Shown here: in pieces, positions 1 to 64,000 of the stretch
How positions within the stretch are numbered: position 1 is the first letter of the stretch
How the letters are laid out: every line of letters starts with the position of its first letter
From: an uncultured Chloroflexia bacterium
Lineage (GTDB): Bacteria > Chloroflexota > Limnocylindria > Limnocylindrales > CSP1-4
Length of the DNA stretch: 64,000 bases
Direction of reading: 5' to 3'
NCBI GenBank assembly: GCA_963813535.1
Contig: CAWEZH010000002.1
Location: 544,001-608,000, forward strand
Position numbers and translations under genes: made by a program
Notes under the pieces: generated by a model
The model's input: the letters and a program-made list of their open reading frames with translations, nothing else
What the model was told of the DNA's origin: nothing
Database searches by the model: none

Positions 1-495
1 GACCAGCTGCGGATCTGGGCCGACCGCGCCGGGGTGCCGGTCGTCGCCCACGCACCGGGCGCCGACCCGGGCGCCGTCGTCTACGACGCCCTCGATGCCG
101 CGGTCGCCCGCAACGCCGACCTGGTCATCGCCGACACGGCCGGGCGGCTGCACACGAAGTCGAACCTCATGGACGAGCTGATCAAGGTCCGCCGGATCGT
201 CGACAAGCGGCTGCCCGACGCGCAGCCGGAGACGCTGTTCGTCCTCGATGCCACGACCGGCCAGAACGGCCTCGCGCAGGCGAAGGCCTTCCACGAGGCC
301 GTCGGTCTCACCGGGATCGTGCTCACGAAGCTCGACTCGACGGCCAAGGGCGGCATCGTCTTCGCGATCGAGGACGGGCTGAAGGTGCCGGTCCGGTTCG
401 TCGGGGTGGGGGAGGGGATCAACGACCTCCTGCCGTTCGACCCGGAGGCGTTCGTCGCGGCCCTGTTCGGGGAGGCTCAGGCGCCCACCGGCTGA
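1..495 (+). CDS. ftsY: Signal recognition particle receptor FtsY (5' truncated by window edge)
   Basis: SRP GTPase motifs [34 protein letters not shown]. Confidence 0.95.
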
Positions 496-1787
496 TCGCG
501 CTCCACGTCGAGTGCCACCTCGGCCGGCGTGCGCCGATCCATCGATGGCAGCTCACGGAGGGAGCGTACCGGCGACCAGTACAGGATCGCTGCGGCAAGC
601 AGACCGCCGAGCGGCGCGAGGAACGACGTCAGCCGCAGGCCGATCACCTCGGCGAGGAGGCCCGCTCCGATCGTCGCGACGAGTTGTGCGCCAGCCGAGG
701 CCACCTGGAATGTGGAGGTGACCCGGCCAAGCTCCCTGTCAGGCACGAGCGACTGGCGGACGGAGGTCTCGGTCACGTCATAGACGGTGATCGCCGAGTC
801 CGCGACGAGCTGCTGCCCGAGCAGGAACGCGAGGGCCACCAACGGCAGACCGGCCGGCGCCAGCGGGATGAGCAGGTTGCCCAGCGCGGCGAGCAGCATC
901 GCCCCGATCGCGACCGGGCCGACGCCCCAGCGCTTCGTCGAACGCGTCGCCACGAGCGCGCCGATGAACGACGACGCGCCGCCCACGCCCGCGATGATGC
1001 CGATCTGCGCCGGCGTCACACTGAGCTCCTCGAGCGCGAAGAGGAACCACGTCGCGCCGAACACGCCCCATAGCATCGACATGAGCATCTGGGCCCCGAC
1101 GAACGCCCGGAGCACCGGGCTGGCGCGGACCACCCGCAGGCCGTGGCGGATCTCGTCGAGGACCGGCTCGCGTTCGGAGTGGGGCGGTGGCGGCGCCTCG
1201 GGCGTGCGCACCGTCAGCAGGAGGACCGCGGAGATCAGGTAGGTGACCGCGTTGATGACGATCGTGATCGGGCCGGTCAGGAGCTGGACGAGGAACCCAG
1301 CGATGCCGAACCCGGCGAACTCCGCCACCGACCCGCTGGCGGCCAGGGCGCTGTTCGCCTCGACCAGCCGCTGTCGCTCCACGATGGTCGGGAGGTACGC
1401 GTTGTCGGCCGCATCGAAGAACGTCGTCAGCACGGCGGCGAGACCCGCGACGGCGATGAGCTGCCACAGCTGGAGCGTCCCCAGCACGAACGAGATCGGG
1501 ATCGATCCGAGGAGCACGGCTCGACCGAGATCGGCCCAGATGAGCACCGGGCGCCGGCGCAAGCGATCGACCCAGGCGCCGGCCACCAGCCCGACGACGA
1601 GTGCCGCGGCGACGTCCATGCTGCGCAGGACCGCGACCTCGATGGCCCCGGCTCCCAGTATGAGGATCGCGACCAGCGGTAGTGCGATGCGGGTGATGAG
1701 CGACCCGAAGATCGAGATGCTGGCGGCAGCCCAGACCCGGACGAAGGCGTGGTTGCTCCAGAGGGGCGAGGCGAAGGGATTTCGCAC
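477..1787 (-). CDS. MFS transporter (DHA3/macrolide efflux-like)
   Basis: Multiple hydrophobic helices; motif [11 protein letters not shown]. Confidence 0.85.
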
Positions 1788-1888
1788 GAGCGCGCAGCAT
1801 AGCGGTGCGCCCGTCTGACCCGCGTCGTGGTGCGTTGGCGCCCACGTCCGGGACCATCGTCCCGGGCGCGTCCCAGCCGACCCTGCGT

Positions 1889-1894
1889 TACACT
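1889..1894 (+). promoter_or_regulatory. Putative -10 element (TACACT) upstream of ffh
   Basis: TANNNT hexamer in the intergenic region about 105 nt before the ffh start. Confidence 0.4.
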
Positions 1895-1998
1895 GCGCCC
1901 GCCTCGGTGCGTCAGAACTCGCGCACCACCCGACGCGCCGTCGCAGACCTGCGGTCGACGCGGCGGTCCATCACCTGCACCGGAGTCCCGATCCGACC

Positions 1999-3333
<1,335 letters not shown>

Positions 3334-3352
3334 TGCCGGGGGAGACCACGCG

Positions 3353-5218
3353 ATGACCGATCCCAACCGCCCCACGACCGATCCCGGGGCGACACCACCT
3401 CCTACCGCGCCGGCGCCTGGGCCAGCCCCGGACACCGACACCACGGCGGTACCGGTGCCGACCTCCGCCATCCGGCCGCCGCCCGCCTCGGGCACGCCAC
3501 GACCGAGTCGGGTGCGCTGGGTCGCCGCCGGCGTGTTGATCGCCCTTGTGATCGGGATCACTGGGCTCGCGACGCTGGTGCTCACCAGCTCGCAGACCTC
3601 GTCGGTCGTGCTCGGGTACGTCCCGACGGACAGCGTCGCCTTCGGCGAGCTCCGCCTGGACCTGCCCGGCGACCAGCGCCAGGAGGTCGGCGAGTTCCTG
3701 TCGAAGTTCCCGGGCTTCGCCGATCAGGCGGCGCTCGAGTCCAAGCTCGACGAGGTCCTCGATCGCCTCGTCTCGCAGGGGACCGACGGAAAGCAGACGT
3801 TCACCAAGGACATCAAGCCGTGGTTCGGCGGCCAGCTCGGGTTCGCGGTCGGACCGATCCCGGCCGGCGGCGCCCAGGGAGCCTCAGCGGGTGACGCTCG
3901 TGCGCTGATGATGCTGTCCGTCAAGGACGCGGCACTCGCGCAGGCGTGGTTCACCTCGACCATGCAGCAGGCCGGCGTGACCGCCACGACCGAGACGTAC
4001 AACGGCGCCACGCTCACCGTGTTCACGGACGCGAAGGTCGTCGATGAGCAGGCAGCATTCACCATCGTCGACGGCAAGGTCGCGCTGGCGGGCGACATCG
4101 CGTCCGTCAAGGCCGCGGTCGATACCAAGGGCAGTAGCGCCCTCGCGAAGAGCGACGCGGTGACCACGGCGCAGGCGGCCCTGCCCGGGGACGACATCGG
4201 CTCCATGTTCCTCGACGTCAAGGCGCTCTTCGAGGCCACGACCGAGGTGGTCGGCTCGGCCGCGTCGGTACCCCCGCTGGCCGACACGATCTCGGTCGTC
4301 CTGCCCGACTGGACGGCGATGCGCGTCCGCGTCGAGGGTGACGCCCTCCGGCTCGATGCGGTCAGCCAGCACAAGGCAGAGATGCCCGGACCCGATCAGA
4401 ACCGCGCGAACGGCGTGGCGGGCTTCGCGCCGCCATCGACCGTCGCACTGGTGGCCGGCAACGACCTCGGCACGACCCTGAAGGAGTGGATCGCCCTGTA
4501 TCGGGACGACCCCAGCCTCGCGGACACCTTCACCCAGCTCGACCAGGCCGCCGGCATGCTCGGCGGGCTCGACGCCCTGCTCGGCTGGATGGGCGATACG
4601 GGCGTGGTCATCGCCCCGAGTGGCGACACCGTCGAGGGCGGCGTCGTGTCGATCCCCGCGGACGCAGCGGCCGCCAAGCAGCTGCTGACGACGATCCGCA
4701 GCTTCCTCCAGTTCGGCGGTGCCCAGGGTGGCATCACCATCACCGACGAGCAGTACAACGGTCAGACCATCACGGTCATCGACCTCGGCGACCTGAGCGG
4801 GCTCGCGGGGATGGCCGGTGCACTCGGTGGCGGGGTGCTCCCCACGCCGCCATCCGGCATGCCGACGACGAACGTCCAGCTGGCCTATGTCGCCACCGAC
4901 GAGGTGATCGCCATCGGCAGCTCGCCCGACTTCATCAAGCATGTGCTCGATGCCGGCGCGGGTGCCTCGCTCGCCGACGACGCCCGCTACACCGACCTGC
5001 TCGGGCGGGTCGATGCCAGCCACAGCGGTGTCAGCTTCCTCGACCTGGCCGCGACCCGCGGGCTGATCGAGAGCAAGATGGCGACCGCATCGGCCGCCGA
5101 GAAGGCGGAGTACGAGGAGTCGATCAAGCCGTTCCTCGAACCACTCGATGCGCTCATGTCGACGGCGACCGTCGGCGGGAGCACCGACCAGACGCACACG
5201 ATCATCACGGTCAAGTGA
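3353..5218 (+). CDS. Membrane-anchored DUF3352-like protein
   Basis: Pro/Thr-rich N-terminus, one TM helix, DIKPWFGGQ motif and two-repeat extracytoplasmic body; family call from recall. Confidence 0.6.
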   Translation: MTDPNRPTTDPGATPPPTAPAPGPAPDTDTTAVPVPTSAIRPPPASGTPRPSRVRWVAAGVLIALVIGITGLATLVLTSSQTSSVVLGYVPTDSVAFGELRLDLPGDQRQEVGEFLSKFPGFADQAALESKLDEVLDRLVSQGTDGKQTFTKDIKPWFGGQLGFAVGPIPAGGAQGASAGDARALMMLSVKDAALAQAWFTSTMQQAGVTATTETYNGATLTVFTDAKVVDEQAAFTIVDGKVALAGDIASVKAAVDTKGSSALAKSDAVTTAQAALPGDDIGSMFLDVKALFEATTEVVGSAASVPPLADTISVVLPDWTAMRVRVEGDALRLDAVSQHKAEMPGPDQNRANGVAGFAPPSTVALVAGNDLGTTLKEWIALYRDDPSLADTFTQLDQAAGMLGGLDALLGWMGDTGVVIAPSGDTVEGGVVSIPADAAAAKQLLTTIRSFLQFGGAQGGITITDEQYNGQTITVIDLGDLSGLAGMAGALGGGVLPTPPSGMPTTNVQLAYVATDEVIAIGSSPDFIKHVLDAGAGASLADDARYTDLLGRVDASHSGVSFLDLAATRGLIESKMATASAAEKAEYEESIKPFLEPLDALMSTATVGGSTDQTHTIITVK

Positions 5219-5266
5219 GACGAGGTCCCCAGCCTCCTCGATAGTCCAAGGAGGGACGACGCACCC

Positions 5267-5521
5267 ATGGCAGTCCGCATCCGCCTGACGCGGGTCGGCG
5301 CGACCAAGCAGCCGAGTTACCGGCTCGTGGTCGCCGACGCCCGCAGCGCGCGTGACAGTCGCGCGATCGACACGATCGGGCACTACAACCCGCGCACCGA
5401 CCCGATCGAGCTCAACGTCGACGAAGACAAGGCCAAGGCGTGGCTCGCGAAGGGCGCCCAGCCCTCCGACACCGTCACCCGCCTGTTCAAGCGGGCGGGC
5501 ATCCTGCCCGCCGGCAAGTAG
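5267..5521 (+). CDS. rpsP: 30S ribosomal protein S16
   Basis: MAVRIRLTRVG...YRLVVADAR...GAQPSDTV. Confidence 0.98.
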   Translation: MAVRIRLTRVGATKQPSYRLVVADARSARDSRAIDTIGHYNPRTDPIELNVDEDKAKAWLAKGAQPSDTVTRLFKRAGILPAGK

Positions 5522-5530
5522 GAGCACCCG

Positions 5531-5764
5531 ATGGCAGCCAAGGATCTGGTCGAGTACGTCGCGAAGTCGCTGGTCGACGATCCCGACGCCGTCAAGGTCG
5601 ACGTCATCGAGGAGGACGGCGCGACCGTCATCGAGCTCCACGTCGCCGACGACGACATGGGCAAGGTCATCGGGCGGAACGGCAGCGTCGCCAAGGCGCT
5701 CCGCACCCTGCTCAAGGTGACGGCCGCCAGGGACGGCGAACCCGTCCAGCTCGAGATCGTCTGA
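5531..5764 (+). CDS. khpA: KH-domain RNA-binding protein KhpA
   Basis: DMGKVIGRNG GxxG loop; conserved position after rpsP. Confidence 0.9.
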   Translation: MAAKDLVEYVAKSLVDDPDAVKVDVIEEDGATVIELHVADDDMGKVIGRNGSVAKALRTLLKVTAARDGEPVQLEIV

Positions 5765-5777
5765 CCGGACGGCCCTC

Positions 5778-6398
5778 GTGGCTGAGGACCAGCCCGCGTC
5801 GGCCCAGCGCCTGGTCGTCGCGCTGGTCCGCGGGCTGCATGGCCTGCGCGGCGCCGTCCGGGTGGAGGTCCTGACCGACCGACCCGAGGACCGCTTTCGC
5901 CCGGATGTCGTGCTCTACCGCGAAACGTCCGACGAGCCGCTCACGATCGCATCGGCCGAGCCCGTCGCCGACGGGCCAGGCTGGCGACTGCGGTTCCGTG
6001 AGATCGCGACGCGCGAGGAGGCGGACGGACTCCGCGACGCCTACCTCGAGACGGTGGTCCATCCGGTCGCGGATCTCACCCGCGGCGAGGTCTACTGGCA
6101 CGAGGTGCTCGGCGTGACCGTGCGGGGCCTGGATGACACCGAGTTGGGCGTCGTCGAGGACATCTATCGGGTCGGCGAGAACGAGGTCTACGTCGTTCGC
6201 GGCGAACCGTTCGGCACCTTCGACCTGCCTGCTGTGCGCGCCTTCATCCGCATCTTTGCCCCGCGGAGGGGCGAGATCGTGGTCGATGTCGACGCGCTCG
6301 ACCTCAAGCCGCCGAAACGGAGGCCGCCGCCCGGTGAACGGCCGCGGGCACCGCGGCGGGCGACGCGTCGGCCTCGACCGCCGGAGGGCGTGGCGTGA
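5778..6398 (+). CDS. rimM: Ribosome maturation factor RimM
   Basis: [19 protein letters not shown] barrel; synteny. Confidence 0.92.
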
Positions 6399-7069
6399 CC
6401 CTCGAGATCGACGTCCTGGCCCTGTTCCCGTCGATGGTGTCCGGGCCGTTGTCCGAGAGCATCCCCGGCCGGATCCTGGAACGGGGTGTCGCGACGGTCC
6501 GGGTCCACGATCTGCGCGAGTTCGGCCTGGGTCGTCATCGATCGGTCGACGACACGCCGTACGGCGGTGGCGCCGGGATGGTCATGCGGGTCGAGCCGGT
6601 CGTGGCGGCGATCGAGTCGGTCCGCCGGTCCGAGTCGCTGGTCATCCTCCTCGACCCGGGTGGCGAGGTGTTCGGCCAGACCCGGGCATCCGACCTTGCG
6701 ACCCGCGAGCACCTCGTCTTCGTCTGTCCGCGCTACGAGGGGGTCGACGAACGGATCCGCGCATTCGTCGATCTCGAGCTGTCGATCGGCGACTACGTGT
6801 TGACGGGCGGGGAGCTGCCGGCGGTCGTCGTGATCGACGCCGTGCTGCGGCTGTTGCCCGGAGCGATCGACGAGGCGTCGACGGACGAGGAGTCCTTCAG
6901 CGGAGGGCTGCTGGAATACCCGCAGTACACGCGTCCGCCGTCGTTCCGAGGGATGGAGGTCCCGCCGATCCTCACGTCGGGCGACCACGGTGCCGTCGCG
7001 GCGTGGCGCCGGGAGCGATCGATCGAGCGGACACGAGCCCGCCGCCCGGACCTGCTGCCCGAGGACTGA
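6395..7069 (+). CDS. trmD: tRNA (guanine37-N1)-methyltransferase
   Basis: [33 protein letters not shown]. Confidence 0.98.
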
Positions 7070-7092
7070 CCAGCGGCCGCGCGTCCGACGCG

Positions 7093-7101
7093 TGGTATAC
7101 T
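7093..7101 (+). promoter_or_regulatory. Extended -10 promoter (TGGTATACT) for rplS
   Basis: TGn-TATACT in the trmD-rplS spacer. Confidence 0.6.
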
Positions 7102-7182
7102 CCGCCGCCGGTCGCCCACCACGCGGCCCTTCCCATCGCCCGACCCGCAGCTTCGGCTGCCCATCATTCAAGGAACCGCCGC

Positions 7183-7527
7183 GTGAACGTGCTCGACGAG
7201 ATCGTCCAGGACCAGCTCCGTACCGACCTGCCCGAGCTTGCGACGGGTGACACGGTCAAGGTGTCCGCCAAGGTCGTCGAGGGTAACCGCGAGCGCATCC
7301 AGGTCTTCGAGGGGATAGTCATGCGCCTGCGTGGTGGCGGCATCACGCGGTCGATCACGGTCCGGCGCATCGCGTCCGGCGTCGGTGTCGAGCGGACGTT
7401 CAAGATCCATAGCCCGCGCATCGACAAGATCGAGGTGCTGCGCCACGGCGAAGTCCGCCGCGCGCAGCTGTACTTCCTCCGCAAGCGCGTCGGCAAGGCC
7501 GCCACCCTGCGCGAGCGCCGCAGCTAG
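7183..7527 (+). CDS. rplS: 50S ribosomal protein L19
   Basis: GDTVKV...ERIQVFEG...GVGVERTF...[10 protein letters not shown]; GTG start after AAGGA. Confidence 0.97.
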
Positions 7528-7587
7528 TCGCCCCGCCTGGCTGATGACCGCGACCGCAGGTCGCGACCCGCGGTACCCTGATGGCCG

Positions 7588-8361
7588 ATGGCCGTCATCG
7601 TCCCGACCCTCCGCCACGAACGCCGTCTCTGGAACGCGGGTCTGACCCGCGTCGTCGGGGTCGATGAGGTCGGTGTCGCTCCGACGTGTGGCGCTGTCGT
7701 CGCCGCGGCCGTGATCATGAAGCCCGGCTGCCATCGGATCCCGGGCGTCCGCGACTCGAAGACGCTGTCGATGCAGCAGCGCGACCGACTCGCACCTATC
7801 ATCCGCAAGCGCGCCGTGGCGATCGGCGTCGGTGCGGCCTCGGTCCGCGAGATCGACCAGCTCAACATCTATCACGCGACCCATCTCGCCATGCGCCGGG
7901 CGATCGCGCGCGTCGGCGACCACGAGCATGTCATCGTCGATGGCAACCGGATCGTCGGCTTCGAGCAGCAGGTCGGGCCGTACTCGAACGTCATCGACGG
8001 AGACGCCAAGGTGTATTCGATCGCATGCGCGTCGATCGTGGCCAAGGTGGTACGGGACCGGATGATGATCAAGCTGGCCGCCCGGTACCCGGGCTACGGC
8101 TGGGAGCACAACCAGGGCTACGCCACGCGGGACCATCGCGACGCCATCCGCGCCCTCGGGCTGACGCCCTTCCATCGGCGCTCGTTCCTGGCCCTCCAGC
8201 GAACGCTGGCGGGCGATCAGCTCGACTTCGACCTGCTCGGGGATCCCGCGGCGTCCCCCGAGCTCCACGAGATGCTCGACCGCGAGCTCGTGCCGGTGAT
8301 GGCCGATGACGCGGCCCTCGATGCCGACGATCTCCTGGCCCTCGAGGCCGCATCCGCCTGA
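7588..8361 (+). CDS. rnhB: Ribonuclease HII (atypical motif 1)
   Basis: GVDEVG, DSKTL, VDGN, SIACASIVAKVVRD, GY, HRRSF; follows rplS. Confidence 0.92.
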   Translation: MAVIVPTLRHERRLWNAGLTRVVGVDEVGVAPTCGAVVAAAVIMKPGCHRIPGVRDSKTLSMQQRDRLAPIIRKRAVAIGVGAASVREIDQLNIYHATHLAMRRAIARVGDHEHVIVDGNRIVGFEQQVGPYSNVIDGDAKVYSIACASIVAKVVRDRMMIKLAARYPGYGWEHNQGYATRDHRDAIRALGLTPFHRRSFLALQRTLAGDQLDFDLLGDPAASPELHEMLDRELVPVMADDAALDADDLLALEAASA

Positions 8362-8423
8362 CATAAGCGCGAGCGAAGTCGGCGATACGTGACGGTCGAC
8401 CGGCGCTCGTCATGATGCGGGGC

Positions 8424-8837
8424 ATGGAAGAGTCGACCGTCTCGCCGACGCGGACCGCTGCTCAGCAGGCAGGTGACACCGCCGAATCGCTGGTCCTGGT
8501 CCGCCTCCTCGACGCCGGTTGGACCATCCTGGCCCGGAACGTCCATGTCGGCCGTCATGAGCTCGATCTCGTGGCGGTCGACCCGGGTCCTCCGACGACC
8601 CTCGTGATCGTCGAAGTGCGCTGGCGCGCGTCGCGCGGCTTCGGATTGCCCGAGGAGACGGTCGACCATCGCAAGCGCAGACACGTCCGGATGGCGACAT
8701 ACGGCCTGCGAGATCGTGGCGTGCTGCCGGACGGGAGCCCGCTACCACGCTTGCCCGTGCGGTTCGACCTCGTGGTGGTCGAGCCGGCGACGAGGGGAGG
8801 GGACCCGACCGTCCGCCACCACCGCGCGGCGTTCTAG
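8424..8837 (+). CDS. YraN (UPF0102) family protein
   Basis: ILARN, ELDLVA, VEVRWR, VRFDLV; synteny with rnhB. Confidence 0.85.
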   Translation: MEESTVSPTRTAAQQAGDTAESLVLVRLLDAGWTILARNVHVGRHELDLVAVDPGPPTTLVIVEVRWRASRGFGLPEETVDHRKRRHVRMATYGLRDRGVLPDGSPLPRLPVRFDLVVVEPATRGGDPTVRHHRAAF

Positions 8838-8887
8838 GGTCACACCGGCGGCCTCCTGACCAGCCGCCAGGGGTCGGCGAGACCCTG

Positions 8888-8896
8888 TGCTACACT
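8888..8896 (+). promoter_or_regulatory. Extended -10 promoter (TGCTACACT) for rpsB-tsf
   Basis: TGn-TACACT upstream of the rpsB leader. Confidence 0.65.
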
Positions 8897-8965
8897 CCGC
8901 GCCGGTCCGGCCCAGCACCGGTCCAAGCACACACGATCGCCCGCCGGCCACGGCCGAGCGGAGCT

Positions 8966-9052
8966 CACACGCGGACCGTTCCCACCGAGGCGGTGCCGGC
9001 CGATCCACGGCCGGTCCCCGGCGAGCAGCGAGGGTCCGCGGAGGAACCAACC
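8966..9052 (+). ncRNA. rpsB leader / t44-like cis-regulatory RNA (S2 autoregulation)
   Basis: CACACGCGGACC...GGTGCC...GGTCCGCGGAGG..AACC layout with complementary outer stem, in the rpsB 5' UTR. Confidence 0.7.
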
Positions 9053-9070
9053 GACAGGAGGTCGCCCATC

Positions 9071-10045
9071 ATGCCGTCCGTCTCCATGCGGCAACTGCTC
9101 GAGGCCGGAGTCCACTTCGGCCACCAGACCCGCCGCTGGAACCCCAAGATGCGCCCGTACATCTTCGCGGAGCGCAACGGGATCCACATCATCGACCTTG
9201 CCCAGACGGTGCAGCGCCTCGACGTGGCGCTCGAAGCGGTGCGCGAGACCGTGGCTCGTGGCGAGCAGGTGCTGTTCGTCGGCACGAAGAAGCAAGCCCA
9301 GGAGCCCATCGTCGCCGAGGCGACACGCGCCAACCAGCCGTATGTCAACAAGCGCTGGCTCGGCGGGATGCTGACCAACTTCACGACCATCAAGAAGCGC
9401 ATCGGCCTGCTCGAGCAGCTCGAGGCCCGCCAGGGTGCCGGCGACTTCGAGCGGATGACCAAGAAGGAAGCCGCCAAGCTGACCGAGGAGATGACCAAGC
9501 TCCAGGGCACCGTGGGCGGCATGCGCAAGATGAAGCGGCTGCCCGGCGCGATCTTCGTGATCGACCCGCATCGCGAGCGCATCGCGGTGACCGAGGCCAA
9601 CAAGCTCGAGATCCCGGTGGTCGGGACGGGCGACACCAACGTCGACCCCGACGAGCTCGACTTCATCATCCCGGCAAACGACGACGCCATCCGCGCGATC
9701 CGGCTGCTCTGCACGCTCGTCGCCGAGGCCGCCATCGAGGGTGCCGAGGAGCGCGCGACCCGCGCCGTCACCGAGCCGGAGATCATCGAGCCGGCTGCGA
9801 TGGCAGACGGCGAGGAAGAAGCGCCGGGCGCCAGCGACGAGCTCGTCGCCGCCCTCGCGGGGGGTGCCGCGCTCACGTTCGAGCCGGACGCCGACGAGGA
9901 CGACCTGCTGCCGGGCGACCGAGTCGCTCGTGCCGAGGCCGCGGTGGCCGAGGCAGCGGAGGCGGCCGAGGCGACTCCCGAGGAGATCGCCGCGGAGCTC
10001 GCGCGCGAGGCGGCCGAGAAGGCCGAGACCGACAACCCGGCCTGA
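9071..10045 (+). CDS. rpsB: 30S ribosomal protein S2 with acidic C-terminal extension
   Basis: LLEAGVHFGHQTRRWNPKM, RWLGGMLTNF, PANDDAIRA. Confidence 0.98.
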   Translation: MPSVSMRQLLEAGVHFGHQTRRWNPKMRPYIFAERNGIHIIDLAQTVQRLDVALEAVRETVARGEQVLFVGTKKQAQEPIVAEATRANQPYVNKRWLGGMLTNFTTIKKRIGLLEQLEARQGAGDFERMTKKEAAKLTEEMTKLQGTVGGMRKMKRLPGAIFVIDPHRERIAVTEANKLEIPVVGTGDTNVDPDELDFIIPANDDAIRAIRLLCTLVAEAAIEGAEERATRAVTEPEIIEPAAMADGEEEAPGASDELVAALAGGAALTFEPDADEDDLLPGDRVARAEAAVAEAAEAAEATPEEIAAELAREAAEKAETDNPA

Positions 10046-10149
10046 TCCGATGACGGCCGCCTCGCGGCCGCCGATCAGGCACGAACGACGACCATCACTG
10101 CGGCGCCCCGAGGCGCCCGCACCTCACCAGGACAGGAGCACACCCACCC

Positions 10150-10749
10150 ATGGCGGACATCTCGGCCGAGCTGGTCAAGGAACTGCGCGACCGCACCGGT
10201 GCCGGGTTCATGGATTGCAAGAAGGCCCTCACCGAGGCCGACGGCGATCTCGAGAAGGCGACCACCATCCTCCGCGAGCGCGGCCTGGCGGCCGCGGCCA
10301 AGAAGTCGGGCCGTGAGGCTCGCGAAGGCCTGGTCTCGAGCTACATCCATACCGGCGGTCGTGTCGGCGTGCTCATCGAGGTCAATTGCGAGACGGACTT
10401 CGTCGCCCGCACGGACGAGTTCCAGCGGCTGGTCAAGGACCTCGCGGTCCAGGTCGCCGGGCTCGCGCCGCTCTATGTCGACCGCGACGCGATCCCGCCG
10501 TCCGAGGTCCAGGCCAGGAAGGCCGAGTTGCTCGCCGACGAGTCGGTGCAGAAGAAGCCCGAAAGCATCCGTGGGCAGATCGTCGAGGGCCAGCTCAACA
10601 AGTGGTATGCCCAGGTGTGCCTGGTCGACCAGCCATTCCGCGATGAGGAGCGGTCCGTGGGCGAGCTGATCACGGATCGGATCGCCACGATCGGCGAGAA
10701 CATCGTCGTCCGACGGTTCACGCGCTACGCCCTCGGGGAGGACCTGTGA
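10150..10749 (+). CDS. tsf: Elongation factor Ts (short form)
   Basis: [30 protein letters not shown]. Confidence 0.97.
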
Positions 10750-11510
10750 GCGATACGGCACCCGCCATGGTGGCCGACGGCCGCGGTGTCGGGTTCCGCC
10801 GGATCCTGCTCAAGCTCTCCGGCGAGGCACTGCTGGGCGATCGGCCGTACGGTGTCGATCCCGCGTTCTGCGCGTTCATCGCGGACCAGGTGAAGCACGT
10901 CCACGATCAGGGCGTCCAGGTCGGCATCGTGGTCGGCGGTGGCAACATCTTCCGCGGTCTGGCCGCCGCGGCGCGCGGCATGGACCGTGCCACCGGCGAC
11001 TACATCGGCATGCTCGCGACGGTCATGAACGGGCTCGCGCTACAGGACGCCCTCGAGAAGGCAAGTGTCCCGACCCGGGTGATGACCGCCATCGCGATGA
11101 ACGAGGTGGCAGAGCCGTATATCCGGCGTCGTGCGATCCGTCACCTCGAGAAGGGCCGCGTCGCGATCTTCGTGGCGGGCACCGGCAATCCGTACTTCAC
11201 CACCGACACGGCTGCTGCGTTGCGGGCCGTCGAGATCAACGCCGAGGTGCTGCTCAAGGCCACCAAGGTCGATGGCGTCTACGACAAGGACCCGATGACG
11301 AACGACGGAGCCCGCAGGTACGCTCGTCTCGACTACGCCGATCTGCTGCGCGACCAGCTCAAGGTCATGGACGCGGCGGCGATCAGCCTGTGCATGGAGA
11401 ACGACCTCCCGATCATCGTCTTCGACCTCAATCAGCCCGACAACATCACGAAGGTCGCGACCGGCGAACCGGTCGGGACGCTCATCACGAGCGGAGGACC
11501 GACTGCATGA
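10746..11510 (+). CDS. pyrH: UMP kinase
   Basis: [25 protein letters not shown]. Confidence 0.98.
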
Positions 11511-12064
11511 GCACCGAGATCCTCACCGACGCCGATCAGAAGATGACCCGCGCGATCGACGCCATGGAGCGGGATTTCCAGGCGGTCCGGACGGGTCGTG
11601 CGTCGACCGCGCTCGTCGAGCGCATCCTGGTCGACTACTACGGCACCCAGACGCCGCTCAACCAGCTGGCCGGCATCAGCGTCCCGGAACCGCACCAGAT
11701 CGTCATCCAGCCATGGGACCGCAGCGTCCTCGGCGCCATCGAGAAGGCGATCACCAAGAGCGACATCGGACTCACGCCGAACGTCGACGGCGCCGTCGTC
11801 CGGCTGAACATCCCGCCCCTGACCGAGGAACGTCGCAAGGAGCTGGTCCGGGTCGTCCACAAGCGCATGGAGGAGGCGCGCGTCGAGATCCGGAACATCC
11901 GACGGGACGCCAACGACCACCTCAAGCGCGAGGAGCGTGACGGCGGCGTGGGCACCGACGAATCGCACCGCCAGACCGACACCCTCCAGAAGACGACCGA
12001 CCGGCACATCGCCGAGGTCGACCGGCGTGGCGCGGCCAAGGAGCAGGAGGTCCTCGAGGTCTAA
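11507..12064 (+). CDS. frr: Ribosome recycling factor
   Basis: [23 protein letters not shown]. Confidence 0.97.
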
Positions 12065-12832
12065 GTGGCGCGCGCACCCCTCGCCCGGCCGACCGACGCT
12101 CCGCCGATCGCGCACGAGCCGGTCGAGGACGATCCGTTCCTGCCGGCCGAAGACCTGCCGCGGCACGTCGCGATCATCATGGACGGCAACCGCCGGTGGG
12201 CCCGCCTCCACGACAAGCCGGAGATCGAAGGGCACGCGGCCGGTGTCGAGGCCATCAGGGAGCTCCTCAAGCACGCTGTCCACCGTGGCGTCCCGGTCAT
12301 GACGCTGTATGCCTTCAGCCGCGAGAACTGGGCACGCTCCGACGACGAGGTGACCGGTCTGTTCGGTCTGCTCGAGGCGGCGGTCCGGAGCGAGACCGAT
12401 GAACTGCGCAGGCAGGGCGTCCAGGTCCGCCTGCTCGGTCGGCTCGATGAGCTGCCCGAGGCGACCCGCCAGTCGATCGGCGAGGCCCTCGATGCCACGG
12501 CCAGCGGCGAGCGGATGACCCTCAACATCGCCTTCAACTACGCCGGTCGGACCGAGCTCGTCGACGCGGTCCGGCGGCTGGTCGCCGCCGGTACGACGCC
12601 CGAGTCCATCGATGAGGCCACCGTCGGGGCCGCCCTGTACACGGCCGGCCTGCCCGACCCCGATCTCGTGATCCGGACCGGTGGTGAGCAGCGCCTCTCG
12701 AACTTCCTCATCTGGCAGTCGGCGTACGCGGAGTTCTACTTCTGCGACGACCTGTGGCCCGATTTCGGGGCTTCGGCGTTCGACCAGGCGCTGCTCGAGT
12801 TCGCCCGCCGGCATCGCCGCTTCGGGCGGTAG
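12065..12832 (+). CDS. uppS: Polyprenyl diphosphate synthase
   Basis: HVAIIMDGNRRWA, FSRENW, RTGGEQRLSNFLIWQ. Confidence 0.97.
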   Translation: MARAPLARPTDAPPIAHEPVEDDPFLPAEDLPRHVAIIMDGNRRWARLHDKPEIEGHAAGVEAIRELLKHAVHRGVPVMTLYAFSRENWARSDDEVTGLFGLLEAAVRSETDELRRQGVQVRLLGRLDELPEATRQSIGEALDATASGERMTLNIAFNYAGRTELVDAVRRLVAAGTTPESIDEATVGAALYTAGLPDPDLVIRTGGEQRLSNFLIWQSAYAEFYFCDDLWPDFGASAFDQALLEFARRHRRFGR

Positions 12833-12838
12833 GCCGGA

Positions 12839-13666
12839 GTGCGCCAGCGCGCGACCAGCGCCGCCCTCCTGGTCCCGCTGCTCCTCATCGTCATCGCGCT
12901 CGGTGGCATCGCGCTGTCGGTCGCCATCGCCGCGATCACGCTTCTCGCAGCTCGCGAGGTGTTCGCCCTGCTACGCACGGCAGGTCAGCCGGCGCTCTCG
13001 ATCCTCGGTTCGGCACTCGCCGTCAGCGTCGTCCTCGACGCGGCGTTCCCGGAGGTGCTCGAGGGGAGCGGGTTGTTGCTCATCGCCATCGGGGTCGTCC
13101 TGACGGCGGTCGCGGCGTTCACCCGGCCCGACCCGCGCGATGGCCTTGCCACCTGGATGGCGACCGTCTTCGGGGCGCTCTACGTCAGCTTGCTTGCGTT
13201 CGTCGTCCGCCTCGGGCACGCAGGACCGCCGATCCCCGATGGCGCCCCGCTCGAGATCCTCGGACCGGAGCGCGGCTGGATCGTGCTGCTGATCCTGGCC
13301 GTGTGGTCCTACGACACCGGCGCGTACCTGGCCGGCAAGCGCTTCGGGCGCGAGCGGTTCCTGAGCCATATCTCGCCCTCGAAGACCTATGCCGGGCTGA
13401 TCGGTGGCGTCATCGCGACCACGATCGTGGTCGGACTGCTGCTGTTCGGGCTCGGCCAGCCGCCTGTGCATGCGCTCCTGCTCGGTCCGCTGACGGCCCT
13501 CGCGGCACAGGCCGGTGACCTGGCGGAATCGATGCTCAAGCGTGCCGCGAACGCCAAGGATTCCGGCACGTTGATCCCGGGCCACGGCGGGATGCTGGAC
13601 CGCGTCGATTCGTTCCTCTTCGCCGCTCCCGTCGTGACGTTGTATGTCGTCGCCCTCATCGCCTGA
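12839..13666 (+). CDS. cdsA: Phosphatidate cytidylyltransferase
   Basis: [35 protein letters not shown]. Confidence 0.97.
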
Positions 13667-14819
13667 GCCCCGCGGCGTCGTGCTCCTCGGATCGACGGGC
13701 TCCATCGGGAGCCAGGCCGTCGAGGTGCTGGCGGCGCATCCGGAGCTGTTTCGCGTCGTCGCCCTGGCCACCGGCTCCAACCAGAGGGCGCTCGACGAGC
13801 AAGTCACGCGACTCCGACCGGCCGTCGCGACCGTGGCGCCGTCCGACACGACCCTCGTCGAACTGGCCACACGGGACGACGTGGATCTCGTCGTGGTCGC
13901 GACCGGCGGCATCGTCAGCCTGCGTCCGGTCATGGCCGCGCTCCAGGCTGGCAAGGTCGTCGCGACGGCGAACAAGGAGACGCTGGTGGCCGGCGGTCAC
14001 CTCGTGATGCCCGAAGCGCGGCGCCTGGCCGCCGCGGTCGCTGCGGATCGGCCGATGGATCCGTTCGCCAGCCCGCTGGCCTGGCTCCGGCCGATCGACT
14101 CGGAGCACTCCGCGTTGTGGCAGTGCCTGCTGGGCGAATCGATGGCGTCCGTGGCCGCCTTGATCCTCACTGCCTCCGGTGGGCCCTTCCTCAGCGCCGG
14201 CCTCGATGAGCTTGCCCTGGTGACGCCCGACCAGGCGCTCCGCCACCCGACCTGGTCGATGGGCGCCAAGATCACCATCGACTCCGCCACGCTCGCGAAC
14301 AAGGGGCTGGAGGTCATCGAAGCCCACTGGCTGTACGATGTCGACTACGACGCGATCGAGGTGGTCATCCATCCGCAGAGCGTCGTCCACTCCGCCGTCC
14401 GCTTCGTCGACGGCTCCCTCAAGGCCCAGATGGGCACCCCCGATATGCGACTACCGATCCAGTACGCCATGACCTATCCGCACCGGCGCCCCTCGCCGGC
14501 CTCGCCGCCAGACCTCATCGCCACGGCGCGCCTCGACTTCCGCGAGCCGGATGTCGGGCGGTTCCCTGCACTCCGCATCGCCCGCGATGCGGGGATGGCG
14601 GGCCCATGGGCATCGGCCGCATTGATCGCCGCCGACGATGTCGCGGTCGCGCGGTTCCTCGAGGGGTCACTCGACTTCCTCGGCATCCCACGGTTGCTCG
14701 AGACCGCCGTCGAGCGTTTCGGCGCCGGACCCGGTGAGCCCGACGTCGACGCGCTGATCGCTCTCGATGCCGACATCCGGGCGACGTACGCGAGCGGCGC
14801 GATCGGAGACACGGTATGA
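13644..14819 (+). CDS. dxr: 1-deoxy-D-xylulose-5-phosphate reductoisomerase
   Basis: [42 protein letters not shown]. Confidence 0.97.
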
Positions 14820-15925
14820 CCGAGTTCCTGCAGACCGTGGTCACGATCGTCCTCTTCTTCGGCATCCTCGGCACGCTGGTGGTGATCCATGAGCTCGGGC
14901 ACTTCCTCGCCGCTCGGCTGGCGGGTGTCCGCGTCCTCGAGTTCGGGGTCGGCTTCCCGCCGCGCGCCAAGGTGCTGCGCTCGAAGGGCGAGACCCTCTA
15001 CACCCTCAACTGGCTGCCCATCGGCGGCTTCGTGAAGCTCGAAGGGGAAGACGGTGACCACGCGGGCGACCCGCGGGCGTTCTCGTCGAAGAGCCTGCCG
15101 GTCCGGCTGTTCATCCTGGTCTCCGGCGTCGTGATGAACATCCTGCTGGCGTTCGCCATCTTCACCGCCATCGTCTGGCTTGCGTCGCCACACGTCGGGG
15201 CGACATTCGAGGAGGTCCAGCCGGATTCGCCGGCTGCGGCGGCCGGCATCCAGCCCGGCGAGACCATCGTGGCCATCAACGGCGAGCGCTTCCAGGTCTT
15301 CGTCGGCCAGGACATCGTCGACGTGCTGCGCGCGAACGCCGGGCAGGCGGTCGCGATGACGATCGTCGGGACGAGCGGCGCCACGCGCGACGTGCAGGTC
15401 ACGCTGCGTGATCCGTCGGAGATCGACGCCAACCACGGTGCCCTCGGCATCGCCGGGATCGAGTACGCGTACGACGGCTCGACGGCGACCAACGACCTTG
15501 GGACCGCCATCGCTGTCGGGGCACAGCAGACGGTCCGTTGGATGGGTCTTATCGTCGGTGGCCTCGGCTCCTTGGTGAATGCCATCGTCACGGACCCGAC
15601 GGCCGCGCCGCCCGTGTCGGGCCCGATCGGCATCGCGACGCAGATCGGCGATGTGTTCTTCACCGCCGGGCCGATCTTCACGTTGTTCGTGGCGGGCATC
15701 CTGTCGGCCAACCTGGCCGTCGTGAACATCCTGCCCTTCCCCCCGCTCGATGGTGGCCGGATGCTGATGATCACACTCAAGCGGGTCTTCGGGACGCGGA
15801 TCAGCGTGCGAGCCGAGCAGCTGACCTACCTGGTCGGATTCGTGTTCCTCTTCGCGTTCATCATCTGGGTGTCCGGCTTCGACATCATCCGGAGCCTGGG
15901 TGGAGCGCCGCCACCGGCCCCATGA
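14816..15925 (+). CDS. rseP: Site-2 (M50) intramembrane metalloprotease with PDZ domain
   Basis: [19 protein letters not shown] segment. Confidence 0.93.
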
Positions 15926-17157
15926 GCGTCGCGCCCGAGGCCGCCACCGGTCGACGACGCACCGTCACGGTCGACGTCGCGGGGGTGCCCGTCGGCGGTG
16001 GCCACCCGATCGTCGTCCAGTCGATGACCAACACCGACACGGCCGATCCCGACGCGACGGCCATCCAGGTCGCCCGGCTCGCCCATGCCGGTTCCGAGCT
16101 CGTCCGGGTCACCGTGAACACCGAGGAGGCGGCCGCAGCCGTCCCGGAGATGGTGCGCAAGGTGCGTGGGCTCGGTGTCGACGTGCCGATCATCGGCGAC
16201 TTCCACTACAACGGGCACAAGCTCCTCGTGGAGTTTCCCGAGACGGCGGCCGCCCTCGCGAAGTACCGCATCAACCCGGGCAACGTCGGCGCCAAGCGCC
16301 ATGACGAGCACTTCGCGACGATCGTCAAGGTCGCCATCGACAACGACAAGCCGGTCCGCATCGGGGTCAACTGGGGGTCGCTCGATCAGGCGATCCTGAC
16401 CGAGCTCATGGACGCGAACGCCCGCCTCGCGGAGCCGCGCGATTCGCGCGACGTGATGATCGACGCGATGCTCGAGTCGGCGCTGCGTTCCGCGGAACTG
16501 GCCGAGGCGACCGGGCTCGGACACGACCGCATCATCATCAGCGCGAAGGTCAGCGGCGTGCGTGACCTCGTCGATGTCTACCGGCTGCTCGCGGCCCGCT
16601 GTGATTTCCCGTTGCACCTCGGTCTGACCGAGGCCGGCATGGGCGACAAGGGCATCGTCGCCTCGACCGCCGGGCTGGCGATCCTCCTGAACGAGGGCAT
16701 CGGCGACACGATCCGGGTCTCGCTGACGCCGGAACCGGGCGCACCGCGCGAGCGCGAGGTCGAGGTCGCCCAGCAGGTCCTGCAGTCGATGGGCTTTCGC
16801 TCATTCCTGCCCCAGGTCTCCGCGTGTCCCGGCTGCGGGCGGACGACGTCGACGTTCTTCCAGGAGATGGCGCAGCAGATCCAGGCCTACCTGAAGGACC
16901 GGATGCCGGAATGGAAGGAGAGCCACCCCGGCGCCGAGGACCTGCGGGTCGCGGTCATGGGCTGCGTGGTGAACGGGCCCGGTGAGTCGAAGCACGCCGA
17001 TATCGGCATCAGCCTGCCGGGCACGTTCGAGGAGCCGGTCGCGCCCGTCTTCATCGACGGTCGCCTCGATCGCACGCTCCGCGGCGACGGCCTCGTGCGC
17101 GAATTCATCGACATCCTCGAGGACTACGTCGCCCGTCGATTCCCGACGCCCGTTTGA
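15922..17157 (+). CDS. ispG: HMBPP synthase (flavodoxin/ferredoxin)
   Basis: [38 protein letters not shown]. Confidence 0.97.
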
Positions 17158-17183
17158 GGGGTCCACCCGTCCGGGTGTATAGT
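17154..17183 (+). promoter_or_regulatory. Putative sigma-70 promoter TTGAGG-N18-TATAGT of the nusA operon
   Basis: Hexamers read directly upstream of the leader hairpin. Confidence 0.5.
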
Positions 17184-17208
17184 TCGTGCAACTGAACGGC
17201 CGCTCCGT

Positions 17209-17236
17209 TACGTGGGTGACCCCCACGTATTTTTTT
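17209..17236 (+). promoter_or_regulatory. rimP-leader-type attenuator hairpin
   Basis: TACGTGGG-tgacc-CCCACGTA followed by T7, in the nusA 5' UTR. Confidence 0.75.
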
Positions 17237-17276
17237 CGGACCGGTCGTTGCTTGGGTTGTGCGTGAGAAGGAGGCG

Positions 17277-18761
17277 ATGATGAGTCGAGACTTCGTTGGC
17301 GCCCTCCTTCAACTGAACGCCGAGAAGCAGGTTTCGCGAGAGCAGCTCATCGGAGCGGTCGAGGACGGCATCCAGTCGGCCTACCGGCGCGTCGCGGGTG
17401 ACGAGGACATCCACGTCCGGATCGATGCCGAGTCAGGTCGGATCCGCGTCTTCCGTGCGCGCCTGGTCGTCGAGGAGATCGAGGACGAGCTGACGCAGAT
17501 CACGGTCGACGACGCTCGCAAGCACGACCCCAACGCCAAGCCGGGTGACATGGTCGAGACCGAGCAGCTCGACGGCGACGTGTTCGGGCGCATCGGCGCC
17601 CAGACCGCCAAGCAGATCGTCCTCCAGCGCATCCGCGAGGTCGAGCGGGACCAGGTCTTCGACCAGTTCGCGAGCCGCGAGGGCGAGTTGATCACGGGCA
17701 CCGTCAACCGCGTCGAACCGCGCGCGATCATCCTCGACGTCGGCAAGAACACCGAGGCCATCCTCGCCACCACCGAGCAGAGCGCGTTGGAGCACTACCG
17801 CATCGGCCAGAACGTCAAGGCGTTCGTGCTCGAGGTCCGGCGCTCCGTGCGTGGGCCGCAGATCTTCGTGAGCCGGACCCACAAGGGCTTCCTCCGCCGC
17901 CTGTTCGAGCTGGAGGTGCCCGAGATCCACAGCGGGACCGTCGAGATCAAGGCCATCGCCCGTGAGGCCGGCAGCCGCTCGAAGGTGGCCGTGAACTCCC
18001 GACAGGATGGGCTCGACCCGGTCGGCGCGACCGTCGGCCAGCGTGGCGCGCGCGTCCAGGCCGTCGTGGCCGAGCTCGCCGGCGAGAAGATCGACGTGAT
18101 CCCGTGGAACGACGATCCGGCGGTGTTTGTGGCGAACGCCCTGAGCCCCGCGCAGGTGCTGTCCGTCGACATCGACGAGGAGAAGCGGATCGCCTCGGTC
18201 ACCGTCCCCGAGCGCATGCTGTCGCTGGCCATCGGCCGCGAAGGCCAGAACGCCCGCCTGGCGGCACGGCTGACCGGCTGGCGGATCGATATCCGAAGCG
18301 ACGTCTCCGTCGCCGAGGCCAAGGCGGCCGCCGAATCGGAGGCTGCCCAGGGCGACGCGGTCGCCGCAGACTCCGGCGAGACCCCGGCTGAAGCCCCCGG
18401 CACCGCTGCCGAGCAACCCGCCGCAACGGCAGGGGAGACGACGGACGTCTCCGCAGCGCCAGCCAAACCCAAGCGCACGACCAAGAAGGCGGCTGCCGCA
18501 GCGGCTCAGGACACCGCGGCGAAGTCGGAGACCGAGGCCGCTACGAAGGCGCCCGCCAAGCCCAAGCGGACGACCAACAAGACGGCGGCAGCGGACGCGA
18601 AGAACGGCGTCGAGACGGCCGCGGACGCCGACGACACGGCAACCGCCCCAGCAAAGCCCAAGCGAGCGACGAAGAAGGCGACAGCCGCCGCGACGACGGA
18701 CGGCAGCGATACGCCGGCCGAGGTAGCGGTCGCGGAGCCCACCGAGGAGGTGGCGACGTAG
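17277..18761 (+). CDS. nusA: Transcription factor NusA with Ala/Lys/Thr-rich C-terminal tail
   Basis: FGRIGAQTAKQ, S1 and KH domains, AIGREGQNARLAARLTGWRIDI. Confidence 0.97.
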   Translation: MMSRDFVGALLQLNAEKQVSREQLIGAVEDGIQSAYRRVAGDEDIHVRIDAESGRIRVFRARLVVEEIEDELTQITVDDARKHDPNAKPGDMVETEQLDGDVFGRIGAQTAKQIVLQRIREVERDQVFDQFASREGELITGTVNRVEPRAIILDVGKNTEAILATTEQSALEHYRIGQNVKAFVLEVRRSVRGPQIFVSRTHKGFLRRLFELEVPEIHSGTVEIKAIAREAGSRSKVAVNSRQDGLDPVGATVGQRGARVQAVVAELAGEKIDVIPWNDDPAVFVANALSPAQVLSVDIDEEKRIASVTVPERMLSLAIGREGQNARLAARLTGWRIDIRSDVSVAEAKAAAESEAAQGDAVAADSGETPAEAPGTAAEQPAATAGETTDVSAAPAKPKRTTKKAAAAAAQDTAAKSETEAATKAPAKPKRTTNKTAAADAKNGVETAADADDTATAPAKPKRATKKATAAATTDGSDTPAEVAVAEPTEEVAT

Positions 18762-19081
18762 CCGCGGCCAGGCCGAACGCCACGCCGACGGCACCACGCC
18801 GCGTCCCGACACGGACGTGCGTGGCCTGTCGGACGCCGCGTGCCAAGCGTGACCTGCGGCGCGTCGTGCGGACGCCGACGGGGGACGTCACGTTCGACGC
18901 CACGGGGCGACTCGCCGGGCGAGGCGCCTACGTGTGCCAGGACGGCGACTGCCTGTCGAATGCCATCAAGAAGGGCGCCCTTAGCCGGGCGCTCGAGATC
19001 CCGCTCCCAGCGACGTTCCTTGCGAGCGTCGATCCGGGAGCCATCCCCACGCTGACCACCGAAGGAGGAGCCCGTGGCTAG
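18758..19081 (+). CDS. ylxR: YlxR/DUF448 family RNA-binding protein (start uncertain)
   Basis: RRVPTRTCVACR, LRRVVR, GRGAYVC; between nusA and infB; first canonical start (18821) lies inside the conserved motif. Confidence 0.8.
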   Translation, partial: VAAARPNATPTAPRRVPTRTCVACRTPRAKRDLRRVVRTPTGDVTFDATGRLAGRGAYVCQDGDCLSNAIKKGALSRALEIPLPATFLASVDPGAIPTLTTEGGARG

Positions 19082-20981
19082 GAGTAGGAGCGGTACCCGC
19101 GGCCGACGCGGGCCCCGCAAGCCACCGCGTCGAGACAACGCGTTCGCATCGCAAGTCCAGGTCGTCGATCCCCGCGAACGCGGAGCGATCGAGCTGCCCG
19201 GCACCATCACCGTCAAGGAGCTCGCCGACCTGCTCGCGGTCAACGTCGCCGACGTGATCCGTGAGCTGATCAAGAGCGGGATCTTCGCGACGATCAATCA
19301 GCTGATCGACCGTGACACGGCGTCGCTCGTGGCGTCCGAGCTCGGCTACGAGGTCGCGGAGACCGTCGCGGCATCGACGAACGGGACCGGGCCCGACACC
19401 GAGACCGACGGTGCAGCGCCTGAGGCCGCCAAGGAGGTCCTCTTCGAGGAGGACGATCCCAAGCAGCTCCAGCCGCGGGCCCCGATCGTGACCGTCATGG
19501 GTCACGTCGACCACGGCAAGACGAGCCTGCTCGACGCCCTCCGCTCGACGGAAGTCGCGGCCGGCGAGCGCGGCGGTATCACCCAGCACATCGGTGCGTC
19601 CGAGGTGGTCCACGACGGCAAGCGCGTGGTGTTCCTCGACACCCCGGGTCACGAGGCGTTCACGGCCATGCGGGCTCGTGGTGCGCGCGTCACGGATATC
19701 GCGATCATCGTGGTCGCGGCTGACGACGGCGTGATGCCCCAGACCCTGGAGGCCATCAGCCACGCGAAGGCGGCCAAAGTCCCGATCATCATCGCGCTCA
19801 ACAAGATCGACAAGCCCGACGCGGACGCGACCCGGGTCAAGACCGAGCTGACCGAGGCCGGGATCGTCATCGAGGAGTACGGCGGCGAGGTGCCGCTCGT
19901 CGCGGTCTCGGCCAAGAGCGGTCAGGGCCTCGACGAGCTCATCGAGATGGTCCTGCTCGTCTCCGACCTGCAGGAGCTCACGGCCAATCCGGATCGCCCG
20001 GCGATCGGGACGATCGTCGAAGCGCAGCTCGAGAAGAACCGCGGCGCCATCGCGACCGCGCTGATCCAGACAGGCACGCTCAACGTCGGCGACATCATCG
20101 TCGTCGGGGAGACGTTCGGTCGGGTGCGCGCACTCGAGAACGACCGTGGCAAGCGGGTCAAGCATGCCGGCCCGGCGAGTGCCGTCGTGGTCCTCGGCCT
20201 GTCCGAGGTGCCCGAGGCCGGCGACATCCTGCGGGTCGTCGCCGACGACAAGGCCGCTCGCACGGCCGTCGAGCAGCGCAAGGCCGAAGTCGCCGCGAAG
20301 GGCGGCGACGGCAGCGGTCGCGCCACCCTCGAAGACCTCTACCGGCAGATCCAGGCCGGCCAGGCCAAGGAGCTCCGGATCATCCTCAAGGCCGACGTCT
20401 CCGGATCGATGGGTGCCATCACCCACGCCCTGGAGCAGCTCGATCAGGACGAGGTCCGGATCAACGTCCTGCACGAGGCGGCCGGTGACATCACCGACAA
20501 CGACATCATGCTCGCAGCCGCGTCGGACGCGATCGTGGTCGGCTTCAGTACGTCGATCACCGACACGGCACGTCGTGCCGCCGAGGCCGAAGGCGTCGAT
20601 GTCCGCCTCTACGACATCATCTACAAGCTCACCGACGACATCGATGCGGCGCTCAAGGGCCTCCTCGAGCCGGAGGAAGTGGAGGTCGTCGAGGGTCGCG
20701 CCGAGGTGCGCCAGGTCATCCGCGTCGGCAAGAACACGGTGATCGCCGGCTCGTACGTCACCGACGGGCGGATCGTCCGCGGTGGTGCACGGGTCTGGCG
20801 CGGTGGCAAGGTCATCGCGACCGACCGGATCGAGTCGCTGCGCCGCTTCCGCGACGACGTTCGCGAGGTGCAGGTGAACTACGAATGCGGCATCGGCCTC
20901 GCGTCCTTTACGGATCTCGAAGAGGGTGACGTCATCGAGTGCTTCACCACCCAGACCGTCAGTCGCATCGCAACGGCCTAG
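19074..20981 (+). CDS. infB: Translation initiation factor IF-2 (short N-terminus)
   Basis: [34 protein letters not shown]. Confidence 0.98.
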
Positions 20982-21029
20982 GCTACGGCCACTCGACCGA
21001 TGTCTGAACTGCCTTGCCGCCCCGCGGGC

Positions 21030-21121
21030 GGCCGAGGCCAAGGCGCCGATGAGCACCGGAGCGAGCGCACTTCGAAGTGCGTGAGCGACGGCGCGCAGTC
21101 GGCAACGCCGGCATCGGGCGC
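21030..21121 (+). repeat. Long imperfect palindromic intergenic element (REP/MITE-like)
   Basis: Nested inverted segments GCCGA/TCGGC and CGCAC-ttcgaa-GTGCG flanked by CAAGGC...AACGC. Confidence 0.4.
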
Positions 21122-21139
21122 TCGCGTGGCGGCCGACGT

Positions 21140-21649
21140 ATGACCGCACGGACCGACCGGATCGATCAGCTGTTGCGTGAGGAGATCGGCTCGATCGTGG
21201 CGCGGGACGTGGCGGATCCACGGATCGGGTTCGCCACGATCACCAAGGTCGAGACGACCCCGGACTTGCGGCATGCCAGGGTGTGGGTGAGCGTCATCGG
21301 GCAGCCGAAGGAACGCTCGCAGACCATCGCGGCACTCGGCCGCGCCATGCCGTTCGTCCGCCACGAGCTCGGCAGGACGCTGCGCCTGAAGCGGATCCCC
21401 GATCTCCACGTGGAGCTCGACGACACCGCCGAACGGGGGACACGCGTGATGCATCTCCTCGACGAGCTTCGGGAGGGGAGCGCGCCCGAGGAGGACCTGC
21501 CGCTCGGCGAGACATTGCCGACGCCGGTCCCCCGGGTCCAACACGACGGCGATACGACCGAGGAGCCACCCTCCGCGGTGATCCCGCCCAAGCCGCGCAA
21601 GCGCCGCGGCCGGGCACTCGTCCAGCGCACGAGCCGGCGGCAGCGATGA
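21140..21649 (+). CDS. rbfA: Ribosome-binding factor A
   Basis: RTDRIDQLLREEI, DPRI, TPDLRHARV, LRLKRIPDL. Confidence 0.96.
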   Translation: MTARTDRIDQLLREEIGSIVARDVADPRIGFATITKVETTPDLRHARVWVSVIGQPKERSQTIAALGRAMPFVRHELGRTLRLKRIPDLHVELDDTAERGTRVMHLLDELREGSAPEEDLPLGETLPTPVPRVQHDGDTTEEPPSAVIPPKPRKRRGRALVQRTSRRQR

Positions 21650-22662
21650 CGGTGGATCTCACGCCCTTCCTCGGTACCGTGCCGGACGTCGTCGTCGAGC
21701 GGATCCGCACCGCCAAGCGCGTGCTGGCCGTCGGTCACGAGAACCCCGATGCGGACACGGTCGGGGCAAGCCTCAGCGTCGTCCGCATCATCGAGCGGTT
21801 CGGTGGCACGGCGGATCCTGTCTGCAGCGACCCCGTGCCGCCGCATTACGACTTCCTCGAGGGCGTGGAACGGTTCCGGACGGACCCGGACCCGGACGCC
21901 GACTACGACCTGCTCGTTGTCTCCGATTGCGCTACGTTCGATCGCGTCGGGGCCGTGGGCGAGCGTCACCGCGACCTGTTCGACCGCCTGCCGCGCGTCG
22001 TCATCGACCACCACGCGTCGAACGAGGCACTCGCCGAAGCCGACTGGATCGAGCCGGACGCCGCGGCGACCTGCGAGATGGTGGCGCTGCTGGCGACGTG
22101 TCTCGGCATCCCGCTCGAATCGGAACCGGGGCTCGCGACCGCGTTGATGGCCGGCATCGTGATGGACACCGCGACCTTCGCGCATCCGAACGCGACGCCG
22201 CGGACACTGGCGGTCTCGGCGGCCCTTCTGGAGGCCGGTGCGCCGCTCTCCGAGATCTCCCGTCGCCTGTATCGCTCGAAGCCGGCCGAGCAACTGCGTC
22301 TCTTCGGACGGGTCCTCGATCGGATGGAGACCTTCGACGAGGGGCGGGTCGTCGCCTCGACGCTGTTCGATTCCGACGTCAAGGCGGTCGGGGCCGCGCC
22401 GCCGCACTCGGAAGGGATCATCGACATGCTGGCGCAGGCGGATGGCGCCGAGGTGGCGATCCTGTTCAAGGAGGCGGGCGAGGCGACTCGCATCAGCGTC
22501 CGGACCAAGCCCGGTGGCGTCGATGCGACCGTCCTCACCGGGCTGTTCGGCGGCGGCGGGCATGCACGGGCGTCGGGTGCGACCGTGCAGCTTCCGATCG
22601 ATCGGGCGCACGACGCCGTGCTTGCCGAGGCTCGAAAGGCCGCGGCGGCCGTCGCGCGCTGA
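21646..22662 (+). CDS. nrnA: DHH/DHHA1 phosphoesterase (NrnA nanoRNase/pAp phosphatase)
   Basis: HENPDAD, IDHH, DTATF, GGGGHARASG. Confidence 0.9.
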   Translation: MTVDLTPFLGTVPDVVVERIRTAKRVLAVGHENPDADTVGASLSVVRIIERFGGTADPVCSDPVPPHYDFLEGVERFRTDPDPDADYDLLVVSDCATFDRVGAVGERHRDLFDRLPRVVIDHHASNEALAEADWIEPDAAATCEMVALLATCLGIPLESEPGLATALMAGIVMDTATFAHPNATPRTLAVSAALLEAGAPLSEISRRLYRSKPAEQLRLFGRVLDRMETFDEGRVVASTLFDSDVKAVGAAPPHSEGIIDMLAQADGAEVAILFKEAGEATRISVRTKPGGVDATVLTGLFGGGGHARASGATVQLPIDRAHDAVLAEARKAAAAVAR

Positions 22663-22663
22663 C

Positions 22664-23623
22664 GTGGCCCGCGCGTCGCTCGGGCCGGGGCTGGACGGCA
22701 TCCTCATCGTCGACAAGCCGATCGGTCCGACATCCCACGACATCGTCGGCCTGATCCGACGGCTCGCGGCGACGAAGCGCGTGGGTCATGGCGGCACGCT
22801 GGATCCGTTCGCCTCCGGGGTCCTGCCGGTGTTCCTGGGCCGGGCGACCCGCGTCGTCGAGTTCCACCTCGGCGATCGGAAGGCGTACCGGGCGACGATC
22901 TGCTTCGGCGCCGCATCGACCACGGATGACCTGGAGGGCGAGCTGACGCCGGCCGAGGGTCCGGCTCCGGGCCGTGACCGCGTCGAGGCGGCGCTCGCTA
23001 GGTTCATCGGCACGCTCGCACAGCGACCGCCCGCGTACTCCGCGATCAAGGTCGGCGGGCGGCGGGCATACGCGATGGCCCGCGCGGGCGAGGCGGTCAC
23101 GCTCAAGGACCGTCAGGTCACGATCGACGCGCTCTCGCTCGTGACGTGGGACGACACGGATCCGGAGCGACCGATCGCCATCGTGGACGTGGTCTGCTCC
23201 GCGGGGACGTATGTCCGAGCGCTTGCGCGCGACCTGGGTGAACGGGTCGGCAACGCGGGCTACCTCGGTGCCCTGCGGCGGACGGCAGCCGGACCGTTCG
23301 CCCTCGACGATGCCGTCTCACTCGACGCGGTCCGCGCCGCGGCGGCCGATGGTCCGGAGGGGCTGGACGCCGTGCTCCGTCCGATCGATGAGGGCCTCGA
23401 GCGATTCCCGATCGTCGAGCTCGATGCCCCTGAGGTCGACGCCGTCGCCCATGGGCAGTACGTCAGGCCCGCGGCGGGGATCCCGGCGCCGGCGGACCAC
23501 TATCGACTGCGTTCGCCCGACGGTGTCCTTGTGGCGATCGCCGTTCCGGTCGACGGCGGACGATTGGCACCCGACAAGGTCCTCGTGCCGGCGGGCCCCG
23601 AACCTGCCGGAGCCCGCGCGTGA
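22664..23623 (+). CDS. truB: tRNA pseudouridine55 synthase
   Basis: DKPIGPTSHD, GHGGTLDPFASG, PPAYSA, SAGTYVR. Confidence 0.97.
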   Translation: MARASLGPGLDGILIVDKPIGPTSHDIVGLIRRLAATKRVGHGGTLDPFASGVLPVFLGRATRVVEFHLGDRKAYRATICFGAASTTDDLEGELTPAEGPAPGRDRVEAALARFIGTLAQRPPAYSAIKVGGRRAYAMARAGEAVTLKDRQVTIDALSLVTWDDTDPERPIAIVDVVCSAGTYVRALARDLGERVGNAGYLGALRRTAAGPFALDDAVSLDAVRAAAADGPEGLDAVLRPIDEGLERFPIVELDAPEVDAVAHGQYVRPAAGIPAPADHYRLRSPDGVLVAIAVPVDGGRLAPDKVLVPAGPEPAGARA

Positions 23624-24363
23624 TGGACGTGGTCGCCGGCGTCACGGGGCTGCGGCCGGAGCAAGGACCCATCTTCACGGTCATCGGCGTCTTCGATGGG
23701 CTGCATCGAGGCCATGCCTACCTCCTGGATCGCCTCGTCCAGGAGGCCCGTACCCGCGACGCCCGTCCGTGCGTGATCACGTTCGACCATCATCCCGACG
23801 AGGTGCTCACCGGTTCGGCTCCGCCACTCCTGCTCGACCCCGACGAGCGGATCGAGCGATTGGCCGCCGCGGGTGTCGCGGTGGCGGTCGTCCAACCGTT
23901 CGACGACGTGGTCAGACAGACCTCGTACGAGGACTTCGTCGATCTCATCCGGAGGAACACGGAGTTCCGTGGGTTGGTGATGACACCGGACGCGGCCTTC
24001 GGCTATCAGCGGCAGGGGACACCCGAGGCGCTCCAGACGCTCGGCGCGCGCCTCGGCTTCGACGTCGTCGTGATCGAACCGCTGGTGATCGACGGCGGTC
24101 CAGTCCGTAGCACCGAGATCCGCACGGCCATCGAACGTGGTGACCTGGCCGGCGCCAGTCGGCTGCTCGGCCGGCCGGTGGGCCTTCGAGGTCAGTCCCG
24201 GGACGGCCGGATCAGCTTCGCCTGGCCCATGGCCCTGCCACCGGACGGCGAGTACCGCTGCCGGCTCGACGGTCGGGACGGCATCGCCACGGTGACGGGT
24301 GGTACCGTCCGCGTCCCCGACGGGATCGCCGACGGACCCGTTCGACTGGAGTTCATCACGTGA
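23620..24363 (+). CDS. ribF: FAD synthetase (RibF N-terminal domain) with degenerate riboflavin kinase domain
   Basis: GVFDGLHRGH, STEIR, LLGRP; no PTAN kinase motif; synteny after truB. Confidence 0.8.
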   Translation: MMDVVAGVTGLRPEQGPIFTVIGVFDGLHRGHAYLLDRLVQEARTRDARPCVITFDHHPDEVLTGSAPPLLLDPDERIERLAAAGVAVAVVQPFDDVVRQTSYEDFVDLIRRNTEFRGLVMTPDAAFGYQRQGTPEALQTLGARLGFDVVVIEPLVIDGGPVRSTEIRTAIERGDLAGASRLLGRPVGLRGQSRDGRISFAWPMALPPDGEYRCRLDGRDGIATVTGGTVRVPDGIADGPVRLEFIT

Positions 24364-24875
24364 CCGATACGCGCTGGCACCTCGCGCAGCTCAACGTGGG
24401 CCGCCTGGTCGCCCCGGTCGGATCAGCCGTGATCGAGGGCTTCCGGGTCCAGCTCGAGCCGATCAACGCCCTGGCCGACACCCATCCCGGGTTCGTATGG
24501 CGCCTCCAGACCGACGCCGGCGACGCCACCTCGATCCGCCCGACCGAGGACGACCTGTTCCTCATCAACATGAGCGTGTGGACGTCGCTCGAGGCACTCC
24601 GCGCGTTCACCTACACGACGGACCATGTCCAGGTGCTGCGCCAGCGCCGGTCCTGGTTCGAGCAGCTCGCCTCGGCGCACCTGGTCCTGTGGTGGGTGCC
24701 GGCCGGCCATATCCCGACCGTCGATGAGGCGATGGAGCGGCTGGATCGAATCCGTCGCGACGGACCGACACCCGCCGGATTCACGTTCCGCTCACCATTC
24801 GCGCCCGAGGCGGATCACCCGGGCGAGTCACTTGTCGACGCGGAGTTCTGCTGGCCCGAGCTCGCGGCGTCCTGA
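24360..24875 (+). CDS. DUF3291 domain protein
   Basis: HLAQLNVGR, PGFVWRL, NMSVW, LWWVPAGHIPT. Confidence 0.8.
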   Translation: MTDTRWHLAQLNVGRLVAPVGSAVIEGFRVQLEPINALADTHPGFVWRLQTDAGDATSIRPTEDDLFLINMSVWTSLEALRAFTYTTDHVQVLRQRRSWFEQLASAHLVLWWVPAGHIPTVDEAMERLDRIRRDGPTPAGFTFRSPFAPEADHPGESLVDAEFCWPELAAS

Positions 24876-24880
24876 GCGGC

Positions 24881-25444
24881 CTACAGCCCCGGCTGCCAGA
24901 GGGGCTCGTCGATGCCACGTTCGAGGTTCTCGTAGCGCGCCATGACGAAGAGCGCGTCCGACAGGCGGTTGAGATAGGGCAGGACAAGCTTGCCGATCGC
25001 CTCCTCGCGCGCCAACGTGATGGTCTCGCGTTCCGCTCGCCGGCAGATGGTCCGAGCCACATGGAGTTGTGCCGCGCCTGGGGCGCCGCCCGGCAGCAGG
25101 AAGTTCGTCAACGGTCCGACGCGCTCGTTCAGCTCGTCGATGAGCCCTTCCAGCCGCTCGACGTGCCGCGGTTGGACGGTCGGGATCCGGGCGCGCCGGC
25201 CGTCATCGTTCGGCCAGCACAGGTCCGATCCGAGGTCGAACAGCTCGTTCTGGATGCCCGCGAGCTCCGTCGCGAGCCGTTCCGAGAGGCCCAGCGCCAG
25301 CGCGACGCCGATGGCCGAGTTCAGCTCATCCACCGTCCCGTATGCACGGACCCGCGCCGAATCCTTCGGTACGCGCCGCCCGCCACCGAGCCCGGTCAGC
25401 CCTTCGTCGCCGGTCTTCGTGTAGATCTTGGTGAGCCGCGGCAT
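24881..25444 (-). CDS. PduO-type cob(I)alamin adenosyltransferase
   Basis: [40 protein letters not shown]. Confidence 0.93.
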
Positions 25445-25509
25445 GACCGCAGGATAGTCGAGCGTGCGGGCGACACGGGTCCGCGCGCGTGGCGCGTTCC
25501 GGGTCGCTC

Positions 25510-25518
25510 TGCTACCAT
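25510..25518 (+). promoter_or_regulatory. Extended -10 promoter (TGCTACCAT) for rpsO-pnp
   Basis: TGn-TACCAT about 50 nt before rpsO. Confidence 0.5.
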
Positions 25519-25568
25519 CCGCCGGTCATAGAGGTAGAAAGAAGCAACAGTTCGTGTCGGAGGACCGA

Positions 25569-25838
25569 GTGCCGCTCGCGCGGGAACAGAAGCAGGAGAT
25601 CATCGTCGGGTACGCCACAAAGGATGGCGATACCGGCTCGCCGGAGGTCCAGATCGCGCTCTTGACCGAGCGCATCAAGGAGCTCACGGACCATCTTCGA
25701 CGCTTCCCCAAGGACAACCATTCGCGTCGCGGCCTCCTCAAGCTCGTCGGCCAGCGCCGCCGCCTTCTCGCGTATCTCATGAAGAAGGACAGCGCGCGCT
25801 ACCGGACCGTCATCGGACGGCTCGGACTCCGCCGCTAG
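25569..25838 (+). CDS. rpsO: 30S ribosomal protein S15
   Basis: [33 protein letters not shown]; GGAGG before GTG. Confidence 0.98.
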
Positions 25839-25959
25839 GTCGCCGCTCACGGATCTCGGGCCGATCGCCCGGGGTCCTCGCACACACGGCGCCAGCTGCG
25901 AAGCAGGCTGACCCGCCCGCGGGTCGTTCACTCCTCCACGACAAGGAGGATCGTTTCCC

Positions 25960-28548
25960 TTGTCTCAGACATTCGAGACACAGCTCGGTGGTCGCACGCT
26001 GACCATCGAGACCGGCAAGCTCGCACGGCTCGCCGGCGGCTCCGTCACCGTCCGCTACGGCGACACCATGGTGCTCGGCACCGCCAACCGCTCCGAGCCG
26101 CGGCCCGGGCTCGACTTCTTCCCGCTCACCGTCGATTTCGAGGAGCGCATGTACGCCGCGGGCAAGATCCCGGGCGGCTTCATCAAGCGCGAGGCCCGTC
26201 CATCGGAGAACGCGATCCTCGCGGCCCGACAGACGGACCGGCCCATCCGCCCGCTCTTCCCCGAGGGCTACAAGGACGATGTCCAGCTGGTCATCACGGT
26301 CCTGTCGACCGACCAGGAGAATCTCCCTGACGTCATCGGCACGATCGCGGCATCGACGGCGCTGACCATCAGCGAGATCCCGTTCAACGGCCCCGTCGCA
26401 TCGGTCCGCGTGGGCCGCATCGACGGCGAGTTCGTCGTCAACCCGGTCTTCAGCCAGCTCGCCGATTCGGAGCTGGACCTGATCGTCGCCGGCACGCGCG
26501 ACGCGATCATGATGGTCGAGGCCGGCGCCAAGCTCCTGCCCGAGGACGTGATGGCCGAGGCCATCCTGTTCGGGCATCGCGCCCTGCAGCCGATCGTCGA
26601 TCTCCAGGAGGAGATCCAGAAGGCCGTCGGCAAGGCCAAGCGCATCCCGTACCTCGAGCCGACGACAGGTTCCGTGCTCGAATTCGCCTCCGCGACGGAC
26701 GCGAAGCGAGAACTCGTCGTCATCGACACCGAGACGACGGGCACCGATCCCAAGATGTCCGACCTGCTCGAGGTCGCCGCGGTGAAGGTCAAGGGCACCG
26801 AGATCGTCGATCGCTGGTCGACCTTCGTGAACCCGGGCCGGCCCATCGTCGGCAACCAGATGCACGGCATCACCGACAAGGACGTCCAGGGCGCACCGAG
26901 CCCGCGCGAGGCCGCGGATCAGCTGCTTGCCTTCGTGGGCGAGGCGAAGATCGTCGGCCACAACGTGGGCTTCGACCTCGGCTTCATCGAGGAGGCCAAG
27001 GGCGACGGGTTCCGGTTCCAGCCCGGCACCTACCTCGACACCCTGACCATCGCCCGCGAGGGCTATCCCGGGGCCGAGTCGTACAAGCTCGGTGACCTGG
27101 CGCGCTTCTTCGGCGTCGAACTGAGCCAGGGCCATCGGGCGCTGCCGGATGCCGAGGCGACCGCGAGCCTCCTGATCTGGTTCGCGAACGATCTGCCCGG
27201 CCGGATCTCGACCCTCCGGACGGCCATCGCCGACGCGGTCCGCGCCCAGCGCTCGGGTGGCGATACGACCAGCCTGCTCGAATCGGCGCGCCGCGATGCA
27301 CGCGTGAGCAAGAGCCTGTTCAGCCTCATCCAGAAGAAGACGGTCCGTCAGCTCGTCCTCGACGAGGGCATCCGCATCGACGGGCGCGGTCTCACCGAGA
27401 TCCGGCCCATCAGCGTCGAAGTCGGGCTCGTCCCGCGCGCCCATGGCTCGGGCCTGTTCACGCGTGGTGAGACGCAGGCGCTGACGGTCGCCACGCTCGG
27501 CTCGTCCTCGGACGTGCAGCGGATCGACACGATCAGCCCGGAGACCGAGAAGCGCTACCTCCACCACTACAACTTCCCGCCGTACAGCACGGGCGAGAAC
27601 AAGATGATGCGCGGGCCCAGCCGGCGTGACATCGGCCACGGCCATCTCGCCGAGCGTGCGCTCGTGCCGGTCCTTCCGGACCACGACGAGTTCCCGTACG
27701 TGATCCGTCTCGTCAGCGAGTGCGTGACCTCGAACGGCTCGACCTCGATGGCCTCGACCTGCGGATCGACCCTCGCACTCATGGATGCCGGCGTGCCGAT
27801 CAAGGCACCGGTGGCCGGCGCGGCGATGGGTCTCATCAGCGAGCCCGACGGCCGGTACGTCGTCATGACCGACATCCTCGGCAAGGAGGACTCGATCGGC
27901 GACATGGACTTCAAGGTGACCGGAACACGGGACGGCGTGACCGCCCTGCAGATGGACATCAAGGTCCAGGGCATCAGCGAGGCGATCATCCGCGATGGCC
28001 TCAAGCAGGCCCTCGCGGCTCGGCTCGAGATCCTCGACAAGATGACGGCCGTCCTGCCCGAGTCGCGCGAGGAGATGAGCGACTTCGCACCGCGCATCAT
28101 CACGATCAAGATCAACCCGGAGAAGATCCGCGACATCATCGGCAAGGGCGGCTCCATGATCCGCAAGATCCAGGAGGAGACCCAGACCGAGATCAACGTC
28201 GAGGACGACGGGACGGTCGAGATCGCCGCGGTGTCGGGTGAGAACTCGCGCAAGGCGATCCAGTGGATCGAGAGCCTGACCCGCGAGGTCGAGATCGGTG
28301 CGCTGTACCTCGGCAAGGTCACCCGGATCATGGGTTTCGGGGCCTTCGTCGAGATCCTGCCCGGCAAGGAAGGCCTGGTCCGCATCGGCGAGCTGGCCGA
28401 CTACCACGTGCCCACTGTCGAGGACGTCGTGTCCGTCGGCGATGAGGTGATGGTCGTCGTGACCGAGATCGACCGACAGGGCCGCGTCAACCTGTCGCGC
28501 AAGGCCGCGATGCAGCGCCACCTGGCAAAGGAGCCCGTCGAGGCGTGA
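25960..28548 (+). CDS. pnp: Polynucleotide phosphorylase with inserted DEDDh exonuclease domain
   Basis: RNase PH1 ([22 protein letters not shown]), insert DTE..HNVGFD..HRALPD, RNase PH2 ([23 protein letters not shown]), KH, S1; follows rpsO. Confidence 0.97.
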
Positions 28549-28552
28549 CGTT

Positions 28553-28590
28553 CCGGCGTCGGGGACCAGCCGGGCTGGTCTCCACGCCGG
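28553..28590 (+). terminator. GC-rich hairpin after pnp (no U tract)
   Basis: CCGGCGT..GACCAGC-cgg-GCTGGTC..ACGCCGG inverted repeat. Confidence 0.5.
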
Positions 28591-28657
28591 TCCCGGCTTG
28601 CGGGGCCCTCGTGCTGGGGCCGCGTCTGCCAGCCCGTCCGGAGCCGTCGGGACCCGC

Positions 28658-28666
28658 TGCTATACT
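28658..28666 (+). promoter_or_regulatory. Extended -10 promoter (TGCTATACT) for asd
   Basis: TGn-TATACT 38 nt before the asd ATG. Confidence 0.6.
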
Positions 28667-28704
28667 CCCGCCGTGCCCGACCTGATCAAGACCACAGCGG
28701 AGCC

Positions 28705-29778
28705 ATGCCCAACGTGACCAGCAAACCTCTCACGGTCGCGATCGTCGGCGCTACCGGGGTCGTCGGCGGGACGATGATCCGGATGCTGCTCGAGCGCGAG
28801 TTCCCGTTCGGGGAACTGCGCCTGCTGGCCAGCGCACGCAGCGCCGGCACCGAGGTCGACGTGGCCGGCACGAGACACACCGTGCAGGAAGCGACGCCCG
28901 ACGCCTTCGAGGGCGTCGACATCGCGCTGTTCAGCGCCGGTGGCGATACGTCCAAGGCGCTCGCGCCCGAGGCGGCCAGGCGCGGCACGACCGTGATCGA
29001 CAACTCGAGCGCATGGCGGATGGACCCGACCGTGCCGCTCGTGGTCAGCCAGGTCAACCCGGATGACCTCGGATGGCACGAGGGCATCGTCGCCAACCCG
29101 AACTGCTCGACGATGCAGCTCGTGCCGGTCCTGATGGCGCTGCGCGATGCCGTCGGGCTCGAGCGCGTCGTCATCGACACATACCAGGCGGTCTCGGGAA
29201 CCGGTGGCAAGGCCATCACCGAGCTCCAGCGCCAGGTCGAGGCACACGTCAACGACGAGCCCCTGAGCGCGACGGTCTACCCGCACCAGATCGCGTTCAA
29301 CGCCCTGCCGCAGGTCGATGTCTTCCTCGACAACGGCTACACCAAGGAGGAGTGGAAGGTCGTCACGGAGAGCCGCAAGATCCTGCACCTGCCGGACCTG
29401 CGCATCTCGTGCACAGCCGTTCGTGTCCCCGTCTTCGTCGCTCACTCCGAGGCCGTCCACGTCGAGACCATCGACCCGATCACGCCCGAGCGCGCACGCA
29501 CGCTGTTCGCGGCCGTGCCTGGCGTCGTCGTCCAGGACGATCCAGGCACCTCGACGTACCCGCTCGCGACGCAGGCCGCCGGGAGCGACGAGGTCTACGT
29601 CGGTCGGGTTCGCCAGGACGCGTCGATCCCCGCGGGCCGCGGCCTTGCCTTCTGGGTCGTCAGCGACAACCTGCGCAAGGGCGCCGCCACGAACGCCGTC
29701 GAACTTGCCGAGATCTTGGTCGACCGCGGGTGGGTCAAGGCCGCCGCGACACGGGACGCGGCCGGATCCCCGGCGTGA
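28705..29778 (+). CDS. asd: Aspartate-semialdehyde dehydrogenase
   Basis: VGATGVVG, IDNSSAWRM, ANPNCST, DNLRKGAATNA. Confidence 0.97.
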   Translation: MPNVTSKPLTVAIVGATGVVGGTMIRMLLEREFPFGELRLLASARSAGTEVDVAGTRHTVQEATPDAFEGVDIALFSAGGDTSKALAPEAARRGTTVIDNSSAWRMDPTVPLVVSQVNPDDLGWHEGIVANPNCSTMQLVPVLMALRDAVGLERVVIDTYQAVSGTGGKAITELQRQVEAHVNDEPLSATVYPHQIAFNALPQVDVFLDNGYTKEEWKVVTESRKILHLPDLRISCTAVRVPVFVAHSEAVHVETIDPITPERARTLFAAVPGVVVQDDPGTSTYPLATQAAGSDEVYVGRVRQDASIPAGRGLAFWVVSDNLRKGAATNAVELAEILVDRGWVKAAATRDAAGSPA

Positions 29779-30509
29779 CCGACGCCGAGCGCCGTGCGGC
29801 GCTCGAGGCGATCGCCGCGGAGGTCCGCGATTGCACCCGCTGCCGACTCCACGAGACGCGGACGCACGCGGTGCCTGGCGAGGGCGACCCGTCGACCGAG
29901 GTCGTGTGCGTCGGTGAGGGCCCCGGTCAGAACGAGGACCGGGAGGGCCGACCGTTCGTGGGTCGCGCCGGTGGCCTGCTCGTGAACCTCCTCGGGCACA
30001 TCGGCTGGACGCGCGACGACGTGTTCATCACGAACATCGTCAAGTGCCGCCCGCCCGGCAACCGCGACCCGGAACCCGACGAGGTCGCCGCCTGCGCGCC
30101 GTACCTCCGCCGCCAGCTCGAAGTGCTCGACCCGGCCGTCGTGGTGACCCTCGGTCGCCATTCGATGGGCCGCTTCATGCCGGGCGCCCGCATCTCGCAG
30201 GCGCACGGCACGACCCGACCTGCCGATCCGGCGACGGGTGCCCCCGATGCCACGGTCTTCGCCATGTACCACCCGGCCGCGGCCCTGCGCACGCCGGCGA
30301 TCGAGCGAGAGTCGTACGAGGATGTCGCCCGCATCCCTGGCGTCCTGATCGAAGCGCGGGAGCGCCGCCGCGAGCACCGTTCGGCCGCCCGGGACGCCGC
30401 CCGTGCCGCTGCCGAGGGAGCGGGTGCGGCGCCTCGGACCGCAGCGACCATGGCGAGGGTCGCCGGCGCCGACCCGGACGACACGACCGACCAACTCACC
30501 ATCTTCTGA
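29775..30509 (+). CDS. Family 4 uracil-DNA glycosylase (4Fe-4S)
   Basis: CTRCRL, GEGPG..ED, PFVG, KCRPPGNR, YHPAA. Confidence 0.93.
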   Translation: MTDAERRAALEAIAAEVRDCTRCRLHETRTHAVPGEGDPSTEVVCVGEGPGQNEDREGRPFVGRAGGLLVNLLGHIGWTRDDVFITNIVKCRPPGNRDPEPDEVAACAPYLRRQLEVLDPAVVVTLGRHSMGRFMPGARISQAHGTTRPADPATGAPDATVFAMYHPAAALRTPAIERESYEDVARIPGVLIEARERRREHRSAARDAARAAAEGAGAAPRTAATMARVAGADPDDTTDQLTIF

Positions 30510-30528
30510 CACACACGACAAGGATTTC

Positions 30529-32199
30529 ATGACCACAGACCTCGACACGCCGCTCCGCATCATCCCGCTCGGCGGGGTGGGGGAGATCGGCAAGAACATG
30601 TACGTCTTCGAGTACGGCGATGACATCGTCGTGATCGACTGCGGCCTGATGTTTCCCGACGAGGAGATGTTCGGCATCGACCTTGTCATCCCCGACGTCA
30701 CCTATCTCAAGGAGAACCGCGAGAAGGTCAGGGCGTTCCTGATCACGCACGCGCACGAGGATCACGTCGGGGCGCTGCCCTACGTGTTGCCCGAATTCCC
30801 CGGCGTGCCGATCTACGCCAGCACGCTGGCGCGCGGCCTGCTCGGGAGCAAGATCAAGGAGCACAAGCTCAACAACAACCCGGTCCTGTCGCTCGACCCC
30901 GGCGACGAGATCGACGTCGGTCCGTTCCGCGTCATCCCGTTCCGCGTCGGTCATTCGATCCCCGACGCCATGGGCATCGCGCTCAGGACCCCGGTCGGCA
31001 CGATCGTCCACACCGGTGACTTCAAGTTCGACCACACGCCGGTCGACGGCAAGCTTTCCGACTTCGCGATCCTCGCCCGGATGGGCGCGGAGGGCGTCGT
31101 GTGCCTCCTGTCCGACTCGACCAGGGCCGAGAACCCGGGCTACACGCCGTCGGAACGCACCGTCGGTGAGGCCTTCCGCGAGATCATGGAGCCGCTCGAC
31201 GGCCGGGTGATCGTGGCGACATTCGCGAGCAATATCGCGCGCATCCAGCAGGTCCTCGACGCCTCTGCCGAGATGGGCCGCGACGTGTCGGTCATCGGAC
31301 GCTCGATGGAGCAGAACTTCCGCATCGCAACCGACCTCGGATACCTCAAGTACGACCCATCGAGCATCGTCTCGAAGGACAAGATCAAGGACTACGACAA
31401 CGGCAAGCTCACGATCGCCACGACGGGCGCCCAGGGCGAGCCGATGGCCGGTCTGGCGCGCATGGCGAACCGCGACCACCGGTTCGTCGAGATCCAACCG
31501 GGCGACACCGTGATCGTCAGCGCCAGCCCGATCCCGGGCAACGAGGAGTACGTCTCCCGGACCATCGACAATCTGTTCAAGGCCGGCGCGAACGTGTACT
31601 ACCACACGATCAAGCGTGCGCACGTCTCCGGGCACGCGAGTCAGGAGGAGCTCAAGCTCATGCTCGGCCTGACGAAGCCGAAGTACTTCATCCCGATCCA
31701 TGGCGAGTTCCGGATGCAGGTGCAACACGGCCGCCTGGCCACCGAGACCGGCGTCGACCCGTCGAACGTGTTCATCATCGAGAACGGGACGCCGATCGAG
31801 CTGTTCGCCGACGGGTCGGCCCGCCGCGGGAGCCCCGTCACGGCCGGGTACGTGTTCGTCGACGGCCTGTCGGTCGGCGAAGTCGGCGAGGTCGTCCTGC
31901 GCGACCGACGCAGTCTCGCGAACGACGGCATCTTCATGATCGTCGTGACCGTCGACAAGCAGACAGGCTCGGTGGTCGGTCGACCCGAGATCGTCACGCG
32001 CGGCTTCGTCCACATGAACGAGCAGGATCCGATCATGCATGAGGCCGTCGAGCGGGTCATCGCCGCGATCGACACGCCGGGCGACCACATCAGCGAGATC
32101 GGACTGCTCAAGAGCCAGGTCAAGGAGAGCCTTTCGCGGTTCCTGTACGAGCAGACCAAGCGGCGCCCGATGGTCTTCCCGGTCGTGGTCGAGGTCTGA
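30529..32199 (+). CDS. rnj: Ribonuclease J
   Basis: GGVGEIGKNM, THAHEDH, HTGDFK, HVSGHA. Confidence 0.97.
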   Translation: MTTDLDTPLRIIPLGGVGEIGKNMYVFEYGDDIVVIDCGLMFPDEEMFGIDLVIPDVTYLKENREKVRAFLITHAHEDHVGALPYVLPEFPGVPIYASTLARGLLGSKIKEHKLNNNPVLSLDPGDEIDVGPFRVIPFRVGHSIPDAMGIALRTPVGTIVHTGDFKFDHTPVDGKLSDFAILARMGAEGVVCLLSDSTRAENPGYTPSERTVGEAFREIMEPLDGRVIVATFASNIARIQQVLDASAEMGRDVSVIGRSMEQNFRIATDLGYLKYDPSSIVSKDKIKDYDNGKLTIATTGAQGEPMAGLARMANRDHRFVEIQPGDTVIVSASPIPGNEEYVSRTIDNLFKAGANVYYHTIKRAHVSGHASQEELKLMLGLTKPKYFIPIHGEFRMQVQHGRLATETGVDPSNVFIIENGTPIELFADGSARRGSPVTAGYVFVDGLSVGEVGEVVLRDRRSLANDGIFMIVVTVDKQTGSVVGRPEIVTRGFVHMNEQDPIMHEAVERVIAAIDTPGDHISEIGLLKSQVKESLSRFLYEQTKRRPMVFPVVVEV

Positions 32200-32201
32200 G
32201 C

Positions 32202-34640
32202 GTGGCCAAGGCCCGCCGATCCAGTCCTCGCCCGGCCAGCCGGTCCGGTGCCAGCCGCACGCCGCGGCGGCGCATATCACGAGACCTGGCGCGCGTCTTC
32301 ACGCCAGAAGTCGTGCGCTCGATCGTCGGCACCGCGATGATGGCCCTCGGTGCGATCACGCTCATCGCCCTGATCCTGCCGGGCCAGGGTGCCCTGACGG
32401 ACTGGTGGCGCGACTCGATCGCGCCGTGGTTCGAGACTGGTCGCTGGCTGCTGCCGTTCCTGCTACTGGGCGGCGGCTGGTACGTGGCCGGCGGTCCGGG
32501 GCGCCAACCCGGCTCCGGCTGGGGTATGACGCTGGCCGGCCTGGGCATCGCCTACATCGCCGGTCTCGGCGCACTCGAGGTCCTCAAGATCGAGCTGTTC
32601 GACACCGAACGAGGTGGCGGACGCATCGGCCGCTTCCTGGCGGGGACCCTGGAGCCGCTGCTCACACCTCCGGGCACGTTCGTGCTCCTTGCGGCGATCG
32701 CGGGTCTCGGGCTGATGCTCGCGTTCAACCTGCAGCTCCGCGAGTTGTTCGCGCCGGTCACCGGCGCGGCGCGCTGGGTCGGGACGACCACGGCGGAGTC
32801 GATGCGTCGTGTCGGAGAGTCGCGGCCGCAGAAGCCGGCAGCCCCGCCAGAGTACGGCCGCGCCAAGGCCGCTGCCGCCGCCAAGCCGCCGGTCGCGGTC
32901 CCGATGGTCTCGGCGGCCGAACTCGCGGCCGCCCGGAGCATCCTCGACGAACCGGCGCCGTTGACGAACCAGTCCCCGGTCAGCCAGACCGTGTGGACGG
33001 GGCCTCTCGACGGCGGATCGGGCGGTGCCCCAGCCCGGTTGTCACGCGGGACCGGCAACGGCAACGGGACCGGCGCGAGTCGGGTCGCGACCGCAGTGGC
33101 GACGGACGGACCGACCGCCCAGGAGTCGTTGAACGCGATCGACTGGAACCTGCCGAGCGTCGACCTGCTGGAGCCGCGAGCGGCAGGACGGGTCGGGGCG
33201 GGCGTCGATCACGAATCGAACAAGCGCCGGATCGAGGAGAAGCTGCTCAGCTTCTCGATCCCGGCCAAGGTCGTGGCGGTCAACTCGGGTCCGGTGGTGA
33301 CCCAGTACGAGGTCCGGCCGGAGCATCACGTCAAGGTGTCACGGATCGAGGCGCTGGCCGACGACCTGGCGATGGCCCTGGCCGCCCGCTCGATCCGCAT
33401 CGAGGCGCCCATCCCGGGCAAGGACGTCGTCGGCATCGAGATCCCGAACTCGGTCAGCGAGGTGGTCGGCTTCAAGCCGCTCGTCGACGAGAGCGCGATG
33501 CTCGGCTCGACCAGCCCGCTGACGTTCGCCCTCGGACGCGACGTGTCGGGCAAGGCCTATGCCGTCGACCTCGCCAAGATGCCCCACCTGCTCGTCGCCG
33601 GCGCGACCGGCTCGGGCAAGAGCGTGTGCGTGAACGCACTCATCACCAGCCTGCTGATGCGCGCACGACCGGACGAGGTGCGCCTCATCCTGGTCGATCT
33701 CAAGCGCGTCGAGCTGGCGCCATACAACGGGCTGCCGCACCTCCTCCAGCACGTGATCGTCGAGCCGAACGAGGCGAAGGCGGTGCTCAACTGGGCGGTC
33801 CGCGAGATGGAGGACCGCTACAAGCTACTGGCAGCCCACGGCGTACGCAACATCGCGGCATTCAACGCGCGTCAGGACGTGGACGCGGCCGGTGTCGACG
33901 GCGACGTCGGCGCGGAGCGGATGCCCTACATCGTGCTCATCATCGATGAGCTGGCCGACCTGATCATGCGCGAGGGCCGCAAGGTCGAGGACCCGGTCGT
34001 GAAGATCGCCCAGAAGGCCAGGGCCGTCGGCATCCACCTGGTCCTCGCCACGCAGCGGCCGTCGGTCAATGTCGTGACCGGTCTCATCAAGGCCAACGTC
34101 CCGTCACGCATCGCCTTCGCCATGGCCTCGAACGTCGACTCGCGCACGGTGCTCGATGCACAGGGCGCCGAGGACCTCATCGGTCGGGGCGACATGCTGT
34201 ACCAGCCGGTCGACCTGCCGCGGCCGGTGCGCATGCAGGGCGTGTTCGTGAGCGACCGCGAGGTCTCGGCGATCACCCAGCACTGGCTCGAGCAGACCGG
34301 CGACCGCACGTTCTACGACGAAGGCATCCTCGCGTTCGCTGATCCCGAGGATGGCGGAGGCACGGACGCGGGCCAGTTCGCCTGGCTGCGCAAGCTCGGC
34401 GTCGACGAGATGACGGTGCCCGCCGCGGAACTCGTGACCAGCTTGCAGCGCGCGAGCACGTCGATGCTCCAGACCAAGCTCAAGCTCGGCTTCGCCCGTG
34501 CGAGCCGGGTGATGGACGAGCTGGAGCGGTACGGCATCATCGGTCCACAGGATCCGCGCAACCCCGCCACGCCCCGCCAGATCTATGGATCGGACAACTG
34601 GTTTCGGACGCAGGACGACATCGATGATCCGGGGGACTGA
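32202..34640 (+). CDS. ftsK: DNA translocase FtsK/SpoIIIE
   Basis: N-terminal TM helices, GATGSGKS, IIDELADL, ATQRPSV, C-terminal gamma domain. Confidence 0.96.
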   Translation: MAKARRSSPRPASRSGASRTPRRRISRDLARVFTPEVVRSIVGTAMMALGAITLIALILPGQGALTDWWRDSIAPWFETGRWLLPFLLLGGGWYVAGGPGRQPGSGWGMTLAGLGIAYIAGLGALEVLKIELFDTERGGGRIGRFLAGTLEPLLTPPGTFVLLAAIAGLGLMLAFNLQLRELFAPVTGAARWVGTTTAESMRRVGESRPQKPAAPPEYGRAKAAAAAKPPVAVPMVSAAELAAARSILDEPAPLTNQSPVSQTVWTGPLDGGSGGAPARLSRGTGNGNGTGASRVATAVATDGPTAQESLNAIDWNLPSVDLLEPRAAGRVGAGVDHESNKRRIEEKLLSFSIPAKVVAVNSGPVVTQYEVRPEHHVKVSRIEALADDLAMALAARSIRIEAPIPGKDVVGIEIPNSVSEVVGFKPLVDESAMLGSTSPLTFALGRDVSGKAYAVDLAKMPHLLVAGATGSGKSVCVNALITSLLMRARPDEVRLILVDLKRVELAPYNGLPHLLQHVIVEPNEAKAVLNWAVREMEDRYKLLAAHGVRNIAAFNARQDVDAAGVDGDVGAERMPYIVLIIDELADLIMREGRKVEDPVVKIAQKARAVGIHLVLATQRPSVNVVTGLIKANVPSRIAFAMASNVDSRTVLDAQGAEDLIGRGDMLYQPVDLPRPVRMQGVFVSDREVSAITQHWLEQTGDRTFYDEGILAFADPEDGGGTDAGQFAWLRKLGVDEMTVPAAELVTSLQRASTSMLQTKLKLGFARASRVMDELERYGIIGPQDPRNPATPRQIYGSDNWFRTQDDIDDPGD

Positions 34641-34772
34641 GGCGAGCCCGGGGGAGCGCAGCGGCAGCCGAGCCGGGGACCTGGGGTATCCTGTGCGCGA
34701 ATCGGTCGCTTGGGCGGCGCGAGGCCCGATCGGCCGTGACGGACCCGAGCGCGAGCAGGACGGGACGGCCTA

Positions 34773-36125
34773 GTGACGACGAGGGATCAGGTCCGGCGCA
34801 CGGTCGGGGCGGAGCGCGACACGCGAGCGCCCGCCAGCGACGCGGCACCCGGTCTGCCCGAACGCCTTCTTGCTGCACGCGAGCGCAAGGGCGTCGACCT
34901 GTATCGAGCCGAGCGGGACACGAAGATCCGTGCGCGCTATCTCGCAGCGCTCGAACGGGGCGACTATCGCGAGTTGCCGGGCGCCGTCTACACGAAGGGC
35001 TTCCTGCGCAACTACGCTCTGTACCTGGGGCTCGATCCCGACGAGGTCCTGCTGCAGTGGCGTCGCGAGCGTGGCGCGCCGATGGAGCCGCAGCCCGTCA
35101 TCGCCGTCCCGCGGCCGATCGCCGCACCGCGGCGGGGATTGACGTTCTCGCCGGGCCTCATCGTCTTCGCGCTGCTGGTGGCGCTGGTCATCGGTTTCAT
35201 GGTCTGGCTCGGGTTCCAGCTGCTGCGCTTCTCGAAGCCGCCGACGATCTCGGTCACCAACCCCGCGGCCGCCGTGCTCGAGGTCGACGAGGACGCGACG
35301 TCGTACCTGCTCGAGGGCACGACGATCCCGGGCGGGTCGGTCACGATCAAGACGGCCGACGTCGAGGCACGCGCAAACGCCAATTCCGGCGGGCGCTGGA
35401 CGCTCAGCGTGGACCTTCGACGTGGCGAGAACCAGTTCCGTATCACGGCCACCGATCCGGCGACCGGCAAGGAGGCCGAAACGCCGGTCGAGCGCGTGAT
35501 CACCGTGCCGTTCCGCGTGATCGAGGCACCCACCCTCACGGTGGACCAACCGGCCGACGGCGCGACATACGAAAACGGCGCGATACCGATCCAGGGCCGT
35601 ACCACGAACGCCGGAACGGTCGTGGTGACTGCGGCATACACGGGTCCGGCGGCGACCGGCGGGAAGGGCCCGACCCCAGCGCCGCCGGGCAAGCCGGCGC
35701 CGGTGAGCGTGGCGGTGGGTGAGGATGGGACGTTCAGCGCCCCGCTCGAGCTGACCGCCGGCAAGTGGGCGATCACGGTCACGGCGTCCAGCCCGGAGGG
35801 CAAGACGACCTCGCTGACGCGCGCGGTCACGGTCGCATTCAAGGGCGTCAACCTCGTCGTGTCGATCCAGGGTGGTCGTGCCTGGTTGAAGGTCTGGGTC
35901 GATGGCAAGCTCGACCCGAAGACCGGTCCCGCCGGGAAGGTCCTCGGCAATGGGAAGACGCTGACGTTCACGGGCAAGGACTCGATCGAGGTCCGTACGG
36001 GCTCATCCGGCGTGACGAAGTTCACCCTCAATGGGACGCCGCTGGGGGCTTTGGGGAAGAGCGGTACCCCCGAGACCTGGTTGTTCGCGCCGCCCGATGA
36101 ACCGGTGATGACGCAGCGTCGCTAG
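34773..36125 (+). CDS. RodZ-like protein: HTH, TM helix, two Ig-like repeats, C-terminal DUF4115-like domain
   Basis: TKIRARYLAALE..YTKGFLRNYALYLGL; AWLKVWVDG; position after ftsK. Confidence 0.75.
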   Translation: MTTRDQVRRTVGAERDTRAPASDAAPGLPERLLAARERKGVDLYRAERDTKIRARYLAALERGDYRELPGAVYTKGFLRNYALYLGLDPDEVLLQWRRERGAPMEPQPVIAVPRPIAAPRRGLTFSPGLIVFALLVALVIGFMVWLGFQLLRFSKPPTISVTNPAAAVLEVDEDATSYLLEGTTIPGGSVTIKTADVEARANANSGGRWTLSVDLRRGENQFRITATDPATGKEAETPVERVITVPFRVIEAPTLTVDQPADGATYENGAIPIQGRTTNAGTVVVTAAYTGPAATGGKGPTPAPPGKPAPVSVAVGEDGTFSAPLELTAGKWAITVTASSPEGKTTSLTRAVTVAFKGVNLVVSIQGGRAWLKVWVDGKLDPKTGPAGKVLGNGKTLTFTGKDSIEVRTGSSGVTKFTLNGTPLGALGKSGTPETWLFAPPDEPVMTQRR

Positions 36126-36138
36126 CGGCATCGCCCGG

Positions 36139-36645
36139 ATGCCGCCACCCACCGACGAGGAGCTGCTCGATCTTGCCCGGCGGGTCGGGATCGTCTGTCG
36201 TGAGCGCGGACTCACCGTCGGCACGGCCGAATCGTGTACGGGCGGTCTGGTCGCCCACCTCATCACCGAGATCCCGGGTTCGAGCGAGTACTTCGTGGGC
36301 GGACTCGTGACGTACTCGAACCAGGTGAAGACCGCCCTGGTCAACGTCCACAGCGACGTGATCGACGCTCATGGAGCCGTCTCGGCGCAGGTCGCCAAGG
36401 CGATGGCCGAGGGCGCCCGCAACAGGCTCGCGGTGGATGTCGCCGTGGCGGTCACCGGTGTCGCCGGACCCGACGGCGGAGCGGACGCGAAGCCCGTCGG
36501 GCTGACGTACGTCGCGGTCGCGGATCCGGCAGGGGACGATGTGCGGCGGTTCCTCTGGGATAGCGACCGCGCTGGAAACAAGCGGCTGAGCGCGGCAGCG
36601 GCGCTCGGGCTCGTCCTGGATCGACTGGCCGAGCCCGGCACGTGA
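36139..36645 (+). CDS. CinA C-terminal / NMN deamidase (PncC)
   Basis: AESCTGG, GAVS, TGVAGPDGG, KPVG. Confidence 0.9.
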   Translation: MPPPTDEELLDLARRVGIVCRERGLTVGTAESCTGGLVAHLITEIPGSSEYFVGGLVTYSNQVKTALVNVHSDVIDAHGAVSAQVAKAMAEGARNRLAVDVAVAVTGVAGPDGGADAKPVGLTYVAVADPAGDDVRRFLWDSDRAGNKRLSAAAALGLVLDRLAEPGT

Positions 36646-38153
36646 CGCGCGACGCGACGACGATCGGCGCCGGCCTCGCCGCCGCACGGGACGCGCGGCC
36701 GATCCGTCCCGGAGAACGGATCCACGTGGTCGGCGGCGCGGGTGCCGGCGCGAACGCAGCGGCCCTGCTGGCTGCCGACGCTGGCGCGATCGTCACGGCA
36801 TGCGATGCCGGCGGACCTTCTCCGTACTCCGAGGCTCTGGCGCACGCAGGCATCCCCCTTGTCGTCGGACACGATCCGGCTCACGTCGATGCAGCACCAC
36901 CGCCAGACCGGTTGGCGGTGACCAAGGCACTGACAGCCATCGACCCTGACAACGCGGAGCTTCGGGCCGCACGAGAACGCGGGATCCCGCTCGAGCCGTG
37001 GCAACAGGTGATCGCCGACGCAGCGGTCGACCGGACCCTGGTGGCGATCGCCGGCACGCACGGCAAGAGCACGACCGCCGGCTGGCTGGTCCACCTGCTT
37101 GTCGCGGCCGGGCGTGATCCGTCGGCGTTCGTGGGCGCACTGCTTCCCGGCGAAACCACGGGTGGCGCACCGGCGACGGCGCGGACGGGGAGGGGAGACG
37201 CATTCGTCGTCGAGGCGGACGAGTACGCCGGCAACTTCGACCCGTATCGGCCCGGGATCGCGATGCTCACGAGCGTCGAGTGGGACCATCCGGATGTATT
37301 CCCGAACGCTGAGGCGGTCCAGGCTGCGATCGCCGCCTGGATCGTCCGCATGCCGGACGACGGCTGGCTCGTCGCCAACGTCGGCGATGCCGGCGTCGTT
37401 GCGCTCCTCGCTCGGGCCGACATCGGGGACCGCAATGTGATGACTGTGGCTCTCGCGATCGGCAGCGGGTCGGCGGCTGCCGATCTCCGCGGCCGGATCA
37501 TCGCGGAGGACCCGGACGGGACGACGCTCGAGATCGACGGCCTGGATGTCGCCGGCCCCGTCTCGATCCGTCTTCCAACAGCCGGACGGCACAACGCTGC
37601 GAACGCGCTCGGTGTGGCCGGTGTCGCAGTCCGCCTCGGCGTCCCGGCACAGGACATCGTCCGCGGCCTCCAGACGTTCCGCGGTGTCGGTCGGCGGCTG
37701 GAACGGAAGGGCGAGGCTGGCGATGTCGTCGTCTACGATGACTACGGCCACCATCCCACGGCCATCCGCGCCACGATCGAGGCGATCCGGCAGCGCGAGC
37801 CGGGTCGCCGTATCTGGGCGGTCTACGAGCCACTGACGTACCATCGAACCGCCGCGCTGATACCCGAGTTCGCGGCATCGCTCGCGACGGCCGATGCCGT
37901 CGTCATCGCCGACATCTGGGCCGGCCGGGATCCGGACACGTCGATCGCCTCGCCTGCCGGACTTGCCGACGCGGTGGTCGCGGTCCGATCCGACATCCCG
38001 GTCGCGGCACCGGGGCCGGTCGATGCCACAGCGGAGTGGCTGGCTGGTCAGGTCCGTCCCGGTGACGCGGTGCTCGTGATGGGCGGCGGGCAGAGCTACC
38101 GGATCGCGACCGGGTTGCTCGACCGGCTCGGCAGGGAGGCCACCACTCGATGA
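36642..38153 (+). CDS. murC: MurC/Mpl-family Mur ligase
   Basis: GTHGKSTT, VEADEY, DHPD, HNAANA, GVGRR, DDYGHHPT. Confidence 0.75.
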   Translation: MTRDATTIGAGLAAARDARPIRPGERIHVVGGAGAGANAAALLAADAGAIVTACDAGGPSPYSEALAHAGIPLVVGHDPAHVDAAPPPDRLAVTKALTAIDPDNAELRAARERGIPLEPWQQVIADAAVDRTLVAIAGTHGKSTTAGWLVHLLVAAGRDPSAFVGALLPGETTGGAPATARTGRGDAFVVEADEYAGNFDPYRPGIAMLTSVEWDHPDVFPNAEAVQAAIAAWIVRMPDDGWLVANVGDAGVVALLARADIGDRNVMTVALAIGSGSAAADLRGRIIAEDPDGTTLEIDGLDVAGPVSIRLPTAGRHNAANALGVAGVAVRLGVPAQDIVRGLQTFRGVGRRLERKGEAGDVVVYDDYGHHPTAIRATIEAIRQREPGRRIWAVYEPLTYHRTAALIPEFAASLATADAVVIADIWAGRDPDTSIASPAGLADAVVAVRSDIPVAAPGPVDATAEWLAGQVRPGDAVLVMGGGQSYRIATGLLDRLGREATTR

Positions 38154-38539
38154 CCATCGATCACGCCGCAGCCGCCGATCTCCTGGAGCGCTACGGCCAG
38201 TCGTGGCAGACGTTCGACGGCGATGCCTGGACCGAGCTCTTCACCGAGGACGTCGAGTACCACGAGGACCCGTTCGAACCGCCGATGGTGGGGCACAATG
38301 CGATCCGGGCCTATCTGCTGGAGGCCGCCGAGCAGCAGCAGGACGTCGAATTCACGGTCGAGCGCCACTGGGTGATCGACCCGACCGTCCTCGCGGCGTG
38401 GCATGCGAGTTACGTTCGTCGGTCGGATCGCGCGCGTGTGCGGCTGGCCGGCTTCATGACGATGGAGATCTCGGAGGACGGGCGGATCGGCCGCTTCCGC
38501 GAGTGGTGGCATCGACGCGAGTCGTCCGCCACTGGCTGA
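38150..38539 (+). CDS. SnoaL/NTF2-like protein
   Basis: LFTEDVEY..P..G..AIRAY; FREWW. Confidence 0.75.
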   Translation: MTIDHAAAADLLERYGQSWQTFDGDAWTELFTEDVEYHEDPFEPPMVGHNAIRAYLLEAAEQQQDVEFTVERHWVIDPTVLAAWHASYVRRSDRARVRLAGFMTMEISEDGRIGRFREWWHRRESSATG

Positions 38540-38554
38540 AACAGGAGGAGTTGC

Positions 38555-39046
38555 ATGGCGGGCGATGCGTCGTTCGATGTGGTGAGCGATTTCGACGAGC
38601 AGGAGCTCAGGAACGCGCTCGATCAAGTCCGGCGCGAGGTCGGACAGCGCTACGACTTCAAGGGCGTCACGGTCGACCTGACCCAATCGAAGGACGAGGT
38701 CGTCCTCGTCACTGACGATGAGTACCGCGCCACGGCCGTGAAGGACCTCATCGAATCGAAGGCGATCCGGCGAAACCTCTCGCTCAAGATCTTCGACTGG
38801 GGTCGCGTCGAACCGGCCGGCGGTAACAAGGTCCGCCAGGAGATCAAGCTGCGGCGCGGGCTCACCGACGAGATCGCCAAGCGGATCACCAAGCTCATCC
38901 GCGACGAGTTCCCGAAGGTCAAGTCGCAGATCCAGGGCGACGCCGTTCGCGTATCGGCGAAGAGCAAGGACGACCTCCAAAAGGTCATCGCCCGGCTGCG
39001 CGAGCTCGATGAGCCCGTTCCGCTGCAATTCCAGAACTACCGCTGA
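38555..39046 (+). CDS. yajQ: YajQ family nucleotide/c-di-GMP-binding protein
   Basis: SFDVVS, RYDFKG, QIQGDAVRV, KDDLQ, LQFQNYR. Confidence 0.95.
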   Translation: MAGDASFDVVSDFDEQELRNALDQVRREVGQRYDFKGVTVDLTQSKDEVVLVTDDEYRATAVKDLIESKAIRRNLSLKIFDWGRVEPAGGNKVRQEIKLRRGLTDEIAKRITKLIRDEFPKVKSQIQGDAVRVSAKSKDDLQKVIARLRELDEPVPLQFQNYR

Positions 39047-39057
39047 GGTCGATCGTG

Positions 39058-39162
39058 ATGCCTGGCGCCCGGTTCGCGAAGATCGTGATGGTCGCGGTGA
39101 TCGTCGTGATCGTACTCGGGCTCGTGCTGTCGACGGTCGCCTATCCGCTCGCGTTCGGATGA
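39058..39162 (+). CDS. Small single-TM peptide (34 aa, MPGARFAKIVMVAVIVVIVLGLVLSTVAYPLAFG)
   Basis: Hand-translated; GAGGT upstream; stop overlaps next start (ATGA); fills the gap between yajQ and the ThDP enzyme. Confidence 0.7.
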   Translation: MPGARFAKIVMVAVIVVIVLGLVLSTVAYPLAFG

Positions 39163-41024
39163 CCGACGAGCTCGTGCCGGTCCCCGGCAGCGATACACCG
39201 CTGTCGGAAGCCCCAGAGACGGCCCTCGAACCGCATCCGGCCGACCCCGGACCCGAGACCGACGCGGCAGACGCCCACAGCGAGCCGACGGAGGCCGCCG
39301 GTGAGGCGACGGAGGCGGCCAGCGAGCCGATCGAGGCGGCCAGCGAGCCGATCGACACTGGACCGAGGACCGTCGGTCGCTTGGTGGCGGACGCGCTCCG
39401 TACCGCCGGCGTGCGCTACGCGTTCACGGTTCCGGGCGAGTCATTCCTCGGACTGCTCGACGGGCTCCACGGTGCTGGGATCCGGGTGATCGCGACACGT
39501 CACGAAGGCGGAGCCGCCTTCATGGCCGAGGCACACGGCAATCTGACCGGGCGGCCCGCTGCGTGCATCGGTACGCGCGCGGTCGGCTCATCGAACCTGG
39601 CGATCGGCATCCACACGGCCCGCCAGGACTCCTCGCCGATGTTCGCGCTCGTGGGTCAGGTGGAACGGTCCCATCGGGGGCACGAGGCCTTCCAGGAGAT
39701 CGACCAGGTCGCCACGATCGGCGGCTTGGCCAAGTGGGCCGCGGAGCCCGCCGACGCCGCCGACGTACCCGGGGTACTGGCGGAGGCACTGCGACAGGTC
39801 GCCAGTGGACGACCGGGACCGGTGCTGCTGTCGTTCCCGGAAGACCTGCTCGACGAGCTCGTACCGTCCGATATGCGCATCGCGCCCGAGCGCCCGACCA
39901 TCGGTCGACCCACTGACGCCGACATCCGACAGGTCCTCGAATTACTGGCATCGGCCGTACGGCCCGTCATCCTCGCCGGTGGGGGCGTCCTTCGCGCCCG
40001 GACGTCGACCGACCTGCTGCGGTTCGCCGAACTGCTGCAGGTCCCGATCGTCGCCGGCTGGCGGCGTGCCGATGTCGTGTCGAATGACCACCCCCTCTAT
40101 CTCGGGATGGCGGGCATCGGTGCCGCGCCGAGCGTGCGCGAGCGATTGCTGGCGGCCGACGCGATGCTCGTGATCGGCTGCCGCCTGAGCGAACCGACGT
40201 CATGGGACGACACGATCCCGGCCTCCGGGACGCGCTGGGCGTCGGTCGACATCGAGCCTCACGCGTCTCACGGACCGCGACCCGCCGACCTGACGGTCGT
40301 CGCCGATGCGCGGACATTCCTCCGCGCCGCCAACGATCGGCTCGTGGGTCGTGCCGTGCTCGATGCGGAGAAGGTTCGCCACCGCCAGGCGAACAATGAG
40401 GTCGACCGGGCCGCGTGGGAGGCGGCGTCCATCGTCGACGCCGATGCCGACGCCTGGACCGGACCGGGCGTCCACCCGGGTCGCGTCGTGACGACGCTGC
40501 GCCAGGTCCTGCCCGACGATGCGATCCTCACGACGGATGCCGGGAACTTCGCCGGCTGGGCGGGTCGCGGGTTCCGGTTCCGCCGACCCGGGACCTTCCT
40601 CGGCCCGACGTCCGGCGCGATGGGCTACGCCGTCCCGGCGGCGATCGCGGCCGCGCTGGTCCATCGCGATCGGCCGGTCGTGGCGCTGGCCGGCGACGGC
40701 GGGATGGCCATGACGATGGCCGAGCTGGAGACCGCGACCCGGGAAGGCATCCGGATCATCGTCCTCGTGTTCGACAACGAGCGCTACGGGACGATCCGGA
40801 TGTGGCAGGCGCGTCGGGGCAGCGGCGAAGGTGTCGGCACCGAGCTTGGACCGGTCGATTTCGTGGCGATCGCTCGCGGGCTCGGGGCCCGCGGGATCCG
40901 CGTCGAGCGCGACGCCGACCTGGAGTCCGCCCTTCGCCAGGCTCTCGTCGAGGATCGCTCGACGGTGATCCAGCTCGTGGTCGACCGTGCCTGGGTCTCG
41001 GTCGACCAGCCAGCGACGGCCTGA
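39159..41024 (+). CDS. Thiamine-diphosphate enzyme (acetolactate synthase large subunit-like)
   Basis: VPGESFL, RHEGGAAFMA, SGAMGY, GDGG...DNERYGTIR. Confidence 0.88.
   Translation: MTDELVPVPGSDTPLSEAPETALEPHPADPGPETDAADAHSEPTEAAGEATEAASEPIEAASEPIDTGPRTVGRLVADALRTAGVRYAFTVPGESFLGLLDGLHGAGIRVIATRHEGGAAFMAEAHGNLTGRPAACIGTRAVGSSNLAIGIHTARQDSSPMFALVGQVERSHRGHEAFQEIDQVATIGGLAKWAAEPADAADVPGVLAEALRQVASGRPGPVLLSFPEDLLDELVPSDMRIAPERPTIGRPTDADIRQVLELLASAVRPVILAGGGVLRARTSTDLLRFAELLQVPIVAGWRRADVVSNDHPLYLGMAGIGAAPSVRERLLAADAMLVIGCRLSEPTSWDDTIPASGTRWASVDIEPHASHGPRPADLTVVADARTFLRAANDRLVGRAVLDAEKVRHRQANNEVDRAAWEAASIVDADADAWTGPGVHPGRVVTTLRQVLPDDAILTTDAGNFAGWAGRGFRFRRPGTFLGPTSGAMGYAVPAAIAAALVHRDRPVVALAGDGGMAMTMAELETATREGIRIIVLVFDNERYGTIRMWQARRGSGEGVGTELGPVDFVAIARGLGARGIRVERDADLESALRQALVEDRSTVIQLVVDRAWVSVDQPATA
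39312..39353 (+). repeat. Exact 21-bp tandem duplication (GAGGCGGCCAGCGAGCCGATC x2)
   Basis: Read directly; encodes EAASEPI twice. Confidence 0.9.
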
Positions 41025-41039
41025 TCGCCGGCTGTTCGG

Positions 41040-41915
41040 TCAGGACGGAACGGTCGGCAAGGCCGCCTCGGCCGCACGGATCGCGGCACCGATCCGCTCG
41101 AGCGCGGGGAGGTTCGCCGCGACGAACGCCGCCTCGTGTGGCGCGGCGACGACCGCCCGCTCTGCGTCGTAGGCCGCATCACACTGGGCCAGGACGCCCG
41201 CCACGCGGCGTTCGTCCGCCTGGAGCGCGGCGAGAGCAGCGATCGATCGAGTACCCGAGCCGAGGGACGCCGTGCGACTCCCGTACGTCTCGATGAGCTG
41301 CGCGGCGAGCGTGCGCCGGTCGGGCGGGAGGTCCGGCGCCACGGATCCGACGCAGGCCTGCCATGACGCCAGCAGGTGACGCGCGGATGGATCGGCGGCG
41401 ATGCGCCGATCGAGCTCGAGGAGCGCCGGGCGCATCGGCGCCAGCAGCCGCTCCCGCAGTCCGTACACCTCTGTCGTCGCAGCGGCCTGGCAGCCCACGG
41501 CACCGCCCTCTCCATGCAGTGCGCGGCGATAGGTATCACGGACGTCGGGCGGAGCGACGCCCTGCCGCCGGAGGTTGGGATCCACCGGCGTCACCGTTGC
41601 CGTCTGGCCGGCCGACGTCGACACCCCGAAGCCCCAGCGAGCGGCCCAGTGGATGGGCGGGAGGTCGGCATCCGGCACCGAGGGCGGCGGTTCGACCCAG
41701 GGCTCCCAGTCGACGCCATGGTCGGTCATGCATGCGGCGACGAGCGCCGCCACCGCCTCCGCGCGTCGACGATCCATATCGATACCCGGAACGTCGGCGG
41801 CCAGCGCGCCCGCGACGGTCCCCGGAACAGCGTCCGGCCGTCCTGACAGGACGCTCGTCGCCAGGCCAAGGCCACAGACGATGCCCAGGACCAGGGCGGT
41901 GTACGCCGCTCTCAC
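41040..41915 (-). CDS. Hypothetical exported protein with spaced Cys residues
   Basis: N-terminal hydrophobic segment; ACM, GCQ, WQACV, QCD; GTGA coupling to the upstream gene. Confidence 0.6.
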   Translation of the reverse strand: MRAAYTALVLGIVCGLGLATSVLSGRPDAVPGTVAGALAADVPGIDMDRRRAEAVAALVAACMTDHGVDWEPWVEPPPSVPDADLPPIHWAARWGFGVSTSAGQTATVTPVDPNLRRQGVAPPDVRDTYRRALHGEGGAVGCQAAATTEVYGLRERLLAPMRPALLELDRRIAADPSARHLLASWQACVGSVAPDLPPDRRTLAAQLIETYGSRTASLGSGTRSIAALAALQADERRVAGVLAQCDAAYDAERAVVAAPHEAAFVAANLPALERIGAAIRAAEAALPTVPS

Positions 41916-42514
41916 GGCAACCAGGCGGAGGGTGTGTAGAACGCGCCACCGCGCCAGGCACCGCCTTGGTAGAACGACCCGAAGCCCAGGGCCCGATAGG
42001 AGCCGCTGCCGCAATCGGACGATGTGCCCATGTCGCTCCCGGCGACCCACCCGAACGCGACCGACGTGGCGTACATGTAGCCGCTATCGCGGCAGGTGGT
42101 CCAGCCCGCGCCGCCGTACCGCTGGATGACGATCCGGGTCCGGAGCTCGCCGGCTGGCTGGGCGAACCTCGTCCCACTCGTGCACGGCCAGCGATACGAC
42201 CGTGCGACGGCATCCGCTCCACCACCCGACGCGCGGCTCAGGCCCGCGGCAAGGTGCAGGCAGCCGTTCACCGTCGATCGGTAGGGCATCCCCGAGCTGC
42301 CGCTCTGCCCGGCCGACATCAGCACCCACCGCGGCCCACCGAACACCTCGTCGTAGATACACAGGTATTTCACGCCGCTCGCCGGGTCCTCCCAGACCGT
42401 CCCCGGCACGCACGATTCACCCGGTGCGGGGCCACCCGCAGCCATCACCGGGGCCGGCACGCCGAGCGCGACGAGAAGCAGGGCGCTCGCGACGAGCACG
42501 CGCAGACCGGGCAT
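41912..42514 (-). CDS. Hypothetical secreted Cys/Gly/aromatic-rich protein
   Basis: Signal peptide, six Cys, GGAGG upstream. Confidence 0.65.
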   Translation of the reverse strand: MPGLRVLVASALLLVALGVPAPVMAAGGPAPGESCVPGTVWEDPASGVKYLCIYDEVFGGPRWVLMSAGQSGSSGMPYRSTVNGCLHLAAGLSRASGGGADAVARSYRWPCTSGTRFAQPAGELRTRIVIQRYGGAGWTTCRDSGYMYATSVAFGWVAGSDMGTSSDCGSGSYRALGFGSFYQGGAWRGGAFYTPSAWLP

Positions 42515-42617
42515 CGACGATCCTCCGTCTCCCGGCGCGCGAGGCGGGATCGCCGTCGGAGGCGAACACCCTACGGACCGGCGATCAGCGGTCCCTCACC
42601 CGCGAGTGCACGGCCGC

Positions 42618-43478
42618 TCATCCAGCGCGCGACCCGACGATCGAGAACGACAGGGGGATCCGGCCACGCTCCTCCGGCCGGACGTCACGGTGACCGCCCC
42701 ACCAGTCGACCGGATGCTCCGCGACCTGCTCGATCGCGATGCCACCACGCAGGAGTGCCGTGACGACCTCTCCGAGCGTCCATGCACGGGCGAACTTCTC
42801 GTGCTGATCGTCGTCGGCGATCGACAGCCGATCGATGTATTCGGGCGCCCAGCCTCGCGACGCCTCGGGACCGGCGAAGTAGTCGTAGTCGGTCGCGATC
42901 CACGACCCGTCGGGACCGACGTCGAACAGCCACTCGGCCGGATGACCGTCGAACAGCACGAACCGACCACCGGGCGCGAGCAGCCGGCAGACCACGCGCG
43001 CCCACGCGTCGAGATCCTGCAGCCACATGAGCGCGCCACGGCCGGTGTAGACGAGGTCGGCCGTGCCATCCAGGTCCGCTGGCGTGTCGAGCACGTCGGC
43101 CTCGACCCAGATCGCCGGCGCGTCGACCGCATCGCTCAGACGACGTGCGAGGGCGAGCATGCGGGGACTGAAGTCGACGCCGACGACCTCGTCGGCACCG
43201 AGATTCCACAGCGACAGCGTGTCCCGCCCGCCGGCACATTGGAGGTGGATCGCCCGGCGGCATCGCCCCCGGATGTCCCCGATCAACGCGGTCTCGATCG
43301 GGAAGAGATTGGACCCGCCACCGCGGATCAGCTCGACGGCCTCATCGAACCAGCCGTCATACCGTTCCGCGGCCTCATCCCATGCGGAGCGGTTGGCCCG
43401 ATGCATGGCGCGTACGTCCTCCCGCTCGCTGTCGCTGGCCGGCCGGACATGCGGCTCGTTCGTCGTCTCCTCGTCCAC
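42618..43478 (-). CDS. Class I SAM-dependent methyltransferase
   Basis: HLQCAGGRDTLSL, GVDFS, DLVYTG, LLAPGGRF. Confidence 0.88.
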   Translation of the reverse strand: MDEETTNEPHVRPASDSEREDVRAMHRANRSAWDEAAERYDGWFDEAVELIRGGGSNLFPIETALIGDIRGRCRRAIHLQCAGGRDTLSLWNLGADEVVGVDFSPRMLALARRLSDAVDAPAIWVEADVLDTPADLDGTADLVYTGRGALMWLQDLDAWARVVCRLLAPGGRFVLFDGHPAEWLFDVGPDGSWIATDYDYFAGPEASRGWAPEYIDRLSIADDDQHEKFARAWTLGEVVTALLRGGIAIEQVAEHPVDWWGGHRDVRPEERGRIPLSFSIVGSRAG

Positions 43479-43504
43479 GCGCCGAGTCTATGCTGCCGAT
43501 GTAG

Positions 43505-43533
43505 TTGACAGCGCAACGACCTCGGGGTACCGT
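43505..43533 (+). promoter_or_regulatory. Sigma-70 promoter TTGACA-N17-TACCGT for pirin
   Basis: Consensus -35 with 17-bp spacer; overlapped by a GTTG-N6-CAAC inverted repeat. Confidence 0.7.
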
Positions 43534-43560
43534 GAACGGACCACAAGGAGCCACGACCCC

Positions 43561-44568
43561 ATGCCCGCCATCGTTCCCGACGACATCGCCATCCTGCCGA
43601 GGATCCCGACCCCGGATCCCGCGATCGCACGTGAGCGGCCTGTCCGCAGCATCACGCTCGCTCCCCACGGTCTGGAAGGAGAGGGCTTCCCGGTTCGGCG
43701 CGCCTTCGCGGGTGTTGCGCTCGAAGACCTCGACCCGTTCATCCACCTCGACCAGATGGGTGAGGTCGAATATGCCCCCGGCGAAGCGAAGGGCACGCCC
43801 TGGCATCCGCACCGCGGCTTCGAGACCGTCACGTACATGATCGACGGCGTCTTCGAGCACGCCGACTCAAACGGCGGCGGGGGAGTGATCACCAACGGCG
43901 ACACCCAGTGGATGACGGCGGGAGCCGGCATCCTGCACATCGAGAAGCCGCCGGACTACCTCGTCCGCAGCGGTGGCTTGTTCCACGGGTTCCAGCTGTG
44001 GGTGAACCTGCCCGCGGATCAGAAATGGGCGGCTCCCCGCTACCAGGACATCCGTGCGAGCGAGGTGGCCCTGTCCTCGACGCCAGATGGGGGCGCCCTC
44101 ATCCGCGTCATCGCGGGCGAGGTCGCCGGTCAGGCCGGCCCGGGCTCGACGTACAGCCCGATGACCCTCGTCCACGTGACGCTGAGCCCGGGCGCCCGCC
44201 TCTCGCTGCCTTGGCGACCCGACTACAACGCGCTGATCTACGTCATGAACGGCGATGGCACCATCGGAACCGAGGGTCGGCCTGTCGGGATGGGGCAGCT
44301 GGCGGTCCTCGGAGCGGGGGATGCGCTGACGGTGACTGCGGCAAACCAGCAGGAAAGCCGCAGCCCCGCGATGGACGTGCTGATCCTCGGCGGTAGTCCG
44401 ATCCGCGAACCCGTCGCCTGGATGGGCCCGTTCGTGATGAACACGCGCGAGGAAGTGATGCAGGCGGTGGCCGATTACCAGGCCGGCCGGCTGGGCAGCA
44501 TCCCCGCCGTCCACAGCGCGCCGACCCACCTCGTCGAGACGACGACGCCGACCGCGACAGAGCGCTGA
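43561..44568 (+). CDS. Pirin family protein
   Basis: HPHRGFETVTY, QWMTAGAGILHIE, FQLWVNLP, GPFVMN. Confidence 0.95.
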   Translation: MPAIVPDDIAILPRIPTPDPAIARERPVRSITLAPHGLEGEGFPVRRAFAGVALEDLDPFIHLDQMGEVEYAPGEAKGTPWHPHRGFETVTYMIDGVFEHADSNGGGGVITNGDTQWMTAGAGILHIEKPPDYLVRSGGLFHGFQLWVNLPADQKWAAPRYQDIRASEVALSSTPDGGALIRVIAGEVAGQAGPGSTYSPMTLVHVTLSPGARLSLPWRPDYNALIYVMNGDGTIGTEGRPVGMGQLAVLGAGDALTVTAANQQESRSPAMDVLILGGSPIREPVAWMGPFVMNTREEVMQAVADYQAGRLGSIPAVHSAPTHLVETTTPTATER

Positions 44569-44714
44569 TGCCCTGCTGGACGCGGGGCTGACCGCGCAAC
44601 GGGGACACCCGCCACCGAGCCCGCGCCGCCACAAACGCTCGGCTACAGTTCGTCGGTGCCCCCAGCATCGAGCCGTGATCGCGCCTGCCCGGCGACCTTC
44701 GGATACCCGAGCCA

Positions 44715-45905
44715 GTGACGGTGGGCGCCCGCGCCGTGCCGGTGGCGGTCGTTGCGGGGCTGTTCATCGCCTCGCTCGCGATGCGGCCACAGATCCTCGC
44801 GATCGGCCCGTTGCTGCCGTTGATCCGGACAGATCTGGGGCTGCCAGCCGGCATCGCGGGTCTCCTGACCACCATCCCTGTCCTGTGCATGGGCGTGTTC
44901 GCGCCGGCCGGACCACGTCTCGCCGCGCGGTTCGGGGCGTCGACGGCGTTCGCCGCCTGCCTCGTCGCGATCGTCGGCTTCGGTGTGGCTCGTGCGCTGG
45001 CGCCGAGCGTCCCGCTCCTGCTCCTGGGGACGCTCGGGATCGGCATCGCGATCGGCTCAGCGGGCGCCATCCCCTCGATGATCGTCGCCCAGCGCATGCC
45101 CACACGGCCGGCGCTCGGCACCGGTGCCTATGCAGGCGGCATCGTGGCGGGCTCGACGCTGGCGTCCGGACTTGCGGTACCGCTTGCTGTCGACGACGAC
45201 TGGCGCCGGGCACTCATGATCATCTCGCTGGCGTCGCTGCTCTCGGTCGTGGCCTGGCTCGTGCTCGTCGGCGCCGACCAACGCGATCGGGTCGTGGGTG
45301 CTGTCGCCAGGCATCTGCCCTGGCGCGATCCGACCGGCTGGTTGCTAGTCGTGGTATTCGGGCTCCAGTCGGTCCTGTTCTACGGGGTCGTGTCGTGGCT
45401 GCCGAACGCCTTCGTCGAGCGTGGCTGGAGCGCGATCGATGCCGGCGCCCTCATCGCGGTGTTCAATGGCGTCGGCCTGCTCACCACGGTCGGCCTGCCG
45501 CTGGTGGCCGACCGGCTCGGGTCGCGACGGATCCAGCTGCTCGTGTCGTCGGCGGTCGCGGTCGTCGCCCTTCTCGGTGTGATCGCGGCACCGGATCTCG
45601 CGTTCCTCTGGGTGGCGATCCTCGGCCTGTCGCTCGGCGCCGTCTTCCCACTCGTGCTGACACTGCCGCTCGATGTCGCCGACGAGCCGGCGCGCGTCGG
45701 TTCGGTGGCGGCATTGATGCTGCTCGGTGGCTACGTCCTGTCGTCGACGGGACCGGTCGTCCTCGGCGCCGCGCGTGACGTGACGGGCGACTTCGGCGCC
45801 AGCATGTGGATCCTCGTGGGGATCGCGGTCGCGCTGGTCGCCTCCTGCCTGACGCTATCGCCCGACCGCCTTCGGCGCGGCATCCATCGAGAGATCGCGG
45901 CGTGA
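44715..45905 (+). CDS. MFS transporter (CynX/NimT-like)
   Basis: RPQILAIGPLL, GLLTTIPV, FGLQS..FY..WLP; many TM helices. Confidence 0.8.
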   Translation: MTVGARAVPVAVVAGLFIASLAMRPQILAIGPLLPLIRTDLGLPAGIAGLLTTIPVLCMGVFAPAGPRLAARFGASTAFAACLVAIVGFGVARALAPSVPLLLLGTLGIGIAIGSAGAIPSMIVAQRMPTRPALGTGAYAGGIVAGSTLASGLAVPLAVDDDWRRALMIISLASLLSVVAWLVLVGADQRDRVVGAVARHLPWRDPTGWLLVVVFGLQSVLFYGVVSWLPNAFVERGWSAIDAGALIAVFNGVGLLTTVGLPLVADRLGSRRIQLLVSSAVAVVALLGVIAAPDLAFLWVAILGLSLGAVFPLVLTLPLDVADEPARVGSVAALMLLGGYVLSSTGPVVLGAARDVTGDFGASMWILVGIAVALVASCLTLSPDRLRRGIHREIAA

Positions 45906-45963
45906 CGACAGCCACCGCGAGGCGTTCCAGCGTTCTCACACCGTGGCGAAGAGCGTTGCCAGT

Positions 45964-45992
45964 TTGCAATCCAGAGCGCTGTCATGGACAAT
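45964..45992 (+). promoter_or_regulatory. Putative promoter TTGCAA-N17-GACAAT
   Basis: Hexamers with 17-bp spacing directly upstream of the leader ORF. Confidence 0.55.
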
Positions 45993-46002
45993 GCCGCGGC
46001 AG

Positions 46003-46074
46003 ATGAACCGCTACCACGTCCACCACCACTGCATGTGTCATGCCGCTGCCGAGCAGGGCAGGTGGTGTCGATAG
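46003..46074 (+). CDS. Putative attenuator leader peptide MNRYHVHHHCMCHAAAEQGRWCR
   Basis: Hand-translated 23-aa ORF with clustered His/Cys/Met codons, followed by hairpins and a terminator. Confidence 0.7.
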   Translation: MNRYHVHHHCMCHAAAEQGRWCR

Positions 46075-46116
46075 GCGTGCGTTCCTCGTAGATCCGCACG
46101 CCGGTCCAACCCCCGA

Positions 46117-46145
46117 ACCCCTGCCGACGGCAGGGGTCTTTTGTT
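46117..46145 (+). terminator. Intrinsic terminator in the sulfurtransferase leader
   Basis: ACCCCTGCC-gac-GGCAGGGGT then CTTTTGTT. Confidence 0.85.
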
Positions 46146-46179
46146 ACGCCGAATCACGACCACCACAGAGGGACCCAGC

Positions 46180-47517
46180 ATGACGACCGACCAGACCAGG
46201 ACCATCGCGCTGGACGAGTTGCGTGATCGCCTCGAGGATCCTTCACTGACGCTCCTCGACGTACGGCCGCTCGCCGCCTACAACGGCTGGCGCCTCGGCA
46301 CCGAGGCGCGCGGCGGGCACATCCCCGGTGCAGCCGCGTTCCCGCTGGAGTGGCTGCAGACCGTCGACGAGCCCGAGATCGCCCGCCTGTTCGCAGGCAA
46401 GGGCGTCACCCCGGACCGGGACGTGGTCGTCTACGGCTACGGCGCAGACGACGCCGCGACCCTGGCCGATCGGATCGAGCGCTTCGGCATCCCGGACGCG
46501 CGGGTCTTCGAGGCCGGGTTCGCCGAATGGGCCAGGGATCCGTCGCTGCCGGTCGAGAAGCTGCCGAAGCACGAGAAGCTCGTGCACATCGAGTGGCTCC
46601 GGCAGGTCCTGGCGGGCGAGCGGCCGGAGGCGGCACCGCCCGGCGACTTCCTGTTGTTCCACGTGAACTTCGGCGTCCCGGAGGAGTACGCAGAGGCGCA
46701 CATCCCGGGCGCGATCTATCTCGACACCAACACGCTCGAGGACCCGGCCGATTGGAATCGACGCCCGCCGGAGGTCCTCGATGCCGCGATCCGCGCGCTG
46801 GGCATCACCAAGGACACCACGGTCGTCGTCTACGGCCGCGACACCGAGGGCCAGGCGAACGAGAAGTGGCCCGGCCGTCGCGCGGGCCAGATCGCCGCCA
46901 CACGGGCGCTGATGATCCTGACCTACGCAGGCGTCGAGGACGTGCGACTGCTCGACGGCGGCTACGACTGGTGGGTCCGCGGAAGCAACCCGGTCGAGAC
47001 CATCATCCGCGAGCCATCGCCCGTCGCGGACTTCGGCGCGGTCATCCCGGTCCGCCCGGAGGTCATCGTCGACATCGGTGAGGCCAAGGAGATCATCGCG
47101 GACCCCGACGGCGCGGCCCTCGTGAGCGTGCGCACGTGGCGCGAGCACATCGGCTCCGTGAGCGGCTACAACTACATCGGACCGGCCGGACGGATCAAGG
47201 GCGACGTCTGGGGCAACTGCGGCACGGACGCGTATCACATGCAGCACTACCGCAACGTCGACAACACGATGCGGGCGTATCCGGAGATCACGGCGAACTG
47301 GACCGAGGCGGGGATCGTCCCCGAGAAGTGGATCGCCTTCTACTGCGGCACCGGCTGGCGTGCGAGCGAAACGTGGTTCTACGCGTTCCTCCAGGACTGG
47401 CCGCGTATCGCCGTCTATGACGGGGGCTGGTTCGAGTGGAGCCAGGATCCGATGAGCAACCCGATCGAGATCGGGGTGCCGGACGTCGAGACACCTCGAG
47501 ACGTGTACGCCGCCTGA
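46180..47517 (+). CDS. Three-domain rhodanese sulfurtransferase (YnjE-like)
   Basis: Two HIPGA motifs, active site YCGTGWRAS, YDGGWFEWS. Confidence 0.9.
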   Translation: MTTDQTRTIALDELRDRLEDPSLTLLDVRPLAAYNGWRLGTEARGGHIPGAAAFPLEWLQTVDEPEIARLFAGKGVTPDRDVVVYGYGADDAATLADRIERFGIPDARVFEAGFAEWARDPSLPVEKLPKHEKLVHIEWLRQVLAGERPEAAPPGDFLLFHVNFGVPEEYAEAHIPGAIYLDTNTLEDPADWNRRPPEVLDAAIRALGITKDTTVVVYGRDTEGQANEKWPGRRAGQIAATRALMILTYAGVEDVRLLDGGYDWWVRGSNPVETIIREPSPVADFGAVIPVRPEVIVDIGEAKEIIADPDGAALVSVRTWREHIGSVSGYNYIGPAGRIKGDVWGNCGTDAYHMQHYRNVDNTMRAYPEITANWTEAGIVPEKWIAFYCGTGWRASETWFYAFLQDWPRIAVYDGGWFEWSQDPMSNPIEIGVPDVETPRDVYAA

Positions 47518-47559
47518 AGCACGCTCGAGTTCGAGCGTCGCATCGACGATGACCGTGAG

Positions 47560-48666
47560 GTGACGGCCGAGCGGCTGCGGATCGGCCTCGTCGGTTGCGG
47601 GGACGTGGCGCGCCGGCACTACCTGCCGGCGCTCGCCGACCTCGCCGATCGCGTCCGTATCGTGTCGTGCATGGACGTGCGGCTCGATGCGGCCGACGCC
47701 CTGGTCGTCGACATCGCCTCCTGGTCGCCGGGTGCGCGCGCATTCGACGACCTCGACGCGATGCTCGCCGATGGTGGTCTGGATGCGGTCATCGACCTGG
47801 CGCCCGCGACGCGGCACGGGACAGTGAACCGGGCGGTCCTCGACGCCGGCGTCGCGCTCTACTCGGAGAAGCCGATCGCGGGCACGCTCGAGGAGGCGGA
47901 CGGCCTCATCGAAACGGCGAGGCGCGGCGGCGTGCCGTTCCTGTGCGCTCCGGGCGTGGCCGTCACGCGCCGGTTCGCGTGGCTGGCCGATCTCGTTCGC
48001 TCAGGACGGTACGGGCGAGCGACCCTCGTCGTCGCCCATCACGCCGATCCGGGTCCGGCGGCCTGGCGCGAATACACGGGCGACCCGCGGCCGTTCTACG
48101 GCAGGGGTGTGGGACCCGTCATCGACCATGGCATCTACCGACTCCACGGCATGACGATGCTGCTCGGACCCGTCCAGCGCGTGCAGGCCATGGGCGCGAT
48201 CGGCACGCCGACGCGCCACGTTCGCGGTGGACCGCTCACGGGCCAGACGATCCCCGTCACGACACCCGACCATGTGCTCATCAATCTCGAGTTCGCGAAC
48301 GGTGCCCTCGGTCAGCTCCTCGCCAGCTTCGGCACGGCTGCGACGCTCGCGCCGTGGATGGAGGTCCACTTCGAGCGTGCCACGGTCAGCTTCGGCGGCC
48401 AGTCCCACGAGAAGGACGCTCCGGTCAGCCTCTACGTCGACGACGAGTCACCGGCCGCTCGCGAGGGCTGGGCCCACGGCGTCGAGATCCCGGTCGATGA
48501 CGTTGCGGTGGTCGAAGCCGGGATCCGTCACTTCATCGACGTCCTGTCCGGCGACGCCGAGCCGATCCTGACCGCCGAGCACGCACGTCACGTGCTCGAC
48601 ATCATCGTGAAGGCGTATGCGTCGATCGAGGATGGCGCCTCGCACGCGACCGAAACGACCTTCTGA
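47560..48666 (+). CDS. Gfo/Idh/MocA oxidoreductase
   Basis: IGLVGCG, EKPIA, DHGIY. Confidence 0.88.
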   Translation: MTAERLRIGLVGCGDVARRHYLPALADLADRVRIVSCMDVRLDAADALVVDIASWSPGARAFDDLDAMLADGGLDAVIDLAPATRHGTVNRAVLDAGVALYSEKPIAGTLEEADGLIETARRGGVPFLCAPGVAVTRRFAWLADLVRSGRYGRATLVVAHHADPGPAAWREYTGDPRPFYGRGVGPVIDHGIYRLHGMTMLLGPVQRVQAMGAIGTPTRHVRGGPLTGQTIPVTTPDHVLINLEFANGALGQLLASFGTAATLAPWMEVHFERATVSFGGQSHEKDAPVSLYVDDESPAAREGWAHGVEIPVDDVAVVEAGIRHFIDVLSGDAEPILTAEHARHVLDIIVKAYASIEDGASHATETTF

Positions 48667-48674
48667 CGGACGCC

Positions 48675-50309
48675 TCAGGCGCGCTCGAGCCGCCAGGCTT
48701 CGACGGGCTCACGCTTGCCCTTCACCAGGACCGGCCCGAGCTCCTGGCCGACGCGGCCCTCGCCGAGCGCTTCCCACGTCGTCCGTCCGACGATGATCTG
48801 ACCCGGTTCGGCGACCGTCATCAGCCGCGCCGCCGTATTCGTCGTGTCCCCGATCACCGCGAAGCTCCGGCGCTCGGCAGAGCCGACATCACCAAGGACC
48901 GCCGGACCGGTGTTGACACCGACGCGGAAGACCGGCCAGCCGGGCCGGCTCGCAGCGATGGGACGTGCCGCGTCCACGATGGCACGCGCCGTGCGCGCAG
49001 CCCGGAGTGCATGATCGGGCTGGTCGCCGACCGCGTTGAAGATGGCCATGATCCCATCGCCCGCGAAGTGTTCGATGACCCCGCCGGCAGTGTCGATCGC
49101 CGGGACGACGGCTGCCCAGAAGGCATTGAGCATCTCGAGGACCTCGGTGGGCGGGCGCGTCTCACTGAACGGGGTGAAGCCCGCGAGATCCGCGAAGACG
49201 ACGCTCACGATGCGCTCCTCACCGGGCAGCGCGACGCCAGGCGTGCCACGCCGTCTGATCCGGTCGGTGACCACCGACGGCAGGTACGGCTGGAACGATG
49301 CATCGAGCCGGCGGAGCTCCTGGGCCGTACCGGCGAGCAAGGCGACCTCGTCGCTGGTGGCGCCCTCATCACGGAGCTGGTCGAGCACGGGATCGACCGG
49401 TCGACCGTCGGCCTGCGCGGAGGCCACGTCGGCGATCGCCTTCGCATGCCAGCGATCGATCTGGGTCAGCGTCGTCTCCAGGTAGAGCCCGCCGAAAGCG
49501 CCGGTCAGCGAACCGCTACGTCGGTACTCCTCGCGCGCGCCCAGGGCGATGAGTCCGAAGGCCGCCAGCATCAGGATGTGCCACTCCCACCAGCTCAACT
49601 GCCAGTTCCGGCTGACGACGACGGCGATCATGGCTTCGGCGAGGAGCACCAGCGCCACAGCGATGGTGAGCAGGATCGGACCGCCGCGCTGGCGGTACAT
49701 CCGGTAGGTTCGCCCCGCCGCGAAGACATAGAGCACGACGGCGACGATGCCCAGGATCGTCAGGGCGCCCACGCCCTCGGTGACCGGCGGCGGTCCGTCG
49801 AGCGGTGGCAACCGGGCGAGTGACAGGATGCCCCACACCACCATGAGCCCGAGGAGCCCGGCCAGGATCAGCGGCCGTGCGCGAAGGACGATAGGCCCTC
49901 CGGGACCGGCGATGGAACTCGTCGAGGCCGCTGCGAAGATCGCAGCGAGGCCAAGACCCAGCGGGGTGGCGACCGCGAACCCCGCGTTCGGCGTCTCCAG
50001 GAGGACGCCGGGCGTGGCGAGGGCATGCAGACCGAGGAAGCCGGCCGCCGACAGGAAGGCGAACGAGATCAGGACCAGGCGGGCATCGCGGAAGCGCCCT
50101 GCGGCGACGTTGGTGACATACGCCAGGGCGACGCTGACAAGGGCGGTGCTGAGCACCAACCAGAAGTGGCTCGGATGGTGCTCCCACTCGAGGTCCATCT
50201 CCGGCCGTCCGAGGAGCATCGCCAGTCCGACGAGCGGCAGCGTGATCGCGACCGGGACGGTCCACGGGACACCTCCCGGCTTCTCCCGTGCCTTGGCATC
50301 CGTCGCCAT
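48675..50309 (-). CDS. Membrane-bound class III nucleotidyl cyclase
   Basis: Multi-TM N-terminus; FADLAGFT, FAGDG, RVGVNTG, GDTTNTAARL, VKGK. Confidence 0.9.
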   Translation of the reverse strand: MATDAKAREKPGGVPWTVPVAITLPLVGLAMLLGRPEMDLEWEHHPSHFWLVLSTALVSVALAYVTNVAAGRFRDARLVLISFAFLSAAGFLGLHALATPGVLLETPNAGFAVATPLGLGLAAIFAAASTSSIAGPGGPIVLRARPLILAGLLGLMVVWGILSLARLPPLDGPPPVTEGVGALTILGIVAVVLYVFAAGRTYRMYRQRGGPILLTIAVALVLLAEAMIAVVVSRNWQLSWWEWHILMLAAFGLIALGAREEYRRSGSLTGAFGGLYLETTLTQIDRWHAKAIADVASAQADGRPVDPVLDQLRDEGATSDEVALLAGTAQELRRLDASFQPYLPSVVTDRIRRRGTPGVALPGEERIVSVVFADLAGFTPFSETRPPTEVLEMLNAFWAAVVPAIDTAGGVIEHFAGDGIMAIFNAVGDQPDHALRAARTARAIVDAARPIAASRPGWPVFRVGVNTGPAVLGDVGSAERRSFAVIGDTTNTAARLMTVAEPGQIIVGRTTWEALGEGRVGQELGPVLVKGKREPVEAWRLERA

Positions 50310-50365
50310 GCCCGCAGCATACGACCGGGCACGTCATGCCTTCGTCGCCCATGCATCATCACGTG

Positions 50366-51404
50366 GTGACCGACCAGACCCTGTCGCCTCGGGCGCTGAA
50401 CCGTGCCCTCCTTGCCCGGCAGTCGCTTCTCGAGCGGTCGACCCTGTCGATCGCCGAAACCGTCGAGCAGGTCGGCGGTCTGCAGACGCAGTACGCGCCC
50501 TCCGGCTATGTCGGCCTGTGGACGCGCCTGGGCGGGTTCCAGCGCGACGATCTGACCGCCGCTCTCGAAGACCGCAGCGTCGTCCAGGCGACACTGATGC
50601 GGGTCACGATCCACATCGTGTCGCGGGCCGAGTACTGGCACTACGCGCTCGGTGTCCGTGCCGCGCGGCGCGAGCTCTGGCGGCGGACATGGGCCCGCGC
50701 GACCGGGGTAGGGGAGTCTGAGGTCGAGCGTACGGCGAGCGTCCTCCGAGCAGCCCTTGCCGACGGACCCCGGACCGTCAAGGAGCTCGGCGACCTGGCG
50801 TCCGGGTTCGTCGGCACGCACGGGCTGTGGGTCGACCTCGTGCGCGTGCCACCCAGCGGGACGTGGGAGCGCCGCCGGGCCGACCGACTCGGGCTCGCAG
50901 AAGACTGGGTCGGCCCGCCCGACACCTCCGAGGCGGACGGTCTGCGGCACCTCGTCCGGGCATACCTCCGCGCGTTCGGGCCTGCGAACTGGGCCGACAT
51001 CGCTTCATGGGCGGGGATCACGACGACCGCGGCGAAGGAGGCCGCCGCACGGGCTGGAGCTGCGGACCTATCGAGACGAGGCAGGACGCGTCCTGGTCGA
51101 CCTGCCGGACCAGCCACTACCCGACCCGGACATGCCGGCTCCGGTGCGGTTCCTGCCCCACTGGGACGCCAACCTGCTCGTCCATGCGCGGCGGACCGGG
51201 CTGCTGCCGGAGGCGTTCCGTCCACGCGTGTTCTCGACGAAGAACCCCTTCTCGGTCGGCACGTACCTCGTCGACGGCAGCGTCGCCGGTGGATGGTCGC
51301 TGCGGGACGGCCGGATCGAGCTCGATCCATACATCGACCTTCCGGTTCGCGTGGGGCGCGAGGTCGAGCGTGAGCGGGAGGCGCTCGAGGCGTTCCACGC
51401 CTGA
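50366..51404 (+). pseudogene. AlkZ/HTH_42 DNA glycosylase, split by a frameshift near 51045
   Basis: N-half LNRALLARQ, GLQTQ, TLMRVTIH, YLRAFGP in one frame; C-half PAPVRFLPHWD, LVDGSVAGGW in another. Confidence 0.8.
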
Positions 51405-51416
51405 CGACGGGCTCGG

Positions 51417-51812
51417 TCAGTCCGCTGACGACGTCGGGCGCATCCGGAGGAAGTCCGTGACACCGATGAGCCAGAGGAACTGGCGCACGGGGAACGGCAT
51501 CATGCGGCGGCTCGGATCGTGGATCAGCTCCGGATCTCGCAACGCGACCACCCGGCCGCGTGTCTCGAGCCGACAGCCGCCGGCCGCCAGCACGTTCTTG
51601 ACCCAATCGACGTCACGACCATAGGTCAAGGCCATGACCCACCGATCCTCCACGCGGAACACGTTCATCGGCACGCGACGGATCACACCCGATCGCCGGC
51701 CCGGGACGACGATGATGCCGAACCACGGCAGATGTCCGGCGACGAGCCGCGTCAGCGGGTTCACGACACGGGTCGTGAACGGCCGCATGAACGCCAGGCG
51801 CGTGCCGCTCAC
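51417..51812 (-). CDS. Deazaflavin (F420)-dependent nitroreductase family protein
   Basis: GRRSG..R.P, ALTYG..DWVKNVLAAG. Confidence 0.8.
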   Translation of the reverse strand: MSGTRLAFMRPFTTRVVNPLTRLVAGHLPWFGIIVVPGRRSGVIRRVPMNVFRVEDRWVMALTYGRDVDWVKNVLAAGGCRLETRGRVVALRDPELIHDPSRRMMPFPVRQFLWLIGVTDFLRMRPTSSAD

Positions 51813-51847
51813 CGGGTGGACCGTTCGGTGGCTGCCATACTCGGTGC

Positions 51848-52294
51848 ATGCAATTCAAGACCACGCTGGAGTCGGCTGGCAAGACGGCCACGGGATTTCG
51901 CGTCCCGCCCGACGTCGTCGCCTCGCTCGGCAAGGGCAGGCGCCCACCCGTCGTCGTGACGATCAACGGCTACTCGTATCGCAACACGGTGGCGGTGTAC
52001 GGTGACGAATACCTCATCGGGGTGGCCGCCGAGCACCGAGCGGGGGCCGGCGTGAACGCCGGCGACGAGCTGGACGTCGACCTCGAGCTCGACACGGCAC
52101 CGCGCGAGGTCGACGTGCCCGAGGACTTCGCCGCAGCCCTCCAGGCAGCGCCCGACGCACAGCGGTTCTTCGAGTCGCTGTCCTACAGCAACAAGCGCCG
52201 GATCACGCTGTCGATCGAGGACGCCAAGGCCCCCGAGACGCGCCAGCGCCGGATCGCCACATCGGTCGAGCGCCTCAGCGCCGGCCGAACCTGA
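51848..52294 (+). CDS. DUF1905 + YdeI/OmpD-associated domain protein
   Basis: PVVVTING, VPEDFAAAL, AKAPETRQRRI. Confidence 0.85.
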   Translation: MQFKTTLESAGKTATGFRVPPDVVASLGKGRRPPVVVTINGYSYRNTVAVYGDEYLIGVAAEHRAGAGVNAGDELDVDLELDTAPREVDVPEDFAAALQAAPDAQRFFESLSYSNKRRITLSIEDAKAPETRQRRIATSVERLSAGRT

Positions 52295-52332
52295 CCCCGA
52301 GCCCGGCGCCGCGATGGCGGCCGCGCCGTCGA

Positions 52333-52710
52333 TCAGGCCGGCTGGTTTCGCATCACCCACGACTCCCTGGCGAGCAGGAGCGCGACGAGCAGGATCAGGA
52401 AGCCATTGACCGGGTGCAGCGCAGCGATCGATGGATTCGATGTCCGCATGGCGACGAACATTGACTGCAGGATGACGAGCACGAACAGGACGATCGCCAT
52501 GATCGCCGCACGCCGACCCATCCGTCCGACGAGGCCAAGCACCAGGAGCACGATCGGTAGCAGACCGAGCGTGTAGCCGAGGTCGCGATGCGGGGCGAAG
52601 CCAGTCGTTGGGTCGAAGACCCCGCGTCCCGCCAGCCACACCTGGACGACGAGGCCGACGACGACCAGCCAGGCCACGACGGCATGCAGTGTTCGCGCGA
52701 CGGACCGCAT
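52333..52710 (-). CDS. Small 4-TM membrane protein (DUF6220-like)
   Basis: VQVWLAG, H...G, ALHPVNG. Confidence 0.65.
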   Translation of the reverse strand: MRSVARTLHAVVAWLVVVGLVVQVWLAGRGVFDPTTGFAPHRDLGYTLGLLPIVLLVLGLVGRMGRRAAIMAIVLFVLVILQSMFVAMRTSNPSIAALHPVNGFLILLVALLLARESWVMRNQPA

Positions 52711-52744
52711 CAGCGCCCTCCCTCCGGATCCCTCGAGCGACAGG

Positions 52745-53423
52745 TTAGGGCTTGGGCGTACGCAGGAGAAGGTGCCAGTACGCCCAACCATCCTCCTGGT
52801 CCCGTGCCTCGTCGATCAGCGTGAGACCTTCGTCGGCCACCCACGCGAGCACCCGGTCGCGGCCCGGGTAGTAGTGGTAGCCGGCGACGTCGCCTTCGAT
52901 CACCTCGCCACGCACGGCCGGCAGGCCTCGCTCCGTGTTGGAGCGCCACGCCTCCTCGATCTCGGCGTCGTCGATCTCCTCGACCGTCACGTAGAGGTGG
53001 CCACCCGGCCGAACGGCGCGCCGCAGGACGCGGAGCACGATGGGCCAGTCCTCGGGCGGGATGTTCTCCATCGCGTCGACGGTCATCGCCGCGTCGAAGT
53101 CGGCGTCGAACGTCATCTCCTGGAGCCCGACCCGATCGAGTCGCTCGGCCAGTCCCTTCCGTCGCGCCTGCTCGAGCATGCCGGCTGACTGGTCGATGCC
53201 GACGACCCGCCGACCGGCTTCGCGGATGCGCGCGAAGTACTGCCCGGTGCCGCACGGCGCGTCGAGCACGAGGCCGTCCTCCGGGCACGTCGCCGTCAGT
53301 CGATCCACGAATGCCCCGTGCGATGTGGTCGCGTACGGCTGGGCGTCGTACTCCGGCGCTTCGGCGTCGTACTGCGCCGTCACCGCCGTCCCGCCGCTCT
53401 CTGAGCCACGCGGTCCGGTCCAT
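52745..53423 (-). pseudogene. Class I SAM methyltransferase with a probable 1-nt frameshift near the 5' end
   Basis: VLDAPCGTG, GIDQSAGML, VRPGG; the likely start MDRTAWLRERR (ATG 53423) is out of frame with the body by one G near 53390. Confidence 0.65.
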
Positions 53424-53451
53424 GAGCGGAGCATACCGATAGGCTGTCGTG

Positions 53452-53982
53452 GTGGAGCTCGTGCCGTACGCCGACGCCGACCAGTGGCTGACATACGCAC
53501 TGGAGACGGATGCGCGCGTGATGGCCGAGCTCGGCGGGCCATGGCCAGCCGACGCGATCCCCAGGATCCACGAACGGCGATTGGCGAGCATCGAACGGGG
53601 CACGTGGTGGTTCACGCTCGTGCCGTCGCGTGGAGCGACGCCGGTCGGCATGCTCGGGATCTTCGGGTCGGAGTTCCATGGCCAGGCGATCAGCGAGGTG
53701 GGCTGGTCGGTGCTATCCGAGCACCAGGGACATGGCTACGCGACTGCCGGCCTGGCGATCCTTCTCGACCGCGCGCTCGCCGATGGGCGCTGGGGCGCGA
53801 TCCACGCCTTCCCGGGAGCGACGAACGTCGCGTCCAACGCCCTGTGCCGCAAGTTCGGCTTCGAGCTGAAGGGGGAGGAGACGATCGATTACGGGGGACG
53901 GGCGCTCCGCTGCAACCACTGGGTCCTGGACCCATCCGAGGGCACCGCGATGGCCGATGCCGAGATGGCCACGCAACCCTAG
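53452..53982 (+). CDS. GNAT (RimJ/RimL-type) acetyltransferase
   Basis: EVGW...HQGHGYAT, NVASNALCRKFGF. Confidence 0.88.
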   Translation: MELVPYADADQWLTYALETDARVMAELGGPWPADAIPRIHERRLASIERGTWWFTLVPSRGATPVGMLGIFGSEFHGQAISEVGWSVLSEHQGHGYATAGLAILLDRALADGRWGAIHAFPGATNVASNALCRKFGFELKGEETIDYGGRALRCNHWVLDPSEGTAMADAEMATQP

Positions 53983-54057
53983 AGCGACCCCATTCGCACA
54001 GACATCGTCGTTCCGTGGCATCGTTGCGATAGCAACGACCTGCCAGGAGCACCGACG

Positions 54058-54498
54058 ATGACCGATGTCTCGAACTTCGAGGACCAGCTGATCTCCGAGA
54101 TGCGCGCCCATGGAGGCGAGGTGACGGCTGGGCCGCTCGCCGGCCATCCGCTGCTGATCATGACCCACACAGGGGCCCGCTCGGGCGCTGAGCGGCGCGC
54201 CATCCTGACCTACCACCGCGACGGCGATGACTACATCGTCGCGGCCACGGCCGGCGGTTCGCGGACCGATCCTGCGTGGCTCCACAACCTGGAAGCCGAT
54301 CCCGACGTCAACGTCGAGGTCGGGAACCGCCGCTTCGACGCGACCACGTCCATCGTCGAGGGCGCGGATCGCGACCGCCTGTGGGACGACCACGTCCGGG
54401 CCCTGCCGTGGTTCGCCGACTACCCCGCCCAGACCGGTCGGGTGATCCCGATCGTGCGCATCACGCCGTCCGAGACCCGCACCGCCGACCGGGGTTGA
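54058..54498 (+). CDS. Deazaflavin-dependent nitroreductase (Ddn-like)
   Basis: THTGARSG..R, GG...PAWLHNL, YPAQTGRVIPIV. Confidence 0.88.
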   Translation: MTDVSNFEDQLISEMRAHGGEVTAGPLAGHPLLIMTHTGARSGAERRAILTYHRDGDDYIVAATAGGSRTDPAWLHNLEADPDVNVEVGNRRFDATTSIVEGADRDRLWDDHVRALPWFADYPAQTGRVIPIVRITPSETRTADRG

Positions 54499-54526
54499 CA
54501 AGGCTACTCTATAACCATATGGTTAT
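54495..54526 (+). promoter_or_regulatory. Promoter TTGACA-N17-TATGGT with perfect 16-bp palindromic operator ATAACCATATGGTTAT (54511-54526)
   Basis: Read directly; precedes an ArsR-family gene. Confidence 0.85.
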
Positions 54527-54532
54527 GGAGCG

Positions 54533-54874
54533 ATGCCAGAACAGCTCGACGCCATCTTCGGTGCCCTCGCCGACCCGACCCGGCGCGCGATCCTCGCGCG
54601 GCTGGCGGAGGGCGACGCGAGCGTCTACGAGCTGACGGCACCGTTCGACGTTTCCCAACCGGCCATCTCGAAGCACCTCAAGGTGCTCGAGTCTGCCGGA
54701 CTCATCTCGCGGACCCGCAGGGCCACAGCGCGGCTCAGCCATCTGGAGGCGGATCCCCTCCGGGAGGCGACCGAGTGGCTCGTCGACTATCGCGAGTACT
54801 GGGAAGAGAGCCATGCACGTCTGGACGCGCTGCTTGCTGCGCTCCAGGTCGACCATCAGGAAAGGAACCCATGA
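54533..54874 (+). CDS. ArsR/SmtB family transcriptional regulator
   Basis: FGALADPTRRAIL, SQPAISKHLKVLE.AGLI. Confidence 0.92.
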   Translation: MPEQLDAIFGALADPTRRAILARLAEGDASVYELTAPFDVSQPAISKHLKVLESAGLISRTRRATARLSHLEADPLREATEWLVDYREYWEESHARLDALLAALQVDHQERNP

Positions 54875-55359
54875 TGTCCAAGACGCAGATCGATGCCCCG
54901 GCCGGCGTCCCCTTCCTCGACATCACCCGCGAGTTCGACGCCCCGCGCGACCTCGTGTTCAAGGCCTACACCGAGCCGGACCTGCTGGTCCAGTGGCTCG
55001 GCCCGCGCAAGTACACGATGACGATCGACGAGTACGAACCTCGCGATGGCGGACGGTGGCGCTACGTCCACTCGGACGACGACGGTAACGCGTGGGGTTT
55101 CCACGGCGTCTTCCACGGCGACCAGACGCCCGATGGCATGCTCCAGACCTTCGAGTTCGAAGGCGCGCCCGGTCACGTCTCGCTGGAGAAGCTCGTCCTC
55201 GAGGAGCGTGACGGGAAGACGATGGTGCGCAATCACGCCGTGTACCAGTCGATCGAGGCACGCGACGCCATGGTCGAGAGCGGCATGGAGGAGGGCATGA
55301 ACGACGGCTTCGATCGCCTCGACGACCTCCTGGCACGGCTCGCGACACCGGTCGCCTGA
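54871..55359 (+). CDS. SRPBCC/AHSA1 domain protein
   Basis: ITREFDAPRDLVF, WLGP, GGRWRY, SGMEEG. Confidence 0.9.
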   Translation: MMSKTQIDAPAGVPFLDITREFDAPRDLVFKAYTEPDLLVQWLGPRKYTMTIDEYEPRDGGRWRYVHSDDDGNAWGFHGVFHGDQTPDGMLQTFEFEGAPGHVSLEKLVLEERDGKTMVRNHAVYQSIEARDAMVESGMEEGMNDGFDRLDDLLARLATPVA

Positions 55360-55360
55360 C

Positions 55361-55756
55361 GTGGACTTCAAGCTCGAGCTCGTCCCGATCCCGGTGGCCG
55401 ACGTCGACCGGGCCAAGACCTTCTACAGCGACACGGTCGGCTTCGTCGTCGATGTCGACCACCAGCCGTCCGAGGAGTTCCGGATCGTCCAGCTGACGCC
55501 ACCCGGCTCCGGCTGCTCGATCATGGTCGGAAAGGGGGCCATCAAGACGACCCCTGGCTCCGTCCAGGGTCTGCAGCTCGTCGTGGAGGACATCGAGGCC
55601 GCCCACGCCGAGCTCGTCGCTCGCGGCCTCGACATCAGCCCGATCCGCCATTTCGAGGACGGCACGTGGATCGACGGCAAGGGCGGACGCTGGAATTCGT
55701 TCGCCTTCTTCGACGATCCCGATGGCAACGGATGGGCGCTACAGGAGCGTGGGTGA
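55361..55756 (+). CDS. VOC/glyoxalase family protein
   Basis: PVADVDRAKTFY, VQLTPPGS, DPDGNGWALQE. Confidence 0.9.
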   Translation: MDFKLELVPIPVADVDRAKTFYSDTVGFVVDVDHQPSEEFRIVQLTPPGSGCSIMVGKGAIKTTPGSVQGLQLVVEDIEAAHAELVARGLDISPIRHFEDGTWIDGKGGRWNSFAFFDDPDGNGWALQERG

Positions 55757-56277
55757 TGACCGACCGACAACCCGTCGAGACGAAGAACCTGGATATCTAC
55801 GGCGACGCCGCGCTGCCCTGGAGCCGGCCACGCGGCGTGCTCGATGCGATCGACCCATCGGCGCACATCACCTGGTTCCTGGGGACGACGGGGGCCGATG
55901 GGCGACCGCACGCGGCCGGTGTGGGCGCGCTCTGGCACGATGGCGGCCTCTATTTCACGAGTGGCGACGGGACGCGGAAGTCCAGGCTTCTCGCCGAGAA
56001 CCCGCTCGCGTCCATCTCGGTCTCGCTCGAGGGCATCGACCTGGTCTTCGAAGGCACGGTGCAGCGCGTGACGGATCGCCCGACGCTGGATGCGGTCGTG
56101 AAGCGCTACAACGACGGCGGCTGGCCCGCGTCGGTCGAAGGCGAGGCCTTTACCGCGCCGTTCAGCGCCCCGAGCGCGGGACCACCGCCATGGCGGCTGT
56201 ACCGCCTGACGTTCGACAAGGTGATCGGCGTCGCCTCCGGTGAGCCGAACGGCGCCACGACCTGGCGATTCGCCTAG
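55756..56277 (+). CDS. Pyridoxamine 5'-phosphate oxidase-like (split barrel) protein
   Basis: WFLGT...DGRPH, TRKSR..ENP, FEG. Confidence 0.8.
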   Translation: MTDRQPVETKNLDIYGDAALPWSRPRGVLDAIDPSAHITWFLGTTGADGRPHAAGVGALWHDGGLYFTSGDGTRKSRLLAENPLASISVSLEGIDLVFEGTVQRVTDRPTLDAVVKRYNDGGWPASVEGEAFTAPFSAPSAGPPPWRLYRLTFDKVIGVASGEPNGATTWRFA

Positions 56278-56836
56278 GACGACGACCATCACCGAACCCA
56301 CCATCCGCCGCGTCCGGACCGAGGACCTGCGCCCACCGGAGATCTCGAGACTTCGGGAGCTCCTGTGGGCCGCGTTCCCTCCGGGGGACGAGGGGTTCAC
56401 CGAGGATGACTGGCACCATGCCATCGGCGGCATCCACGTCGTCCTGGAGCACGCGGGTCAGGTCCTGGCGCACGCATCTGTCGTCGAGCGGACGATCCAC
56501 GTCGGGGACCGACCGTTGCGCACCGGCTACGTCGAGGCCGTCGCCGCGGCACCTGAACGGCAGCGCCACGGCTTTGGCACGATGGTGATGGCGGAGGTCG
56601 GCGCGATCATCCGCGATGGATACGAGCTCGGAGCGCTGGGGACCGGCGTGCATCCCTTCTACGAGCGGCTGGGCTGGGTCACGTGGCGCGGACCCACCGC
56701 CCTCCAGACTGCCGACGGCATCCGTCGGACACCCGACGAGGACGGTTTCATCATGGTCCTGCCGACTCCGACGTCGCCGGCACTCGATCTGGACGCGCCG
56801 ATCAGCTGTGACTGGCGACCTGGCGACGTCTGGTAG
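56240..56836 (+). CDS. AAC(2')-I-like GNAT acetyltransferase (start uncertain)
   Basis: DWHHAIGGIH, HASVVER, GYVEAVA, GALG, CDWRPGDVW. Confidence 0.8.
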   Translation: MSRTAPRPGDSPRTTTITEPTIRRVRTEDLRPPEISRLRELLWAAFPPGDEGFTEDDWHHAIGGIHVVLEHAGQVLAHASVVERTIHVGDRPLRTGYVEAVAAAPERQRHGFGTMVMAEVGAIIRDGYELGALGTGVHPFYERLGWVTWRGPTALQTADGIRRTPDEDGFIMVLPTPTSPALDLDAPISCDWRPGDVW

Positions 56837-56874
56837 GACCGACGCCGTGACACCGGCGGCGTAGGCTGCAAGAC

Positions 56875-57264
56875 ATGTTCGAGTCGCTCGACTACGTCTA
56901 CATGCCCAGTCGCGACGTCCCGGCCGACATGGCGTATTTCGCCGATGTCCTTGGTGGCCGCATCGTCTTTGCGATCGACGGGATGGGCGCCCGGGTGGCG
57001 ATGATCGACCTGACCGACGGACCGCCGCGCATCCTGCTGGCGGACCACCTCGAGGGCGACCGGCCGGTCCTCGTCTATCGGGTCGCCGACCTCGAAGCGG
57101 CCGCCGATGAGCTGCGCTCGCGTGGATGGGACGAGGGTCACGGTCTCGAGATCCCGCAGGGCCCCGTTCGGTCCTTCGCGGGACCCGGTGGCCACCGCCT
57201 GGCGATCTACGAGCGGTCGAGACCCGGTGTCGAGGGCAGCTTCGAGGGCCGTCGCGACTTCTAG
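56875..57264 (+). CDS. VOC family protein
   Basis: YRVADL, EIPQGP, PGGHRLAIYE. Confidence 0.75.
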   Translation: MFESLDYVYMPSRDVPADMAYFADVLGGRIVFAIDGMGARVAMIDLTDGPPRILLADHLEGDRPVLVYRVADLEAAADELRSRGWDEGHGLEIPQGPVRSFAGPGGHRLAIYERSRPGVEGSFEGRRDF

Positions 57265-57265
57265 G

Positions 57266-58429
57266 TCAGGCGTCCCAGGCGACAGGTAGCGTCCGGGGCT
57301 TCCGGAACACGACGCCGGTCGGTGGCGTCGCGCCAACTTCCAGATGCAGGTCCGGCCAGCGATCCAGGGCCGCCTCGAGTGCCGACTGCGTCTCCAGCCG
57401 TGCGAGATGCAGTCCGACGCAGGCGTGCGGACCCTGCGCGAAGGCGAGATGCGACCGGGCGTTCCAGCGCCGGACATCGAACCGGTCCGGGTCCGGGTAC
57501 GTGGCCGGATCGCGGTTGGCCGCCGTCAGCGACACGATGACGAGGTCGCCACGCCGGATCGTCGCTCCACCGATCTCGACGTCGCTGGTCGCATACCGGT
57601 CCACGCGCCCGGCGGCCGGCTCGAGCCGAAGCGATTCCTCGACCGCGGTGGCCGCCAGGGACCGGTCGGCCAGCACGGCCGGGAGGGCCCCGTCGGTCGT
57701 CAGCAGGTGCCAGAACAGGGAGGTCGTCATGCCTTCGCTGGTCTCGATGCCGCCGAACATCATCACCGCGGTGTTCGAGACGATCTCGCGTCGGGCCAGC
57801 GTGGCGGTGGCATCCGCAAGCACTCCTTCTCCATGGTCGATCGTCCCGCCGACGTGCCGGTCGAGGGCGGCGACGGCCTCGGGCGCCCGGTCACCGATCT
57901 CGCCACCTGCCGATACCCGGTCGACAGCTGCGACGATCTCGTCGTACCAGCCAAGCACGACCCCGGGCTCGACGTCGAGGAGGTCCAGCGCGGCCGCCAC
58001 GACACGTACGGCCAATGGGCCGGCGACATCGCGGCGGATCTCCGCTCGACCGCTGGGTCGAAGGTCGTTGACGAGCGCAAGCGCCTCCTCGCGGACTCGA
58101 TCGCCAAATCGTTCCATCACTTGCGGACGGCGGAACGCTGCGGCGAACGGGTCGCGGTGGCGGCGATGCTCATCGCCGTCCAGCGAGAGCATGCTCGGGC
58201 CGACCACCTGCGCGGTCGAGAAGCGTGGATCGTCGACGGTGAACCGCGCCGCGTCGCGCATCACCTCGATGCACAGGTCTCGGCGCGTCACCAACCATCC
58301 GTCGAGGACGGGTATCCAGGCGACAGGCTCGCGCTCGCGGAGCATTGCGAGGGTCGGATAGGGGTCCGCGTCGAGCTCTGCGAGCGTGATCGCCGCGCCG
58401 AGGCCGCCACGTTCACCGATCGTCGCCAT
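57266..58429 (-). CDS. Cytochrome P450
   Basis: GGIETS (I helix), EESLR (ExxR), FAQGPHACVG heme motif. Confidence 0.95.
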   Translation of the reverse strand: MATIGERGGLGAAITLAELDADPYPTLAMLREREPVAWIPVLDGWLVTRRDLCIEVMRDAARFTVDDPRFSTAQVVGPSMLSLDGDEHRRHRDPFAAAFRRPQVMERFGDRVREEALALVNDLRPSGRAEIRRDVAGPLAVRVVAAALDLLDVEPGVVLGWYDEIVAAVDRVSAGGEIGDRAPEAVAALDRHVGGTIDHGEGVLADATATLARREIVSNTAVMMFGGIETSEGMTTSLFWHLLTTDGALPAVLADRSLAATAVEESLRLEPAAGRVDRYATSDVEIGGATIRRGDLVIVSLTAANRDPATYPDPDRFDVRRWNARSHLAFAQGPHACVGLHLARLETQSALEAALDRWPDLHLEVGATPPTGVVFRKPRTLPVAWDA

Positions 58430-58505
58430 CCCGGTCAATGTACGCCCGGGCACGATCGACCTGCAGTCGGGAACCGACATTGCAAAAGCGTCGTACCTTT
58501 GTGCG

Positions 58506-59222
58506 ATGAGATCGGTGCGTGCGCAACGGTTCGGCGCCCTGCTGCTGGCAGGCGTGCTCGCGCTGGCCATCGCTCCGACAGCGGCTGCCCGGTCGTCGTT
58601 CGACCTCGATCTCGGGCGCCGGGGCGATTACGTCGCCCAGACGAACCTCGTCCAATGCGTCGGGGCGAGCATGCAGATGATGCTCAACATGATGCAGTCC
58701 CGGAATGATCGGACCGCCACGACGCAGCTCCGTCTCCAACGACTTGCGCGCAGCTTGAGCGGACCCAACCGTCAGGGGCGCCAGCGGCAAGGCGCGAGCG
58801 TCCGCGGCTGGGCCGCCGGTCTCACGCTCCTCGGTGCGGGTCCGTACAAGGTCGTCGGGTCGGACACGATCGGCGAGGCACTCCTCACGGCGGCTCGAGC
58901 GATGCGCACGACGGGCAAGCCGGTCGGCCTGCTCGTGTGGCGTGGCCGGCACGCGTGGGTGATGAGCGGCTTCAGGGCCGACCGGGATCCGCTGGTGCGA
59001 GGCGCCAGGATCACGGCCGCCATCGTCGAGGATCCGCTCCACCCGTACGGCGGCTCGAGCGTCTGGGGACGCAGCCCGAGCCCCGGGAAGCTCCTGTCGG
59101 TCTCGGCCCTCGGCCGCCAGTTCGTTCGGCGCCGTCAGTCGTCGCAGAACCCGATCCTGTCGGGCAAGTATGTGATCGTGATGCCGTTCGACATCGATCA
59201 GCGGATGCTTCGGCTCCAGTAA
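58506..59222 (+). CDS. Secreted protein, possible C39-like cysteine peptidase
   Basis: Signal peptide; Q....C..AS, GRHAWV, EDP. Confidence 0.55.
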   Translation: MRSVRAQRFGALLLAGVLALAIAPTAAARSSFDLDLGRRGDYVAQTNLVQCVGASMQMMLNMMQSRNDRTATTQLRLQRLARSLSGPNRQGRQRQGASVRGWAAGLTLLGAGPYKVVGSDTIGEALLTAARAMRTTGKPVGLLVWRGRHAWVMSGFRADRDPLVRGARITAAIVEDPLHPYGGSSVWGRSPSPGKLLSVSALGRQFVRRRQSSQNPILSGKYVIVMPFDIDQRMLRLQ

Positions 59223-59224
59223 CG

Positions 59225-59473
59225 ATGGGGTTCCTGCGTCGGCTCCTGGGCGGCGGACCGCAGGACGCAGACCCGGCGCCGCCCTCCGTGACCGACACAG
59301 GAGCGGTCGACGCAGAGGAGCGGGCACGCGACCTCGAGCTCCTGCGCGACGAGCAGGCTCGACTCGATGAGCTGACGCGCCGCCAGTTGCGCTACGCCGA
59401 TCACGCCTGGCAGCCGCCTGCCCAGGGCGGCGAACGGCGTGCGGACGACGCCGACGACGGCGCCGGGGGCTAG
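59225..59473 (+). CDS. Hypothetical protein (MGFLRRLLGG amphipathic N-terminus)
   Basis: ORF fills the gap; typical codon pattern. Confidence 0.6.
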   Translation: MGFLRRLLGGGPQDADPAPPSVTDTGAVDAEERARDLELLRDEQARLDELTRRQLRYADHAWQPPAQGGERRADDADDGAGG

Positions 59474-59826
59474 ATCAGCCCGCTGCGACGGTCGATCCGC
59501 TGCAACAGCTCGTGGGCGGCGAGCTCGACCTCCTTATGGCGCCACTCCGCCGCGCGAAAGTGGCACGCGATGATGCCCGAGCGGTGGATGCGCCGGAAGT
59601 CCCCGAAGACGAACCCGTAGCGCGCCTTGGTCTCGTCCGTCGCTCCGACGGTCAGTCCGAGATGCCACTCTGCGTACTCGTCCCACGCATGGCGGGCGAG
59701 ATACGCGTTCTCGTCATCGGCGCTCGGCTGGGACTCGCCCCAATCGCTGTCGAGGACGTATTGACGGGCGTCGATCAGTCGTTCGGCCCGCGCGACCGCG
59801 CGGTCGTTCACCGTGTATCTCGCCAT
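59470..59826 (-). CDS. Hypothetical protein
   Basis: Compact globular-looking ORF (QYVLDSDW, WHLG, KARYGFVFGDFRR). Confidence 0.7.
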   Translation of the reverse strand: MARYTVNDRAVARAERLIDARQYVLDSDWGESQPSADDENAYLARHAWDEYAEWHLGLTVGATDETKARYGFVFGDFRRIHRSGIIACHFRAAEWRHKEVELAAHELLQRIDRRSGLI

Positions 59827-59867
59827 CGACGACGAGTATGACCGTCTCGTCCGGCTACCATCGCCAC

Positions 59868-60506
59868 GTGGAGATCCCGATCCTGCCCGAGTCGATCGCC
59901 GGGCTACCCGTGCCCCAGGACGATGTTTCGCGATCCACCTGGCGATGGGCGCACACGGCGCTGCCGCGCTACCTCCGCTCCCATTCGATCCGCTCGTATT
60001 GCTGGGGCGCCGCGATCGGGGCGTGGGAGGGCTGGACCGTCGACTCGCGGGTCCTGTGGTGCGCCGCCCTGTTCCACGACGTCGGGCTGACGCGCATCCC
60101 GCGCAACACGATGTGCTTCGAGGTGGAGGGTGCGGAACTGGCTCGAAGGTTCCTGGAGGGACGGGGGATGGATCCGGCGACTGCGGACCGGGCCGCGATC
60201 GCGATCATCCTCCACATGCAGCCGGGCGTGACGCTGGACGACGGCGTGGAAGCCGTCCTGCTCGACCGGGCAACGTCGCTCGATGTCCGCGGCGTCGACG
60301 TGGGGCTCGTCGATCGCGTCCGAGGTACGGTCATGCGCAAGTACCCGCGCGGGGCGTTCGATCGGCTCTTCGTGCGCGCCATCGGCCGGGAGGTCGACCT
60401 TCGTGGCGACTGCCAGAGCGCCCGACTCCTGCGCGATACCGACCTCGCCGGCTGGATGGCGCGGTCGCCATGGGCGAACGACGAACCCGAGGCGGCCAGC
60501 TCATGA
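59868..60506 (+). CDS. HD domain protein (cyanamide hydratase-like)
   Basis: HSIRSY, ALFHDVGL, FEVEGA, AIILH. Confidence 0.8.
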   Translation: MEIPILPESIAGLPVPQDDVSRSTWRWAHTALPRYLRSHSIRSYCWGAAIGAWEGWTVDSRVLWCAALFHDVGLTRIPRNTMCFEVEGAELARRFLEGRGMDPATADRAAIAIILHMQPGVTLDDGVEAVLLDRATSLDVRGVDVGLVDRVRGTVMRKYPRGAFDRLFVRAIGREVDLRGDCQSARLLRDTDLAGWMARSPWANDEPEAASS

Positions 60507-61729
60507 ACGTCTACCGGATGCCCGGGCTCGTGCTCACGGAGCGCGAGCACACGGTCCCCCTCGATCACGCCGCACAGGACGGCGCGACCATCACGGTCTT
60601 CACGCGCGAGGTCGCCGCCCCGGACGGTACCGATCGACCGTACCTCGTGTTCCTGCAGGGCGGTCCAGGGTTCGAGGCAACGCGCCCGACGAGTCCGCCG
60701 ACCGGCTGGCTGAAGCGCGCCCTGCTCGACTATCGGGTGCTGCTGCTCGATCAACGAGGCACCGGGCGATCGACGCCGGTCGGTCCGGAGGTCCCGGGTG
60801 ACACCCCGGACCGGCAGGCCGAATACCTGACGCACTTCCGGGCCGACTCGATCGTCCGCGACTGCGAGGCGATCCGCCGCGAGCTGGGCATCGACCGATG
60901 GAGCATCCTCGGGCAGAGCTTCGGTGGGTTCACCTCGATGGCGTACCTATCGACCGCGCCGGAAGGGTTGGCGGAAGCGTTCATCACCGGCGGTCTCTCG
61001 CCGATCGGGCGTCCGGTCGACGACATCTATGGCGCGACCTACCGGCGGCTGCGCACGTCCAACGAGCGCTACTTCGCGCGATACCCCGACGATCGTGCGC
61101 GGGTCCACGACATCCTCCGTCGCCTCGAGGACGAGGATGTCCGCCTCCCCTCGGGTGATCGCCTCACAGCCCGGCGCTTCCGGCAGCTCGGGATGTGGCT
61201 GGGCGACAGCGCCGGGTTCGAGCTGCTGCACCATGTCGTGGAGCTGCCGTTCGGATCGCCGGCATTCCTGCACGACGCGGACGTTCCCGCTCGGTTCGAG
61301 CGGAACCCGATCTACGCGACCCTCCACGAGTCGTCGTACGCCGACGGCGTGCCGACTCGCTGGTCCGCGCATCGCCTGCTCCCCGACGAGATCGAGACGA
61401 AGGGCTACCTGACCGCAGAGCACGTCTTCCCCTGGATGTGGGAGGACTACGCGGGTCTGCGCGGTCACCGGGCGGCGGCGGACCTGCTGGCGGAGCACGT
61501 GTGGCCACGCCTGTACGACGCCGAGCGGCTCGAACGGAACGAGGTCCCCGTCGCCGCGACGATCTACGTCAATGATCTCTATGTCGAGCGCGACTTCGCC
61601 GAGGAGACCGCGGCGACCATCCGTGGGATCCGCATCTGGCAGACGGACGAGTACGAGCACAACGGGCTGCGCGCCGACGGTGAGCGGGTGCTCGGCCGCC
61701 TCATCGACATGGTCCGGGGCCACGCCTGA
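60503..61729 (+). CDS. Proline iminopeptidase (alpha/beta hydrolase)
   Basis: LQGGPG, DQRGTG, GQSFGG, NDLYV, EHNG. Confidence 0.9.
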   Translation: MNVYRMPGLVLTEREHTVPLDHAAQDGATITVFTREVAAPDGTDRPYLVFLQGGPGFEATRPTSPPTGWLKRALLDYRVLLLDQRGTGRSTPVGPEVPGDTPDRQAEYLTHFRADSIVRDCEAIRRELGIDRWSILGQSFGGFTSMAYLSTAPEGLAEAFITGGLSPIGRPVDDIYGATYRRLRTSNERYFARYPDDRARVHDILRRLEDEDVRLPSGDRLTARRFRQLGMWLGDSAGFELLHHVVELPFGSPAFLHDADVPARFERNPIYATLHESSYADGVPTRWSAHRLLPDEIETKGYLTAEHVFPWMWEDYAGLRGHRAAADLLAEHVWPRLYDAERLERNEVPVAATIYVNDLYVERDFAEETAATIRGIRIWQTDEYEHNGLRADGERVLGRLIDMVRGHA

Positions 61730-62358
61730 TGCCGGCCGAGAAGGACGAGGGCCTCAAACGGCTCGGCGGCGGTCGCTGGCAGACGCGGGACGAGCGGTTC
61801 ACGATCGAGCCGCAATCGGGGACCTGGGCGGTCGTCGATGCCGAGCAGACGGACGACCTCGGTTTACCGCTCGTGCGCGGGCCGTTCGGCAGCCTCGGAG
61901 CGGCGAAGGAGGCGATCGCCGCGGCTCGCGATACGGATGCGCCGGCGTCGCCGCTGAAGGATCGGAAGCCCAAGCCCGCGCCGGCGGCCTCGAAGGCGGC
62001 GGCGTCCCGGAAGACGAAGAAGGCCGAAGCGCCGAAAGAGCCCGAGGAGCCGCGCTGGCTACGGGACCTCGACCCGGCCGACCGCCGCCGGGCGACGCGC
62101 CTGATCGACCGCCTGACGGAAGCCGGTGCATCTGATCCCGAAGGCATGGTCCGTCGCGACGTCGTCGGCGAGGTCCCCACCGTCGCGGCATTCGCCGTCG
62201 CGAGGGCGATCCGGGCGCTCGGCCCGAAGGCGACGGTCGGCGAGGTCGCCGATGCGCTCAGCGACGGCCGTGATGCCGAGCTGAGCGTCCGCTGGCGCCT
62301 CGTCGACGCCGACGGTCGTGAGATCCGGCTCGACTCGGAGGTGTTCGACGACGACTGA
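61729..62358 (+). CDS. Hypothetical protein
   Basis: TGATG coupling to the upstream gene; two segments joined by a Lys/Ala/Pro linker. Confidence 0.65.
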   Translation: MPAEKDEGLKRLGGGRWQTRDERFTIEPQSGTWAVVDAEQTDDLGLPLVRGPFGSLGAAKEAIAAARDTDAPASPLKDRKPKPAPAASKAAASRKTKKAEAPKEPEEPRWLRDLDPADRRRATRLIDRLTEAGASDPEGMVRRDVVGEVPTVAAFAVARAIRALGPKATVGEVADALSDGRDAELSVRWRLVDADGREIRLDSEVFDDD

Positions 62359-63196
62359 GAGGCTCGATCGCAGCGGCTACGAGGTCGAGGTCGACGAACG
62401 GTTCGACGGGCCTGAGCTCGACGGGCGCCTCTGGCTTCGACACTACCTGCCCCACTGGAGCTCGCGGGAGGCGACGCAAGCACGGTTCGACCTCGGGGGA
62501 GGCGAGCTTCGCCTGCGCATCGACGCCGACCAGCGACCGTGGAATCCCGAACACGACGGCTGGCTGCGCGTCTCGGGCCTGCAGACCGGCGAGTTCGCCG
62601 GTCCACCGGGCAGTCGCGCGGGTCAGCTCCAGTTCGCGGATGGCCTTCGGGTTCGCGAGGCGCAGCCGACCACGGCCCTGTACACCCCCCGCTACGGGCT
62701 GTTCGAGGTGCGTCTCAGGGCGATCGCCGACCCGATGAACATGGTGGCCCTGTGGATGATCGGCTTCGAGGATGCCCCCGAACGGTCGGCCGAGATCCTC
62801 ATCTGCGAGATCTTCGGTCGGGATATGACGCCGACCACCGCGCGGGTCGGGATGGGGCTCCGTCCGTGGGCCGATCCGGCGATCCGGGACGCCTTCGAAC
62901 AGGTGCCGATCGACATCGATGCCAGCGAGGCGCATTGGTATGCCGCTGCGTGGACGCCGGAGCGGGTTGCCTTCTACGTCGATGAGCGACTCGTGAAGGT
63001 CGTCGATCAGTCCCCGGCCTACCCGATGCAGTTCATGCTGACCCTGTACGAGTTCGGCGACGGACCGGAGCCTGCGTCGCCCGCCGACCGCTACCCCAAG
63101 GTGGCCGTGGTCGAGCGTTTCCGCGGTTGGCGCCGGACCACCGGACCGGGCGCCCGACCGCCTGCGTTCGAGGCGCCCGACATGTCGCAAGCCTAG
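62318..63196 (+). CDS. GH16-like glycoside hydrolase fold protein (start uncertain)
   Basis: DERFDG, YGLFEVR, ALWM, EILICE, YAAAWTPERVAFYVD. Confidence 0.7.
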   Translation: MRSGSTRRCSTTTERLDRSGYEVEVDERFDGPELDGRLWLRHYLPHWSSREATQARFDLGGGELRLRIDADQRPWNPEHDGWLRVSGLQTGEFAGPPGSRAGQLQFADGLRVREAQPTTALYTPRYGLFEVRLRAIADPMNMVALWMIGFEDAPERSAEILICEIFGRDMTPTTARVGMGLRPWADPAIRDAFEQVPIDIDASEAHWYAAAWTPERVAFYVDERLVKVVDQSPAYPMQFMLTLYEFGDGPEPASPADRYPKVAVVERFRGWRRTTGPGARPPAFEAPDMSQA

Positions 63197-63206
63197 GCTG
63201 GACGAC

Positions 63207-63470
63207 ATGGACGAGCTTCTCTCGACCGAGCAGGTCGGCTGGGTCCTCGAGCGGTCAGCCGGGTCGGTGCGCGACATGATTCGTGACGGCGAGCTCGAGG
63301 CGGTGCGGGTGCCGGCGGGGTTCCGCGTCCACAAGGACGAGGTGCTGCGCGTCGCTCGCGACCGGATCGAACTGGAGACCGGGCGCCGCCTATCGGATCG
63401 TCAGCTCGAGCGCCTCATCGACACGGTCATCGAGACGAACAGCGCCAGGACCGGCGCCGCTACGTCCTGA
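63207..63470 (+). CDS. Small excisionase/MerR-like HTH_17 DNA-binding protein
   Basis: LLSTEQV...V..MIRDGELEAVRV..GFRV. Confidence 0.7.
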   Translation: MDELLSTEQVGWVLERSAGSVRDMIRDGELEAVRVPAGFRVHKDEVLRVARDRIELETGRRLSDRQLERLIDTVIETNSARTGAATS

Positions 63471-63957
63471 CGAGCGGCCAGGAGATCTCGGTCCGCAGCG
63501 TCGATTGATCGGTCGCGCTACCCGGATCGTCGACATAGGCCTCCCACGCGCCAGGTCCGTCGTCGAATCCCGGCTGGGCGTGGATCCACTCGTGCAGGGC
63601 GTCGTAGGTGCCGCCGAGACCGTCATACGGCCCGACATGGACGGCGCGCGCCACAGGACCGGCCGGGAGCTCGGATCGACCAACCTCGCCCTCCTGGACC
63701 GACGCCAATGCAGGAAGGTCCGGTGCTCCACCGGCGACAGGGAAGCCGATCTCGACATCCACGACGTCCGGACCGAAGCGGTGATAGCGCGCGAACGGGG
63801 GACCGCCGATGGTCCCGCCGGTCTCCTGGATCCGCGATGCGACGAGCGGCATATTGCGGTCGAAGGCCGCTGCCAGATCGAGCTTGGCCATGGGTTGGGT
63901 GACACGGACGACCACGGTCGGCTGCGCCTCCACCTCGACGATCTCTGGATCGGTCAT
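63460..63957 (-). CDS. GyrI-like small-molecule-binding protein
   Basis: GPPFARYH, VEIGFPV, LPAG, HVGPYDGL, WEAY, RTEISWPL. Confidence 0.88.
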   Translation of the reverse strand: MTDPEIVEVEAQPTVVVRVTQPMAKLDLAAAFDRNMPLVASRIQETGGTIGGPPFARYHRFGPDVVDVEIGFPVAGGAPDLPALASVQEGEVGRSELPAGPVARAVHVGPYDGLGGTYDALHEWIHAQPGFDDGPGAWEAYVDDPGSATDQSTLRTEISWPLVRT

Positions 63958-64000
63958 GTCGGACTCACCTCCTCGAAGCGGGTCTCCCTGACGACCCGCC

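Follow-up and report, generated by a model that had tools for sequence, protein, structure and literature searches.

A putative DEDDh exonuclease domain nested within the polynucleotide phosphorylase of three families of Chloroflexota

Polynucleotide phosphorylase (PNPase) is among the best-studied enzymes of RNA decay and, to our knowledge and as far as we could find, it acts by phosphorolysis alone in all cases. The hydrolytic partners of PH-type rings, i.e. RNase R, Orn/REXO2 and, in the exosome, Rrp44 and Rrp6, are separate proteins. In the eukaryotic exosome, a PH-like ring is joined by Rrp44, which is hydrolytic, and by Rrp6 of the DEDD family; Rrp44 sits on the ring face that matches the all-alpha side of PNPase. 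Here we describe the PNPase of an uncultured Chloroflexota bacterium, in which a hydrolytic-type DEDDh centre is found in the enzyme's own chain. The preliminary description of this locus knew of no account of such an architecture, and we found no description in print of a PNPase with a nested DEDDh domain.

The pnp gene occupies positions 25960..28548 of the window, by which we mean the whole analysed stretch of 64,000 nucleotides. It starts with TTG and encodes 862 amino acids in an unbroken reading frame on the plus strand, which is also the strand of rpsO and of the parts of pnp given below. Directly upstream lies rpsO (25590..25838), coding for the ribosomal protein S15 (PF00312 at aa 43-123 of the ORF 25464..25838, E 1.9e-34), which is the normal rpsO-pnp arrangement noted at the outset. 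The pnp product scores above the NCBIfam cut-offs both for the PNPase equivalog TIGR03591 (949.4 bits, cut-off 525.05) and for NF008805 (943 bits, cut-off 471), the former match being split into two stretches, of which the second places aa 441-849 on profile positions 280-688. It is the only PNPase found in the genome, and thus the organism's single housekeeping one, with two of the three genome-wide RNase_PH matches located within pnp.

The order of Pfam domains (PH1, all-alpha, PH2, KH, S1) is that of PNPase, with RNase_PH (3.1e-52) and RNase_PH_C each matched in two stretches. RNase PH module 1 (aa 1-227; 25960..26640; best RNase_PH_C stretch aa 144-208) extends to K227, up to which canonical PNPases can be aligned, and is followed by a variable linker (aa 228-250; 26641..26709). 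The linker leads into the nested 3'-5' exonuclease domain of the DEDDh (DnaQ-like) type (aa 251-405; 26710..27174), in which PF00929 (RNase_T) matches aa 253-404 (nt 26716-27171) with E 1e-28 and 101.4 bits against a gathering cut-off of 24, covering positions 1-163 of the 164 in the profile. What remains of the all-alpha domain (aa 406-470; 27175..27369) comprises three predicted helices (394-432, 436-447 and 451-469, the first of them beginning in the exonuclease domain) and retains just the last third of PF03726 (aa 444-476 match profile positions 48-80 of 81). The phosphorolytic site belongs to RNase PH module 2 (aa 471-700; 27370..28059; best RNase_PH stretch aa 480-613), after which the KH domain (aa 714-771; 28099..28272; PF00013, E 3e-11) and the S1 domain (aa 777-848; 28288..28503; PF00575, E 1.4e-17) complete the protein. 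The HMM scan thus bears out the in-frame insert between the two RNase PH modules and places it in the all-alpha linker of PNPase.

In the structural model, the nested domain is predicted with a pLDDT of 91.3 (residues about 86-95), with lower values for the linker residues 241-250, and it assumes the RNase H-like alpha/beta fold of the DnaQ type, with Foldseek probability 1.00 to DinG, DnaQ, PolC, epsilon and ExoX, and TM of 0.72-0.79 on single-domain targets. About 160 extra residues take the place of the all-alpha domain's first half, and the helix of the ExoIII motif is predicted to run without interruption (aa 394-432) into the rest of that domain. According to PMC2723993, the all-alpha domain of canonical PNPase is located on the side of the ring away from KH/S1, contributes to a side pore, and reportedly affects access to the active site. 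If the exonuclease site is placed with respect to the channel as this one account of the canonical domain suggests, the trimer would bear, on the face opposite KH/S1 and beside the side pore, three exonuclease modules that hydrolyse in a Mg-dependent manner. Since the all-alpha domain is opposite KH/S1, the parallel with the exosome, which had been drawn with Rrp6, would by position concern the Rrp44 face instead.

We analyzed conservation in an alignment (A1) of 45 sequences, comprising 41 nested and 4 canonical PNPases. The five DEDDh residues, i.e. D256 and E258 of the ExoI motif (codons D256-T-E258, 26725..26733), D339 of ExoII (26974..26976), and H392 and D397 of ExoIII (codons H392-x4-D397, 27133..27150, at the beginning of the helix 394-432), are kept in 41/41 nested sequences of A1, as well as in two other sets of nested sequences (23/23 and 120/120). 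In the 23-sequence set, where identity across the aligned aa 228-470 falls as low as 37%, they persist, and the between-family identity in the nested domain is about 37-46%. All the motifs named in the preliminary description, both those of the exonuclease (D256, E258, H302-G303, H334...D339, H392...D397) and those of PNPase (N592-S599, D644/D648/D650/K652), turned out to be invariant or nearly so in A1. Residues R555, R556, S594, S596, D644, D650 and K652 of the second PH module, to which we assign phosphate-binding and metal-binding roles on the assumption that they act as in the E. coli enzyme, are invariant in all 45 sequences, including the canonical ones. The insert is under purifying selection (dN/dS 0.09-0.45, median 0.29, in 11 pairs), even though it evolves faster than the PH core (median 0.29 vs 0.15); the linker aa 228-250 shows only 17-30% identity between our sequence and those of family f4 (see below), with dN/dS of 0.06-1.1. 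The nested domain is very probably a genuine and active exonuclease, and the PNPase that contains it a functional one.

The probability that we are dealing with an assembly chimera or an annotation artefact is negligible. The same Pfam architecture recurs in 120/120 of the best database relatives, which come from independent contigs and several sources, and among the 81 genomes of the three families that possess it, 79 contain a full-length copy and one a copy truncated by the contig end (80/81 in total), so that the insert is kept by relatives. Both junctions are bridged by short contigs from three public runs of three studies (X1, X2 and X3): the 5' junction by X1 record 4 (26626-26822), X2 record 19 and X3 record 26, and the 3' junction by X2 record 23 (27084-27332) and X3 records 31 and 32. 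The frame is unbroken, and the composition shows no shift across the insert (GC 0.66-0.72). An intein, whose termini the preliminary description did not see, or a mobile insertion is likewise unsupported: we found no repeats at the insert borders, the GC content is uniform, and the insertion site is one and the same in the three families. The nested architecture withstood all the computational refutation tests named beforehand. An Rfam scan in and around pnp gave no match. Contigs from RNA libraries match parts of pnp, an observation that does not by itself show transcription.

To assess the phylogenetic spread of the nested architecture, we used the junction-spanning segment aa 200-480 as a query against 121 genomes of the class, divided into five families (f1-f5, with our genome in f1). 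Full-length matches were obtained in 36/36 genomes of f1, 5/5 of f2 and 38/40 of f4, where one of the remaining genomes has the copy cut by a contig end and the other gave no match; the junction-spanning segment was found in 0/39 genomes of f3 and 0/1 of f5, whose PNPases are canonical. The architecture is therefore a feature of three families and not of the whole class. The presence of PF00929 in 118/121 genomes, in frames of about 860-1000 aa, had first suggested a class-wide distribution, which we rejected, as the frames in f3 and f5 are DinG-like proteins with an N-terminal DEDDh domain. In the phylum sample, the full-length matches were genomes of the same class (33/33), and in 268 Chloroflexota genomes of other classes no full-length match occurred among the matches listed, which covered query positions about 11-256 (typically about 50-210). 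A search of a representative database returned 62 matches at E <= 1e-30, of which the higher-scoring ones listed cover stretches of the query that span the junctions, as pieces from the family would. No PNPase was found among 10 other matches typed by Pfam (chosen from the best 150 of 30731), which comprised PolC, DinG-like, FAN1/VRR-NUC-exonuclease and multi-exonuclease proteins. The ESM Atlas contains two Chloroflexota clusters with the same architecture (scores 0.79-0.81), which we regard as a lead only. Members of the clade with the nested PNPase have been recovered on many independent metagenome contigs, and close relatives appear in databases under the names Candidatus Limnocylindrales and Chloroflexota.

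The phylogenetic trees indicate that the insert was gained once, in the common ancestor of f1, f2 and f4. All 18 inserts fall into one clade of the DEDDh tree (SH-aLRT 95), and in the tree of the PNPase core, calculated with the insert columns removed, f1, f2 and f4 form a clade with support of 100/99. Within the DEDDh tree the inserts are placed in a wider DinG + PolC-type group, with weak support (89), and they are not sister to the exonuclease domains of the class's own DinG proteins. That the insert derives from the DinG domain of its own lineage is thus neither shown by this tree nor rejected by the AU test, in which a common clade of the inserts and the class's own DinG domains obtained p 0.43.

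By sequence, the insert is closest to the DNA-type exonuclease domains of DinG and PolC. Its best NCBIfam matches are the DEDD exonuclease PRK07883, DinG and PolC; the PDB sequence matches include PolC (2p1j, 1e-22) and DinG (8zef, 5.5e-19), and the best Foldseek match is DinG (8zef_A, 6.6e-12), with PolC (9qpc_A) superimposed at rmsd 1.9 over 164 columns. RNase T and Orn are absent from the 25 NCBIfam families shown of the 65 matched and from the 10 sequence matches obtained in the PDB at E 1e-5; in Foldseek, RNase T is a lower match (5e-9) and Orn does not appear. The insert also remains below the cut-offs of the Pol III epsilon equivalogs TIGR01406 (79.3 bits vs 222.7) and NF004316 (71.7 vs 196). 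The insert, a DEDDh domain as first described, belongs to the DNA-type DinG/PolC/epsilon subgroup rather than with RNase T, Orn or Rrp6. It must be noted that sequence kinship among DEDDh nucleases is a poor guide to sugar specificity. DinG of S. aureus has been reported to degrade ssRNA with Mg, and that of B. subtilis to need Mn (PMC12525004). PNPase is reported to act on 3' ends of ssDNA in DNA repair (PMC2709576 and PMC3241651).

A search for separate dnaQ, orn or rnt genes, suggested in the preliminary description, found none: the insert is the sole PF00929 match and DEDDh domain in the genome (next best match E 0.078) and the only DnaQ-type domain in most genomes of the nested clade. Pfam detected no XPD/DinG helicase domains in the pnp product, and the DinG helicase domain PF13307 was found nowhere in the genome. 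The latter is present in 38/39 genomes of f3 and 1/1 of f5 vs 1/36 of f1 (our genome included among those counted), 0/5 of f2 and 1/40 of f4. The DinG-like protein of f3 joins its DEDDh domain to a helicase, and when it was used as a tblastn query against our genome, the pnp insert was the only match. The sister families have no free dnaQ and possess only the DinG-borne domain.

We lean towards the view that the protein degrades 3' ends by a dual chemistry and has come to fill the role of a DinG-borne exonuclease. In the common ancestor of the three families, a DEDDh domain of the DinG/PolC type would have been inserted once into the all-alpha domain between the RNase PH modules, replacing its first half. 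With three hydrolytic modules on the trimer, the enzyme would remove 3' nucleotides in two chemically distinct ways, by phosphorolysis within the channel and by hydrolysis on the outside, and the ring together with KH/S1 could make up for the lost helicase as a platform for binding single strands. That the module does the work of the DinG-borne DEDDh exonuclease of the sister families and other Chloroflexota has, in our estimate, slightly less than an even chance; the complementarity between DinG and the insert is statistically weak, since the genomes are related and the pattern reflects only one or two events in their evolution, and the absence of RNase II/R from the whole class (0/121 genomes) would favour an RNA role just as well. 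It is tantalizing, albeit rather speculative, to consider the protein as a ring nuclease that joins RNA decay with the processing of DNA ends and R-loops. In such a scenario the cell's only DnaQ-type nuclease, present as three DinG-type exonucleases on the exit face of an active PNPase trimer, would attack 3' RNA ends in hybrids, ssDNA tails and oligomers left by phosphorolysis, and a helicase-coupled exonuclease would have been replaced by a phosphorylase-coupled one.

Alternatively, the domain could be an RNA-finishing module, i.e. a hydrolytic exoribonuclease for RNA that phosphorolysis handles poorly: the 2-5 nt end products of PNPase (in the manner of a nanoRNase of the Orn/REXO2 type, here joined in cis), RNA whose 3' end is structured, or RNA at low phosphate. 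Such an enzyme would be a bacterial counterpart of the exosome ring with its hydrolytic nuclease. We regard this as possible though somewhat unlikely. The class-wide lack of RNase II/R fits it, as does the failure to find Orn, RNase T or, in our genome, any PF01612 RNase D-type domain, leaving the insert as the single PF00929 match. However, f3 and f5 lack RNase II/R as well and their PNPase is nonetheless canonical, and the nearest relatives of the insert in both sequence and fold are DNA exonucleases. Moreover, a gene for an NrnA-like protein with DHH and DHHA1 domains (21283..22662) lies 3.3 kb upstream of pnp, so that a candidate nanoRNase already exists. On the other hand, PNPase and a DEDDh oligoribonuclease are known to act in sequence elsewhere (REXO2; PMC7261184 and PMC6521605), and the domain would adjoin the pore leading to the phosphorolytic site (PMC2723993).

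It is also conceivable that hydrolysis is not the role of the domain, and that it binds nucleic acids, regulates the enzyme or docks other proteins. The faster evolution of the insert and linker relative to the PH core and the influence on active-site access ascribed above to the canonical all-alpha domain would agree with this; yet the five metal-binding and general-base residues are retained in every nested sequence despite the considerable divergence between families, and the dN/dS of the insert is well under 1, which makes a non-catalytic module quite improbable. We give even less credence to the possibility that the Pol III replicase receives its 3'-5' proofreading from the only DnaQ-like domain of the cell. 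The genome has no detectable separate dnaQ and two genes for the Pol III alpha subunit, and the exonuclease domains of PolC and epsilon are among the closest solved relatives of the insert. However, the continuous predicted helix locks the domain into PNPase, its score for the epsilon equivalog is far below the cut-off, and the sister families manage without a free dnaQ too. PHP domains proofread in some bacteria, and both Pol III alpha genes have kept theirs.

If the nested domain is active, the protein would offer a natural single-chain model for cooperation between a PH-type ring and a hydrolytic exonuclease, would tie the debated role of PNPase in DNA repair to a dedicated catalytic module, and would be a case of an exonuclease domain that has passed from a helicase carrier to a phosphorylase. 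Our analysis also corrects the naming of the nested proteins, whose database labels vary between PNPase and "DNA polymerase III epsilon subunit family exonuclease".

Among the known systems, canonical PNPase (TIGR03591; 7ogm, 4aim, 3gcm, 8wxf) shares with the protein described here the two RNase PH modules, KH, S1, the catalytic residues and the rpsO-pnp synteny, at 37-41% identity and with Foldseek E down to 2.5e-71. It differs in having no DEDDh domain and an all-alpha domain with its first half in place; the best 50 solved PNPases listed have 494-730 residues and are too short to accommodate such an insert. The N-terminal DEDDh domain of DinG (S. aureus 8zef; B. subtilis DinG) ranks first by fold, also matches strongly by sequence and shares all the DEDDh motifs, and in the sister families and other Chloroflexota the nearest relatives of the insert are carried by DinG-like helicases; however, the pnp product has no helicase domain, and the host of the insert is a phosphorolytic RNase ring. 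The PolC exonuclease domain (2p1j, 9qpc) is the closest by sequence and, being nested in the PHP domain, provides another example of a DEDDh nuclease inside a catalytic domain, but its host is a DNA polymerase and its role is proofreading, whereas the pnp insert has no polymerase context. Finally, both in the exosome and in the succession of PNPase and Orn/REXO2, a PH-type ring is accompanied by a 3'-5' exonuclease that works by hydrolysis, and an enzyme of the DEDD family acts with the ring or after it. In the protein presented here, the nuclease is in the same chain, the ring has a catalytic function itself, and the DEDDh domain falls into the DnaQ/DinG subgroup. The likeness to the exosome should be regarded as a functional analogy rather than a homology of assembly.

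The pnp gene (25960..28548, plus strand, TTG start, 862 aa), located exactly as in the preliminary description, encodes a PNPase with a nested DEDDh domain (hereafter, the insert) that is genuine, clade-wide and of single origin, and we infer that its product attacks 3' ends by two chemistries. According to Pfam, the protein comprises two stretches each of RNase_PH and RNase_PH_C, a KH domain (aa 714-771) and an S1 domain (aa 777-848), and the complete RNase_T/DEDDh domain (PF00929; aa 253-404, E 1e-28, scoring 101.4 bits where 24 are required) is indeed nested between the PH modules; the PNPase all-alpha model is matched just at positions 48-80 of 81 (aa 444-476). In NCBIfam, TIGR03591 (PNPase) scores 949 bits against an equivalog cut-off of 525, in two stretches that leave out the insert, while the insert itself matches families of DEDD exonucleases such as PRK07883, DinG and PolC and falls far under the cut-offs of the Pol III epsilon equivalogs. 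The insert does not stand out in GC content, no repeats were found at its borders, and the pnp region has no Rfam match.

The surroundings of this gene, the only PNPase gene in the genome, are ordinary, with rpsO directly upstream, preceded by ribF, truB and, just upstream of truB, a gene for an NrnA-like DHH+DHHA1 protein (21283..22662, plus strand, 459 aa), which is separate from the insert and a candidate nanoRNase or pAp phosphatase. Downstream of pnp lie asd, a gene of the UDG superfamily (29073..30509) and RNase J (30403..32199), the latter two also on the plus strand; here DNA-repair and RNA-decay functions are clustered, which does not imply a shared operon.

The nested architecture is genuine. 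The suspicion of a chimeric assembly was dispelled by short contigs that bridge the insert's junctions on both the 5' and the 3' side and come from three public runs, belonging to three studies, and by database relatives of aa 200-480, a query spanning both junctions: the best 120 of 1572 all combine PF00929 with PNPase domains, at 83-100% identity over the query, and come from contigs of JGI, ENA and NCBI, some named Candidatus Limnocylindrales or Chloroflexota. Members of this single family (P0020-P0118) are called "polyribonucleotide nucleotidyltransferase" in some entries but "DNA polymerase III epsilon subunit family exonuclease" in others, so where automatic annotation lists a dnaQ for these genomes, it may really be the pnp insert.

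A survey of the class with PF00929 yielded matches in 118 of 121 genomes, but the class-wide nested architecture it seemed to indicate was misleading, as part of the matches are N-termini of DinG-like proteins. The survey was repeated with the junction-spanning query in the five families of the class (f1-f5). Full-length matches were found in 36/36 genomes of f1, including the one studied here, 5/5 of f2 and 38/40 of f4 (one further match is ended by a contig end, and one genome has none), and in 0/39 and 0/1 genomes of f3 and f5. This answers the concern that relatives might lack the insert; the architecture is not a feature of the whole class. In f3 and f5, the query matches the DEDDh part only (37-46% identity), in frames of ~890-1040 aa that also contain a DinG helicase C-terminal domain, and the PNPases are of the canonical type, their frames measuring ~740-750 aa (814 in a single genome). 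Among 301 genomes sampled from the phylum, full-length matches occur in exactly the 33 of the same class (33/33); in the 268 Chloroflexota genomes of other classes, the matches listed, beyond which lie 288 weaker ones, cover the exonuclease part only. These counts include unpublished genomes (G106, G091, G087, G112, G096 and G067 in the class, and additionally G276, G363, G324 and G251 in the phylum sample); dropping them leaves the conclusions unchanged, and they were left out of alignments, trees and models. Among 1.84 billion representative proteins, 62 matched at E <=1e-30, and the higher-scoring matches listed align with stretches of the query that span the junctions, as expected of pieces of the family; Pfam identified PNPase in 0/10 other matches, which proved to be PolC, DinG-like proteins and further exonuclease fusions.

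The catalytic residues of the insert are under selection, judging from sequence comparisons. D256, E258, D339, H392 and D397 are retained in 41/41 nested sequences of one alignment (A1), in 23/23 of another covering aa 228-470 (A2), with identity to the window down to 37%, and in 120/120 database relatives (best of 1572). In A1, which also includes four canonical PNPases, the PH2 residues R555, R556, S594, S596, D644, D650 and K652 are invariant in nested and canonical sequences alike. Pairwise Nei-Gojobori dN/dS values, calculated with our own script for 11 hand-picked, non-independent pairs, range from 0.09 to 0.45 in the DEDDh domain (median 0.29) and from 0.05 to 0.26 in PH2 (median 0.15); for the 23-residue N-terminal linker of the insert, nearly free to vary, they are 0.06-1.1.

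In a tree of 134 DEDDh domains, obtained by a quick search, the inserts of f1, f2 and f4, 18 in total, group in a single clade together with a fragment from the database (SH-aLRT 95). When the insert columns were taken out of the alignment, a careful tree of the PNPase core separates an f1+f2+f4 clade (100/99) from an f3+f5 clade (100/99), and the insertion site is identical in all nested sequences of A1. The simplest history suggested by these data is therefore a single gain, in the ancestor of f1, f2 and f4. The insert clade falls into a weakly supported group (89) with DinG-type and PolC-type domains, which also contains the DinG-like clade of the same class, and a tree forcing the inserts together with the DinG domains of the class was not rejected (AU p 0.43). 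It is possible that the insert was derived from the lineage's own dinG.

In the genome studied here (3.28 Mb, 3 contigs, completeness 92.9%), PF00929 matches nothing but the insert, and when ORFs of all six frames were searched by HMM with no filter, the insert was again the only significant match (1e-62, the next best being 0.078), which answers the earlier question about separate dnaQ, orn or rnt genes: none was found. Neither PF01612 (RNase D/Pol I 3'-5' exonuclease) nor PF13307 (DinG helicase) was detected there; the genome does encode two DHH proteins, including the NrnA-like one, and has two Pol III alpha genes. In the second alpha-type gene (G000:C3, locus L077:589-5058, minus strand, 1490 aa), PF07733 is split, with a stretch at aa 482-662 and another after a gap of ~190 aa (judged from the DNA coordinates), and the PHP match is stretched across 230 residues; the extra segment matched no Pfam family, including those of inteins. 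RNase II/R (PF00773) was found in 0/121 genomes of the class, control genomes being positive in 11/14 by the same search, and the main exoribonucleases appear to be PNPase, RNase PH and RNase J. One f4 genome (locus L010, G012:C27:1-2004) encodes, in a frame of 667 aa ended by the contig, an extra protein that has a HAMP domain and, at its C-terminus, a DEDDh domain; it is unusual for a signalling module to be joined to an exonuclease.

The DinG helicase domain occurs in 38/39 genomes of f3 and 1/1 of f5, as opposed to 1/36 of f1 (own genome included), 0/5 of f2 and 1/40 of f4, mirroring the distribution of the nested PNPase, although very few evolutionary events lie behind this complementarity. 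In f3 and f5, the only or main DEDDh domain is the N-terminus of a DinG-like helicase of ~890-1040 aa (e.g. L012:1477-3465), and according to the PF00929 survey a free-standing dnaQ is mostly not found there, as in the clade of the window. Tentatively, we favour the reading that the hydrolytic module replaces the DinG-borne exonuclease, to which we would give slightly less than an even chance; PNPase has been linked to processing of single-stranded DNA 3' ends in repair by three reports (PMC2709576, PMC3241651, PMC5379764). The main alternative, that the module acts in RNA finishing, would fit the absence of RNase II/R and Orn, but an NrnA-like gene is present separately and the sister families f3 and f5 get by with a canonical PNPase, and we regard this role as somewhat less likely than the former. 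Kinship with DEDDh enzymes does not fix the sugar specificity.

The AlphaFold2 model of the full-length protein has a mean pLDDT of 83.7 (~86-95 over the insert) and a pTM of 0.77; aa 228-470 modelled alone reach 91.3 and 0.88. In both models, the ExoIII helix (aa 394-432) is unbroken and leads into what remains of the all-alpha domain, a three-helix part, and the N-terminal connection is a linker of lower confidence, so the insert seems to be held rigidly on its C-terminal side. The closest fold match of the aa 228-470 model is S. aureus DinG (8zef_A, E 6.6e-12), other top matches being the DnaQ domain 8h2f, epsilon and ExoX; PolC (9qpc_A) superimposes with an rmsd of 1.9 over 164 columns, RNase T ranks lower, and a PDB sequence search agrees.

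The preliminary description knew of no report of this architecture, and our full-text literature searches likewise revealed no PNPase-DEDDh fusion in the titles and opening lines of abstracts, nor did relevant terms occur in the main text of a paper from 2026 on the genomics of these lineages. The solved PNPases among those listed have 494-730 residues and are thus too short for an insert of such size. In E. coli PNPase (PMC2723993), S1/KH and the helical domain are on opposite faces of the torus; the helical domain contributes to a pore by which the active site can be reached along a second path, and it is proposed to influence the passage of NDP and phosphate. By analogy, a trimer of the protein studied here would carry its three exonuclease modules on the face of the ring opposite S1/KH.

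Follow-up and report, generated by a model that had tools for sequence, protein, structure and literature searches.

A probable leaderless, cysteine-responsive transcription attenuator upstream of an EanB-like sulfurtransferase gene in an uncultured Chloroflexota family

Background

Classical transcription attenuators, among them those of the enterobacterial trp, his, leu and thr operons and of the trp genes of Corynebacterium and Streptomyces, combine regulatory codons in a leader peptide, a terminator, and an antiterminator whose formation depends on the position of the ribosome. The enterobacterial model is summarised in 10.1101/834739, and actinobacterial trp leader attenuators are among those described in PMC1262725. 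The leader reported here, which precedes a sulfurtransferase gene in an uncultured Chloroflexota genome, is predicted to share all three properties. It differs from the classical attenuators in a start that is predicted to be leaderless, where theirs is led by a Shine-Dalgarno sequence; in having two non-adjacent regulatory codons and a very weak 1:2 element; in a conserved extra hairpin (H2) nested in the putative antiterminator; and in its target, which is a sulfurtransferase rather than a strict amino-acid biosynthesis operon.

In mycobacteria, leaderless short open reading frames (sORFs) with Cys codons (Ms5788A/Rv0815A, Canestrari et al.) control sulfur genes, including the operon of the thiosulfate sulfurtransferase cysA2, and the available part of that work (10.1101/834739) indicates that their non-Cys residues may be constrained at the nucleotide level. 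These polycysteine sORFs and the present leader would have in common a leaderless sORF as the first cistron, a sensor made of Cys codons, and targets in sulfur or cysteine metabolism. The mechanism described for Ms5788A in the same part of the source is translational, the poly-Cys codons pairing with the Shine-Dalgarno region and no terminator being involved, whereas a terminator and an antiterminator are predicted here. The mycobacterial sORFs are delimited there by an uninterrupted run of two or more Cys codons (up to 8; 10.1101/834739), whereas the two Cys codons of the present leader are separated by another codon (CxC). There is no sequence similarity between the two groups, the host is a member of the Chloroflexota and not an actinobacterium, and a single such locus was found in its genome.

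A predicted Cys-codon upstream frame followed by a terminator stem and a U run, uORFC-8-2, lies upstream of cysS in Rhodobacterales (Brewer et al. 2021, PMC8632094), and was likewise read as ribosome-mediated attenuation from comparative evidence only. Its tandem Cys codons (14-15) are located inside the first stem, its gene is an alpha-proteobacterial cysS, its sequence is unrelated to the leader described here, and the available part of PMC8632094 does not describe it as leaderless. Candidate Cys leader peptides of cys/cbs operons were proposed for Mycobacterium, Propionibacterium acnes and Bifidobacterium longum (Seliverstov et al. 2005, PMC1262725). These, too, are short upstream frames with runs of Cys codons near the stop, and were found by comparison. 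The authors of that work detected no terminator hairpins for them and suggested Rho dependence, whereas the terminator is the best-conserved part of the present leader.

Organization of the leader

The window (the whole stretch of DNA that was analysed, 64,000 nucleotides) contains, upstream of an EanB-like sulfurtransferase gene, what is probably a leaderless, ribosome-mediated, cysteine-responsive transcription attenuator, as judged from comparison with related leaders. The following features were assigned.

45964..45969, + strand: -35-like hexamer TTGCAA, a putative promoter element; TTGCAA/TTGTCA/TTGCCA types occur at the same site in relatives
45987..45992, + strand: -10-like hexamer GACAAT, 17 nt after TTGCAA and 10 nt before the sORF ATG
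46003..46074, + strand: leaderless-type sORF MNRYHVHHHCMCHAAAEQGRWCR, 23 codons plus TAG (46072-46074)
46030..46038, + strand: Cys codons TGC-ATG-TGT (CxC), putatively regulatory on the basis of codon conservation across 65 leaders
46046..46050, + strand: CUGCC, a candidate for segment 1, pairing weakly with GGCAG (46057-46061)
46053..46068, + strand: segment 2, the putative antiterminator strand in the 3' end of the sORF, GCAGGG (46053-46058) plus CAGGUGGUGU
46074..46102, + strand: hairpin H2 (GGCGUGCG, 13-nt loop, CGCACGCC), 8 bp, its 5' end being the final base of the stop codon
46103..46116, + strand: C/A-rich linker, which in minimum-free-energy folds of the antiterminated form pairs with the GGUGG of segment 2
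46117..46145, + strand: predicted intrinsic terminator ACCCCUGCC-GAC-GGCAGGGGU, then CUUUUGUU; 9-bp GC-rich stem plus T run
46117..46137, + strand: terminator hairpin proper, then CTTTTGTT, from the scan for terminator-like sites
46167..46182, + strand: Shine-Dalgarno AGAGGGA and ATG of the sulfurtransferase gene; GAGGGA/GAGGA-type motifs precede the gene start in relatives
46180..47517, + strand: gene for a 445-aa triple-rhodanese sulfurtransferase, EanB-like by Pfam and PDB matches
47560..48666, + strand: gene for a GFO/IDH/MocA oxidoreductase (Pfam), possibly co-transcribed with the sulfurtransferase gene

The original prediction had proposed a promoter (TTGCAA-N17-GACAAT), a 23-aa ORF, a hairpin, a terminator and a rhodanese start, and each of them was recovered at the coordinates listed. 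Only 34 nt separate the T-tract from the sulfurtransferase ATG. This leaves no room for a separate promoter, and the gene would therefore depend on read-through.

Taken alone, the window sequence shows none of the leader features above chance: the terminator scan gave 1 site against 0.5 expected in 2.8-kb shuffles, and the z-score of the leader fold was -1.5. The significance of the leader derives from its conservation in relatives and not from window statistics.

Distribution of the leader

The comparative set consisted of 65 related leaders (64 distinct) from the window's genus and from other genera of its family, a single Limnocylindrales-type Chloroflexota family. The parts of the leader, their conservation and the coding constraint on Cys were read directly from this set. 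A start codon, a Cys-cluster frame, a hairpin, the GCAGGG segment and an intrinsic terminator were kept in 64 of the 65. Of 29 same-genus loci, 24 carry the element 5' of the orthologous gene. With a covariance model, exactly one strong copy was found in the window's genome (G000), and matches were obtained in 40 of 151 family genomes, including 6 weak ones that proved false on inspection (L174, L176-L180; E 3e-6 to 7.5e-4), being located in coding sequence or devoid of the parts. Leader copies were found once per genome, always directly 5' of the EanB-like gene. Scanning of contigs with an exact pattern was too loose, yielding 24 real leaders among at least 118 stretches, counted among the matches listed. 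The host organisms of the leader are known solely as metagenome bins.

Within G000, no other Cys-cluster sORF was identified at 298 terminator-like sites, 34 of which lie before genes, and the three PF01053 genes of this genome are without such a leader. Since a second Cys-cluster sORF with a terminator was not found in G000, this genome offers no support at the level of a regulon.

Promoter spacing and the leaderless frame

A hexamer of the nAnnnT type (GACAAT, CACACT, CACAAT, CAGAAT etc.) was located 8-10 nt before the ATG in 60 of the 65 leaders, and 6-11 nt before it in 62. This spacing implies a 5' UTR of about 0-4 nt with no space for a Shine-Dalgarno sequence, in agreement with the original prediction of an sORF that lacks one. 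The best reading of the sORF start, predicted from the position of the -10 box, is that it is leaderless.

An equivalent frame of 21-29 codons was present in 64 of the 65 related leaders; conservation of the sORF in relatives had been set beforehand as a check on the prediction. All 38 genus leaders have 47, 50, 53 or 56 nt between the ATG and the motif, their N-terminal residues being almost unconstrained, and judging from the alignment the frame is preserved through 3-nt indels. The other two frames are open in 21 and in none of the 65 leaders. Based on alignment A4 (columns 46-48, read by eye), the stop codon is aligned directly before H2 in most rows, and its position differs in L012, L158, L170, L173 and L175.

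Two RNA-library contigs overlap the leader. They start at 46009 and 46012, so that neither reaches the sORF ATG, and one of them covers 46009-46191, across the terminator, which lends weak support to a transcription attenuator. In the X16 and X19 RNA runs no contig was found on 45400-46008 or past 46191, and the depth of about 3 is uninformative on transcript ends or abundance. The X17 and X20 RNA runs gave only partial, less similar pieces within the gene body.

Cysteine codons and other residues of the leader peptide

The first Cys codon was kept in 59 of the 65 leaders (TGT 42, TGC 23) and the second in 64, where it was TGT in 62; the codon between them was variable. Most clusters are CxC, while some have adjacent Cys, e.g. 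CxCC or CCxC. The leader peptides hold 2-5 Cys each, and L006 and L156 have a single Cys at the CxC site. In the window's copy the cluster is Cys-Met-Cys, with only two, non-adjacent Cys codons. Cys accounts for 0.6% of the codons of G000, TGT for 17% of its Cys codons and AGG for 4.5% of its Arg codons. Judged from the aligned leaders, the Cys codons are the conserved coding feature of the sORF. That UGU is used almost exclusively at the second Cys may, however, point to an RNA contact instead of coding.

Within the genus the peptide is strongly conserved (C.C....AEQGRWC). Its C-terminus QGRWC is altered in other genera, to QGRRRP or GRSWN, and is shifted in frame in L170. Neither the His run, nor the Met codon, nor QGRWC is family-wide, and this speaks against the sensing of His or of a metal as well as against a micropeptide with a function of its own. 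A metal-sensing HxHHHCxCH peptide, which had been put forward as an alternative, is rejected, the motif being specific to a clade and QGRWC being lost outside the genus as well. The original prediction further placed the stall at the Cys-Met-Cys or at the His codons. The Cys codons are conserved, and the layout is compatible with a ribosome halted at the second of them, which would leave segment 2 free, but the Met and His codons are not conserved.

If the leader ribosome were slowed for any reason, the antiterminator would open, and a translation-coupled attenuator of this anatomy could therefore report another signal, such as translation capacity, the supply of His or Arg, or a nascent-peptide or CxC redox effect. 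The antiterminator would form whenever segment 2 was uncovered, whatever the cause. Of the 513 residues that precede the first Cys, 80 are His (15.6%, compared with 1.9% in the genome as a whole), with His runs recurring in two separate clades, and Arg makes up 18%, although both enrichments are overstated because kin are not independent. We consider a signal other than cysteine unlikely, however, because 26 of 62 peptides have no His ahead of the first Cys (36 have at least one, only 21 have two or more) and because Cys alone, and no other residue, is positionally conserved across the family. A C-rich 5' part complementary to the G-rich segment 2, as in the window's CCACCAC:GGUGGUG, can also account for the richness in CAC, ACC and CGC.

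RNA structure

Of the 7 pairs of hairpin H2, 5 had undergone compensatory changes, 19 leaders for instance having C-G in place of U-A; 91.7% of cells were paired, and the covariation score was reached by none of 500 shuffles. The terminator stem was paired in 98% of cells over the 64 distinct leaders, with rare compensatory changes in 4 of 7 pairs. GCAGGG was almost invariant (alignment columns 27-32, each at least 58 of 65) and was kept where the peptide or the reading frame changes (L168, L170 and L162). Its retention with rare codons while the C-terminus changes points to a constraint at the RNA level.

Pairing of GCAGGG with CCCUGC of the terminator arm (register A) was possible in 96.9% of cells, with one-sided, wobble-compatible changes only; no compensatory double changes were found in this antiterminator helix across the aligned leaders. 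A second register (B, GGCAGG-GGU:ACCCCUGCC) was rejected as a poorer fit (87.8% paired vs 96.9%). The hairpin CUGCC:GGCAG was paired in 85.6% of cells over the 64 distinct leaders, with a few compensatory changes, and it represents a weak family-wide candidate for segment 1. The pairings named in the original prediction, CCACCAC:GGUGGUG and GGCAGG-GGU:ACCCCUGCC, do exist in the window, but the proposed segment 1 with His-His-Cys codons, CACCACUGC, is confined to the window's close clade and is rejected as a general feature.

When a ribosome was modelled as a mask at the second Cys and arm 4 was absent, the terminator arm paired with segment 2 in 64 of 64 leaders; with the mask at the stop, the terminator fold was obtained in 63 of 64. 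At least 6 arm bases were paired in 58 of 64 natives vs 432 of 1280 shuffles. A control at 4 or more paired arm bases was uninformative, being reached by 478 of 640 shuffles owing to the G-rich segment 2 and the C-rich arm, and the mean z of the antiterminator energy against shuffles was only about -2. In equilibrium folding with the stall mask the terminator won in 52 of 64 leaders; being favoured at equilibrium, it requires that the predicted switch be kinetic. Truncated RNA without a ribosome also formed the antiterminator (33 of 38 genus leaders; 52 of 64 leaders), from which it follows that the classic 1:2 "super-attenuation" element is weak. Of the attenuator layout originally proposed, the sORF, the terminator and the complementarity of segment 2 to the 5' terminator arm are conserved, while the 1:2 element is weak.

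This weakness leaves room for another factor, and a riboswitch-like or protein-controlled terminator/antiterminator might be envisaged, with one fold held in place by a ligand or an RNA-binding protein and with a frame that is incidental. Within the genus, conservation of the primary sequence GCAGGGCAGGUGGUGU-NNN-UAGGCGUGCG is extreme, as such control would lead one to expect, and H2 covaries like a structured RNA. The conserved bases, however, are all in stems with alternative partners, while the loops and the linker vary freely and GGUGGUGU varies across the family, so that nothing resembling the conserved unpaired core of an aptamer is apparent. Moreover, 64 of the 65 leaders retain the frame, the promoter-adjacent start, the Cys codons and the stop position, which would be incidental, despite 3-nt indels. 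In addition, a search of positions 45700-46400 against Rfam down to E = 10 gave no family, the best match being NsiR1 with 21.3 bits against a cut-off of 39 (E 0.1). Control of this kind is therefore very unlikely.

An independent gene for a Cys-rich micropeptide, with a promoter and a terminator to itself and with the sulfurtransferase expressed via leaky read-through only, could draw on the conservation of C.C....AEQGRWC in the genus and on the two RNA-library contigs over the leader, but it is highly improbable, since the Cys cluster alone survives family-wide while the C-terminus changes, or its frame shifts against the conserved nucleotides, as in L168, L162 and L170, the conserved positions use rare codons with fixed third bases (RNA-level rather than protein-level selection), and the downstream gene, which lacks room for a promoter of its own, always follows the element.

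Proposed mechanism

Cysteine-responsive attenuation, the reading that we favour, would proceed as follows; the transcription start, the stalling, the kinetic choice of fold and the physiological signal are those that we infer from the anatomy of the leader. Transcription from the promoter at 45964-45992 would give an RNA whose 5' end coincides with the ATG at 46003 or precedes it by a few bases. Because the RNA starts so near the ATG, a ribosome would load without a Shine-Dalgarno sequence and translate the 23-codon frame. With Cys-tRNA plentiful, it would reach the TAG at 46072 and cover segment 2 (46053-46068) and the 5' arm of H2. With segment 2 covered, the terminator (46117-46145) would fold and transcription would end before the gene.

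With Cys-tRNA scarce, the ribosome would stall with the Cys codons (46030-46038) in the A site and its leading edge at about 46048-46050; a ribosome stalled at 46036-46038 would cover the segment 1 candidate CUGCC. GCAGGG (46053-46058) would be left free, and would pair with CCCUGC (46119-46124) before the 3' arm of the terminator is made. H2 and the pairs between GGUGG and the linker would stack within the antiterminator, and RNA polymerase would read into the gene. An untranslated leader is predicted by the folding models to read through and not to terminate.

The sulfurtransferase and its neighbours

Three Rhodanese domains were identified by Pfam in the sulfurtransferase. Its PDB matches included EanB entries with E values of 2.6e-119 to 3.5e-117, and the YnjE entries 3ipo and 2wlr with E 6.6e-88. 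The term "YnjE-like" in the original prediction was thus correct as to the three rhodanese domains and the match to YnjE, but the protein is nearer to EanB. PDB entry 6KU1 is the ergothioneine synthase EanB (10.1101/2024.04.10.588849). The EanB alignment covered residues 9-434, with about half of the aligned positions identical by eye. FYCGTGWRASE and SGYNYIG of the sulfurtransferase align with the EanB chain, so that the Cys of the CGTGWR loop and the Tyr of GYNY are present; we take these to be Cys412 and Tyr353 of EanB. The CGTGWR loop does not discriminate between EanB and YnjE, because YnjE presumably has this loop too. A methyltransferase of the EanA/EgtD type (PF10017) had no match in G000, which is 92.9% complete, and in 61 genus genomes none was found above the cut-off, with 2 weak sub-threshold matches.

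The GFO/IDH/MocA neighbour was found in 3 of 10 downstream ORFs scanned at same-genus loci (L003, L007 and L008), in addition to the window. Its place is taken by an MFS transporter in L013 and L014.

Relatives carry a second, unrelated sulfur-gene leader (type 2, ..SW.MCMRWRPRR..), which precedes Cys/Met PLP enzymes, a solute-binding protein and EanB-like paralogues. The type-2 motif was not found in G000. Compared with Rfam, the type-2 leader gave no match at the gathering score (10 loci), nor at E up to 0.5 (3 loci). The type 1 (CxC) and type 2 leaders might belong to a family-wide, ribosome-read sulfur regulon with at least two unrelated leaderless sORF/terminator leaders, a suggestion that we offer tentatively and regard as rather unlikely. 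Since EanB-like paralogues share a leader with Cys/Met biosynthesis genes in relatives, the enzyme is placed in sulfur acquisition.

Significance

To our knowledge, Cys-sensing leader peptides have experimental support in mycobacteria only, as translational control, and the few other cases are predictions. The present leader would extend the Cys-leader principle to a family of uncultured soil Chloroflexota, an unexpected group for a known kind of switch. The element probably joins a leaderless start with a classical intrinsic terminator, and its clean, conserved anatomy lends itself to reconstruction as a reporter. Leaders of this kind could also assist in annotating sulfur metabolism in metagenome bins.

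EanB-like triple-rhodanese proteins are many, and the available part of PMC9516567 gives their role as unknown. The leader provides a regulatory clue to these proteins, as the gene here appears to be wired to cysteine shortage. If the regulon reading is true, the EanB-like enzyme would be a sulfur scavenger induced by cysteine starvation, in organisms in which no hercynine-forming methyltransferase was found, and its role might be to remove sulfur from thiohistidine-type compounds in the environment, not to make such compounds.

Organization of the leader

Based on comparison with related leaders, which supports it well, the element upstream of the EanB-like gene is probably a leader-peptide attenuator that senses cysteine. 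The promoter hexamers, 23-codon frame, hairpin, terminator and rhodanese start of the original prediction were all located by a sequence check, as follows.

44715-45905, CynX/NimT-type MFS transporter gene, upstream of the leader
45964-45969, + strand, -35-like hexamer TTGCAA, 17 nt from GACAAT (read in the sequence)
45987-45992, + strand, -10-like hexamer GACAAT (read in the sequence)
46003-46074, + strand, sORF of 23 codons, MNRYHVHHHCMCHAAAEQGRWCR, ATG at 46003 and TAG at 46072-46074 (read in the sequence)
46074-46102, + strand, H2, 8-bp hairpin (sequence and covariation)
46117-46145, + strand, terminator-like hairpin ACCCCUGCC-GAC-GGCAGGGGU, then CUUUUGUU (sequence; relatives)
46180-47517, + strand, gene with Shine-Dalgarno AGAGGGA and ATG at 46180, whose 445-aa product has three rhodanese domains

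The window taken alone proves nothing: it holds one terminator-like site against 0.5 expected in shuffles, the fold z-score of its leader is -1.5, and no Rfam family matches the leader down to E = 10. Comparison was made on 65 leaders (64 distinct) in a model-guided alignment, named A4.

An ATG-started frame of 21-29 codons, running from just past the promoter to just before H2, is kept in 64 of the 65 leaders; loss of the sORF in relatives, which would have spoken against the prediction, was thus not what was found. The remaining two reading frames are open in 21/65 and 0/65 leaders. A hexamer of the nAnnnT type (GACAAT, CACACT, CACAAT, CAGAAT and similar) lies 8-10 nt 5' of the ATG in 60/65, so that a 5' UTR of 0-4 nt lacking a Shine-Dalgarno sequence is predicted. 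The enzyme gene has a clear Shine-Dalgarno sequence and the sORF has none. Among 38 leaders of the genus the ATG-to-motif distance is 47, 50, 53 or 56 nt, which means that indels in the sORF come in threes, and the residues N-terminal to the Cys cluster show almost no constraint. By these sequence features the small frame looks like a translated sORF of the leaderless type. Leaderless genes have been predicted in 4 of 12 Chloroflexi genomes (PMC3160421). Of the three strong PF01053 genes in the window's own genome, two show by eye a -10-like hexamer 6-7 nt 5' of the ATG; these Cys/Met PLP enzyme genes outside the window (C3:480021 and C2:1455486, hexamers TAGCAT and CATCAT, no Shine-Dalgarno sequence) look like leaderless mRNAs.

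Two loci depart from this plan. L167 differs by one base 3' of its Cys cluster (NCCCC); the frame is thereby shifted and would run on through the terminator, and the cause may be either true variation or misassembly of the C run. L015 has a degenerate variant about 130 nt before the gene start, in which promoter and terminator are present but the sORF, segment 2 (the G-rich 3' end of the sORF) and the greater part of H2 are gone, as though everything from start codon to stop had been deleted.

Conservation of the leader peptide

The Cys cluster is the only conserved feature of the leader peptide. The second Cys codon is kept in 64/65 leaders and the first in 59/65, the latter with synonymous UGU/UGC at 42/23. 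Each peptide has 2-5 Cys, against 0.6% Cys codons in the genome's long ORFs. The C-terminus AEQGRWC of the genus is lost in other genera (L168 ends QGRRRP, L162 ends GRSWN) and in L170 the conserved nucleotides stand in a shifted frame. These nucleotides persist at the sORF 3' end with rare codons (AGG, 4.5% of Arg; UGU, 17% of Cys). Constraint on the 3' half of the sORF thus appears to act at the RNA level, and on the Cys cluster at the codon level. At the second Cys codon (A4 columns 9-11, window 46036-46038) UGU is found in 62/65 leaders, UGC being 83% of Cys codons genome-wide; either a slower, wobble-read codon was selected or the U makes an RNA contact.

Of the codons proposed to be conserved upstream of orthologues, only those for Cys were. 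Sensing of His has an enrichment in its favour, since His makes up 15.6% of residues before the first Cys in 62 distinct peptides, versus 1.9% genome-wide. At least one His occurs there (window equivalent 46006-46029) in just 36/62, at least two in 21/62 and none in 26/62, and this clade-specific distribution argues against it. His runs turn up in two separate clades. An RNA-level reason for the His codons is on offer, because those of the window, CCACCAC, pair with GGUGGUG. The suggestion that an HxHHHCxCH peptide senses a metal falls with the same clade-specific run, and Met sensing with the codon between the two Cys, which varies freely across the 65 leaders.

RNA structure

H2 covaries, with compensatory changes in 5 of 7 pairs, U-A replaced by C-G in 19 leaders, and none of 500 shuffles reaching its score. 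Terminator pairing holds in 98% of cells. In the last third of the frame GCAGGG (46053-46058) is complementary to CCCUGC (46119-46124) in the terminator 5' arm; 96.9% of cells are paired, and changes are one-sided only, mostly wobble-compatible. An antiterminator between segment 2 and this arm had been predicted in the register GGCAGG-GGU:ACCCCUGCC, which pairs in 87.8% of cells and fits less well than GCAGGG:CCCUGC. The candidate family-wide form of the predicted segment 1:2 pairing is a small CUGCC:GGCAG hairpin (85.6% paired).

With a ribosome mask on the second Cys codon, before synthesis of the terminator 3' arm, the terminator arm paired with segment 2 in 38/38 genus and 64/64 family leaders; with the ribosome masked at the stop, the terminator formed in 37/38 and 63/64. 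Three results speak against the model. In 478/640 trials composition-matched shuffles of segment 2 have 4 or more bases paired as well, the native advantage being confined to at least 6 paired bases (58/64 natives versus 432/1280 shuffles; mean energy z about -2). The terminator is favoured at equilibrium in 52/64 leaders, and an untranslated truncated leader forms the antiterminator too (33/38 genus, 52/64 family). The switch would therefore have to be kinetic, and unlike the trp leader the element is predicted to default to read-through when there are no ribosomes.

Proposed mechanism

The distance from the start of the second Cys codon to GCAGGG is 17 nt in almost all leaders (A4 columns 9 and 27). 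By toeprint geometry, a ribosome awaiting Cys-tRNA at this codon should protect to about 46048-46050. CUGCC would then lie under the ribosome, and GCAGGG would be open to capture the emerging terminator 5' arm, with H2 and GGUGG:linker pairs stacking inside. A ribosome reaching the stop would abut H2 and cover segment 2 and the H2 5' arm, and the terminator would therefore fold. There is no room for a separate enzyme promoter, since only 34 nt separate the T-tract from the enzyme ATG. Two RNA-library contigs from different studies, 46009-46191 (across the terminator) and 46012-46175, both stop short of the sORF ATG; what they show goes no further than the presence of leader and read-through RNA in such libraries.

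Putative regulated gene and its neighbours

The best solved relatives of the protein are EanB entries (E 2.6e-119 to 3.5e-117, residues 9-434), among them 6KU1, bacterial ergothioneine synthase EanB (10.1101/2024.04.10.588849). The label "YnjE-like" holds as far as E. coli YnjE does match, more weakly, at E 6.6e-88; EanB, at about 1e-118, is nearer. The CGTGWR active-site loop and a GYNY stretch align with EanB. The partner methyltransferase family PF10017 (EgtD/EanA-type) was not found in the window's own genome and gave no match above cut-off in 61 genomes of the genus, and the label given to the protein is accordingly EanB-like, not ergothioneine synthase. "Many EanB-like enzymes ... have no known function" (PMC9516567).

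Ten same-genus ORFs 3' of the enzyme gene were scanned: three encode a GFO/IDH/MocA oxidoreductase (L003, L007, L008), which is also the 3' neighbour in the window, and two an MFS transporter (MFS_1; L013:2937-4187, L014:2848-4206). The EanB-like gene thus has an MFS transporter gene as a companion, on its 5' side in the window and on its 3' side in those two loci. On the - strand 3' of the locus (48675-50309) lies an adenylate/guanylate cyclase gene whose product has a MASE3-like sensor domain. The pirin ORF listed at 43063-44568 carries about 200 surplus residues at its N-terminus, and its real start probably lies further in.

Distribution

The same element was found upstream of the rhodanese orthologue in 24/29 same-genus loci. 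An exact-pattern scan with one genome per species gave at least 118 stretches, 24 of them real among the matches listed. Of 21 real stretches with a title among those matches, 19 were "uncultured Chloroflexia" or "Candidatus Limnocylindrales", one "Anaerolineaceae" and one "Verrucomicrobiia"; by these titles the host lineage belongs to Limnocylindrales-type Chloroflexota and is no actinobacterium. With a covariance model of 38 distinct leaders, one strong copy was found in the window's genome (118.6 bits), and matches in 40/151 family genomes and 20/49 genera, one relative's genome (G164) being counted by match alone. Among 32 matches inspected, 6 weak ones were false and 26 real, each directly before an EanB-like gene. 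Removal of false matches leaves about 34/151 genomes and roughly 15/49 genera sampled.

A second leader in related genomes

A second, unrelated leader occurs in the same family. It has a promoter-adjacent GTG/ATG start, a conserved frame ..SW(N/D)MCMRWRPRR.. (nt ATGTGTATGCGCTGGCGGCCCCGCC), a structured region and then an intrinsic terminator. It was found in 44/301 family genomes and 11/49 genera (a reversed control pattern gave zero matches), is absent from the window's own genome and has no Rfam match. The loci used were L026, L028 and L029, where it precedes EanB-like paralogues, and L187-L198. Eight other genes scanned 3' of it were six Cys/Met PLP enzymes, one family-3 solute-binding protein and one beta-carbonic-anhydrase-like protein. 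Since it precedes both EanB-like and Cys/Met PLP genes, EanB-like genes would belong to a sulfur amino-acid regulon in relatives, which hints at a wider ribosome-read regulon in the window's family.

Comparison with known systems

By analogy the working principle is leader-peptide attenuation, for which cysteine has three precedents. Mycobacterial polycysteine leaderless sORFs, whose targets include the cysA2 sulfurtransferase operon, have been shown experimentally to act on translation by Shine-Dalgarno sequestration (10.1101/834739). Predicted Cys leader peptides of several Actinobacteria are described as having no terminators (PMC1262725), and the predicted cysS motif uORFC-8-2 of Rhodobacterales as having one (PMC8632094). 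In sequence the element is unlike all three. The window copy has no consecutive Cys codons, and a leaderless start is joined to an intrinsic terminator. A search of main article texts found no paper pairing "Limnocylindr" with "leaderless", and other literature searches gave nothing on the lineage. The added interest of the element lies in its phylum and in the clue that it would give to EanB-like enzymes.
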